Below, in pieces: positions 1 through 64,000 of a stretch of DNA of 64,000 nt. The translations under genes were made by a program, and so were the position numbers. The first letter of the stretch is position 1. Each line of letters opens with the position of its first letter. Where the stretch lies: the NCBI GenBank assembly GCA_964016885.1, contig OZ024740.1, positions 169,136,001-169,200,000 of the forward strand, in the 5' to 3' direction. Below the pieces are notes generated by a model. That model was not told the origin of the DNA. It did not search any database and saw nothing but the letters and a program-made list of their open reading frames with translations. The DNA comes from Eledone cirrhosa (lineage: Eukaryota).

Positions 1-1119
1 AGTGGACGTAAAATGATGATGATGATGTCCTTTCTGGTAGGTCAGGAGACCACATCTTGCTCATACTTTCCACATTTGACATGGCATCCAGTTGTAGAAA
101 CTAAGCTAAAAAAATACACGGTGTAAGATCTGGTCCTCCTGGTCCATCTAGCAGGTCAGTAACTTTAAGAACTGACTTGGATTGGTGCACCATTCTATAT
201 CAGCATGGTGCACCATTCTATCCATATCAGCATGGAAAACAGGTAGACAATGGTGATATTCATGTTTGTCTGTAATTATTAAAGATAGTTGAATAAAATT
301 CAAATAAATTGTGTATGTATGTGTGTGTGTGTGTGTGATGATGGATGCGACAGCGAGCACTCTGTACTGATAAATATTGTTTATGGCCAAATGATGAGTC
401 TTGTTACATAATAATGACTATCATAGATATATAATACCTGGGTATTATATATATACATATAGTCTGAGTTCAAATCCCGCCGAGGTTAACTTTGCCTTTC
501 ATCCTTACGGGGTCGATAAAATAAAGTACCAGTAATACACTGGAATAAGTGCTGGCCTTGTGCCAAAAGTAGAAACAATTATATATATATAATACCTGGG
601 TATTTGTTGTTGTCTTTCATATGAGGTATATATACATATTGTCTTTGCCTTCTGTTCACAGCCCCCTTCAAATTTGAATAATTAACGAACTCATTTTGGG
701 TATCATTAAGTGTTGATTGGGCTATTCCAGATAAATGGACCCGTGTTGCAAATATGACAATAGATTCCTTATATAGATAGATGTGTGTGTATTCCTGAGT
801 CATTTTCAAAACTATTGAACTGACCATTTATCTGTATGGCTATTCTACATTTGCTATTTCCATAATAGGTTGCCATTGTTATATTTTTTTGTGCTAACAA
901 GACTATATTCCATGTAGACTTGGTATGTGTATTTTTTACATGAACTTTATAAATATAAAACAACCCTTGCCTCACAAAATAGCTTACGCTTGTCTGTGCC
1001 CAGTTACAGCCCTTGATACAGTAAACATTTTTATTTCAAATTTTGTGTGTTCGTTTATTTTTTGTTTTTTACTGGGATGTTTACTTTAGAAGATAAAGAA
1101 AAGTAGTATGATATCAGTG

Positions 1120-1164
<45 letters not shown>

Positions 1165-2539
1165 TTATGATGAGGATAGATAAGGTTTTGTTTATCAAGA
1201 ATGAATGCTTAATCAGTATAACTGCTTGCCAGAGAATTTGACACTTTTTGCTGAAGTCTATATTTTACATGATGCTACACTTGCTTATATTATATATATT
1301 TAAGATTTATCCATTAGCCTATTTCTTTGATGTTTCCTCATACAGTATTCCACTTAGTCTTGAGTACTATTCGAGGAACCTGTGAAACGAAGGGAAATAA
1401 CAGGCCACTTGATCAGCCATAATTAACTACTAGTAAATACCCGATGTTAGAGAAATATTTGGCTCCTCTAGCAAACACCAATGTTGAGTTGCAGCAGTGT
1501 GCACCCACAATTGCACACAATCCAATGTAAGAGACCAAGGTAACCACCAGATGGCAGCACTGTGGGTTTTGCTTATTTGTGCTTCTACTGCAAACACTTC
1601 CCTATTATCTCAAACCATTGTTGATTCTTAAACTTACAATAAACTATAAGCATGACGTAAGTTATTTCCTTTCTCCTCTCGAGTTAAAAAGGAGGTTGAC
1701 TCTCCTTTTCACTCCTACAGTCATATATGCATGTGATGGACAGACACGGAGAAATAGCTGTTTTATAATAGTTTCTGATTTAGGCACAAGGCCAACAATT
1801 TTGGTGGGAGGAGAAAGTTGATAAATCGACACCAGTGCATTACTGGTACTTTATTTTATTGACCCTGTAAGGATGAAAGGTAATGCTAACCTCGGTGGGA
1901 TTTGAACTCAGCGTAAAGGGCCATAGCTCTATGTCGCTAAGCATGTCTGATGTTCTACCAATTCTGGTATTCACTTTTTTTTTTTTTTTTTTGCATCTAT
2001 CAATATGGTGTGTGTGTGTATGTGAGAGAGGTTGTAATCATCATTTAATGTCTGCTTTATCTGTTAGCTAGAGTTGGATGGGTCTACATAAACCAAGTCA
2101 GTACTGAAGTGGGATTACTGAACTCCAAGCCAAGCTGAGGAGTCTGCATCCTGCTTACATACAGTCATACAGTGCAAAGAAGTTGTCTTTTGACACAAAC
2201 TGAAGGGTCCTCCCAACCTCTTATTTGGCAAGTTTTCTGTTTGGATGCCCACAATGAATCAAAACATTCCCGATATATATTTTATTAACAGCTGTGAAAG
2301 GAGTAGAATAAAATTCAATTCCATTAGTTAAATATATATATATATATATATATATATTTTTTTAAATCAATCTATTTCGGGTGCTAATTTCATAGAAACA
2401 TTAGAGTAAAAGACTAAGTGTATTAACACTAACCTAACTATCATCATCATCACCACCATCCATTTTTTTATTTAATTTTTTTATTTATTTTATTTATTTA
2501 TTTATTTTTTATTTATTTATTTTTTTTTTTTATTATGCA

Positions 2540-2742
2540 GGACACAATTAATCTCTCAGTAGGGGTGGGTCCTGCCTGACAGCGCTCCTTAGCGTCCTGC
2601 TCCATGTATTTCTGTCCGCCGATCTCACATATACTTCCATGTACTTCCCTGACATTTGTGTATTATTCTATGTACTGTACATACACCTTTGACGAGTTGT
2701 AGTGCACCTGAGCACTTTACACAATAATTTCATTATTATTAT
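2540..2742 (+). mobile_element. L2/CR1-like LINE 3' end with (ATT)n tail
   Basis: gtagtgcacctgagcac...aataatttcattattatt; an inverted copy lies at ~59355-59520. Confidence 0.5.
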
Positions 2743-5322
2743 TATATATATATAGTTTTATACGAGCAAGACAGTCACTCGACCAGACTTGCCTCAAATA
2801 GGACAAACTCGTCTAATCTATGCTAGCGTGGAAGATGGACGTTAAAGGATGATGATGTGCGTTTTTATTTACTTATTAATTTTCCACCATTGCTTCAACT
2901 CCAGTAAAGAAACATTCTTTAAGGAGATTGAATAAAACCAAAATAAAATACCAAGAGTTGTTTCCCCTACTTGCTAAATAACAGGATACATTTAAATTTC
3001 AGTGGAACGGAAATATTTTTTAGATCCTTATTTTTGTGTCTTGGTACCCTCCGTCAAATAGACTGAGAAACGACATAAACACAGTATTCAGATATTAGAA
3101 TTAGACCTTCCATCCATTAATTCTTATAGCAACACGTAACCACCACTCAGTTTGATTCTCCCAGTTGGCCAGTTGTAACCAGTACATTCAAATAAATGTC
3201 TCTCTGATTGGTTATTAATCAGTTCTCCTTTCTTTTCAACCAATCAGATTTATTATAGTAAATATATTCAATGAATTTTTTTCCTCACTGCATAAGTTTT
3301 TTTCTAGTTAAATTTTTTTTTTATGAATCTGGCATTAAATATTTTCACTCTAAGTTATCTATACAGATTAGATTTTGCTTGTGTCCATCCTTGGTTTTAT
3401 TTTATCATTATTGTTTTTGAAAGTTCACCCCCCAGTGGTAAATAAAATATTAATAATAACCAAGTGATGTTTTTAGATTGGTTTTAATTGAATGTATTGC
3501 TGCTGCTACAAAAACATTGGCCTTGTACCTTGTAAAAAGAAATCTCTTTAGATTAGCATGTAACATTATTTGTAGAAAGTGACATGATGCTTGCTTTATG
3601 TAATTTCTCTTGTAATCACATCAATATTCTGTTACATATTTGTAACTATCCTGAAACCCATGAGTATCTCTATAAGTTTGGGTGTGTGTGTGTTAAGAGC
3701 ACTGCAACTGTGAAGTGAAGGCATTGAGTTATTGACTTAAATGTTTTTATTTTGTCATAGTATAATTGTTGTTTAACTTCAGATCAGCCCTGTCCAAACA
3801 AAGATCAGAAATGCCAGTGCTTTTTAACTGTAGTTGAACTCTGAAGTCGGTGTTCCATTGATGACCATCCCCGTCCTTTGTTCAAGTATAATGTTAATAT
3901 TTACTTAATATATTATCCTATGTGTCCTTACTTTTTATGAGACAATTGCATCTAATTTGAGGTACATGAAGCTGCTGCTTTTAGCAGGTCAAGCAAATAC
4001 ATAGAAGCTTCCTTATTGACTTTTATCAATTTTGTTATGACTTTAGACAAAATTATCTCATTACTCTATTTGTCTTATCCAACCTTAATGAAAGAAATAT
4101 GTATCATTCTAACACTAATTGTTTTTAATTTTGGCACAAGACCAACAATTACCCAGTACATTACTGGTACTTTATTTTATCGACTCTGTAAGGATGAAAG
4201 GCAAAGTTAACCTCGGCGGGATTCTAATGTAGAGTAGTTAGGCTACTAGTGGACTAAATACAAAATCTGGTTTTGACTGCATTAGATATTTTTTATTTTT
4301 TGTTTTGGTCATGTTCCCCTAGCCTTTATAATTTCTTTAGATATAAGTAAAATTGTCATTACTCTCTGGTAAAAAGAAAACAAATGCATGATTGTGATAA
4401 CTTTGATTGCCCTGAAGCAAATCAGATGAAACTTTTGTTACTACCGTTTATTGTTCACATGATACAATTTATCTGAAAACTCCCATATTTTTTTCCTGTG
4501 TGGAAATTACAGTGAATTAGCTATTTAACTCTTTTGATACTAAACTGTCAAAAACTACCTCTGGTTCTATGATACTTAACTGTTTAAAGTATTTCTATTT
4601 ATTAAAAGAACATTCCATTATAATTTTATGTAAGAACCTTTTAGTTATGTTCCAAACATCAACTTAATTATGAGTAAGATAATTAACTTACTCATAATTA
4701 AGTCCCTACAAATTCTTGATTATTTTCAAACTGATTTGAACATTAAATGATTATAGGTAATGTCTTTCTTTAGAAATATAATGAAATGGTTAACCCAGTC
4801 CTAACAACTTCTTCTTTTCGTATCTTCGAAGCATGTGGTTATATGATAGTTTCCGATTTCTTTACACTAACAACTGATTTACATATTGGAAATTAATATA
4901 CCTACATAAAGACAGATACCTCTCTTATAGAACCAAGCTTCAGAAAGTTTATATTTTGTTTGCAAATAGAGCTGTACAGACACTATTTAACATTTACATT
5001 ACTCTATATTTACCACTGTATTTATGTGATAAAGGCCTTATCTCGTATAATATTGAATCTGAGATTTTGATATTATTTATTTTGAGAACAATACCTTAAC
5101 ATCGGTACGAGTGGCGAGTTATGGCCAGTTTGAACAGAATGAGGTGAGAGAATTCTGGCCAGATACAACCGGTTTAAATGCTAAAGGGTTAAAGATTGAT
5201 TTGTATCAGGAATAAGTTAGATAAGACACATATATCCAAAATAGTTCTAGGAGTATCTGTTTAATTCTGGTTTAGAGATGGTTGGGTTCTTTGATCTACT
5301 CATATATTTCCAGATAATGAGT

Positions 5323-5636
5323 CAGAGGTTCTCAAAGTAGGTGCTACTGCTCCCTGGTGGCACTGGGGCCTAAGGGAGCAGTGGTAGGTAGAGATGATAT
5401 AATACTATATTAAATATCAAATGATTCATATATATGAATATAGTAAAATAAAAAATATATTTATTTATACATAGTATATATTATATTATTTATTATATAT
5501 AAATTAACGATTTATTTATTATATATTATTTACAATTTACGTGTAGGCAGGTCTCTCTGGGAATAGGGTTGAGGGGTGCTGAGGGTATTACACGGCTGTG
5601 AGGGGAGCAATGGCCCAAAGAGTTTGAGAACCTCTG
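5323..5636. mobile_element. hAT/Charlie-type MITE
   Basis: TIRs CAGAGGTTCTCAAA ... TTTGAGAACCTCTG; flanks taatgagt / tgctaagt fit a decayed 8-bp TSD. Confidence 0.78.
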
Positions 5637-6457
5637 TGCTAAGTAAATGTCGCTAGATTTTAGTCTGGTTAGTGATTAAAACATCTTGTAAACTCTGGCC
5701 AACTTTAAGATTAGCTATCCATCCTTTTGGCTTCTTTCTTAGCTTCTGTATCTTGTTACCACCTATTGCTACCACTATCGTTATGGCTTTCACTTTTTAG
5801 TTCCTGCTAACTTCATGATTTTTTTTTTTTTTTTTTTTTTTTGTAAATCTGAAACAAGATCTAGACTCTGATATGCAATATCTTGAACTAATTCTCTATT
5901 TATGGTACCATCAAGTACTGTAAAGTTGTCTTGGTGCCACAATAAAAAGCACCCAGTTCTTACTGTAAATGTGGTTGGCATCTAGCCATAGAAACCTAGC
6001 CAGCAGAACAGTTCTTTATGAGCAAGACATGGATATCTGATCTGACTTGTCTCACAATGGGACAACTTGTCTAACTTATGCTAACGTGGAAAAATGGACA
6101 TTAAACAGTGATGATGATCATCAAAGCTATCACTTCTGAACAATTCAACAAACTCTAATTCCTTTTGTACAATTTCTGTCTTTGCCATATCAATATAGTT
6201 AATGTGTGTGTATATAATATATACATGCCTTGTGAGTGAAATTTCTGAGACAGCAACTGAAAGCCCATTGTATGTATGTGTGTTTATCTGCACATATCTT
6301 TGCATTGATGCTGCTTGGGCAGCTGGTGATGTTTGTTTATATTCAGATAATTATCTGAGGTAAAGCTTTTACCATGAAAATATAATAGTATATATAAAAT
6401 AATGTGAATGCTAAAGGGGTAACATGAGAAGACCAGTGGAATAAGTACCTTACTTCG

Positions 6458-6845
6458 CCTTCTTCTTCACCCTCTTATTCCTGAGAGGGTCATGGGGGCT
6501 GAGTCCTCAAGCACTCCTTCCAGCAGGTCTTTGTCAGAAACAATCATCTCCAACTGAATCGGTTGATCCCCAAACGAGACCAGCCAAGCTGATGGATGTT
6601 ATTCAACCATCTTGCTCAGGGTCTACCAATGAGTCTCCTGCTGGCTGGTTTTGCCCGGAAAATCTGTCCAGCAATTCTTTCTTGAGACATTCTAACCACA
6701 TGTCCATAGTATCAGAGGTGTTATCTCTCAATTTAGAGAAATAGCAGCTCTATCTGGAGTGACTCTCTGATCTCCAAGCTACACACTTTATTGAGTAATG
6801 TTACTCTAAAAAACCGGGTGAAACCCATTTTGGCCGTTTGGCACC
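6458..6845 (-). mobile_element. RTE-like LINE 3' fragment with (GAA)n tail
   Basis: Same sequence recurs at 7965-8380 and 44752-44930 (ctgagagggtcgtgggggcagagtcctcaa..agccaagctcatggatg); encodes a G.P..RW-type C-terminus on the minus strand. Confidence 0.7.
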
Positions 6846-7964
6846 AGCGAGGGGTATCTGGCCTTAGGATATTACCTAAAAACAGTCTCATCTAATCCAT
6901 TCCAGAAGGTTAAAAGTGGAAGTAAAAAGATGATGATACATATACATAATTTTTGAAGCAATGTTTTATGATTGGATACCCTTCTTGGTGCATACCATTT
7001 TAGTTGCTTCTTACTCACACAGATACAGTTTACCCCGTTCTAAATTTGATACACACAGCAAAGAGTAACATACTCAATAGTACAGTAAAATGTTTGTTTT
7101 TTTTCTGATATTTCCAATAAGTATGAATGTTTGTTGTTCACTTTTATTAGTCACATTTTCAAATATTAGAAATTCTTTAGTTTTATTTTCATATGATTTA
7201 ATCTCTTGTTAATTAGAACTATCTTTTTCTTATTAAAAAAAACAAATCTCTTGCTGTATGGGTGTCCATTCAAGATATGCCATTTCTACTGGTGGTTTCT
7301 CTCAGTATATGGGGTCTTTGAAAATAACTAAAATTTCTCAAAATCAATTTCTGATGTTCATTGTTTTAGTGAAAGCTGTAGTTGATCAAGTTGATAGGAT
7401 GTCGGACTACTTGATTGAAACATAAGCAGTTCATGTCCGAAATACTCCACTATTAAATGACCCACTTCACCTAAGTGTAATGAAAGTGTTGCTGATTTAA
7501 AATTTCTATGAAAATGTCACTTGTGTAAAGATGACATTGGTCTAGTTACTCTATAAATGTCACTTGTGCAGAGACAGCATCAACCAAGCTGCTCTAGAAA
7601 TGCTACTTGAAGACACTCTCAAAGTATGACTTATATACTGAATCAGTTATAGTCTTCAATCATGTTCAGTTGAATAGTCTGTCACCTGCTGAAGTAAGGA
7701 GTCTTTTTTGGATAAGTAAAGTGAAGGCAATACATCGAAAGTATTTTGCCTTCATATCTTGGACTTCTTTATAGGTGACTTGTACTTATTGACTTTCATA
7801 AGCTAGAAAATATAACCTATTAAGTTTGGAATTATGGATAGATATTCAATATAATGCCATTAGCTAATGATATGGTTTCTTTTCTATTCTGATTGCTTTA
7901 TTCACTTTTCCTTTTATTTACAAATTTTTCCTCTCTTAAATTCACTGTGCTCTCTTCTTCCACT

Positions 7965-8380
7965 TCTTCCACTTATTCCTGAGAGGGTCGTGGGGGCAGA
8001 GTCCTCAAACACTCCTCCCAGCAGATCCTGTAAGAAGCAACCGTCTCCAACTGATCTGGCTGGATTCCCATGCGAGACTAGCCAAGCTCATGGATGTTAT
8101 CCAGCCATCTTGCTTGGGATCTATCCCTGGGTCCCCTGCTGATTTTTGCCCATAGAATCTTTCCAGCGATTTTTATTTTTTTAATTTTTTTTAAATTTTT
8201 TTTATCTGAAACATTCTGACCACATGTCCATAGTATCAGCTGTGATCTCTCAATTTGGAGAAGTAGCAGTCTACATGTAGTAACTCTGATCTCTGAGCTA
8301 TGCACTCTATCAAGTAACGTTACTCCAAAGACCCTTTAGAAGAACCCCATTTCAGCCACTTATATTCGCGATCGTATTCT
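7965..8380 (-). mobile_element. RTE-like LINE 3' fragment, second copy
   Basis: Minus ORF 8078-8305 ends ISRGPRDRSQARWLDNIHELG; similar to 6458-6845. Confidence 0.7.
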
Positions 8381-8894
8381 GTACCCTCTGTTGTAGTAAA
8401 TAATTCTCTAATTAAACTGTCTGTTTGTTTGCTTCAGAGTTTGAATCGTTTCTAAAATATTTGGTAATGCATTTGCTATTTTAGAATAGAATAACATAAT
8501 GTGGTTGATAATCAGTTCCTAACATTATTCTAAAATGGGAATTATTAAAAATAATAGATCTGTATATAATGATTTAATCTTTTTCTAAATTTTAGATTGT
8601 CGAATCCCTGTTTAACCTCCATTTTTCCACATTAACATTAACCAAAATTATGCCTACCCCTCAAAATTATATACCAAGGGCATATCATTTTTTTGCAAGT
8701 TTTCTTGATAAAAAGCATGCTCAATGAAGTGTCCTATCCAGTAATTTTTCATAACTTTCTGTTTTCGGTTTCTTCAAAATGGCTCAGTGTTTGCAAAATA
8801 CTACGGACTGAAATAATTACAACTTCAAATGTCTAATGCAAACTTGCTTATTATGTTGACTGCAATATATTTTTACATACATTGTATATACAAT

Positions 8895-9235
8895 GGAAGC
8901 ACATGGCATAGTGATTAGAGCATTGGCCTTGCAATCGAAAGGTTGTGAGTTCAATTCTCAGACCGGGTGATGTGTTGTTTCCTTGAGCAAGACACTTTAT
9001 TTCACATTGCTCCAGTTTACTCAGCTGTAGAAATGAGATGATAGGGACCCCCAGTCCCTATCATTCCACTGCAAAGTGGTCGTGGAGGTGCCACGGCAAA
9101 AAAGCACCCAGCACTCACTGTAAATGAGGTTGGTGTTAGGAAGGGCATCCAGCTATAGAAATCAAGCCAGAATCAGTTCCCGTCCCACCCTTGCAAGCAG
9201 GGAAAAGTGGACGTAAAAGGAAATGATGAAATGAT
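8895..9235 (+). mobile_element. tRNA-derived SINE (second family) with RTE-type 3' tail
   Basis: Head tggcatagtgattagagc..gagttcaattc, body ccttgagcaagacacttt..ctcagctgtagaaatgag, tail aaagtggacgtaaa..gatgat shared with the RTE at 29030-29666. Confidence 0.7.
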
Positions 9236-10914
9236 TGTTATATGATAGACAACCACCAATATATATATTTTGTTTTGTTTTATATCACAGTTGGTTAACA
9301 ATACCATCATTTGTTACACATTTCCAATGGGGCAGATACTAGTTTTCAGCAGTTCTCATAGTGAGAGTAACAAAGGAGTATTGGTTACTTGGTGTAGAAC
9401 AAGTGTTGCAGGGGGCATTTGTAAAAGGGCAGGTTTTTGTTATCTTGGTGAAATATACTCTTACACATAAGGACCAACTGGTAACGAGTTCTTCCACACA
9501 GGACAGCTAAGAATTCAGGAACTTTCAGAGTTGTTTCCCTTGCTTGCTCAGCCAGTGAATAATGTCAGTTGCACTTTTCAAATTCCGTTTTTTTAAATGT
9601 TAGTTAACTTTTAATATTTTTTTCTTAATCTCTGTAGTAAACGGCTATTTGTAATGTTGAAAGCATTGGGAATGATCAAACCTACCTTTATATTTATAGA
9701 CAGTTTTCAGCACAGTTTCCATCTACCAAATTTTACTCAAAGTATTGGTCAAGCAGAGGTTATGATAGAAGAGACTTGCCCAAGGTGTAACACAGTAGGA
9801 TAGAATCTAGAATCTCATGGTTGCAAAAGGTGTTACTTAACTCAGACCTGTCAACTCTCCCTGTCCGACAGGGAAAAATTCCACCCACTTTGAGGTGGGC
9901 AAGAGATGCCTTTTCGTGTGAAAATGGGTATAGCTTTCATTATGTAAAATTTCCCGATTTTGCCTCATTTCTCCCCGTTTTGGGGTACATTTTTTTTCAT
10001 GATACTCCCCATTTGTATGTTTAAAGGTTGGCAGTCTGTTAACTGCACAACCATACTTGTACAATATACATAAATCAGGCATGTTTTAATTATATTACTC
10101 TTAAATGTTGCCTTCCTTATGTGAGTGTTTGTGTGTGAGAAAGTATGTACAAATACTTACATGTTGTCATGACTGTATATTTTTCCATCATTTTCAAAAC
10201 ACAATCAGAAGCTAATTTTTATTCATCCTCTACTACATATAATTCCCTCCAAATATTTGATCTGTAATAGGTCAACAAATCTTATCAATCATATTAGTTT
10301 TGCCTGTTAGCTGTACTCAATTGTGTTTTAACATTATTACTTTATTCTCAATTTGTCATGTTTCTTTGTTCTATTAGTCACCTGCATATTTTGTTTCTTC
10401 TTCAAGATTAAATAAAATTTCCCACTTTTTTATATCCTATTCTTTCTTTATATTGTTTCAATACTACTTTCAAATCTTCTTTTTTTGTTTTTTTCTTTCA
10501 ATCATTCCTAATTTAGGGTATTTATTGTTTTATATATTTTCACTCTTCAGGTAAGTGAAAAATTACCTGTAATGCTAGGTGCAAGGTTGTTCACTTCACA
10601 ACTATGTGCTCTTGGGTTTAATGCCATTGAATGGCACCTTAGGCAAGTGTCTTTTACTCTCGCACTGGGCCAGCCAATATCTTTTGAGTAAATTTGGTTG
10701 ATGGAAACTGTAAAGTAGTATGTGTTATAGACATGTATATGTATAAATGTGCACATTTATGGTATGGCTGTGTGGTTAAGGAAATTCTCTTTGCAACCAT
10801 ACCTTTTTGGATTCACTCTTACTACATGGTTCCTTGAGTAAGTCTTTTCTACCATCTCTTGTTGAGTGAAATTTGGTAAACTTAAACTACAGAAGTTTGC
10901 TTTACATATATATA

Positions 10915-13900
10915 TATATGGGATAACAAGTTATAGGTAATCCAGTTAGAGGTTGTGAGTACTCTGCGTCGTGGATAATTTTAACGTACAGCTTTGTTTG
11001 AATCAACAAGATGCTTCCATAGTTATGCTGCATAACTATGAAAGCATCTTGTTGAGTCAAACAAAGCCGTATGTTAAAACTATCCACGACGCAGAGTACT
11101 CACAACCTCTAACTGGATTACCTATAACGATAACTTGTTATCCCATATACCCAGCTCCCACTAGGTTGAGCAACAACCTTAACGCACAGCACTAACATGG
11201 AAAAGCACCACATAAGCATGTCACTGAAAAACATACCTATACCTACAAACAAGGACTATACACTCGGCATGATGAAGCAGCGTACTAATGATTTCATCCG
11301 TCGAATCCGATGGAAGGCCTACCATTACGACAAAGGACACGCTAATAACACGGAGGAATTTACTAGGGAAAAATACGGATTCAAATCCTGCAAAAATCCA
11401 CCAAATAACCCCCAGCTCGATGCTTTCGAACTCGACCTCATGAACATAATAAGTGGAACTAAATTAAAAAAACGGACACATCACAACAAATTGCAAAACG
11501 ACATGCACTACTAAAAAAACTACGCAACACCAACGGTATTATAGTAAAAGCAGACAAAACATCAAACGTATACACCATGAGCCTCAATACATACAATAAT
11601 TTTATACGTCGGGAATTGCACAAAAAATACAAAAAACAACAACAACAGAATCTGCACTCACTAGCATTAATAAGGAAGGACTTAGCATAGTAAAAAAAAC
11701 TGAAAATATCTGATAGAACCGAGCCTCTAACCCCTTTTAACCCCACATTTAACCTAAAGTATCACAAAAATAATTTCGAAATAGACCCCACAATTAGATT
11801 AATATGTCCATTTAAGTCGGATATCGGTAGAATTAGCAAACATATACTAGATAGAGTAATCGCACAATTTAAGGAAAAATTAATAAGCTATGGGATAACA
11901 CTAACGAAGCAATAGACTGGTTCAGCAAAATAAACAGTAGAGAAACATCTAATTTCGTACAGTTCGACATTAATGACTACTACTCATCCACATCCCCAGT
12001 CACCCTGGGTAAAGCGCTAACCTTTGCCCAGAAAATTTCGGACCTTACCTCGGACGAAATTAAAATAATACTAGCTGCTAGAAGGACTATCATTAGATTC
12101 GAAAATAGTTAATGGGAACAAAAAAACCCAGATAAAATAGCTTCGATATCACAATGGGATCTAACCACTCAGCGCAGGTAACGGACTTGGTGGGAATATA
12201 TATAGCTTACAACTTACATAAGGAATTCAATAACCTCCAAGGTGGAATTTACAGAGACGATACACTCCTTCTAGCCAAAAACTTAAATAATCAAAACATG
12301 GAAAGATTACGAAAAAACAGAGTATTCTTCAACAAACTAGGCCTAGGTATCACTTTCGAACTTAACTCTAAAAAAGCAAATTTCTTAGATGTAACTCTCA
12401 ACCTAAGCACAGGATTAATAGAGCCCTTCCACAAGAATAACGAAAATCTAGCCTACATTAGTTATAACTCAAACCACCCCTGATCCATAATTAACTCCAT
12501 AGCACATAGGCGGGATATTCTGAGGGATATACTATCTTCGAACCTAGAAATGTTTAACGAACACGCAAACTATTATAACATAGCTTTACATAAGGCTCGA
12601 CATAGGGAGAAGCTGGAATACATACTAGATAGAGACAACAACAACAAACCTAACGACAACAACACTACCCGCTCATATAGAATTAACAAGCATAGGACTA
12701 AGCATAGAATTAGACAACGAGCACCAAAAATAACTGAACAGAACACTAATATAAGGACTCAAAAAAACTATAGAAGATCCAGAGATAGAAAGTACCTATG
12801 GTTCAATCCAATATTCAACTCCTCTATAAAAACTAAACTACCTTATACATTCTTTAAACTAATAGATAAGCACTTCCCTACACTACACAAATACCATAAA
12901 ATCTTTAATAGAAAAACTATAAAACTTTCCTACTCTACTGCAGCCAGCATAGAATCGCACATACGTAAGATCAACTACAAAAATATCTCTAAAGAAATTA
13001 ACCTACCAACATGCACCATAGTATAAAATACAAAACACAAACACATAACAACAACACAACCACAAACGCATCATAACGCATCACAACAAAACATTATTAG
13101 GCATAAATCACAACAAATTACAAAACCGCAACGATGAACCTGCACAAAACAAAACCTCAAATTGTAATTGGCACCTACTGGATAAGTCCCCACTACAGAA
13201 TAGATGCCTGGATTCGAGTATGGTATACCTGTGTACTGTAAATTCAGGCAACTCTACTTGGCACTACATAGGTTCCACGGCTGGGGAGTTCAAGAAAAGG
13301 TGGTACGTCCACAGACACTCCATGAAGAACCGTAAACTGGAGAATTCTACGACGCTCGCCAATAAAATCTGGCAGCTTAAAGACAAAAACATAGAATATA
13401 AGATTAGCTGGTCAAAATTATAGGTAACAAGAGCCTACAGCAACGGAATGTCCCACTGCGGGCTTTGTAATTTAGAACTACTACATATTTTAAGGTACAA
13501 TGGGATGCTGCTTAACAGCAAGATAGAAATATCTATTTTCTGTAGGCATAAAATAGCTACTAGATTCACAAACTTCAAACCAGCATGATTTGAACCGGCA
13601 ACCCCAAAGTTATAAGTGAACCACCTAGATTTTAACATATAGAATACACACCATCGCACTGCAACTGTCAAACGGTCAACTGGTCACTGGATCATAAATC
13701 TCTGAACATTTCTTTCACCTTCTCTCCCTGAAACAGCATCAACCCCATTAAGATAGAACAATCAGCAAAACATTTACAACAAACGTCTATCAAACGTCCC
13801 GTCATCCCTGGCCCATAAATCTCACACATGTATCCACCAATTAATCTCTAATTTATTGTTTTTTCTTTTATCTACCACTACATCGGACCCTCTACACGTA

Positions 13901-14375
13901 TCTATGCACATCTCGAATCTGGTTTCTCATGTTAGCACTAAATCCACCAACGAAACCTTATAAGAACACTTACTAAAAAAACTACTACTAACATACTATG
14001 TACTTACACGCTCTCACTTATTTCTTTCTTTATATTTTCCATTCTCTCATTTCCTTATTTTTTAATGTACCTTATCTTATCTTTTTACTTTTCACATCTG
14101 TAACTTCTCTGCCTATTTACCATATATGTTTTACTATTGATGTTATTGTTTTGTTTATACGCTATCTTTCTATATAAGTCTTGCCTCGAGTGAATTATTT
14201 TTATATCTACGTACTCTGATGTGTTGACCAGAGGTAAATAATGTATTGGAGATCGAGTGACGCAACCTCAAGCGATTAGCGAACTCTAGACTCACCTGAT
14301 CAACGAAACAATTGTCACTACTTTAAATAAAACCCTTATTGTACAGCCAACCATCCATGTTACTCTTCATTCTTT
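10915..14375 (+). mobile_element. Near full-length, disrupted Penelope-like retroelement (RT + C-terminal GIY-YIG; probably Nematis-type)
   Basis: Broken ORF pieces 11197-13423: MSLKNIPIP N-terminus, QFDINDYYSSI, MGSNHSAQVTDLVG, GIYRDD, NFLDVTLNL, SNHP, WFNPIF..KHFP..HKIFNR..KLSYS, GIY-YIG MVYLCTV..HYIGSTAGEFKKRW. 5' palindrome, 3' hammerhead-like motif + AATAAA, flanked by (TA)n. Confidence 0.92.
14211..14321 (+). ncRNA. Hammerhead-like motif with extended stem II at the Penelope 3' end
   Basis: gtact CTGATGT gttgaccag..ctgatcaac GAAAC aatt GTC actac; A9 is replaced by T and stem I has one mismatch; AATAAA follows. Confidence 0.6.
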
Positions 14376-14380
14376 ATATA

Positions 14381-14419
<39 letters not shown>

Positions 14420-14567
14420 TATATATATATATGTATGTATATCTGTGTGTGTGTGTTCATGTTCATGCTCTGTAACTTAGCAGTTCAACTAAAAGAAATT
14501 CATAAAATAAGTATCAGACTTGGAAAAAAAGGTACTGTGGTCGATATGATCAATTAAATCCCTTTAA

Positions 14568-14759
14568 CCCATTAGCATTTATAATACTATATATATACAA
14601 TTATATTACCTCAGAATTATCTCACATAATATCATATCTAGGAGATTTTGCTATTATTTATTTTGAGAACAATACCTTAACATAAGTATGAGCAGTCGGT
14701 TTGAACAGAAAGAGGTGAGAGAATTCTGGCCAGATATGGGTGGTTTAAATGCTAAAGGG
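14568..14759. mobile_element. piggyBac-like MITE
   Basis: TTAA|CCCATTAGCATTT ... AAATGCTAAAGGG|TTAA; a second copy at ~4990-5188 shares gagaacaataccttaac..gaggtgagagaattctggccagata. Confidence 0.7.
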
Positions 14760-16129
14760 TTAAGGCAGTGCTCTAGTGGAGCCACAATTTAATGACTAAA
14801 ACCAGTAAAATAATAGATGTATGTAAATGTGTCTATATTTATGTGTGTTTGCTTGTTCTCTTTTCTTTGTATATAACACTGTAGATGGTGATGTTTGTTT
14901 ATCTTTAACAAAATCCGTTATTCTGCTGCTCAAAGATTAAACATGCGAAAATCCATATCTTAGAAATAAAGTTTGGTATCAGAATGGGCAATGGGTGTAG
15001 AATTTTGCATCAAAATGTCTTCTTTCATGCATGTCAACATGGAAATATGAATGTAAAAGTGATGATGTTTGTTTACATTGTTTGATGGATTATGGTCATT
15101 TGATTAAATATGACTCACTCGAACATGCAGGCTTGCACTTCAATCTCATTTGAGCATATGGCTTGTACAAGCTTAGCAAACTTAACAAAAGAAGCATGCC
15201 ATTAGTTAAACTGTTCAGACGCACTTAAACATAAGCCAAACACAGCAATTACATTGAGACAAGTCGCTACTCTCTAATTTTCTGAACCAGTTCAGCTCTC
15301 TAGTCTCAGCACTACAATCACATACACTGGCACTCTATAATTTCTCAGGAGGTCGCTTTCTGTTATAAAACAGTGACCTGCTAGCTGTTGTCCTCGGGAT
15401 TTCTATTGACCACACATGATGGTTAAGTAGCAGATAGCTATTTTTCATAGGTCGTTTGACCAGAGAATAATTTCTACATCTTACTCTCTCTAATTCTTCA
15501 CTTAAATTTTTAGTTTATTTTACTCTTTTACTCTTACATGTGCGAGTTCGATCTCTTTATGGATACGTTTACAAACTGACAATTTTTTATTCAATCAATG
15601 AATTCCCTTCATCTACCCACAGAATTTCTGTATTTCATAAGTTTTGCCAAATACTTTAAATCACACATTCCCTTACCAGCATGTCAACATTATTGATTAA
15701 AATAATGTAATTTCACGAACTTTGGAATGAAGTTTCCAAAGCAGTTATTAACGAAATATCAAAGCATTATTTTAGTCAGAATAAAATGCATTCCTTTCTT
15801 CTCTGTAATATACCAAACATAATTTTTGCTTGCTTTCTTTAATATATATTTTGACCGGAAGTTGGATAATGTTTTAACTGCTATCTAGTAACATATAGAG
15901 TGCCAAAAATAGCATTAAACACTCCAATAAACTCTTCTGGTAACGCATTCAAATTCCCGTTTCGGCTTTCTACAAATAATGAGAATTGAGGTGTACCATG
16001 GAAGAAAAATACACTTTTTCCACTTTGAGATCAAGTAATTTTAGTCAAATAACAACCTCGATTAATATTAGTCAGAGAGTTAGTATTTTACTCTTTTTAC
16101 GGCAACGGTAGTTTTAATTAATTGTCATT

Positions 16130-16320
16130 GCGGTGGATTGGCAGTATCGGTAGAGGGGCGGACGCCATGCTTTGACGCAAAGAGTTACGGCCCTTGCCAT
16201 TCTGAGTTCAAATCTCGCCGAGGTTAACTTTGTCTTTCATCCTTACGGGGGTCGATAAAATAAAGTACCAGTAATGCACTGAGGTAACTGCTGGCCTTGT
16301 GCCAAAAGTAGAAACAATTA
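16130..16320 (+). mobile_element. tRNA-derived SINE with Nin/Deu-like central domain (major family)
   Basis: A-box-like tggcagtatcggt, B-box gagttcaaatc, core gcctttcatccttacggggtcgataaaataaagtaccag, tail ggccttgtgccaaaagtagaaacaatt. Other copies approx. 462-580+, 1770-1970-, 4120-4230-, 43890-44070-, 57300-57435-, 59230-59325-, 61345-61480+, 62500-62710+, 63115-63280-. Confidence 0.85.
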
Positions 16321-16467
16321 TTTTTGTCCACTACATCTGTGTGTTAGCACTCACTAGACCAGAATTCGAGAGCGTTAGTAGCAAAAGCAAGCAAAAACAA
16401 TTTTAACTTTTTTTAAATACCAAACAGCCTCCAGTTCTATGATACATAACTATTTGTTTTAAAATGG

Positions 16468-16541
<74 letters not shown>

Positions 16542-17553
16542 GGGTCAAGCAAAGACCGAGAAAACTGGGCGCCTGGCACACTGAGTGTGCCCAGGCGCTC
16601 ACCGCCCTCTGGCAGGCGGATCCGGTTATCAGTGGAGACTCCACCGCAACATTCTATAGAGGGCTGGTACGCAGCAGGTGCGACGACGCCCTCGGAGAAG
16701 CCCTAGACATGGAGGAGGACGAACTGGCCAGCCTGTTCGGTAGGACATTCAGCCCGGGACCTATGGACAACTTCCAGAAGTCCCTGGCCTGGCAGTGCTA
16801 CCGAGGGGCTTTACCCGTTCGAGAAAGGCTCTACAGACACGGGCGCCCGGGTAGGGACCCCGCCAAAAAGATCTGTCCCAGATGCGTGTGCGACGAGGAA
16901 ACCGTTGCACACGCATTGGTACACTGCTCGGGCGTAGCCGATCTGTGGGGCTATGTCGAACAACTGCTGTCAAGGGTGGGACCGATCCGGTTGACCACCG
17001 AGTCTATTGTAATGATCAAGCCGCCTCCCCCCTTCAAAGATGAAGCAGAGGCGGTGTTTCTGTGCGTAATAGCCATGGCGAAAGAGGTTGTATGGTGGAC
17101 GCGTCTGAAAGGACTGAGGTCGGGCACCTTTCTCTCTGGCCAACAACTGGTCCGTTTCTTCCGATATCATTTCGGAAGAAGGATCAGGATGGAGAGAGAG
17201 GTGCTGCACCCCAGCCGTTTCTATGAAAGATGGGTGAAAGTGGCGAGAATGGCCCGTGTGAATGGGCCTTCACTCTACATCAGACTATAGGTGAGGAAGA
17301 TGAAAGACCAAGGGAGCACCCCTTCTCTGTGCTCCTGAGGAGTAGGGTTGCACACTTTTTTTCGGGGGTGTGTGCGACCCCCCAAGGCGCCTCCTCTCTA
17401 TTGAGGATTTTGTTAAAAATTTTATTTTTTGTTATATCTTATTTTATTTTTATATTTTGTTATTGCCTCCTCCTTATTGAGGACGCCTTTTTGTGTAAAC
17501 TCCCCCCTTTGTACTTGTCCCACTTTTGATGCCCTAGTGGCAAATAAAAGAAA
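16542..17553 (+). mobile_element. 5'-truncated Tx1/L1-like non-LTR retrotransposon (ORF2 C-terminal zf-RVT + 3' UTR)
   Basis: ORF 16709-17290 with WQCYRGALPV..CPRCVCDEETVAHALVHC..W; nearly identical to 36120-37122; (TATC)n on both sides. Confidence 0.9.
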
Positions 17554-17569
17554 TATATCTATCTATCTA

Positions 17570-17775
17570 AACTCTTCGAACTCCTGGAGATGAGGGTTGC
17601 ACATTTTTTTTTCGGGGGTATGTGTTACCCATATGTAATGTCTCCCCCTATTGGGGAAAATCGATTAATTTTTAAATTGCATTTGTGATAATATTTTACA
17701 CGTTTTTACTGTATGTAAACTTCCCCCTTTGTATTTGTCCCCTTCTTTTGTGCCCCTGTGGCTAATAAAGAAACA
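17570..17775 (+). mobile_element. 3' UTR fragment of a related Tx1-like subfamily
   Basis: Shares gggttgcaca-polyT-cggggg, gtaaact(t)cccccttt, ttgtccc and aataaagaaa with the Tx1 3' UTR; flanked by TATC repeats. Confidence 0.75.
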
Positions 17776-17785
17776 TATCTATCTA

Positions 17786-18592
17786 TCTATATACTACTAT
17801 ATACTACTAAAACTCTGATCTTGCTTGCGTGCTTGCTTGTCTGTTATGTAATACAGCCAAAAGGGCGCATAATGGGTAAATACTTTGAAAGCAAATTGCC
17901 TCTGAAATGGGAATACGAGTTCCCGAGATTCGCGGGTTTTGGGGGTACCTTTGTAAATAGCCCCAACGGTGCATACTGGGAAAATACCCCGAAATTAACA
18001 TAACCCTGCAAAACTCCGTAAATAGCCAAAACATTGCATAATGAGAAAATACTCTGAATAAAACAAGTTTGGCGTAAATCGGACATGAGCAATATTTTCA
18101 ATTTTCAAAAAATAGCAAGGAATTCGTTTAAATTCAATTTATCTTATTATATAATGAATATCGAAAGAAATAATCCGTTTGTTTTTTGGTTGTCCATTCT
18201 GTAGGTAAGAGAGACAGAGAGAGAGGGAGTTGAGAGAGTGAGGGATGAGAGAGAGGGGATGAGAGAGAGAATAAAGAGATGAGAGAGAGGGGGGATGACA
18301 GGTGACTTCAAAGAATCGAATACAGCATTACTGTATCTAGCTTGAATTTGGCGACTGAATATTAAGTTATATGTATCTTATAACTTGTGTTAGGACAGGA
18401 TGTATGTGTGTGTGTATCTGTGACCAGTGTATATAGGCCACAGAGACCCACACACACACGTACATATTCACACACACATACACGTATATATATATTGGCT
18501 TTCCAATGTCATTTTACATTATATACATTTTGTATATATTTTAATTATTTAAAAATTATTCTTAAGTGAACATGACCCAACGGGTGGTCTAG
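17786..18592 (+). mobile_element. Non-autonomous Helitron, family A copy 1
   Basis: A|TC start, ...acgggtggtCTAG|T end; 5' and 3' portions shared with 37133-37731. Confidence 0.7.
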
Positions 18593-20632
18593 TATTTATC
18601 TAAAAATTAAAAAAACCTTCCATCATAAATATATGTAAAAACCTATATAAGTTATGTTCCAAATATCAGCTTAATAATGAGAAAGTTAGTGATATCACTA
18701 AAGCCCTCAAAATCTTGTTTATGTTCGAAATTATTTTAAAATCCTAGGCAGTATCTTTTTTTTATTTTTTTATTAAAAATACAGTACCTGGAATAATGGG
18801 CAAAGGACAAGGGAGACAACCTTACTTCAACTTAAAATGGTCTCCGATACAGATTCAAGATCGCCATGATCTTTTGGGTGGGAAATGAAACATCGAATAA
18901 ACCGAGCCCACAGATTTCTTTTCATTTCTTTTAAATTCCTTTTTAGTCGTTTCGGCCATAAACCCCGGTACTGCGGCTTGCAATGCAGATGACAGGTAGA
19001 CAAATACCGGGGTTTGTCCGGCCGCTCCCTCTTCCCACTGGTCGTTGTCGAGACCTCAGGCGTCCTCGGATCCCGTATTGCCGAGCTTCCCTGCAAAATC
19101 GGAACGTCAGCAGCCCGTCTGGGGAAGGAGCTTTGCGAGGTGGGGTGGCTGTAGCAGCGGGTGTCGCTGGTCATTGTCCGCGGAAATGCCTTTGCAGTTT
19201 AGTCCGCGGAGCGCTGCCCAAACACCATCCTGCCCTAGGCCCCGAGCCCATCACCATCTCCCTTTCCTCCTCCCTTTCTTCTGTGGCCCAAGAGTCCTTG
19301 CTTTTCTCCTCCCTTTCCTCTTATTTATGGCATTTATAGTCCTTTCCTCTATTTTCTCAAACAGCCATATCTGCCTTTCTTTACCCCTTCCCCTTTTTCT
19401 CATTACTTAAATTTGTTTTATCTTTCTTTTTCGTAGTTATGTAATTACCAATGGTTTTTAAGTCAACTCTGTGAGTGAAACACATTTATTGAGAATAAAC
19501 ACGTATATAAGGAAGAATTAACAATATGTAAAAAGAGATCCTAGGTTGTAACTTCATCCTAAACGGACGGTAGTCCGTTTAGTAATATTGTTGTGGTCGT
19601 GTTTTCGTTGGCAATCGTCTGTTTACGACAGTACAGCGCGGCTCTACTTTATTTAACTGAGATAAAACTTATATGAACATGAACAGTAGATCATTACGCA
19701 TCTTTTGGCTTAAAAATCTAGAAATTTGGTCCAGCGGGAAAAAGTTTATAATCAAAGTTTGCTGATAAATCTTGTGTTCAAGTGAGTGAGTAGTAAGCGT
19801 GACGCTAGGGGAGGTAATCCAGAAATGACGAATTTTTTTCGGCGGAACTCTTGTGATTGTGATTACGTTAGTCAAATGTAGTCAAATCGCCGAATCCCCT
19901 CCTCCTAATTGACTACGTCATTTCTGAACTTGCGTCAGTGTGAAACATTACTTCACTTTTCACTGCTAAAATGCTTTTTAAATACTTCGTTAAAAATTTA
20001 TGTTTATTATCAAAGCTATATTTTGTACCAATCTATCAATAGTTTGCGAAAATATAGGTAAACATGTGAGTTAAATTTTTTTTAATCGCATCGATCGCTT
20101 TGTCGCACCGAGTGTGACACTGTCTGACTGTCTGTCTGACTGTCTGTCTGACTGACACCTTTGTCGGACCGACATCTTTGTTCAAGCGGACAACTTTGTG
20201 TCACTGACACCTTTGTTCGTGCCGGCATCTCTGCGAAACACCGATGACAACAACCAGACCAAAATTTCACTTCATTCTTCATTCTTCTTCAAGACCGATC
20301 GCCGACCGATCGTATCGGTTGCTCTTCATATACCAGGTATTCAACAGATAGTTTGCACTTCTAGTATTATTAACAGTCGTGCGATTTTTTGTACCGATAG
20401 GTGCGAATAGTGCGATAGGTGCGAATAGTGTACAATATTTTCTGAGATTTGCATCCACTAATTTCGCTTAATTAAAAATGATGTTTCGCGGCTTTTTGAT
20501 CGGCTTATTCATTTTTTCCATGGCACAGGAAATGGAGTATTTCCATTTCGAATCAAAACTTTTCACTAAAATCGGGCAATTGGACTGATCAAATTCACAT
20601 TCATGCCAGTTTTTACAAATCCATAATTAGAA

Positions 20633-21274
20633 ATGTGGCGAAATCGAATGACCAGAAGGTATAAAAATATTAATTCAAATGTATTTACTTATCATACCAA
20701 CAAAAATACTTACATATTTTGTATACCTGGGGCCCGTCAGGGCCAGGTAATGTTAATCGCCAACATTGTTATCTGTTGTCCTTTTGTGAAAGTATTGGTG
20801 GTTCATGTCGGCTCTAATGATCTGAATCCTCGTCGCACCGTTGGCACTACAAAGCTGTGCAAAGTAATACAATAATTTTTGCCCAAGTATTTTTTATTAA
20901 TCATTTATTTGTAAATTAAGGACAAAGTGCCCATTCGAGGCACAAAACCGGAAAAACAGGGGAAGAGTCTCTTTGCAAGGCTACAGAAAATAGCGGAAAA
21001 GCACCACTGTACACCCATTTTCTACAGTGGTGTCATTCCACGTCCACAAAGTGTAATTGAAAATAAAAATGACTTGGGCAAGAGAAATTCTCGTTTGGAA
21101 AAGTTTAATTACTGCATGAAAGAAATGATTCAAAAATTGAACTTACCCAATCTTCACAACATTGAAAATTGGTCAAAATTTGACAAATCTGACTTCAAAC
21201 CAGATATGATTCATTTGAACAATGTTGGAAATCTTAAATTGACACACATTTTTGCCAATGTTTTTGCCACCTGA
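20633..21274 (+). CDS. SGNH/GDSL hydrolase-like gene with one 57-nt intron (20864-20920); N-terminus uncertain, possibly decaying
   Basis: Blocks II (CIPGAR), III (VVHVGSNDL), YSGVIPRP and V (DMIHLN..G). AAA|gtaata..ttaag|GAC joins the two track ORFs in phase 0 into ~194 aa. AATAAA at ~21311. Confidence 0.75.
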
Positions 21275-21454
21275 TCCTTGTTCTATGGCTGACTGACTAA
21301 TTTTGTGACTTAATAAAATGTCATCATACTAGTAATGCACAATGGTCATTTTTAAATTTAAATTTTATTAAATAGTTGTTGCTTGCATTGCCTTAAAATA
21401 GTAACAAGAATGTACACATACTTTTTAAAAATACATCATTATCAGTCAAATCAG

Positions 21455-21814
21455 TCAAATGTCACTAAAAGCCAGGTGGTCGATAACAACGTCTATAAGA
21501 TTAGTTACATGCTCACACATTGGATCTCCTCTCATCAATGGCATTGGGTTTCTGAGATAATCGTGGAGATAACTGATGAAGTCACAAATGAAGTGATGGT
21601 CTTCCAGTGTGAACAACTCCCTATATCCATTGATATATGTGATGGCTTCCGATTCAGAGGTGCATTTTATGAGGAATTCCATGCATCCGATTTTCAGTGA
21701 TTCAATGGGCATTTTATCAGAGATGATAAGGTATTTGACCACGTTTTGCTTTGTAAGTAAATTGGAGAGAATCACTGCAGTCAAAGTCATTTCTTTGCAT
21801 GGGTTTTTGTCCAT
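21455..21814 (-). CDS. Orphan 119-aa protein convergent with the SGNH-like gene
   Basis: Intact globular-looking ORF in AT-rich DNA, ATG directly after a ctttttag acceptor, minus-strand AATAAA at ~21363; no family recognised. Confidence 0.45.
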   Translation of the reverse strand: MDKNPCKEMTLTAVILSNLLTKQNVVKYLIISDKMPIESLKIGCMEFLIKCTSESEAITYINGYRELFTLEDHHFICDFISYLHDYLRNPMPLMRGDPMCEHVTNLIDVVIDHLAFSDI

Positions 21815-22092
21815 TCTAAAAAGTTAAAATGATAAAGTATTACTACTATATAACTTACATCTATTGTTGTAACACCATTGAAATGCACAAGTTTCACCAA
21901 TTCACTACTATGCACTAATCATCTCAAATGCATTCATGATTTACTAGCTAGCTTTGTCATTAAGCCAGTTGCCTCAACTAGATTGCAATTATACTCAAAA
22001 GAACTTTAAAATGTCAATCACTTGTCAGTAATTCACTATGATCATTTAATTATTAGATAGTTGTTGCTTGCATTGCCTTAAAAAATAGTAGA

Positions 22093-23152
22093 CCAGATAG
22101 AAAAATGCGTACAGCAAAAAAAAGTAATATTGTTGGAATATAAACCTTTAGAAATACAGGACAAGAAACTAAAATAAAACTTTAAAAGAATAGGACAAGA
22201 AACTAAGATAAAACTTTAAAATAATAGGACAAAAAAACTAAGATAAAACTTTAAAGAATTGGACAAGAAATAAAAATGTTTACAATAATATTAGTGGCAA
22301 AATTTGTTTATTCGTTTCCTGTGCTATGCCCCAGTATCTTCTTGATTAGTGCATAATAATTGTCATGCTCTCATTGTGCGTTGCCCCTGAGCGGTTGGTT
22401 CTGGTTGGGGTTGGTTGGCTGAGCAGTTCTGCTCCGTCAGAATGACCATTGCAAGAAGAATTGGCCGATGCAGCTGCAGGTCTCCTCCAAGAATGCACTT
22501 CTGGTCCCGCAACACCAGACGAAGATGGAGAAGACGACCGGGACAAGATGTCGACTCTGACCACCGACTACGGCACCTCCCTCAACCACCGGTCCTCCCT
22601 CCCTCTGTCCCGTCATCCCTCCAGTCCTCCTGCTCCCCCTTCCTGTACCAGAAAGCTGTGGCACGCATTCATATGGACTGACGGACTTGAACTCAAGGAC
22701 AAGATGCAAGGAGAAGATGGACGGGTTGGTCAAGATCAAGGATGAGCGGGACGACAAGACCGTCCGCTGCTGCTCAAGATCTGTGCTCATGGGCCCATGG
22801 GTCCATTCACATTATGCATGACACATGAGGCGTGTCGCCGAATGATGAAATAGGGGTATGGTTATGGCCCAATTGGTGTTCAAACCAGGATAAAATGATC
22901 CCCCGGTCTGACGACGACCTCTGAATGTGGAACCCAGAGCCTATGAATGTGGAACTCGATTTTTTACCAATAAAAATTTTGCCACTAATATTATTGTAAC
23001 ATTTTTTATTTTTTGTCCAATTCTTTAAAGTTTTATCTTAGTTTCTTGTCCTATTCTTTTAAAGTTTTATTTTAGTTTCTTGTCCTGTATTTTTAAAGGT
23101 TTATATTCCAACAATATTACTTTTTTTTGCTGTACGCATTTTTCTATCTGGT
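22093..23152. repeat. Long inverted repeat (arms ~22093-22306 and ~22974-23152) with internal ~32-nt subrepeats
   Basis: accagatagaaaaatgcgtacagc..ttagtggcaaaattt is mirrored on the right; the unit ggacaagaaactaagataaaactttaaa occurs 3x in the left arm and 2x in the right. Confidence 0.92.
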
Positions 23153-23167
23153 TTAACTATTATTCTG

Positions 23168-23380
23168 TTGGCTGTATCGGTAGAGCATCGGATACCGTGC
23201 TGCATAGCATACAGTTATGGTCCTTTATATTCTAAGTTCAAATCCCGCCGAGGTTAGCTTTGCCTTTCATGGCCCTTACGGGGCCGATAAAATAAAGCAC
23301 CAGTAATGTACTGGGGTCGATTTAATCGACTTAACCCTCCCCTAAAACTTCTGGCCTTGTGCCTATATTAGAAATCATTA
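23168..23380 (+). mobile_element. SINE, major family copy
   Basis: Same A/B boxes and core as 16130-16320. Confidence 0.85.
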
Positions 23381-24036
23381 TTCTGAGAAAGAGAGAGAGA
23401 AGTATAAATACATTGCCGAAAATACATAGCCCATTGTGCAAAGATGAGACACCAAACGCTGTATGTAGAGTAACAGCTATATATAAAACGATACTAAGGA
23501 TTCAAACTATAAATAGGAATTCACAATGTTCGTCACAAGTATGAAAATACACTCTTGACAGGTGCAATGTGTCCGAATACGGAAGAGCCAAATTCCCATC
23601 GTTATCACCCCCATCTCTCTCGCCCTCCCCATCTCTCTGCATAGTGAGCAAATGGGGTCCCACGTGCTGGCCGCCCCACAGTCTCGGCGACAGAATGGAG
23701 AAGGCGTTTCCCCGGAGGATGGTAAGTGAGATGCGCTGGAAGAGCTATTCATCTCGCGAAGCTCACACCTGCGGCTGGCCAGCTCAGATGCTTTATTTAT
23801 TGACCCCCGAAAGGATAAAAACCCATGTTGACCACATCTCTGTCAATTCGCCGCCTTCAACTAAACTGTTCTCCCCTACAAATTGTCAATATTCTTTTAA
23901 GGAATTTCTAAAGTTTAGCTCCATACCACTTACAACAATTTCCGACGCATATTTCTATATTTCGCATAACACAGTAGGATGCCATGAAACCATGAATAGA
24001 AATGAAACACTCAGTGATAGTCGGAGAATTAAAATG

Positions 24037-24074
<38 letters not shown>

Positions 24075-24324
24075 CGTACGCACGCGCGTTATGTGTGACT
24101 CTCTGTGTAGGTGTTTCGTAATTTATATATCATAGTCTATCAACGTATACAAATACATGGAATGGGAACATACATTTGCGATTAACGAACAGTACGAATC
24201 AGCACCAACATTTCTAAAATAAAACACCTTTTTTTCTTTTCTTACAAAATGGTGACCCGGTCGGGATACGAACCAGATATCCGAAGTAATGTCCGACATA
24301 ACAAGCAGACATTATTGAAACAAT

Positions 24325-24500
24325 GAGTTGGCAGTATCGGTAGAGGGTCGGACGCAGCATAGAGTTACGGCTCTTTACGGCCTGAGTTCAAATTACGCCG
24401 TGGTTAACTTTGCTTTTCATCCTTACGGGGTCGATAAAATAAAGTACCAGTAATGCACTGATTTAATTGCTGGCCTTGTGCCAAAAGTAGAAACAATTAT
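24325..24500 (+). mobile_element. SINE, major family copy
   Basis: Same A/B boxes, core and tail. Confidence 0.85.
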
Positions 24501-24720
24501 TGAAATAGCCCAGCTTAACCCCTTCCGATGAGATTCAAGCCGGCACTGACTTTCGAATGAAATAGTTATTCATCGACTCACATAGATACCGTACCCGAAA
24601 TACTGGGAGGTCGTTGAGTATAGCTTATATTGATAAAATTACACCGGTAACATGTGAACGACACGAATCTGCCTCGTACATTTGGTTTTAATTCAATATA
24701 TAATAATCTATATATGTAAA

Positions 24721-25050
24721 TCTATATATATAAAAGGGAGATGTTTATTGGTTGGTTGCTTGGTTGAATCACACGCACACACACAAATACATGCACACAC
24801 ATCCAAAGAGAGAGAGAGAGAGAGAGAGAGAGGCAGAAAGAGAGAGATAGGGTGTTATACAGAGAGATACAATTAAAGTGTTAGATATTCAAAGAGAGAG
24901 AGCGAGTGAGAGAGAGAGAGGGGGGCAGAAAGAGAGAGATAGGGTGTTATACAGAGAGAGAGATACAATTAAAGTGTTAGATATTCAGAGAGAGAGAGAG
25001 CGAGCGAGAAAGAGAGAGAGTGAGAGAGAGAGTGAGAGAGAGAAAGAGAA

Positions 25051-25082
<32 letters not shown>

Positions 25083-25563
25083 TGTGTGTGAGAGAGAGAG
25101 AGAGGGACATCCCACGAAAGTATCAGTTGAAGGTTTAACAATATTGCGTTAGCTTTTATAAAGTCGTTTTACAGTCTTTGATTTTACAGAACAAAGAAAA
25201 ATTGATACTATTTGAAATTAATCTACCCTCCAGCTTTTATCCATATTTACAGACCGTACAAACAAAGCAATACTTCAGAAGCAATGTTATGCGGTATATT
25301 GTTGTGTTTCAGATGACGTCCCTTGGAGCTGAAAAAGATCATACTGACTATGGTTATTTCACATTTAAAATCCAATGCCAATGCTACTATTTAATCGGCA
25401 GTTTACTCCCCCAGCCTAATAAGGAAGTTTTATGATTGTTTTTTTTTTTATGTCTCTCTCACACACACACTCACACACATGACGGTCTCACCTCATACCA
25501 GACAGCACAGCTAATACAGTCGTTTTCTCTGTTCTCCCGGGCGAAGCCGAGTACCTCATCTAG
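24721..25563 (+). mobile_element. Non-autonomous Helitron carrying Rep/Hel N-terminal fragments
   Basis: A|TCTATATATATAAAA start, subterminal hairpin cccgggcgaagccgag, CTAG|T end; 25110-25435 matches 31440-31560 and 32750-32911 (FTFKIQ.QCY.LIGSLLP). Confidence 0.82.
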
Positions 25564-25614
25564 TATAAGACAGATGTTTCTTGGTTGGTTGCACGAAAGT
25601 TACACACACACATC

Positions 25615-25650
<36 letters not shown>

Positions 25651-26284
25651 GAGAGAGAGAGAGTGAGAAAGAGAGAGAGATGGGGGTGAGAGAAGCAGAT
25701 AGAGAATGAGATAGGCCGTTATACAGAGAGAGAGGTACAATTAAAGTGTTAGGTATTCAGATAGAGATAGATAGAGAGTGAGTGAGTGAGTGAGTGAGTG
25801 AGAGAGAGAGAGAGGGGGAGGGAGAGAGAGAGAGAGAATGGTCACGAACGCTGGTTTACACACACACACACACACATATATATATTAGGTATTAAATTAA
25901 CAATGAAAATAAAAACAAGAAAGTCAAGTTATTTTACCTATTCATCGATCGTTTGGGAAGGTTGATCATATTGACATACATTGTTTGATCTATAGCAGTT
26001 ATATGTTATGTCAGGTCACTCTTGAGTGCTACTGGTAACATGTAAACCAGTACAACCTGTTGCATGGTCGGGTCGTCGGCGACTAAACTGGCAACCCCAC
26101 CAAGTTTACTTGGGAGGAGGGTGATTTTGGACACCCTGCAGGACAAAGGACAAGACCTGACAAAGAGCGGAAGAACTGATATGTCAACGGCCATCCAAAA
26201 ATGTGTAAATATGTATATATACACATATACATATCTATGTGTATGTATATACGTGTGTATATGCCTGGGGTGCCAGGGAGGGGA

Positions 26285-26870
26285 ATGTACCTCTATATGG
26301 GGGGGGGGGGGGGCTAGCCATGCCCTTTTCAGGACAGCTCGCCCTGCATTGGGTCCCACCTGACACTCAGCTCTCACCTGTGGTCCCAAGAAGCTGTAGC
26401 ATGCGACAGCAGCCACACCCTGGTAAACCGCCTTGGCTGGCGGGCCGAACCAGGTTGAGGGTAGCCGGACGGGTCTGAAACCCCCGGTGAGTTAGATAGG
26501 GGGTGCCTGCGCCTGCATGCGAAGACTGGACCCAGCGGAGTGAGTGGAGGAGGACAACATCGTCCCAACAGTAACGAAGGCGGCGACAGCAAGCGGTGTG
26601 GAGCGCTAGGGCACGGCAAGGCACTACAGACGTCGTGACCATCCACTGCAGCCAAGGAAGTCCCTGGTCGTGACGGTCCTCCGTACCACCGGATTCTCGC
26701 TTCTGCGGCCGAGTGAGTGGGACCGTCACTGTGCACTGGCCCACCCACTATAAACCTTTCCCGCACAGGTTTCTTCTTTAGCGTGCACTCCCAAAGCCAT
26801 GCCTCATGGCAGACGGGAACTAAAATAAAGACGGTAACATAAATTACGATGGACAACCAAGAAGAAGAGA
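26285..26870 (+). mobile_element. RTE (AviRTE/BovB-like) 5' UTR fragment
   Basis: GC-rich; cactcagctctcacctgtgg..agctgtagcatgcgacagcagccacacc..gagggtagcc..gggtctgaaacc..gtgagttag matches my recollection of AviRTE-type 5' UTRs. Confidence 0.6.
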
Positions 26871-27339
26871 TAGCAGTTATATAACTGTATACTATTATAC
26901 CTCATATATAGGTTCGATCACACCGTTTTCTTCGGAAATGAATCATCTAAGGAATTAACTCAGCGGAACACGGAACTTTTCTATAGATTTCACTGGATTA
27001 CTCGCCATCGGATTACATTGAATTTTATCTACGGTACAGACCCTACCACCAAGGGTAGACTACACTGAATATATATATATATCAAATTACAAAATATGAG
27101 GAATTAATAGACAAAAATATACCTATTATTTCTTCAAAGTCCCGACTGCAGTTTCGCCGATCCGTGTGCAACGATTTCTACACTATAAGATGCATCATCG
27201 CTGTGAGGTTGAAACGGCTTATCAAGAGATCCCTCAGAAAAAAGGACTGTTTCTCGATGCGTTCGTAGCAAGTGAGAAAATCTCTGGAAGCGGATGGAGA
27301 GATTGACACGTGATACAGTGGTCTAAAAAAGAACTGTTT

Positions 27340-27409
<70 letters not shown>

Positions 27410-28486
27410 ATTTACACAAACTAGACAAAATCATAGATATATATGTTTTTGACAACCATTAATTGGTTTTTTGTGTGGTTGATTATGCTGATTGGGAGAG
27501 GAAATAGTGTATATATCTTATCAAATGATTCTATGGACATAATTTATAGTATATTGCTCTGATTATTTAATTTATTAATTCAACATTGAGCCACATTGTG
27601 AATGGTTACCAAAAACATATATATCTATGACTTTGTCTAGTTTGTATATATGTAAATCTTTATATTTGATAATCTCCCATAAGGTTGAGATGCAATTTAG
27701 GCAATATTAGGCTGCGCTTTCTAGCAACCAGCCCACTCGCCGTAAGGCACATTCTTTCTGACTTGACCACTGCCACGTCACAGTTCTTAGCCATTTTGAA
27801 TTCATTTCTGGCGGGGATCATTTAAGAAAAATCTTCGTCCAAGTGAGTTTGTTTCCTGATGATTTCGAAGCTCGAGAATTTATCCTTGATCGGATATTTC
27901 CAAAAGCGAATGAAACACTAAAGGGTAGAAACGTAATCCTGGTATGTTTATATGCATTTTTTCTTCTAACTTTAATTTTATACCTAATTGTGTATGGTTG
28001 ACGATATATTAAATCGATTTCCACGTGCTGTTGAAATGGTGGGTAAATATTCTATAGCTGTTGATCGCGAATAGATGGCTGTCGTTTATTTATCTATTAT
28101 TTCTTCATAGGTGCCTTTTAATCTTAGCCTGGTTTAATTGGTTTTTTGTGTGGTTGATTATGTTGATTGGGAGAGGAAATAGTGTATATATCTTATCAAA
28201 TGATTCTATGGACATAATTTATAGTATATATATATATATATATATATATACAAGTGCAAGCTTAGTAAAATCGAAGCTTTGGTTGTGGCCAAGCAATGTC
28301 GACCTACAATAAGGAATCAGTAGCAAAGCACTCAATAAGGGAGGTCCTTAGAGTAATAACATACGTTTAAATAGCTTGACAAATTGAAAATTGCGGTAGG
28401 CAAAACCCAATCATACAATACCAAAACAACGAAGGAACTAATCAGGTTAAAACAGACCTTAGAGAGAGAGAGAGAGGGAGAGAGGG

Positions 28487-28525
<39 letters not shown>

Positions 28526-28526
28526 C

Positions 28527-28564
<38 letters not shown>

Positions 28565-28846
28565 TGAGGGGGATTGGGAGGAGAAAAATGATACCTGCGT
28601 TCGATAACTTTAACTTTTATTTATTTATTTATTTATTCTTTACACAATGTTTAACTGACATCCCTTCAACGTTACATCTCTTTCTCTTTCTCTTTCACAC
28701 AAGTCGTACTGGGACTGTATGTGTATACGTGCGCGTGTGTGTGCGTGTCGGCGTTCTTAAATTAGAGTCATGTGTGTGTGTATGTGGACTTAAGTTAGAG
28801 ATATGTTTGATTGTCAAATATATATGGTTACAAACACACACACACA

Positions 28847-28967
<121 letters not shown>

Positions 28968-29029
28968 AGACGTTCTGCCACTTTACCTCTCACTAACGTT
29001 AACGATATATATATATTACAAACAAACTT

Positions 29030-29666
29030 TGCCATGTAATAGATGCAGTGACAAGCACATGTTTCAAATGGAGGCAGGATTTATAGAGGTGGTTGATAGC
29101 TTCCAATATCTAGGTGATCAAATTAGAAAGGGAGGAGGATGCTCCGAGGCCATAGTATCTAGACTAAGGGCAGGATGGAAGAAGTTTAGGGAGCTGCTTC
29201 CTCTGTTGACAACGAAAGCTCGGTTGTATGAAGCCTGTGTGCGATGCGCAATACTGCATGGTAGTGAGACACGGGCTGCAACTGCGGAGGGTATGCAAAG
29301 TCTGGAGAGAAATGAAGCAAGGATGCTCCGATGGATGTGCAATGTCAATGTGTGTGAACGACCAAGCATGGACGAGTTGAGAGTGAAACTGTGTATAAAA
29401 GGAATAAACTAGTGTGCAGGGGAGAAGAGAGCGTTGGTATGGCCGTGTGATGCGCATAGATGATGACCGCTGGATGAAGAAGTGCTAAATAATCCCAGTG
29501 GAAGGAAAACGCTGTAGAGGACCACGAAAAACATGGGTGGAGGTGGTGAGAACTGACCTCAGATCGCTGAAGCTCACAGAGGAGACGACAAAGGACAGTG
29601 AGAAATGGAACGATGCTGTGCAAGCAGGGAAAAGCGAACGTAAAATGATGATGATGATGATGATGA
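29030..29666 (+). mobile_element. RTE-clade LINE 3' fragment with (GAT)n tail
   Basis: EVVDSFQYLGDQI..GGCSEAIVSRLRAGWKKFRELLPLL..LYEACVR.AILHGSET..LERNEARMLRWMC; GPRKTW; tail gaacgtaaaatgatgatg. Confidence 0.88.
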
Positions 29667-31305
29667 AACCCTGGGAAATACGATGTATTTGTTTTGAAAG
29701 TTTTGGATTTGATATCCAGCAACGCTATCCAACAGTGATCAGCCTTGCAGTCCATCTAGAAAATGGACAGAGAGTGTATTTCACTGAGACCACTGCTCAT
29801 CAGTTGGCACAAGCACCACCTGACTCTACTCTAACTGCTTTTTAATCCCTCCTATATGCTAACATCCCAACATACTACACCTGGTCCAATTGCAAGACCT
29901 GGAATTGAAGGAAGCAGGGTCATTTAGTGGAAGGTTATGAATTCAAGGTAAGTGACGCTATTGGGCATGTTTACAATGCCCACCCCATCAACAGAGATTG
30001 TTTTTATTTACGGGTACTTCTGCATATTGTTCAAGGACCAACGTCATTTGAGGACCTCAGGTGCTTTGGAGGAAGAGTGTGCGCAACATACCAAGAACCA
30101 TCTAAAGAGCATGGACTCCTACATGACAATGGACATTGGAAGAAGAGCCTAAGGGAAGCAGCAGTCACTCAAGTAACCAATCAAATAAGCCAGTTGCTTG
30201 CTACAATATTCACAGCATGTGGAATTGATAAAGCTCATCTACTCTGGCAGGAATACAAAAACAATATGTCGGACGACTATCTACACCTTGCCCAAAGACT
30301 TCATGACAATATGTATATGGAATATACCTCCAGGATTTATAATCAAGCTCTCTGCGGCCTGTCCCATCGAGTTCAGGCAATGAATAGCATTGCGGGATGC
30401 CAGATCCAGATGAAGAAATGAAGGTAACACAATAAGGTTTTCAAGAGACAAATTACGATATTCAAGCATTGCGTAAGTTTGTGAATAAAAATGAACCTTG
30501 ATTGGTGGATGACCAGAAATACACCTACCACAACATCATGAAAAACAATCAAAATGACAGGGGAGGACTTTTCTTCATCGATGCTCCTGCTGGCACAGGT
30601 AAGACATTACTCATAGACCTGCTTGCAAAAGTTCACCAAAAGCAACATATTTCCCTTGCTGTGGCTTCAGGTGGCATTGCAGCAACACTTCTTGATGGAA
30701 GAAGAACTGCACACTCCATGTTTAAGCTGCCCATAGATCTCACACGACCTGACGAATCTTTTTGCAACACCAAGAAGAACTCCCCCAAGGGTAAGTTTCT
30801 GCAAACATGCAAGATGATAATTTGGGACGAAGCTACCATGAGCCATAAATGAGCAATTGAAGCTTTGGACAGGATCTGAGAGAAAATACTTTCATAATGT
30901 GACAATGGTTCTCGGTTTCAGAGGAACTCAGCCTGTAGTTCCCCGTGCGACCAAATCTGATCAGATCAATGCCTATCTGAAAACCTCCAGTTTCTGGCCC
31001 CACTTTCAGTGGCTGAGCCTTACAACCATTGTGCAAGTGCACTTGAATGGTGATGAAGGTGTCAATGAGTTTGTCATCCAACTACTTAAATTGGGAAATG
31101 GACTACTTGAAAAGGACCAGATTCAGTTGTCATTTGGCCATATCATTGAAACAGAACAAGAACTGATTGTCAGACATTCAGATGAGACAATGTGATCCCA
31201 AATGTCTCTAGGGACGATCAATCTTAGCACCGAAAAATGTTGTGAAAGAAATGAACAGAAGGCTGCTGGACATGTTACCAGGAGCGAGAAGATGCTACAA
31301 ATCAG
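29665..31305 (+). pseudogene. Helitron Rep/Hel fragment (PIF1-like helicase), disrupted
   Basis: YPTVISLAVHLENGQRVYF, FYLRVLLHIVQGPTSFEDLR, FFIDAPAGTGKT (Walker A), AVASGGIAATLLDG.RTAHSMFKLP, IIWDEATM (Walker B); stops and frameshifts. Confidence 0.92.
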
Positions 31306-31364
31306 TTGAGAGAGAGAGAGAGAGAAGGAGACAGCCACAGCGGAGGAGGCAGAGAAAGAGCGAA

Positions 31365-31408
<44 letters not shown>

Positions 31409-31419
31409 GCGTCCCACAA

Positions 31420-32971
31420 AAGTCTAGAATCGTTTTAAACTATAGATCAAAGTATCAGTTGAATGTTTAACAATATTGCGTTAGCTTTTATAAAGTCGTT
31501 TTACGCCAGTCTTTGATTTTACAGAACAGAAAAACTGATACTATTTGAAATTAATCTACGGTGTATATTAATTTAGCCTTTTGAGGATAGTGACATGTTA
31601 TTATTGACCTAATTCAGATGACAGAGTGTCAATCTATTCTCTATGGCTACTATTTGCATTTATTTCTATTTTTTAAATATTGCTTTGTATTGTTTTTCAC
31701 GATATTTTCCAAGAAAATTAACTTCATCATTTCACCAAAACACCGCTCATCTCTCGGGGAAGTCAAAATGTCCGTCAAACGGTTGATATCTTCGAGCGAA
31801 AGAGAAACTCACGAACAATATAAAAAAAGACTTGGGAATAAAGGGACAAGTCAACATTGTGACATTCAGCAGAATATGAGACGGGAAACAGAAAAGTTAA
31901 GACAACAAGGAAGACGATCGCAACTTTCTGAAAGTGAACAGAACCTGAGACAGGAAACAGAAAGATTGAAGCAAGAAGAAAGACTATCGCAACAAACAGA
32001 GGTTCAATATGAAAATCACCAAGAGGCAATGAGAGTTGCGATGTAAACTTGACAACTACAAAGGACTCTTCAAGGCATAATAAACTGGGTAAGAGTTGCG
32101 TTTTCATATGATCCATTGAAGAATTACAAACTCAGAGCTTGAAATACACTTTATTCACAGTTGTATTAAAAGAAATATAATAATACAATGCTTACAGAAC
32201 GAAAGCACAAACAAATATAATATAAAGGAAAGGGAAATGGAAAACAACCCCTCCCCCCCCCCCCCCCCCCCCAAAAAAAAAAGGAAAGAGGAAAAGAAAG
32301 AGAAAAGAAAAACAAACAAACAAACACGGAAGCGGTTAGCACACACATCTGGGACCACGTACAACAAAAGGCAGGCGAAAGGGGTTGACAAACGAACCAC
32401 CAGAGTAAAAGATAACATTATCGTGAGGAGCACTGGGAAACCTCTCTAATAATTTATGAGGCAAGCCAGCACGCCCGCGGTGTTACCTCGGGTGATAATG
32501 AGGCTGATGCGCTGGAACAACAAAGCGCCCCAAAGAGCTTCACCACTTACCTCTGTTAGGCGAGCCGTCAGTAAAGATAGGAATCAAGCAGTCAGTAGCC
32601 CGGCTACCCCAAACGCCTCGAACACCATAGTCGTGATTGGTAGCATGGATATTACACTTGGCATGTGTTGGTTAGCAGGAAAGGTTAGACTTCCAGGAAA
32701 GGACCCTCCAGCTTTTCTCCATATACTGCTTAAAGACCATACTAACGAAGCTAAACAACTCAGAAGCAATGTTATGCGGTATATTTCTGCGTTTCCGATG
32801 ACGTTCTTTAGAGCTGAAAAAGATCATGGTTATTTCACATTTAAAATCCAAGGCCAATGCTACCATTTAATCGGCAGTTTACTCCCCCAGCCTAATAAGG
32901 AAGTTTTATGATTGTTTTATTTTATGTCTCTTTTATTTTATGTTTCTCTTTATTTTATGGTACCTCAGCTA

Positions 32972-32972
<1 letters not shown>
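31420..32972 (+). mobile_element. Helitron derivative with Rep/Hel N-terminal coding remnants and CTAG end
   Basis: R/E/Q-rich MSVKRL..RETHEQYKKRL region; GKVRLP..PP..LL..SAF.MT..FKIQGQCYHLIGSLLP; ends gtacctcagCTAG|T like the 24721-25563 copy. Confidence 0.78.
32165..32645 (-). mobile_element. 3' fragment of a CRE-like (RLE-type) non-LTR retrotransposon inserted in the Helitron
   Basis: Minus-strand MVFEAFGVAG...FLSLLTARLTEVSG and, in another frame, LFQRISLIITRGNTAGVLACL; this is the typical C-terminal tail of CRE-clade ORFs. Confidence 0.7.
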
Positions 32973-33024
<52 letters not shown>

Positions 33025-33232
33025 TATGTATACGTACATACATATATGTATACAGACGTACAGTAGTATGTATATATATATATACATACATGCACACATA
33101 TATATATATGTACGTATGGATTCACCGAACATTTATTATAATGCTCGGTGTGTTTGTAAACAAACATCCCGAATTAAGCCGTACAGTGTTTAGCAACCAT
33201 CGTTGCCCTTTTGTTCAACACTGACAAAGGAA

Positions 33233-33273
33233 CGCTGTACTAGTTTCAAGCTTGTTAGCTATCGTCAGCAACG
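33233..33273 (-). ncRNA. Minimal type I hammerhead ribozyme
   Basis: Minus strand cgttg CTGACGA t agct aaca agct t GAAAC ta GTA cagcg: intact core, 5-bp stem I, palindromic stem III (actagt). Confidence 0.72.
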
Positions 33274-33602
33274 TATACCTTCCTGCCAGATGATTGAACG
33301 TCTGAAAGTATATACTTTCCTTATGCATATTAACGGCTGAGCAGCCCAATTTGCATATCGAGTGAGTTAATCGGCCGGGGTACCGAAAAGGATAAACGGA
33401 AAAATGAAAACACACCGAGCATTATAATAAATGTTCGGTAAACCCATACGTACATATATATATATATGTGTGTATGCATATATATATATATATATACATA
33501 CTACTGTACGCCTGTATACATATATGTATGTACGTATACATACTTATATTTAAGTAACAGCCGTACTAAGAGTGAGAAATGAAATTTCGTTTCATTTTTT
33601 CC

Positions 33603-33698
<96 letters not shown>

Positions 33699-34007
33699 CA
33701 GTCATTAATGACGCCGCGGGGGCAAGCCTACTTCGCCAACCTCTGCATACCTTACGTCAATAATTTTTCCCTAACAGCAGCAAAGGCTAATAAAAAAATG
33801 AGTATATAATATTGCTTTATTTTCATGAGCTAAAAACGCTCTAAACCCAATTTCGTAAGCTACAAATACTCGAAACATACTTTCACTCACAAGGCGTGGG
33901 TCGACTAGAAGCAATAGTAAATGACACTTGTCCAAGATACCACGTAGTGAGGTTGAATCCGGGGCCTTGTGATTGCAAAGTGATTCTTAACCATTCAACC
34001 ATGCTGT

Positions 34008-34113
<106 letters not shown>

Positions 34114-34115
34114 CT

Positions 34116-37100
34116 GGGATGGACACACGCGTGAAACTTGCTGAGTAAGTTCTGCTTAAATTTCTATAGAAATTCTTGACTGTAAACTTTCATTTTGTAT
34201 CATTTTGTAGAGGGACTGCCAGGTCAAATTTTGATCTGGTCAGTATCTCAAAATATTTTACGCCTTTAGGCGAAATAGTTAACAAAAAATTTTTTTTTGA
34301 AAACCTAACATTTTTTAAAAATGGCTGAAGCTTCTTCACCAAAATTCGAAGGTGGAAAGGGGAAGATATGCTTACAGCAGATATCAAAGACAAAGGTCAG
34401 CCAGAGGAAGGATTTTCTCCACCTGCTGACCGACAACTTGACGTTGCCATGGCAACAAACCAAACAACCAGCGGCACCAGCAACAACAACAACAACAATG
34501 CTACGGACGAAAACAACACCAACAACAATAACAATAACAACAACAACAAGACCAATAACTGTGATAACAACAACAATGATAACAACAACACCACCAACTA
34601 CAACATCAACACAAACAAGGAAAAGGTCTCCTTCGCCCAGACGGCAAGGAAAACCCTCGACTATCTGCCAGTAGATATAACCAAAGCGAAGGAGCTACTG
34701 GCAGATGCCAAAAAATACATAATGTACGGGGAAAATGGATCATTTTCGACCCCCCCCCCCGGAACTAAAAAGCCAGAGACTCCTAAACACTGTCATGTTT
34801 AGGACAGTCTCAAACAAAAGCAAAAAACCAGCTCAACCATCACAGAGTGAGATAGAGCTGGTTTTAAAAGATGTCATGAAAGACATCATATTCATTCAGA
34901 AGGATAGACTCTATGGGAGTCTATCCATTCTCATGAAGGACAGGGACACGGCAGCGAAACTGTCAATAAAACCAATCACATCCACCGCATACACCTTCTA
35001 CCCTACGTACATGGGTAGAAAGACACACAAAATAAAAATTCACACCATCCTGCCGATTATGGACATATGGTGGGTTTTGACAGGTTTCCTGAACCTAGAC
35101 GATGACACACTTTCCATGGGAAAGGCATCGGGTGACGCGTTCAGTGGAACGAGCCTCGAACTTGGAGTTCAAATGAGGCCCGAAAGGATCGCCCAGATCC
35201 CTGAACGCGTCATACTGGATGATCAAACTTTTATCAACATTACCGTTGAGGGTAGGCTGCCCTCGTGTTACCTCTGTGGAGCCAGAAGTCACCTGAGAGC
35301 TGTCTGTCCTCAACTTAATAAGAAAACCCCAATCCTGCCTACACCACCAACAACTGCACAACCAACACAATCACCACAACCACCACTACAAAAACAACAA
35401 CCACAGCTCAAACCAAAACAAAACAATGTCCAACCCATCCCCCCCCCCCCACTAAAAAAAAAACAATTTCCAAAACACCCGCACCGCAAACACAACCCGA
35501 AAATCTACCCCCTCCCCACCAACGCGGAAGATGACCCTCGTTCGTCGTCAGACGAGGAGGAGCACTTCCACACAATCAAAAGAAAAAAAAGAAAACACAC
35601 CTCAGACACACAAATGAAAACAACCCCTCCCCAAAACATAACACTGACACCAACACAAAAGAGCACACAACAACAGCAAACAAAAAACACCACACAAAAA
35701 CAAAAACATGCATACACATACATAAACACAAGAAAAAAAAACTGTTAAACATTGTGTACAACAACAATTTAGTAAAAACCCAAGGGCCTAACTTCACCCA
35801 GGCAGGAGATTTCCCCCACCTCAAAATGATTAAGGCCCCAGAGGACACATATAAAACACTAAAAAACAACTTTAAAGAGGATGTAGCCCCCCCTCCCCGC
35901 GCACTCTTCCAATTCCTTTGGCGGGCTCCTATGGTGAGGAGATCCATCTTCTGTCAACACCCTTCGAAAGGAGGGCTGGGGATGCCGTGGCTGATGATGC
36001 GTAAACACGCATTAAGGCTACGGCACCTCCAGATATTCCTCACCGGTCAACCGGTGTGGGCCCCGTTTGTGAGGCGAGCCTTTCCCAGACTCGTCTCACT
36101 CACCGAGCTGCAATCCTGCGTCAAGCAAAGACCGAGAAAACTGGGCGCCTGGCACACCGAGTGTGCCCAGGCGCTCACGGCTCTCCGGCAGGCGGACCCG
36201 GCTGTCAGTGGAGAATCCACCTCGTCATTCTATAGAGGGCTGGTGGTTAGCAGGTGCGACGACGCCCTCGGAGAAGCCCTAGGCATGGAGGAAGACGAAC
36301 TGGACAACCTGTTCGGTAGGACATTCAGCCCGAGACCCATGGATAACTTCCAGAGGTCCCTGGCCTGGCAGTGCTACCGAGGGGCTCTGCCCGTTCAAGA
36401 AAGGCTCTACAGACACGGGCGCCCGGGTAGGGACCCCTCGAAAAAGATCTGTCCCAGATGCGTGTGCGACGAGGAAACCGTTGCACACGCTTTGGTACAC
36501 TTCTCGGGCATTGCCGATCTGTGGGGCTATGTCGAACAACTGCTGTCAAGGGTGGGACCGATCCGGTTGACCACCGAGTCTATTGTAACGATCAAGCCGC
36601 TTCCCCTCTTCAAAAACGAAGGAGAGGAGGTGTTTCTGTGCGTAATAGCCATGGCGAAAGAGGTTGTATGGTAGACGCGTCTGAAAGGACTGAGGTCAGA
36701 CACCTTTCTCTCTGGCCAACAACTGATCCGTTTCTTCCGATATCATTTCGGAAGAAGGATCAGGATGGAGAGAGAGGTACTGCACCCCAGCCGTTTTTAT
36801 GAAAGATGGGTGAAAGTGGCGAGAATGGCCCGTGTGAATGGGCCTTCACTCTACATCAGACTATAGGTAAGGAAGATGAAAGACCAAGGGAGCACCCCTC
36901 TCTGTGCTCCTGAGGAGAAGGGTTGCACACTTTTTTTTCGGGGGTGTGTGCGACCCCCCAAGGCGGATTTTGTTACAAAATTTATTTTGTTATATTTTAT
37001 TTTATTTTTATACTTTTATATCTTGTTATTGCCTCCTCCATATTGAGGACGCCTTTGCATGTAAACTCCCCCCTTTGTACTTGTCCCACTTTTGATGCCC

Positions 37101-37122
37101 TGGTGGCAAATAAAAAGAAAGT
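34116..37122 (+). mobile_element. Tx1/L1-like retrotransposon with 5' UTR, ORF1 (CCHC knuckle) and internally deleted ORF2
   Basis: ORF1 split by a frameshift near poly-C ~34750 (34368-34802 + 34735-35748), with EGRLPSCYLCGARSHLRAVCP. From ~35895 the ORF2 C-terminus (LFQFLW..GGLGMP..zf-RVT); no APE or RT motifs between. (TATC)n at both ends. Confidence 0.9.
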
Positions 37123-37132
37123 TATCTATCTA

Positions 37133-37441
37133 TCTATATTACTAAAAATCTGTGATTGGTTGCTTGTCTGTAATGTAATACAGCCAAAAGGACGCATAAT
37201 GGGAAAATATTTTGAAAGGAAGTTGACCCTGAAATGGGAATACACATGGAATAAAACAAGTTTCGCGTAAGTCGGACCACGGGCTCTCGAGATATGGGGT
37301 TTTTCCGGGTACCTTCATAAACAAAGAGAGAGAAAGATAGAGAGGAAGAGATAGTGGTTGTGACAGAGTAGATTGATAGAGAGACATAGAGAGAGGGAGA
37401 GGAGACAGAGAAGGAGAATGGAAGAGAACTCGTGGTGCTGT

Positions 37442-37515
<74 letters not shown>

Positions 37516-37731
37516 TCTATGACCAGTGCATATGAATCACAGACACCCACATATATATACACACACATACATATATATATATGTATATATACACACACAC
37601 ACACATACATATACATACACACACGTATATATATATGGACCTTCCAGTTTCATTTCACATTATATACATGTCTGTATATATTTTAATTATTTAAAAATTA
37701 TTTTTAAGTGAACATGTCACGGGTGGTCTAG
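37133..37731 (+). mobile_element. Non-autonomous Helitron, family A copy 2
   Basis: Same head (gtaatacagccaaaagg.cgcataatggg) and tail (aagtgaacatg..cgggtggtctagtattt) as 17786-18592. Confidence 0.7.
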
Positions 37732-38596
37732 TATTTACTATATCCCTGGACTCTGTCAATGTTTCTAAATCGATTAACTTGTGTCATGCTAGCCGTGTGG
37801 TAGTTGGGCATTTGTGAATTTAGAACAACTTAACGTCTTGATCTAATGACTTTGGGAAATGATCGATCTCTTTGATTTCATGTTTGTCCTTTCTATTACG
37901 ATATTAGGCCTTCTGTGGAAACGCTCATGAAAAGTTGGACTTCACTCTGGCCGAGTGACTGCTAGCATTACAAGTAGATGTATTTTATGATATTCCAATT
38001 GACATAATACTAAGAAATAAATATGTAGAAAAGTCAGTATGCCATAATAAATACCTATCTATTTCCATTTTGAATTCTATTTACATCGAGACCAACTTCA
38101 CTCTTCATCTCATTAACTTTTTAATTTCAAAGCTATCTATTTGGAAATCTTATACATACCATAGAAATTAATACTTATGTCGTTGTTTTCGAGAAAACTT
38201 TCAAATTGAAGCGCAGATTATAGAATATGTATCTACTGCATCAACATTTACCGATGTCTGCAGCTATAGAGTGAAATTTATTATCGTCTCTAAATAGATG
38301 TCAAAGTTTTGTACCAGTAGTATTATTAAAAGTCCGAATTAATGCAGGGCGATATTTAAAGGGTAGTAGCATGTGTTTTAGATCTCACTGACAACTGCAA
38401 TTGACAAATTTGGGTTAAGAAATGTATTATAAAGGAAAAAAAAGTAAAGGCGTCTCTCAAATAAATCAATTGTGAAATCAATGGAATGTTTCGTCATGAG
38501 TTGTTTCTGTTTAGTTTGTAGGTATTATAAAAACAATGGTAACAGCTGCACTGGAAGTTAAGTAAAGAAAGTTGGTGACGTATTTCTTCATTCAAA

Positions 38597-38656
38597 ATGG
38601 ACGAACATAACCAAATCCTTTTCTTGCCGTTACTTTTTTCAATAATTTTTCCATTG
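38597..38656 (+). CDS. SEL1L3: SEL1L3-like gene, first coding exon (signal peptide)
   Basis: ATG in aaaATGG context; MDEHNQILFLPLLFSIIFPL is hydrophobic and ends at TTG|gtgagt in phase 0, joining the next exon (VMG-IDPEE) like a signal peptide and cleavage site. Confidence 0.7.
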
Positions 38657-40269
38657 GTGAGTTGTCTTTTACTTAATAGATTTAACTGAAAAATGATATT
38701 TTTCAAACTGTTTTGTCGATATATATTTCTAATTTAAAATTTATTTGGTAAAACTGGACTTATTTTCAAATCTACTGTTTCGGGGTATTTCCCTTATTCT
38801 AAACCATTACACTGTACCTAATTTTTGTATTAACATTAACCCTGATTCAAAAACAAATATTTACTCATTGTTATACAATATATTCTACTTCTTACTCTGT
38901 GAAGTTTACTTACTAGACATTATTTGTATTATTTTCATTTTCCAAGCTGGATGTTAGTGTCAGTGGAAAGCTGATTCACTTGTTAGGGAAATTGGATACA
39001 TATCATTTATTAATACTTTATGAAAATTGCCATGAAGACTCACTTCAAGAAGAGTCACAATTCCTTTGCTGCTTCCTCGAAGTCTATAAAGATCTTATAA
39101 GGATCCTATAAGGATCTTTCAGCACGAAAACTAAATTTCCTGTTGGCAATAGAAAATGTATCTATAAGTTGAACCTTTGCATCGAGGCACTTCTGTTATT
39201 CACTATTTTTCTAGAATTTTACAGTTAAGAAGAAAAAAATTCAAATTGCCACATCAAGTCACGGAATCTCACATTTAAAAGTTCCATCGATTTGAATTGA
39301 AAAGAATTGATTTTCGCAATAAAAATGAGTTCATTTTCGAGCTTGAATTTAAAATGGTTTCTATCTTAATAATAATCGATTTATTTTGCAGTTATTAAAA
39401 CAAATAACAGTCATGACAAAAAGTATACACTCTATCGATTCTTTTATTAGCAGTGATATAATGTTACTAATATTAATCAATGAAAGTTAAAATTGCACTG
39501 AATTCAACAGTACCAATCAAGTACTGGGATCGATTTAATCGGCTTTCCTCTCTCCCCACAAATCCTGTCATTGTATCTAAATTAAATACAATGTATGTAT
39601 ACCTATACATAAAAGTCAATTAGAAATAGTATAGTAAATCCTTAAATCTAATCTTAGACCCGACAAACCTAACCTATGCCTAACATATTTTCTTGCATAA
39701 AACAAAAAAATAGGAAACCGGCTGAATGTTTTTATCAATTAAACATGAAAAAATATGAACTTATTTCCATATTTTCTTCGCCAAAGAGTAACAAATATTT
39801 GAAGCTACAATTGTTTAGTTTGTTAACTCATGTATTATGATTCCAGTGCTTATTTCCTTGATACTCGACAAATACAGAGTTAAAGTCGAACAATAACAGT
39901 GTTGCTGAACAACCATTTGAATATAGTTCACGATTCTTTCCCGTATATAAAGTTTGCTTCCTATAATCTTTCTGCTTTAATCTATTTGATTACATCTGCT
40001 TCTACAATACAAAATTATATATTTTAAAGTGTTTATATTTATCTAAAAACCTATCATAATTGTTGGAAAGAACCTTTATATTTCAAGTACAAGATTATTG
40101 AGAAAATTAGCTATTTTACTAAATCCTTCCTAATTCTTAATTATTTTCATTAAAAATACTATAACGAAAAGATTACTTTTTGGGTGCATGGTTTACTTAG
40201 ATCTCTACATTATAGATTTAGAATGATTCCTCGCATTTTGAAAGCCATAAGCACACATTCATTACATTG

Positions 40270-40485
40270 TATTATATGTATATGTATAAGGGCAGTGGAT
40301 TGGCAGTATCGGTTGAGGGTCGGACGCCATGCTTTGCAGCATAGAGTTACGGCCCTTTATGATCTGAGTTCAAATCCTGCCGAGGTTAACTTTGCCATTC
40401 ATCCTTACGGAGTCGATAAAATAAATAAAGTACCAGTAATGTACTGGGTAATTACTGGCCTTGTGCCAAAAGTAGAAACAATTAT
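40270..40485 (+). mobile_element. SINE, major family copy
   Basis: Same A/B boxes, core and tail. Confidence 0.85.
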
Positions 40486-40644
40486 ATGTATATGTCTGTC
40501 ATAGTCTTTCGACAATTATCTGGTTGCTGTCTTTGGATTAATCTTCTCGCTGTAAACGAATTGATGGACAACTACAATAGTTTATAAAATATAGATCTAA
40601 GCATATATCTGAAGTTTCTTTTTTCTTTTCTAAATATTATTTAG

Positions 40645-40809
40645 GTAATGGGAATAGATCCTGAAGAGATGTCACTTGTACTAAATGATCTTCCCGAAAG
40701 CAAAGATTACGTACAGATTGTGAAAATTCCTGAAACACTCGTTAAGTCTATGGTTCTTTTTACAAAGTACAGGTGTCAGAAAAGAAGTGTGATCGGCTTG
40801 GAACTACAG
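40645..40809 (+). CDS. SEL1L3: SEL1L3-like gene, coding exon 2
   Basis: Pyrimidine tract + tttag| acceptor, CAG|gtgtgt donor, 165 nt open in phase 0-0: VMGIDPEEMSLVLNDLPESKDYVQIVKIPETLVKSMVLFTKYRCQKRSVIGLELQ; KDY..., Y.C....V.LE recalls the SEL1L3 N-terminus. Confidence 0.8.
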
Positions 40810-41089
40810 GTGTGTAAAATTTTATGATTAACAATACATTAATACTCTATTGATAATAAATTAATTAATAATCAATGTATTTTTACTTCGGATTGTCTGT
40901 TTTTATTTTTAGCATTATATGTTTAATGGGATCCGACGGAAAATAAACCATCTCTAGATTCCAATCACCAATCAAAGTGAATGGGATGTGAACGTCATTT
41001 AATCAGATGTAAATGTTATCCTTCATTTCTCTACAATAGGGTCCATAAAATAAAGTACAAATTATGCATTGCAAGGGTGTTTGTTATTC

Positions 41090-42360
41090 TCATTGATTAT
41101 ATCTCACACTGAAAATTTGAGTGCGAACTCTATATATACATAGCAGATTTGTTCGTTGATGTCTATTGACGTAACTGACAGCAGAACAAGAAAATATTCT
41201 GATATGTGCACCGGGAAGTTGTAGTGTTGTTGAGGAGGTCGTGAACAAGGAGGACATTATTGATAATTTCTGACCCTGCTGAATGCTGTTAAAAAGAGCT
41301 TGGCGTCTGTTGTCGGGAAGGCGCAGACTTGCGCGACCCCAGTCAGATCTATTCAAATCAGCCTTTACCTCATGCGATATTTTGTAAAGAAAGTGGGTAA
41401 CAGATAAGGGTTTGATAGGTTTCTGATCAATTTAGATCAATCGACAGCATTCGATAGGAGAGACCATCATTACTTGGTGGTTTTTCTCGGTGCAGCTGGT
41501 TTCACGCTCAGAGACTAGATTCTTCAAAGTACAGTAGAATTCCCTCAGTAGTCAGACTAAATGACCATCAATCGGAATAATTTCGGATCGCACGCTCGGT
41601 GAAACTCCATTGAAATGAACTTACGACCCAACAATTAGGCTACGCACTTCGGCGCCAACTGGATGAATCAACCGCGAAGAGTTGATCCACAACCACTTTA
41701 ATGATGGCGCAAACGACGCGGTGGACAACTGAAAACTTGGCTGCATACCGTGGAAAGCGACATCGAAATCCATATGAGCCCAAGTGTGTTCGGAACCCAC
41801 TGTTGGAATCGTGATTAGTTGGCCATCACCGATTCAATTGCCTCCGATCGTCGTGCGTTCGCGAGGGACACCGTGAATTCCTTCGATGGAGCCGGCTCTC
41901 CAGGTAGACGCCGACACAAGTACAAGTAAGTATGTACTTTCCATTGAATGGTTGAATACAACTGAAAGATTATGTGTAGACACTTCCTTTCTGTGGTTAG
42001 ACGCAACCGAAAGACTGCCTATAGACACTTCCTTTTCGGACAAGCCCTTATGATCCTTTTTCAAGTTCCACTTGAAGAAGAAGTTGAGGGTGGAGAGGGA
42101 GGTGCTGTCCTCCAGTTAATTTGTTAAAAGCAGGTGGGTGATAACTGAGAATAGCTCGAGTGAATATTCCTACTCTGAGTGTGCGTCGATCGGTCGGAGA
42201 ATGACAGTAGTTAGTGTAATCTTGGATTGATATTTACGTATTTGTGTGCCATTTACTCTTTTTCTTTCTTTCATTCAACCAATCTTCATGTAAATGACAT
42301 GTTTCATAGCCTGTTACTATAATGTTTTCTAATCCATTCTCCTTGTGACATCAAAAGAAA
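41090..42360 (+). mobile_element. Highly degenerate L1/Tx1-like remnant
   Basis: LINLDQSTAFDR-like RT motif at ~41425-41460; agggtggagagggaggtgctg (~42088) parallels the ORF2 end of the other Tx1 copies. Confidence 0.65.
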
Positions 42361-42424
42361 ATTAAACTCGATATGTAGTCCTCCAACCGTAAATGACTAT
42401 AAAAATAGTTAATTGCTATAAATA

Positions 42425-42642
42425 ATGGTTTCTGATATAGGCACAAGGCCAACAATTTTGCAGGGAGGGGAAAGTCGATTAAATCGATCCCAGTGAGTTA
42501 CTGGTACTTTATTAACCAACTTCGTAAGGATGAAAGGCAAAGCTAACCTCGGCGGGATTTGAATTCAGAATGTAATGAGCCGTAACTCAATGTCACAAAG
42601 CATGTTGTCCGACGCTCGACCGACACGGCTAATCCACCACCC
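42425..42642 (-). mobile_element. SINE, major family copy
   Basis: Reverse complement of the family sequence. Confidence 0.85.
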
Positions 42643-44751
42643 TTAATTGCTATAAATAATAGTTGAGAAAAAAGGGTAAAGTTTTCTTGGAAATGGAAAA
42701 AATGGACTGAGGCTCTGTTAACGGTTTTCGTCACTATTGTTATAGTCACTTGCGTTGGGAGGACTATATTTCAAAAATTTCAACTCCTCCCAATGCTTCT
42801 TAAGAAAACACTCAAAATTATCATAAAACTATCAGTAATTTGTTGTTGGACCTTCGTCGGTTCCAATGACGAATCTTCCAGTTGTTAGAACACTGGAACA
42901 GCTTACACGGGATATTAATGCGCAAGTGACTGAGCATTCCACAAACTCATGTGCCCTTAGCGTAGTTCTTAGGGAGATTCAGCATGAAACAGCATGTGAC
43001 AAGGTTTGCCATTGGGACAACAGCTACAACTCATTTTTGCCAATTGAGCAAAGTGAAATAGCATCTTGCCCAAGGAAAGAATCGAACAGTGACCTTACTA
43101 TCGTGAGCCGAATGCCCTAACCACTAAGGTATGCGTGTTCGCACACATACACATACATGCACACTATTATTCGTATATATATCCCTGAGTGAACTTTCTT
43201 TCTATGAGAAAGCAATACAAGTCTTCCTTAAAGTAACTCGAAATGGTGGTGGCATTACCATTTCTTTATGATTCTATGCTCATGAGAATCTCTTCATGGT
43301 CGTTTGATATGCTAAAAATTGCAACCAAATCATACTTTGTTGGTTTATAAAAAAGACACATTGCGTAATGCAGTCTGAGGTAGACTGTCTAAAAAAACAA
43401 AACAAAAACAAAAGACATGGAGACCATGGCTGGAGTACCTTTAATCATGTTTAATATCAACTAATTTATTGCCACCAACACCACTAATTTTTAAAATGCC
43501 TGTTTATAATTGAATTACCCACATCTGTTGCACACATAATTGGCGATCTATGTAGACATGTTTGTGCGGGGAATTAGAAAAAAAAAAAAAAAAAAAAAAG
43601 TAATTCGAGCGAGATAAATGAGTTCGTGGAGAAGACAAATAAATGAAGAGCAAAATGTGAACGGATAGTAGAAAGGGAGAGAAAGAGATTGGAGAAAAGA
43701 TATGGGAAGAATTAGAATAGAGCTGGGCGGGGGGTAAGAGGAAAAGAAACACTGAAACAAAGAAAAAGTAGGAAGAGGAGATAAATATTAAGAGAGAAGA
43801 ATTCAAAGGGAGAATGAGTGAAGGAGATTGTAAGGGAGGCAGAGAGTAAGACTGAAGGATGCAAATGATTACGAAGAGAATAAAATAATGGTTTCAGATT
43901 TAATCGAGATTTAATTCAGATTTAATTGAGATTAAATCGATCTCAGTTCGTTACTGTTACTTTATTTTATCGACCCCGTAAGTATAAAAGGCAAAGCTAA
44001 CCTCGGCGGGATTTGAACTCAACGTAAAGGACCGAAGCTCTATACTACACAGTATGTCCAGCGCCCTAGATGAACATATTCAAAGTATTGAGTTCATTTG
44101 GAATGGTTTAGAAGTTTGCTTCGCAATCATAAAGTCCCAAGTTCGAACCCACTGCTTGGCATTTTAGGCAAATATCATTTACTATCGCTTCTAGGCCTTG
44201 TGAGTAAAATTGGGTGGACGAAAACTGTTTGGAAGCCCATCGAATGGACCATATTTGTAATTCAGAAGGCCAGTCTAGTCATACTGTGTCACGCTGAATC
44301 TTTCTGAGAATTACATTAAAGGAACACGTGTCTGTGGAATGCTCAGTCACTTGAACGTTTATTTCACAAGCTGTTCCATTGAACCTACAACTGAAACACT
44401 CGTCGCCGAAACAGACGAAGATACATTTCCAGATAATGGTTAAATATCAAATAACGTATACAACGGAACAGCTGGTTTTGTACGCCAAAAATGCCCAGTG
44501 TATATTTTGTTATATATGACGGTAAAGTGTGATTTGGGTGAGATATGGCTGTTATCTCTATTAGGTTGATTTATGTAGTATAAGATTCTATTAACACTAT
44601 TCTGTAGATGAGTTTCAAGTAACAGTCTAGCACAATGGTCCCCCACTCCCCAAAATGAAAACATTCCTAAAACAGTGGTTCCAAAAATTATTTTGTTTAT
44701 ACAATGTTTTAAAAATCGTAGAACCCATGCATATATTTTCCGGTTCAATCC

Positions 44752-44930
44752 CTTCTTCTTCTTCTTGTGAGGGTCGTGGGGGCAGAGTCTTCAAAAACTC
44801 ATTCTAGCAGGTCCTGTCAGAAGAAACCGTCTCTAACTAATCCGGCTGGATCCCCAAGCGTGATCAGCCAAGCTCATGGATGTTTCCAACCATCTTCCTC
44901 GGGGTCTACCACTGGGTCTCTTGCCGGTTC
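44752..44930 (-). mobile_element. RTE-like LINE 3' fragment, third copy
   Basis: (ctt)n followed by gagggtcgtgggggcagagtc..agccaagctcatggatg. Confidence 0.65.
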
Positions 44931-46282
44931 AATCCCCAGCGCCCAAATTTTAATAAGAATGAAACAAATGAAGTAAATATTGTTTTAGAGCGAGAATTCC
45001 TTCAAGTAAACAGAAAAACAAATATTTATTAGATTTTAAGATTAATCTCGGGGAATCCTAGAGTATTTCCGGAGAACTCAAGGGCTTTTCACAACTCACT
45101 CTGGTAAACATCAAGACTAAATACTTTAACAATAATTTACTGATTTTTATTAAAATAGTTCCTAATATTGTGCTAGGTATAGAATAGATTTCAATTTCCT
45201 TGTCTTTAGAGTCAATAAATCCCTGTGATATCTGAGGCTTATCAATGATTATATTTGTTTTTCAATCAGGTTGAAGAAGGTGATTGTAATAGAAGAGCGT
45301 CGGACAAAATTTATTAGCTTGCTTAGTTTCACAAATCTACCTATGTCCGTTAAATAACTCCCTATATATTGATACGTGAAAATGAAATCGATTCCACCCC
45401 CAACGTTCAATACCTTGCTTTGTTCATTCATTATAAGTATCGATTTAATACCTTCTTTAAGAGCCTAGATCGACAGAACTGGCTATCCTGGAGTATTATG
45501 CTTTGAGTACGAATTCCATCTAGGTTGACTTACATTTAATTGAACGGGGATAAATAAAATAGATTACCAGCAATTCAATGTAAATATGCATTTTTTCATG
45601 TTGTCTCACACAAGTGTGCTACTGCCCTGATTTCAGAACCACTGCTCTAAAGCATTATACTTCATCATGAGACGCTGATAAGTTATACATGGAATAGCAC
45701 ATTGTTGTATCTGAAATAATTCTAATGCTAAGTAATGAAATAACATTTGTACCAAAATATGGAATTGTCGTTCGGAAATCTTAAATCCTTTTAGACCCCG
45801 AAAAAGAAAATTCTCGACTCGAGGTAACTCAGGTAGTGTTCGTGCGGGTGACTGGTTATTTCAGCGCCATAGCCTCATTATCCCTCGTGATAATGCCGTA
45901 AAGTATCTTAGCTTGCCTCAAAAACATTTAGGGGGCAACACTAGCGTTCCCTGCTGTTGTGTGTAATTGAGTGTGCATGTCTTCTCCCTTTTTTATTCAT
46001 TTTTTTAATGGATTTATTTCTTTTCTAAATCATCTATCTATGTAGCTATATATTGACTCTAAAACGAAATAATTTACTTTCAATACCTCCCACAATTGAC
46101 AAATATTCTGACCCACTCATGTATTGGTTCACATATTTTGAAATATATGTAAGTTAAACATTAGTTGTTACATTCGAATTCATTGTTTATATATTTTTTT
46201 TAATACAATCAGTTGATGATTTTTACACAATTGTTACCTGTTGTTGCTGTTCTTTGAAAATTGATATTCCCAAGTTATTCAG

Positions 46283-46661
46283 ATCAAAATAGAAGATGAA
46301 ATGCAAAAGACAATATTCAAATCCTTGTGGACATGTGAAGGCGGCTCCGAGTTGAAGACGCATAAGGATAGCATCATTGCACCAGATTCGATCGTCTACA
46401 AACCAAATTATTTCAACAAATATTCTGTACAAGCAAATATTGCTAAGATACGAGCATGGATGGTAGAAGAAGTAAAATGGCGTTCAGTTCTACATAAAGC
46501 TCTAATGTATGAGTTAGCAGAAGTCAAGGTGTCTTACTCCATTCCCGTCCAACCACCTTATTCTCGACCACCGAAGCCAGTTAGTGATTGCGTTCGTTGG
46601 CCCTATTTACTATGGTCTCGAATTTCAGAGAAGCGTATACCTAAGTGTCCTTATGAAGATG
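46283..46661 (+). CDS. SEL1L3: SEL1L3-like gene, coding exon 3
   Basis: ttcag| acceptor, G|gtgagt donor, phase 0 to 1; IVYKPNYF..IRAWM..PPYSRPPK..CVRW..RIPKCPYED matches my recollection of SEL1L3 (MVYRDDYF..VRAWI..PPFERPFK..CLEW..RIPQCPLE). Confidence 0.9.
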
Positions 46662-47051
46662 GTGAGTATTTATTTAGAACTTTTATACAAATGATCACAT
46701 GCATGAAATTATATATATATATAAGCAAATTATTTTTTTTTTAATGAAAAACAATAATGAGATGTCCTACACGAGTGAAAGTATAAGGGAAAAAAGATGA
46801 AATCGAAAATGCAACTGGAGTCTTTTTAAGAACATTTATTTGTTTCCTTTACCGGTTTCACAGTTCTTATGCTTTTCAAAAGTAGAACTGAGATAGAGAG
46901 TTTGTGGTTTTTCTCGCATCTCGGGATATATATAAATATAGGTTATGCAGTAATGTTGTAGATTTCTGGATGTGGTACATATACCTTGAGTCAGTCACCT
47001 GTGAAACGTGATAACTGGTCAATAGTTAATAAAACATTATATGAAACCATT

Positions 47052-47102
<51 letters not shown>

Positions 47103-47234
47103 AAAAGAGTCAAGACATTACCCACTCTACTATCCTAAGTTTCGAGTACTTTGGTGCGTTATAGTCTTACCACACCTTCTTTGTTATATATATATATATA
47201 TGTTGGAAGATTATGGATTTCTACACAAATCGTG

Positions 47235-49235
47235 TTATATAGGAAATTTGATAATAAAGATTTAAAAAATAGCTGCTAATGTGTTTTTATTTATTATATC
47301 TATACATGTTACAAAGAAAACATTTTTTACATTAAAAAGTATAGTATTTTTGTATTTGACTGGTTGCGTTTAAACAGCCTTTCAAATTTTTTTCTTATCT
47401 AATTTTATAAGTTTCTATTTGTAATGTTATTGTCCCTTATGTTTTTGTTAAAACAACTGTACGCAACTGGTTGTATCTTTGTCCCTTATTTCTAAGAAAA
47501 GAAAATTAAAATTATCGTTGCTGAAATCCCTAGTGGATTGAATGTTAGTGTTCATATTATTGATGAGCGTTTGAAATAGCTTTAGTTCGTCAAAACTTTC
47601 CCTCCACAGAATAAAACAGTTATCCAGGTATCTTTTCCAGTTTTCCTTTATATAACAACTGAATTCGCTCTAAAAATTTGTGAAGTTTGTTTGTAGATTT
47701 GTAATTCATGGTATCCCATAATTAAATTGGCGTCTGTTGGTGCAACCTTTGTCTCCGTGTCTATTCATGATTTTTGTTTGTGGACTTTTTCGTCGAACAT
47801 GAAGTAGTTGTTTTAAAATAAATGGAAGACCATCTATGATGAAATTTCTGTCTATCCGCTTTGGTAGCTCTCAGGAGAAAGAGTGCAGCAAGTATTAGAT
47901 AGCCTCGATTCCATAGTTATATGGAGTATTACTGTATATGTTTATAACATCCAATGTAACTATGTAAGTGTTTTGATTTACTTCATTTGGTAGATGGTTG
48001 AGTATATTTAGATTATCCCGTAAGAAGCTCCAAATGTGTTTGAGGAGAGGTTTCAATAAGATGTCTAAGAAGTTACTTAGGCGATATGTCTCACAAATTG
48101 AGCCTGCTATGATGGGTTTTAGTTTTAAGTCGGTTGGAGTGGGTATATTTTTACTCAATTGCTTTTTATCTTTTTGCACGTCTCATTGATAAGTTCAATG
48201 CCCTCTCATTCTACCAATGTTGCCAGTCAACATCAGAGGGAAAGCGTAATAGCAAAGAAAAGTTTTTACTCCCAGAATCTAATCGATAATAACATTCCAA
48301 AAGCAAGACAAATTAATAGCTAAGTATTTCGAGAGACAAAAATAATTAAGGTCACACTATATATTTCAACTTTTAACCCAAAGGACACTGAAATCTGCAT
48401 CCACAACTAAACCTATCTATCCTACTAAATAAAAATAAAAAAAATAAAAAAATTAAAAGCTTCTTACAAAAACAGGTAATTATAAAAAGTAAACGGCCGC
48501 CTAAGTCACTAAAAATGATATAAACAAATGCCAATCTGCAAACAGGAATTAAAGAGCCTGAAGTGTAACCGACATAACTGTGGCGTGGCCACGAATTCCA
48601 CTTCAAAGAAGGTCCCATTTTCAAAATTAAAAATGGCTTCTTGTGCAATTCAAACAATTTAATATATATTATAACACGTAAGGGTTGCCGTGATCACTAC
48701 ATTGGTCAAACAGACCTAACACTCCGACAAAGACTGACAGTTCATTGTCAACAAATTAGTGATCCATACGCATGCAAGACCCCTCTTAGCTAACATAAAG
48801 CGGAGGGTGAACGTTACCAAATTTCAATGTCTTCCCATTCTACTAATGTTGCCGGTCAATATCAGAGGAAAAGCGCATTTGCAAAGAAAATCTTTTTTTA
48901 TAAAAAAATTGAAGCCAAAGCTGAACTTATTGCGCATATATTTTTTTAATATCTGGTCACATCAGAGTTACGTCTCTTGTCAAGGATTGTGTTTTCGTCG
49001 ACATTATTGGCTAAGATACAACAAAAGCATAAGTGACATATTACTAAGGGAAACTTAGAAAATTAAACATGAAAAACTTTTGAAAAACGTTTTAAGCGAA
49101 ATCGGTCAAATACAAAAACTATTCTTTTTAATGTGAAAAGCTATTCGTTGTGTACTATACTCGTAGCATATATATATATATATAATAAATAAAAACACAT
49201 TAGGTGCTTTCTAAAAATATTTATTATTATTTTTC

Positions 49236-49240
<5 letters not shown>
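47235..49240. mobile_element. Rearranged, degenerate Penelope-like element (Neptune-like): RT on minus strand, GIY-YIG on plus strand
   Basis: Minus 47895-48179: LKLKPIIAGSICETYRLSNFLDILLKP..TLDVINIYSNTP, then RYLDNCF near 47620. Plus ~48560-48930: NLIYIIT.KGC.DHYIGQT..LRQRL.VH. Ends ~47235-47390 and ~49075-49240 are inverted copies; (TA)n flanks. Confidence 0.8.
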
Positions 49241-49270
<30 letters not shown>

Positions 49271-50123
49271 GTTTGACCCAGAATAGATCTACACTCTAAG
49301 TAATACAACTCTGGGTCAAACTAATTGTTCAAACAAATAAATATAAATCTGAGATTCTGTCTGCACGTAGGAGAAGCAGAGCAGACGAACGGGGGTTGGG
49401 TTTGAGGAGGTAACAACCTTTCATTAGCTGGTTGATGCTGTTCCAATTGGCCACTACATACACTTCATGCATATACAAGTCGCAATACCATTCCAATTAA
49501 TAATTGCTATACACTTTAGATAGACCAATTTAATATATGGTTTATGGTTTTCTTTTGCTTGAATAGTCTTTCTCTATTTCTTTCTCTCTCTTCCCTCTTT
49601 CTGTGTCTGCAAGAATCTTAGATTTTCTTTCTTTTTACATTTTCCTTCAATGATAATCATGAAATTATTATGGATGCAATCGTCAGCTGAGCACAACATA
49701 AGCCATGAATATATGCTTAAGTTGCATTCAAATACTGTCAGAAGTTGTGATGATTGACCATGAGAAAGATCCAGAGTAGAATTAATGCCAGTACAGCTAT
49801 TGAATTTTATTTTGTTACTGCTTTAACACAAGCATTTGTCATCTGCGGAAGGCAAGCGTTTAGTCGTGTGCAGAAGGCAGATTTTGAGGTATCACATGTT
49901 GCGTTGCTCGATTAGTAGGAAGGGCTGTCAACGCTTGGCAAGATGCCCATTGACAGGTGTTTAATATTGGTCTTTACTTAATCCAGGGTTGTAATTCCGC
50001 CTAAGTACAAAACTGAGGGCAAACTTAATAATACCAACAGCAACAACACACATTAAACATTACAACAAAATTACAACTATGTTACTTGCTAATGGTTATT
50101 TTTACACTAATTGACCATTTCAG

Positions 50124-50250
50124 AGACTGTGAAGATTTTGGATTACCCCATAGTATTGAATGGTTTGAACTATGGGGTATTTCATACTTTCAAACCGTAC
50201 AAGGATCCAAATCTTGAGAAAATACGATTAACAGAAATAAATGAACCTAG
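50124..50250 (+). CDS. SEL1L3: SEL1L3-like gene, coding exon 4
   Basis: tttcag| acceptor, AG|gtaact donor, phase 1 to 2; ETVKILDYPIVLNGLNYGVFHTFKPYKDPNLEKIRLTEINEPR. Confidence 0.85.
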
Positions 50251-50536
50251 GTAACTATAAACTTTAATGCTAGTATATCCGGAACTATACCATTGTTCAA
50301 TGTATCCCTTCCCCTTCAAGTTGATAGGGGTGTGATATCATAGAAATGTGGTTGCTGTTTCTATATGATCGCGTGACCAAGTAAAGATTTCATCCATTTA
50401 GCAATGTAAGCTTTTTATTTTAAAACATTTCCTGTCCTGAATCGTTATGTGCATTTTTCGCTTTGTTTTTCTGTTCAATGGATCGAAAAGACGCCGATAT
50501 GTACGGCAATCCAATAGCATGTATATATATATATAT

Positions 50537-51020
50537 ATAGTGAAAGAGTGAAGAATAACATGGTTGGCTGCACAAAAAGGGTTTATTTACAGTATTAACA
50601 ATTGTTTCATTGATCAAATGAGTCTAAAGGCCGCTGATCACTCGCAATTGCGTCACTCGACCTTAAATATTGTGTGTGTCTCTGATCAAATCATTGGAAT
50701 ACAGTATTCCGATGATTTGACACACTGTATTTAAGGTCGAGTGACACGATTTCTAGTGATTAGCGGCCTTTAGACTCATTTGATCAATGGAACAATTGTT
50801 AATACTGTAAATAAACCCTTTTTGTGCAGCCAACCATGTTATTCTTCACTCTTTCACTATTATTACTTCAAGAATCACTTGCATAGGAATTCTCGTAAAC
50901 TTGCCACCTAACTAAGGAAACTTCTTGTTGAGTCAAACAACGCCGTACGCTAAAACTACCCACAGTAAAGAGTACCCACATCCTCTAACTGTATTACCTT
51001 AAATGATAACTTGTTATCCT
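50537..51020. mobile_element. Penelope pseudo-LTR remnant related to the 10915-14375 element
   Basis: 50537-50860 is a palindrome of sequence similar to 14211-14375; 50915-51020 resembles 11040-11149 (cttgttgagtcaaacaa...gataacttgttatcc). Confidence 0.8.
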
Positions 51021-51072
51021 ATATATATATATATATGTGTTTCTTATTGGCAACATGACCCTCCCAAAGTAT

Positions 51073-51135
<63 letters not shown>

Positions 51136-51254
51136 CAGGGGCATAGAAATACCCAGGTTGGTGTCTGAGTGTGCGGTTCGTCCACTGCGAATGAGAGACC
51201 TCTGATTCTCGTTAGAATATACGAGAGGGAACATCTGATGTAAAACATGCGGCT

Positions 51255-51602
51255 CAATAGTAACTGATGATGTTGATCTATTCTTTTTTTCGAATTATAG
51301 CTATTGTTGCTCAGTTAGTGGACTTGGTCCAGTGCATGACCTCATTATAAAAAGCTTCATGCACAGACATCACCCGATATCATAGGATCTTTGAATGATG
51401 TAAGTGGCTGACCGTAGCCTAAAATGGTACCCAATGAAAATGAACGCATAATTTTGATATCGGGAGCGCTACACACCTCCCACCACTGTGAAAAACACTG
51501 TAAGTCACTTGTAGGTCTAAAAAGCCATATCTGTTCGCATCACCCACATGGCTCAAGCTGATGTTGTTTGATAGCCATACTTAACCACGAGGTGCTGCCA
51601 TT
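51255..51602 (+). mobile_element. RTE-like LINE 3' end with degenerate C2H2 finger
   Basis: HCEKHCKSLVGLKSHICSHH near 51480-51545, then a short 3' UTR and (TA)n. Confidence 0.55.
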
Positions 51603-52679
51603 ATATATATATATATATGAGAAAAATGAAGCGCTGCGTGGTTGCACATGGGTTACATATGAATAAAATGAGTCCTTCATCAGTGATCTTCCAACTTTCA
51701 TTGGTTTTTCATCGCTTTAAAAAATCATATACCTCTAGTTGGCGCGAGCAATAACAAATAAAGTTATTGGGACAAGTAAAATAGGGTGAAACGACCGCAA
51801 CATGTAAACAAACAACGATGGTATGGCGACGGAAAGATAGGAAGAGACAAGCACATGAAATCTGTAAGCTTAAGCTTGGTGAATTCATGGGCGAGATGTG
51901 AGCGAGAAAAGGATTTCACACAGGAAGTGAGAGAGGGGGAGAAGCAGAGAGTGAGTGAGTGGAAGTGTGAGGAAGAGACCAGCAGAGAGAGTGTGACTGG
52001 CAGAGGGCGGTAAAAAGAGGAGAGAGAGTAAGAAAGAAACAGTCAATCGCAGCCGAGGAAAAAATATAAATATGAGAAAAATGGAGCGCTGCGTGGTTGC
52101 ACATGGGTTACATATGAATATAATTAGCCCTTCATCAGTGATCTTCCAACTTTCATTGGTATTTCATCGCTTTAAAAATCATATACCTCTAGTTATATAT
52201 ATATATATATATATATATAATAGTAAAAAAGAAAAAAAAAACAGTAGAAAATGCTAAAGGGAATAACAGCAAAACATTTATTTACAAAATAGGAATTTCA
52301 GCATTATTCGTACCGGTTTCAGCTTATAGGCTTCTTCATGCGACGGAAGTGTATAATGCAATTAAATTGCATATTAATAAGAATATGGGAAAACATTTTT
52401 TTTTACATACATATATATAAAGAAAAGTTCACATTTTTGTCTGTAGTTTTCTGTCTTTCTCTCTTGGTGTTGACCTTAGCTGTGTCACCATTATTAGTGG
52501 AAGTAGCAGGGAAGAATCAGTTCGTTCTGTTTAAGCTGTTGACCTCGATTGTAGTGGTAGTAGTGGGGAGAGAAGGGGAAGGAGAACCAGAATGAGAAGG
52601 AGAAGAAGGAGGAGAAGACGAAGACGAAGAAGAGGGAGGGGCAGGGGATAGGCGTGTTAGTAATACTTCTCTACATTCT

Positions 52680-56580
<3,901 letters not shown>

Positions 56581-57735
56581 TTAATGAGTTCAAATCTAGC
56601 TAACTTAGTCATTTACAATACATGGATATGTTGGTATTTGTGTTTATCAAATGTATTAATTTATATTAACTTGTATTACACGACTCAGAAATACTTCTTT
56701 CTTTGAGCTATTTCATTGTAAAGGACTGTAGAAAGAAGTATTTCTGAGCCGTGTAATACAAGTTAATATAAATTAATACATTTGATAAACACAAATACCA
56801 ACATATCCATGTTTGTATTGTAAATGACTAAGTTAGCTAGATTGAAAAATACTAATTATAATAATATAGTTTGCCTGTCTCGATTTAAAATAATAAATCA
56901 ATAAAAACAAAGTATATTGGCAAATGGCCGTGGTGCTTGGACAAATTTAAATTTCAAAATCAAACCTGTACCATGAATACTACTTTAAGGGTGTACATGT
57001 TTATAAAACCCCCAGCCACATGCACGTTAATTTCACGAGCAATTGGCACTCTTGTCGTCAGATCTGACATAGATCTAAAACATACTCAATGTATATATTT
57101 AAATGCACATTATGCAGTCTTGGTTAACCTTGTACTATATATGTATGTATGGTCCCGTAACTTATGATAGAGTCGTAGGGACACTGTATTGACATACGGA
57201 GCCCATCCCTCTCCAGGCCCGAGTACAATAGGTTTCTTCCAGAGAAAGAAAGAAAGCACGAGAGAGAGAGGAAATGAGAAAGAGATATAGAGGAAGAATT
57301 GACCCCAGTACTAGACTGCTACTTTTTTATCGACCTCGAAAGGATGAAAGGCAAAATTGAACTCAGAGCAGAGTGTTGGAACGAATACCATAAAGCTTTT
57401 TATCCGACGTTCTAACGACTCTGCCAATTCGTCACCTAAACTATATATGTGAATATATGTAGAGGTTATATTTAATTTGTTGGGATACAACAAGCAAAAT
57501 ATTTTTATAACTGATAACAAATTAATTGGAGTAAATATACAATATATGAACAAATGGAAACTATATTTATAAAACCATATTTATTTCATTATACATATTT
57601 CAAGGGCCACCAAGGCAGATTATGGTGCGCTTTCATCAGATAAAATATAATATATATCCGGGAGACTCCAACCGTGAAGGTTGCATTTTTCAGGGTATGT
57701 CAATATTTATTTATAAAACTAATCTATATTATATT

Positions 57736-57790
57736 TTATCTGATGAAAGCGCACCATAATCTGCCTTGGTGGCCCTTGAAATATGTATAA
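57736..57790 (+). ncRNA. Type I hammerhead-like motif (inverted twin at 57589-57643, minus strand)
   Basis: ttat CTGATGA aagcgcacca taatctgcct tggtggccctt GAAAT at GTA taa, followed by AATAAA; stem I is weak. Confidence 0.62.
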
Positions 57791-57959
57791 TGAAATAAAT
57801 ATGGTTTTATAAATATAGTTTCCATTTGTTAATATATTGTATGTGAATATATGTATTTACCGTATATCGCAGTTACGTATTGCACAATTTAATCTATATT
57901 TGATATTACATTGTTTTTCTGCAACCATAACGATGACTGTAAACCTCTTGTTTATACAG

Positions 57960-58090
57960 AATGACTGTCAGCATGTGGCTGTATATGTTAGAGTATTGTA
58001 ACGGCAGTATTGTAAATCTATGCAGTATAATGTTTCATTTTAATTGGAAGAGTAGCTACATGTCACCTTTATTATTTGTATCAAATGAGG
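57960..58090 (+). CDS. SEL1L3: SEL1L3-like gene, coding exon 5 (LamG-like region)
   Basis: tacag| acceptor, G|gtaagt donor, phase 2 to 1; MTVSMWLYMLEYCNGSIVNLCSIMFHFNWKSSYMSPLLFVSNEG matches the SEL1L3 motif FTVSLWLYLLHYC...LCGILY...TPSVFLTEEG. Confidence 0.92.
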
Positions 58091-58587
58091 GTAAGTCTGC
58101 AACAATTATTTTATCTTTTTTCTCACTGCCGTCTTAATCTTCACATTGATGAATCTAGTTATAGTTGAATTATATTTTCTTTGAATGAAGATTCGTGGAT
58201 TTAATAGAAAAAGAAAAACATAGATTGAGAAGAAAGAATGGAATGTAAAATAAGAAAATATAATGCTTTTTATTTTCACATGATATTGCATGCAAACACA
58301 GGTAACATCAATGTCGAAATAGGTTAGAGCATGATATAACGGGCTACTATATTTTAAAACAATGTCACAAAGTTTAAAGGTAGTATAGTACTATAGTATA
58401 AAACACTGCACAGGACCTGTAGCAAATGATACTCTTGTTACTAGAGTTATCTGGCACTGGGTAATATTGTACTTATTTGTTTTAAACTATTGTTTATAGT
58501 TGAGTCATCTTAGACACATAAGCTGCAGAGTACAATCTGAAGAGAAAACGTGGTTTATTATGCACCTTGATCGAACAGAAAGAAAAT

Positions 58588-58745
<158 letters not shown>

Positions 58746-58846
58746 CAAACAAACAAACACAAACAATTAATTAATTAATTCTTAAGTTTGAGTATCTATG
58801 TCTACATAATATTGCTATAAACCTTTTTTTAAAATCATTATTGTAG

Positions 58847-58962
58847 GTAAGCTCCATATTCAGATGACACTCAAAAGTGGACAAACCGAAGCAAATCTGG
58901 CACCATTCAAAGTTCCTCTTCATCAATGGTTCCGAATAATATTTTCCATAGACATCAATAAG
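58847..58962 (+). CDS. SEL1L3: SEL1L3-like gene, coding exon 6 (probable GC donor)
   Basis: ttgtag| acceptor; GKLHIQMTLKSGQTEANLAPFKVPLHQWFRIIFSIDINK matches SEL1L3 GYLHIQMHL...F.IPLKEWFRL. The 3' boundary is inferred from phase compatibility (AAG|gcacag). Confidence 0.85.
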
Positions 58963-59784
58963 GCACAGTAATACATTTTTTTTTAAACAAATGTTTTTGT
59001 TATAATCTGAATTTTAAACAAATCTATCCGGAAGTGGAGGAGACAGGACTTATGGCTCTTGTTGGTCTCCTAACCTGGTGAAGTTGATGCAATTGATGTA
59101 TTGATATTCAGCTTGTACATCTATATGTTGAGGCCTATAGAAAAAATGCAGGTAGTTCCAGAAGGTTGCTGTTATGAGTATGAACGAATTGTTTAGTGGG
59201 ACATTATATATATATTTAAGGGAGCTTATAATGATAATTGTTTCTACTTTGGGCACAAGGCCAGCAATTACCCAGTACATTACTGGTACTTTATTTTATT
59301 GACCCCGTAGGGATGAAAGGCAAATGATAAATGATAAAGGCAAAATGATAAAACATGATAATAGAAATTATTGTGAACTGTGCTCAGGTGCACTACAATT
59401 CATCAAAGGTGCATGTATAGTACATAGAATAATGTACAAATGTCAGGAAAGTGAACAGTGTATGAGTCATAATATACACACAGACACGTGTGTGTATGAA
59501 TATCAGGTGTAGTTGTATATCATCCTATGTATATACATGTGTTCACACAAGCTAGTGAAGGAGTCTATGGGATCATTTGACCTGCTAGATATGGCAGCCA
59601 AAATTTCTCAAATATATCAAATACCATCTTAAATAAAGAGAAATAACACTGACTTGACTATTATGTGTAGTTAGGGAGAGGAGACACAGAAGCCCTAATG
59701 AGAAGAGAGGAAGTGAGTGTACTATGTGGGCTTGTTAATTAAGGAGAGTCCAAACCATTAGTGAAGGCATGAAGTGGCTTATCT

Positions 59785-59970
59785 AATAATTGTTTCTACT
59801 TTTGGCCAGCAATTACCCAGTACATTACTGGTACTTTATTTTATTGACCCTGTAAGGATGAAAGCAAAGTTAACCTCGGCGGGATTTGAACTCAGAATGG
59901 CTACGGCTGTAACTCCATGTGTCAAAGCATGGTGTCCGACCCTCTACCGATACTGCCAATCCACCACCTC
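59785..59970 (-). mobile_element. SINE, major family copy
   Basis: Reverse complement of the family sequence. Confidence 0.85.
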
Positions 59971-60675
59971 TGGTTTATCTAATAATGAAGGTTTGCCAGT
60001 CAGTGGAACTAAGTATTTTAGATATTGTGTAGGCTACAAGCAATACTTTTTAGAGCATTTTCAGCTGATTGGAGCTGAAGTATTTTCCTGCACAAAAGAG
60101 ATATCATCATAGTGATATGTTTACCAAAGGTGTTGTAAGGACCTTACTTGAAATGTGTCTCCTCTTCTCCGTTATCTCTCTTGTGTGTTTCATACACCAA
60201 CTGCCTTCCACCACTTTCCTTACCATCCCATTATGCCAGTTTCCTAAATCAAGGAAGTATTGGTCGTACTTCATATTGACCAATGTAAAGCTGGTAAAAA
60301 GCACCGGTCAGAGGTAAAATATAGCCTCACCTAACCCCAATGCTATTAATAGGATTCATTTCAAACTGCTTTATTAAGTATATTAGTAATCAATGCTAAA
60401 TACATATGGTTAATGTATTTGTTAGGGATATATAAATGTACATGTAGCATACATAATAGACTTACAAGTAACAGAAGAGAACAAATGAACTAGAGTTTTT
60501 AGGCCTATGCTAACTGGCTCACTTAACATTCAATCTAAACTGGCTCAACTTTATGTGCTTTCTCTTTTGAGCAGTAAATAGATAATTGAAAACATTTAAT
60601 TTGTGGCATTTTGAAGTTAAAGTTTTAGTAATTTTTGAAGTAGATCAATTATTTTTTCTCTTTATACTCTTTCAG

Positions 60676-60734
60676 TGGTTAATCACAATTAATTATGGTG
60701 AACAATGGACACAACATATAGAAGCAGAACATCA
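60676..60734 (+). CDS. SEL1L3: SEL1L3-like gene, coding exon 7
   Basis: Long pyrimidine tract + ttcag|, CA|gtaaga donor, phase 0 to 2; WLITINYGEQWTQHIEAEH(Q). Confidence 0.75.
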
Positions 60735-62058
60735 GTAAGATATTATTTCACTTATTTATTTATAATTGTTTGCAGATTCAGCTATTGACTAAGTTTACGG
60801 TGTTGATAGGTTAACAAGACAACCAGTTAAGTTCTGAAATATCCTATTACTATTATCAGTTGATTGAACAATTGAATGCTGATTGTTGAAACTGATGGAG
60901 TATCTAACACATTGATTTGACAGCCATTGTCTAACTTCTGTTGGGAAATAAATGTTGACACTAATTTATGTGACAATCACAATAACTTTAATTAACCCAA
61001 ACCTGTATAGAAGAAAAGGGAACATTGTTGAACAATGCTGAAGTCAAACAAAGGCAAGAGTGACAGTTATAAAAGTAAATGACTTGATATACCAGAGTTC
61101 CAATTAATTAAAATTAGAAATAGGTAATGAAGTGAGGGGAAGGATAATCTGACCATTGGCAGAGCTTGTTTAGGTTATTTGACCAGTTAAGTCAAGTTAA
61201 GAGAGAAAAATATATATAGAAAACATTCACACATAAAATAAATAGAGAATGTTATGAAAATAATCCAGGGATATCATTTGCATAAAAAATAGTGAAATGT
61301 GATGAGTACTTTAACTTAAATTGATCAAAACTACTTGATAGGAAGCAAAGTGGCACAACAGTTAGAAAATTGAATATAAAGACTTGTGCTCTGAGTTGAA
61401 ATCTTGTCAAGTTCAACTTTGCCTTTCATCCTTCTGTGATTAATAAATAAAGTACCAGTTAAGTACTAAGGTTGATTATTCTAACTTTCTCTCTCTGTCT
61501 TAGAATCAGGGGCATAATGCTGTAATGTATTTTGTAATATACTTTTATAGACAATTAAATTAACACAGCATTGTAGTTGTGGCAAAATATGTTATATTAG
61601 CTTTACTTGTATAGTTCCATTAGTTCAATAAGGAATGTATTTAAAACAATGTAGTGGTTTTCCAGTTTGATTTTGTTGAATAAAATCCTTTGTCATATCA
61701 ACAATTCATACTACTATTTATACTGCACTATAAAAAGTAATGGTTGAGTTAGAGTTTAGCAGACACTTCTCACATAAAAACTTATGTGCTACTGAAACCA
61801 TACAAGTATGGGTTAATGTGAAGCCCTACACAGTAAGATAAGCATTTTTGAACAATGTCTAACACAACCAAACAAAAGCAAGGGTGACAGCTAAAAAAAG
61901 AACATTAACTTCTGTAATATTGTTCATTTATATACCTGTAATTTGGTATTATGTATGGAATTTGTATCATCATCATCGTTTTGGCAACAACTTTCTATGT
62001 TTCAATATGTAATATGAAGAAACTATTTTAAAATCTGAGATTTTTTCTTTCTATAAAG

Positions 62059-62188
62059 GTGTAAGGAAGATATTAATTACAATGATGAAGGAATATTTTC
62101 ATTTGGAGGTTCTGACCGTATACCAGCCTTTAAAGGATATATTGGTCAAGTAAAATTTTACAGGCGCCAAGTCATATTTCCTACAAAG
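62059..62188 (+). CDS. SEL1L3: SEL1L3-like gene, coding exon 8 (gene continues beyond window)
   Basis: ttttctttctataaag| acceptor, AAG|gtaatg donor, phase 2 to 0; CKEDINYNDEGIFSFGGSDRIPAFKGYIGQVKFYR matches SEL1L3 EDFHYNDTAGYFIIGGS...GFFGPLKYYR. Confidence 0.9.
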
Positions 62189-63829
62189 GTAATGAATTCC
62201 TTTGGGTACCAGTTCAGATTATAGTATTGTGTAACTTGAGTTATATTATCATTGTATTTTTTCATTTTTTAAGACAGTAAGGTGTATGATTTAAAGGAGA
62301 TCTGGCTGTTGTTTCTAACAGGTCAAATTAATATGAAGCTTGCTTGTGAGTTCATCCTTATGTTTGTTCTGTTGAGTGAGCTCTGCCAAGATGATTTGCC
62401 CCAGGTACACTGTTTTAAGGGGAAATGTATAATGGGAATCCAATAACAGAATGTCTCAATGATCTTCATTTCTTATATTAATTTTGTCTTATTAGGGGCA
62501 AAGGATTGGCAAAATTGTTAGAGTATTTGCCAAAATGCTTTGTGGAATTTGATGCAGCTCTATACATTTTGAGTTCAAATCCTGCTGTGGTAACTTTGCT
62601 CTTCATCTTTCTATGATCGATAAAATAAACTACCAGTCAAGTATTAGGTCACTGTAATTGAGTTCCCCTCCACGAAATTGCTGGCTTTATGTCTCAATTA
62701 GAAATGATTATTAACACTTGAAAGTGTAATAATTTGATGTAATAGCTTTTGGGAATGTTGATATTTGCAAATATGTTTCGATTAATTAAACATGCACACA
62801 TTCTTTTGTAAGCAGAATGGATGATGGACAATTTGAAGGCAGCGGAATAGCAGATTTAATCACCAGATTAAATTTTTTACAGTACTTATTTTTGACTCTC
62901 TACATTTTGAGTTTACTTCATGCTAGTTCCAACTATGCTCCTTCTCTTCTAAGATTGCTCAATCGAATACACACCTCTCCTAAAATTGTGTGGCTTGATG
63001 GCAATGCAAAAAACTACTACATCGGTTTACTGTTGAGGGAATTTAGTTTATGATAGGAAAGCATCTTATCCCATGGAATTATGATAAAGAAGACAGATTT
63101 GTAGTGACCTTATAGTAACGGTTTCTACTTTAGGAACAAGATCAATACTTGATTTATCAACTCTGAAAAGGTGAAAATCAAAATTGACCACAGTGAGATA
63201 TGAATGCAGAACCTAAAGAGCCAGAACAATTACAGTTTTTGTCTGATGCTCTAATAATTCTGCCTATCCACTAGCCTTACTGACCTTATGATAATTGTTT
63301 CTACTTTTGACACAAGGCCAGTAATTATCCCAGTGCATTACTGATTTTATGATAATGAAAGCTTGTTTAATGAAGGAAAAGCAAGAAATGAAGATGGATT
63401 ATGTAAAGAAACAACAATTTGTCCTTTAGCTGAGCAAAAGATACTTCATAACAATTGGATTATATAAGGATCCTCAAGTTTATCCTTTCTTTGGGTAAAT
63501 CCCTTTAACCTATAGCCATGCAAGACTTGTGCAAATGTTGAAATGCTCTTTTAATAGATTTATAGTTAATGGTTTAGTTACAGGAAAAAGGGGCAGCATC
63601 TACAACCCTTTGCAGGGCCTTCTGAGACTGGGAATTTGGGAGAGTTAAAGTGAGTCAGAAACTGTAGATCAGAATCATGGTCTGAATGCTTGCAAAAGAG
63701 TAGGTTCTGCTAAACGCTCCAATGGGCCAGAATGTGGTGCTAAACTTGGTGGAAGATTAAATCAATCTCATACTGCCAAATACTTTCTCTTCCTACCTAT
63801 GTGTGTGGTCTGATGAAAAATTATCAATG

Positions 63830-64000
63830 TATGAAGTGGTATCAAAAAGTTTCCAGACTAGTTCTGTAGCGTGCCAACAGATGACAACACATGGTTGCTC
63901 ACAGAGTGAGAGCTAGTAGTGACCTTCATGCGTGAGTGTGCTGAGTAACATCACTGTGTTCACTTTGCAAGTTGTGATCATGTGTATGCTATTGCCTGCA
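63830..64000 (+). mobile_element. Tc1/mariner-type element left end (runs off window)
   Basis: TA followed by tgaagtggtatcaaaaagtttccagact..gccaacagatgacaacac, resembling mariner TIRs. Confidence 0.55.

Follow-up and report, generated by a model that had tools for sequence, protein, structure and literature searches.

A young non-autonomous Helitron with reverse HLE2-type ends, internally deleted from a 12.6-kb parent, in the genome of Eledone cirrhosa

Within the Helitrons, a DUF6570 domain in the RepHel transposase marks the HLE2 group (PMC11417382), and the UCH-bearing subgroups c and d of this group, as far as the accessible text of that paper describes them, combine a DUF6570 + UCH RepHel with 13-bp repeats and include non-autonomous deletion derivatives, in all of which the element described here resembles them. 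Its A|T target and TC..CTRR ends, however, are the HLE1 signature and set it apart from subgroups c/d; its UCH domain lies in the RepHel reading frame, whereas the accessible text of the same paper places that domain in a separate ORF, and NADAR, SGNH and BTB are absent from the stably carried HLE2 domains given there. The ends are like those of the FoHeli3-5 (HLE2-reverse) elements of Fusarium oxysporum and the proto-Helentron of Phytophthora, from which, according to the accessible parts of the respective papers (PMC5148889, PMC4067079, PMC11417382), our element differs in residing in an animal genome. It also has a strict A|T target, while none is established for FoHeli3-5 in the accessible part of PMC5148889, and a ~215-bp inverted copy of its right end with a ~670-bp loop, a structure that the accessible parts of PMC5148889 and PMC4067079 do not describe for FoHeli3-5 or the proto-Helentron.

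The cargo has its own counterparts, cited here from the accessible portions of each source. SGNH esterases are found in LINE ORF1 (PMC3905857), and the texim genes of fish Helitrons (PMC4021074) are likewise intron-containing SGNH genes amplified by a Helitron. In texim the exons number up to 15, and the coding region of the Helitron lies 3' of the gene or in its last intron; compared by description alone, the gene reported here differs in having five exons, a position downstream of RepHel and a fusion to NADAR. YbiA-type NADAR domains are carried, as here, by mobile elements in Ectocarpus Gypsy Pol and oyster Tx1 ORF1 (PMC12477816), yet those are intronless and sit in retroelements, whereas our case concerns a DNA transposon with a predicted spliced NADAR-SGNH fusion.

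In the window, the 64,000-nt stretch of contig OZ024740.1 (positions 169,136,001 to 169,200,000) that was analysed, common ends across dispersed copies delimit a whole non-autonomous element of 3,595 bp at 19557..23151 on the + strand, flanked by host A (19556) and T (23152); the preliminary description had placed the start of the unit at 19680. The element opens with TC and a hairpin with a 10-bp stem (19557..19582, +), whose folding energy of -10.2 kcal/mol has the same value in a sister family, where one base pair is swapped with both sides of the stem changed. A 13-bp subterminal inverted repeat at 19581..19593 (+), identical in the sister family, has its right counterpart at 23109-23121 (+), which ends 30 bp short of the terminus, CTGG; no stable 3' hairpin was found, the last 45 nt folding at only -1.2 kcal/mol. 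An A precedes TCC in 48/48 left ends, which were chosen without a pattern containing that A, and a T follows CTGG in 71/71 right ends. The empty paralogous site for copies L064/L091 equals left flank plus right flank with nothing gained or lost, and the search for an empty site of the window copy itself gave 0 matches. Comparing the flanks of 22 copies outside (TA)n yielded no match in 15, a 2-nt match in six and a 4-nt match in one, such short matches being the chance expectation in AT-rich flanks. Insertion takes place between A and T without target-site duplication.

A first look at the genome gave 620 copy candidates, 40 of which were scored and showed 98-100% identity, while exact left-end matches numbered 315 genome-wide (control: 0) and the right-end 20-mer had 849 matches, 405 of inner-arm type and 444 remaining. 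With a mean divergence of 0.65-0.84%, there are several hundred young, dispersed, near-identical copies with unrelated flanks that share their ends and lack target-site duplications. The absence of SINEs, previously regarded as special to this stretch, is unremarkable, since repeats have had no time to accumulate in an insertion this young, and a one-SINE probe shows gaps of 12 and 15 kb elsewhere in the window.

When longer copies were searched for Rep/Hel genes, RepHel was found. The parent element, 12,628 bp with both ends (C28:42,936,072-42,948,699, minus strand), encodes a RepHel with DUF6570 (54.7 and 65.4 bits, cut-off 24.3), Rep (Helitron_like_N, 85-94 bits), PIF1 (73-92 bits) and a UCH protease, all domains over cut-off and the UCH forming the C-terminus in the same reading frame. 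RepHel gave no Exo_endo_phos match for an APE endonuclease, and the parent's long ORFs revealed no capsid, polymerase, RT or recombinase. Between the family and its sister family, the dN/dS of Rep is 0.147. None of the RepHel copies found is fully open: the 22 Rep-core copies all have indels or stops relative to the reference, save the reference itself, and the best RepHel copy of the sister family has one stop in 2,412 codons; assembly errors may account for part of these breaks. Only one fetched copy unites both ends and all modules, and it is itself broken. Near the N-terminus of the RepHel main ORF, a hydrophobic run is followed by the 2A-like motif VELNPGP, for which we found no report in Helitron RepHels in the openly accessible papers searched, and the canonical D(I/V)ExNPGP occurs in 2/49 related RepHels. 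The motif is similar to the 2A-like peptides of non-LTR retrotransposons (PMC3708506, accessible part), but here it is located in a Helitron and Cys replaces the consensus Asp, which makes ribosome-skipping activity doubtful. Decayed RepHel pieces flanking copies L028 and L046, considered as transposase partner, were set aside as unrelated neighbours, L046 having the canonical QKRGLPHAH, and four divergent RepHel loci (64-69%) showed no detectable NADAR, SGNH or orphan match.

By its DUF6570-bearing transposase we place the element in the HLE2 group of Helitrons, and its ends resemble the reverse type of FoHeli3-5. The superfamily marks are a Rep (HUH) and PIF1 in the autonomous partner and the lack of a target-site duplication; the 13-bp repeats at 19581 and 23109 lie in the 12-16 nt range of HLE2 subterminal inverted repeats, and the HLE2-reverse arrangement is seen in the 5' hairpin upstream of the left repeat, the right repeat within 20-40 bp of the end and the missing 3' hairpin. 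The T|T target and 3' stem-loop of canonical HLE2 ends were not found, the target being A|T, and the element is not filed as canonical HLE2; likewise, the Helentron hallmark, an APE endonuclease fused to RepHel, is lacking. Canonical HLE1 ends (5' TC, 3' CTRR, A|T target) are present, but neither the GC-rich hairpin before CTRR nor a DUF6570-free Rep of HLE1 type is. A quick tree of 50 Rep cores, with no HLE1 included, groups the family with UCH/OTU-bearing, endonuclease-less relatives and apart from endonuclease-bearing ones, and by the signatures in the accessible text of PMC4067079 the Rep motif YFWR fits the Helentron type, while GAP fits neither GSP nor GLP.

How the window copy relates to this parent can be read at 20620..20623 (+), the junction of a ~9.1-kb internal deletion that joins the start of RepHel to SGNH block I. 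The earlier statement that no replication enzyme is visible in the window was nearly right, except that the first ~48 RepHel codons persist at 20478..20622 (+), frameshifted in the window copy; this frame is open in 32/40 copies of the window type and runs on into RepHel in the long copies L100 and L108. At the junction, the catalytic-serine motif GDS has become YKS in the window copy, and 49 copies read at block I have YK(S/F/P)II in 42 cases and GD(S/L)II in 7. Judging from its sequence, the window copy is a broken chimera with a predictably dead esterase, as it combines the loss of GDS with a frameshift and a lost splice acceptor.

Very probably, then, this stretch arose by internal deletion from a young 12.6-kb HLE2-type Helitron and is non-autonomous, likely being copied in rolling-circle fashion by the RepHel of full-length copies, an explanation that builds on the common ends, the A|T insertion, the dispersed copies, the parent sharing both ends and the joint between RepHel and esterase. 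The suspicion that the stretch does not belong to its surroundings and derives from a larger mobile element was correct, given the multiple copies and the RepHel parent; what had been proposed as a fragment of an undescribed element or endogenous virus belongs to a known class and is self-contained, with both ends. Mechanistically, the RepHel of full-length copies would act on window-type copies. By analogy with known Helitrons, Rep would nick one of the ends, probably that with TC and the hairpin, as composite copies with two left ends and one right end suggest (two left ends are seen in L099, L126 and L124; double left ends are described for FoHeli in the accessible part of PMC5148889); the helicase would then peel off a single strand, and a circle formed by joining the ends would insert at an AT site, for the most part within (TA)n, with the SGNH sequence and the orphan riding as passengers. 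Contigs from four runs of one study, of unstated kind, contain the unspliced form, which has no bearing on splicing, as well as the deletion joints 19830>21949, 19831>21092 and 22304>22962; no joined-end (circle) joint was among the 15 joints listed of 144.

In long copies, the SGNH esterase makes up the C-terminal half of what is predicted to be a five-exon NADAR-SGNH gene downstream of RepHel, rather than the stand-alone enzyme first assumed, and the window retains a catalytically truncated remnant of it. The predicted parent product is a 335-aa NADAR-SGNH protein with GDS, GxND and DxxH; copies L065 and L104 can be read for SGNH blocks I (GDS), II (G), III (GxND) and V (DxxH). In the window, a remnant of exon 3 (20623..20658, +) is followed by a predicted 55-nt intron (20659..20713, +), whose acceptor is AC here and AG in 49/54 copies, by exon 4 with blocks II and III (20714..20863, +; PGA, and GSND at 20810), by a predicted 57-nt intron (20864..20920, +), in frame and with two stops in the window copy, and by exon 5 with block V (DMIH at 21203) and the stop (20921..21274, +). 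The 57-nt intron had been recognized before, and its GT..AG borders are upheld (donor GT in 52/54 copies, acceptor AG in 54/54); the assignment to an SGNH-type gene stands on GSND, DMIH and a weak Lipase_GDSL_3 match of exon 5 (E 0.012 in the window, 0.0035 in L065, both below the curated cut-off), but it had overlooked the 55-nt intron and the missing GDS of the window copy. Exons 1-3 tile PF08719 in order (positions 4-67, 82-115 and 118-162 of 163) with 18.7, 15.8 and 13 bits, each below the 35.1-bit cut-off and with a rough sum of 47.5; with intron 1 read through, the match reaches E 5.7e-4. No relatives were obtained for the SGNH region (28 candidates), for exon 5 (0 at E 0.001 in 1.84 billion) or, among longer proteins, for exon 3 (21 candidates); PDB sequence searches with the passengers gave chance-level rows alone, and NCBIfam a single weak TIGR02464 row. 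A PF13472 search of the genome returned a single SGNH ORF, intronless and unrelated, but not the split gene of the element, so such family searches are insensitive here. We found no report of NADAR cargo in a Helitron in the openly accessible papers searched.

The second passenger, the convergent 119-aa orphan ORF (21455..21814, -), was present as previously described, together with AATAAA signals at 21312 (+) and 21364 (-), 52 nt apart within 21312..21369. It is free of stops and indels in 58/71 copies and lies between degenerate direct repeats (21314-21403 and 22007-22090). Pfam gave no match; protein-atlas feature scores of 0.91-0.92 to clusters in which 16-70% of the members carry BTB/BACK are a weak lead towards a BTB/BACK-like protein, and the single-sequence structure model is all-helical with pLDDT 44.

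Supplementing rather than replacing the Helitron explanation, NADAR-SGNH might serve the full element as a functional accessory enzyme, which we consider unlikely: its NADAR half would remove ADP-ribose from guanines of the exposed single-stranded intermediate or of the element's RNA, its esterase half would have lipids or acyl groups as substrates, and the enzyme would thereby aid transposition in trans. Such a role would fit copy L100, with GT/AG for all five exons, no stop and all SGNH catalytic motifs, and the Glu in the final NADAR strand (LVE), which the accessible text of PMC11125620 names for the YbiA family. Moreover, all 7 loci in a DNA search with exons 2-3 lie inside element copies, so that no host parent gene is seen, and other mobile elements repeatedly carry NADAR or SGNH as well (PMC12477816, PMC3905857, PMC4021074, accessible parts). 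On the other hand, the sister family has transposed without either passenger, which makes both dispensable, and the commonest subfamilies have deleted the gene, exon 4 being present in 10/40 sampled left ends. The variants that separate the copies look almost neutral, with ratios of 0.81 and 1.11 for singletons and, on few sites, 0.43 and 0.71 for shared ones, all within one family; this is expected after insertion and tells little about passenger function.

The long inverted repeat noted earlier is likewise real. Its inner arm (22093..22305, -), which repeats the right end of the element in inverted orientation and contains 34-bp tandem units, is separated by a GC-rich loop (22306..22973) from the outer arm and right end (22974..23151, +), which carries the right 13-bp repeat and the terminal CTGG; the arms are identical at 175/177 aligned bases. 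We found no description of a long co-evolving 3' inverted repeat in a Helitron in the openly accessible papers searched. Its long arms, and a TCTA context after the inner arm that resembles the targets of the outer arm, could point to an independent MITE (22093-23151) that inserted near the element end and became its terminus. This is very improbable, however, as inner-type and remaining right-end matches are nearly equal in number, leaving little room for solo modules, the arms include the Helitron's own 13-bp subterminal repeat, the ends lack a duplication, and the module is shared by the sister family, where its end is family-specific and its loop different. On the Helitron explanation, a fold-back of this repeat in the single-stranded intermediate would account for the arm identity within each family (last 60 nt 100% identical within and 94.8% between families) and the occasional loop flip (inverted in 2/88 copies; the loop is deleted in a subfamily).

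Terminal hairpins and fold-backs are also known from parvoviruses, of which the element is reminiscent. An endogenous DNA virus, or a LINE, Ngaro or Penelope piece with an ORF1-type esterase such as those of LINEs (PMC3905857, accessible part), is nevertheless scarcely credible, and as identity of the whole element it is refuted by the RepHel parent, without the capsid, polymerase, RT or recombinase genes sought, and by the exact A|T ends; introns are retained, and an Rfam search found nothing, e.g., no hammerhead. Ordinary single-copy host genes, for which the GT-AG introns and poly(A) signals would speak, are refuted by hundreds of dispersed copies with unrelated flanks and have a negligible probability.

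Together, the cassette can be assigned to a young, well-delimited Helitron family whose parent is traceable; it extends the reverse HLE2 ends to an animal genome and provides a second case of SGNH cargo in Helitrons after fish texim (PMC4021074, accessible part). It matters for end-based annotation that an element can have TC..CTRR and A|T ends without being a canonical Helitron. A broader scenario, rather improbable at present, would be an animal HLE2 lineage whose ends converged on TC..CTRR/A|T, with a 200-bp snap-back, a 2A-split transposase and a NADAR-esterase that de-ADP-ribosylates the single-stranded intermediate as counter-defence against host DNA ADP-ribosylation. If NADAR does act on this intermediate, host ADP-ribosylation would emerge as a defence against rolling-circle transposons, and animal NADARs would gain a testable role.

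Searching the 3.0 Gb Eledone cirrhosa genome with window positions 20450-22050 returned 620 candidate places, with 98-100% identity in the 40 that were scored. The preliminary description had proposed counting the copies and extending them to common termini, and such termini were indeed common to most of the stretches compared: in most of 39 ten-kb stretches around candidates the match to the window ran from 19556 to ~23155, with unrelated flanks. As a repeat, the element (19557-23151, 3,595 bp) is young and dispersed and has fixed ends; its copies diverge by 0.65-0.84% from the column majority. A|TCC and then a hairpin mark the left end, CTGG|T the right one; the 27-mer of the left end has 315 matches in the genome (control, 0) and the right 20-mer 849, of which 405 lie in the inner-arm context. 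Not counting ends selected with a pattern containing the A, all 48 have A before TCC (all 89 with them included), and a T follows CTGG in 71 of 71. One site of a host repeat is occupied by two copies; of the 100 empty sites among the matches listed for it (2,227 in total), most consist of exactly the left plus the right flank, without duplication or loss. (TA)n is a frequent target. In the window, a very high-copy SINE-like repeat (23168-23382), which recurs at 14 other places, starts 16 bp past the right end.

These outer letters and this target are those of canonical Helitrons, and the longer copies, in which the preliminary description had suggested looking for Rep/Hel, do carry a Rep-helicase transposase (RepHel). 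Using the Rep DNA of L099, a copy in which the Rep gene follows on from 20622, as a probe of the same genome yielded 33 candidate places, 20 of them near-full at 96-100%, with more partial matches, another two at 85-86% and four more loci at 64-69%. One copy of 12,628 bp on contig C28 has its two ends and every module, in the order left end, RepHel (starting at the equivalent of the window ATG at 20478), NADAR-SGNH gene, orphan ORF and inverted repeat. Pfam recognises DUF6570, Helitron_like_N, PIF1, UvrD_C_2 and UCH in RepHel and no endonuclease. RepHel was fully open in no copy fetched; in a sister family RepHel-UCH forms one 2,412-codon frame with a single stop, and Rep dN/dS between the two families is 0.147. 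Near the RepHel N-terminus both families have the 2A-like motif CVELNPGP, whose activity is uncertain because of its Asp-to-Cys change; canonical 2A motifs occur near the N-termini of two of 49 related RepHels (P0034 and P0048, HLE2 proteins from public assemblies).

DUF6570 and UCH place the transposase with HLE2, following the domain criteria of PMC11417382, and in a quick tree, which has no HLE1 row, RepHel sits among endonuclease-less UCH/OTU relatives. A 13-bp subterminal inverted repeat is common to the two Eledone families, as is a 5' hairpin with one pair swapped on both sides, and neither family has a stable 3' hairpin. FoHeli3-5 show the same end arrangement (PMC5148889), named HLE2-reverse in PMC11417382. 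The long inverted repeat of the preliminary description is present, its inner arm (22093-22305) repeating the right end (outer arm, 22974-23151) in inverted orientation. Over the last 60 nt the two arms are identical within each family and 94.8% identical between families, so the arms change together. The loop (22306-22973) differs between families, is inverted in two of the 88 copies having it and is deleted in one subfamily. From these features we infer fold-back and template switching on the single-stranded intermediate. In the sister family the loop is filled by a frame of 205 codons (L153:930-1544), whose Cys/His pattern in our own judgement recalls a PHD finger; Pfam gave no PHD match there.

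Relative to its parent the window copy lacks ~9.1 kb, which fuses RepHel codon ~48 to the esterase serine codon and leaves YKS instead of GDS, and it has also lost the acceptor of another predicted intron (20659-20713). Of 40 window-type copies, 32 keep this fused frame open, whereas the window copy has a frameshift in it. In L064 and L065, two other stretches of this genome, 20276-20619 is replaced by other sequence and the esterase start reads IVGDSII. Among 40 of the 64 left ends on contig C1, a sample that omits copies already analysed (a bias against window-type copies) and most of the last ends listed, the window type accounted for seven, exon 4 was found in ten and the orphan in 22. The joints 19830>21949, 19831>21092 and 22304>22962 were also found in public contigs.

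The intron (20864-20920), convergent 119-aa ORF (21455-21814, minus strand) and two AATAAA signals described earlier are all present in the sequence; of the proposed SGNH esterase, the SGNH-type motifs stand and Pfam support is weak (last exon, E 0.012). Long copies carry this gene as five predicted exons (1,008 nt, 335 aa): successive parts of the NADAR model are matched in order by exons 1-3, and exons 3-5 supply the SGNH blocks; the window retains a remnant of exon 3 with exons 4 (20714-20863) and 5 (20921-21274). All five are stop-free and GT/AG-bounded in one (L100) of five long copies examined, the other four having a frameshift or stop. All seven exon 2-3 loci found fall within element copies, and thus no host parent is seen. 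The protein collections searched yielded no relative. The orphan has a likeness to BTB/BACK clusters (0.91-0.92, language-model features), below an unnamed cluster in the top row (0.94), and this likeness is a lead only. The sister family has neither passenger. Among copies, variants are near neutral, as expected of copies that decay once inserted. Two observations concern intron 2 of the NADAR-SGNH gene: in a copy of the window element's family at L111-L113 (G000:C28:136.457-136.487 Mb), an A|T site within that intron has received a sister-family element that has two left ends, and L065:1270-1450 holds a short A/T-tract repeat block there, which has the look of a small insertion. Separately, L167:6579-7979 (G000:C18:42,430,579-42,431,979, minus strand) contains an intronless 466-aa ORF, possibly single-copy, that combines a coiled-coil-like region with an SGNH domain (GCS at block I; Lipase_GDSL_2 above the cut-off) and looks like a LINE ORF1-type esterase.

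Other loci were noted in passing. At L158:1463-8900 (G000:C12 ~9,077,500-9,084,900, minus strand), a HLE2 RepHel that is divergent and broken is followed immediately, on its downstream side, by parvovirus-like ORFs (two Parvo_NS1 matches and one PLA2-like domain). The window itself has a 170-codon frame at 29909-30418 (plus strand) that by eye resembles a decayed canonical RepHel piece beside L028, another stretch of this genome, with no Pfam match; retroelement fragments at 16463-17287 (zf-RVT match at 16463) and at 12484-13023 and 34723-36671 (by eye resembling pieces of Penelope-like elements and of LINE ORF1); and a 3.8-kb (TA)n array at 52736-56577.

SGNH cargo is already known from fish Helitrons (PMC4021074). 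The stably carried domains of HELIANO Table S11 do not include NADAR, SGNH or BTB; in the literature searched, NADAR in mobile elements was reported for retroelements only (PMC12477816); and a literature search for Helitrons with NPGP found no paper. The element represents a new family of a known Helitron class, and similar elements may stand in the HELIANO supplementary figures or in Repbase.

Ends, target, copy number, parent and deletion are directly observed. As outlined for known Helitrons (PMC11417382, PMC5148889), a Rep nick would lead through strand displacement to a circle that is pasted elsewhere. Window-type copies would be mobilised in trans, and the left end would be the start of transposition, as suggested by composite copies that have two left ends. 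The passengers may or may not serve a function. Some NADARs reverse guanine ADP-ribosylation of DNA (PMC11125620), and a protective role of the NADAR may, by analogy, be speculated upon, as may a lipid role of the esterase (PMC3905857).
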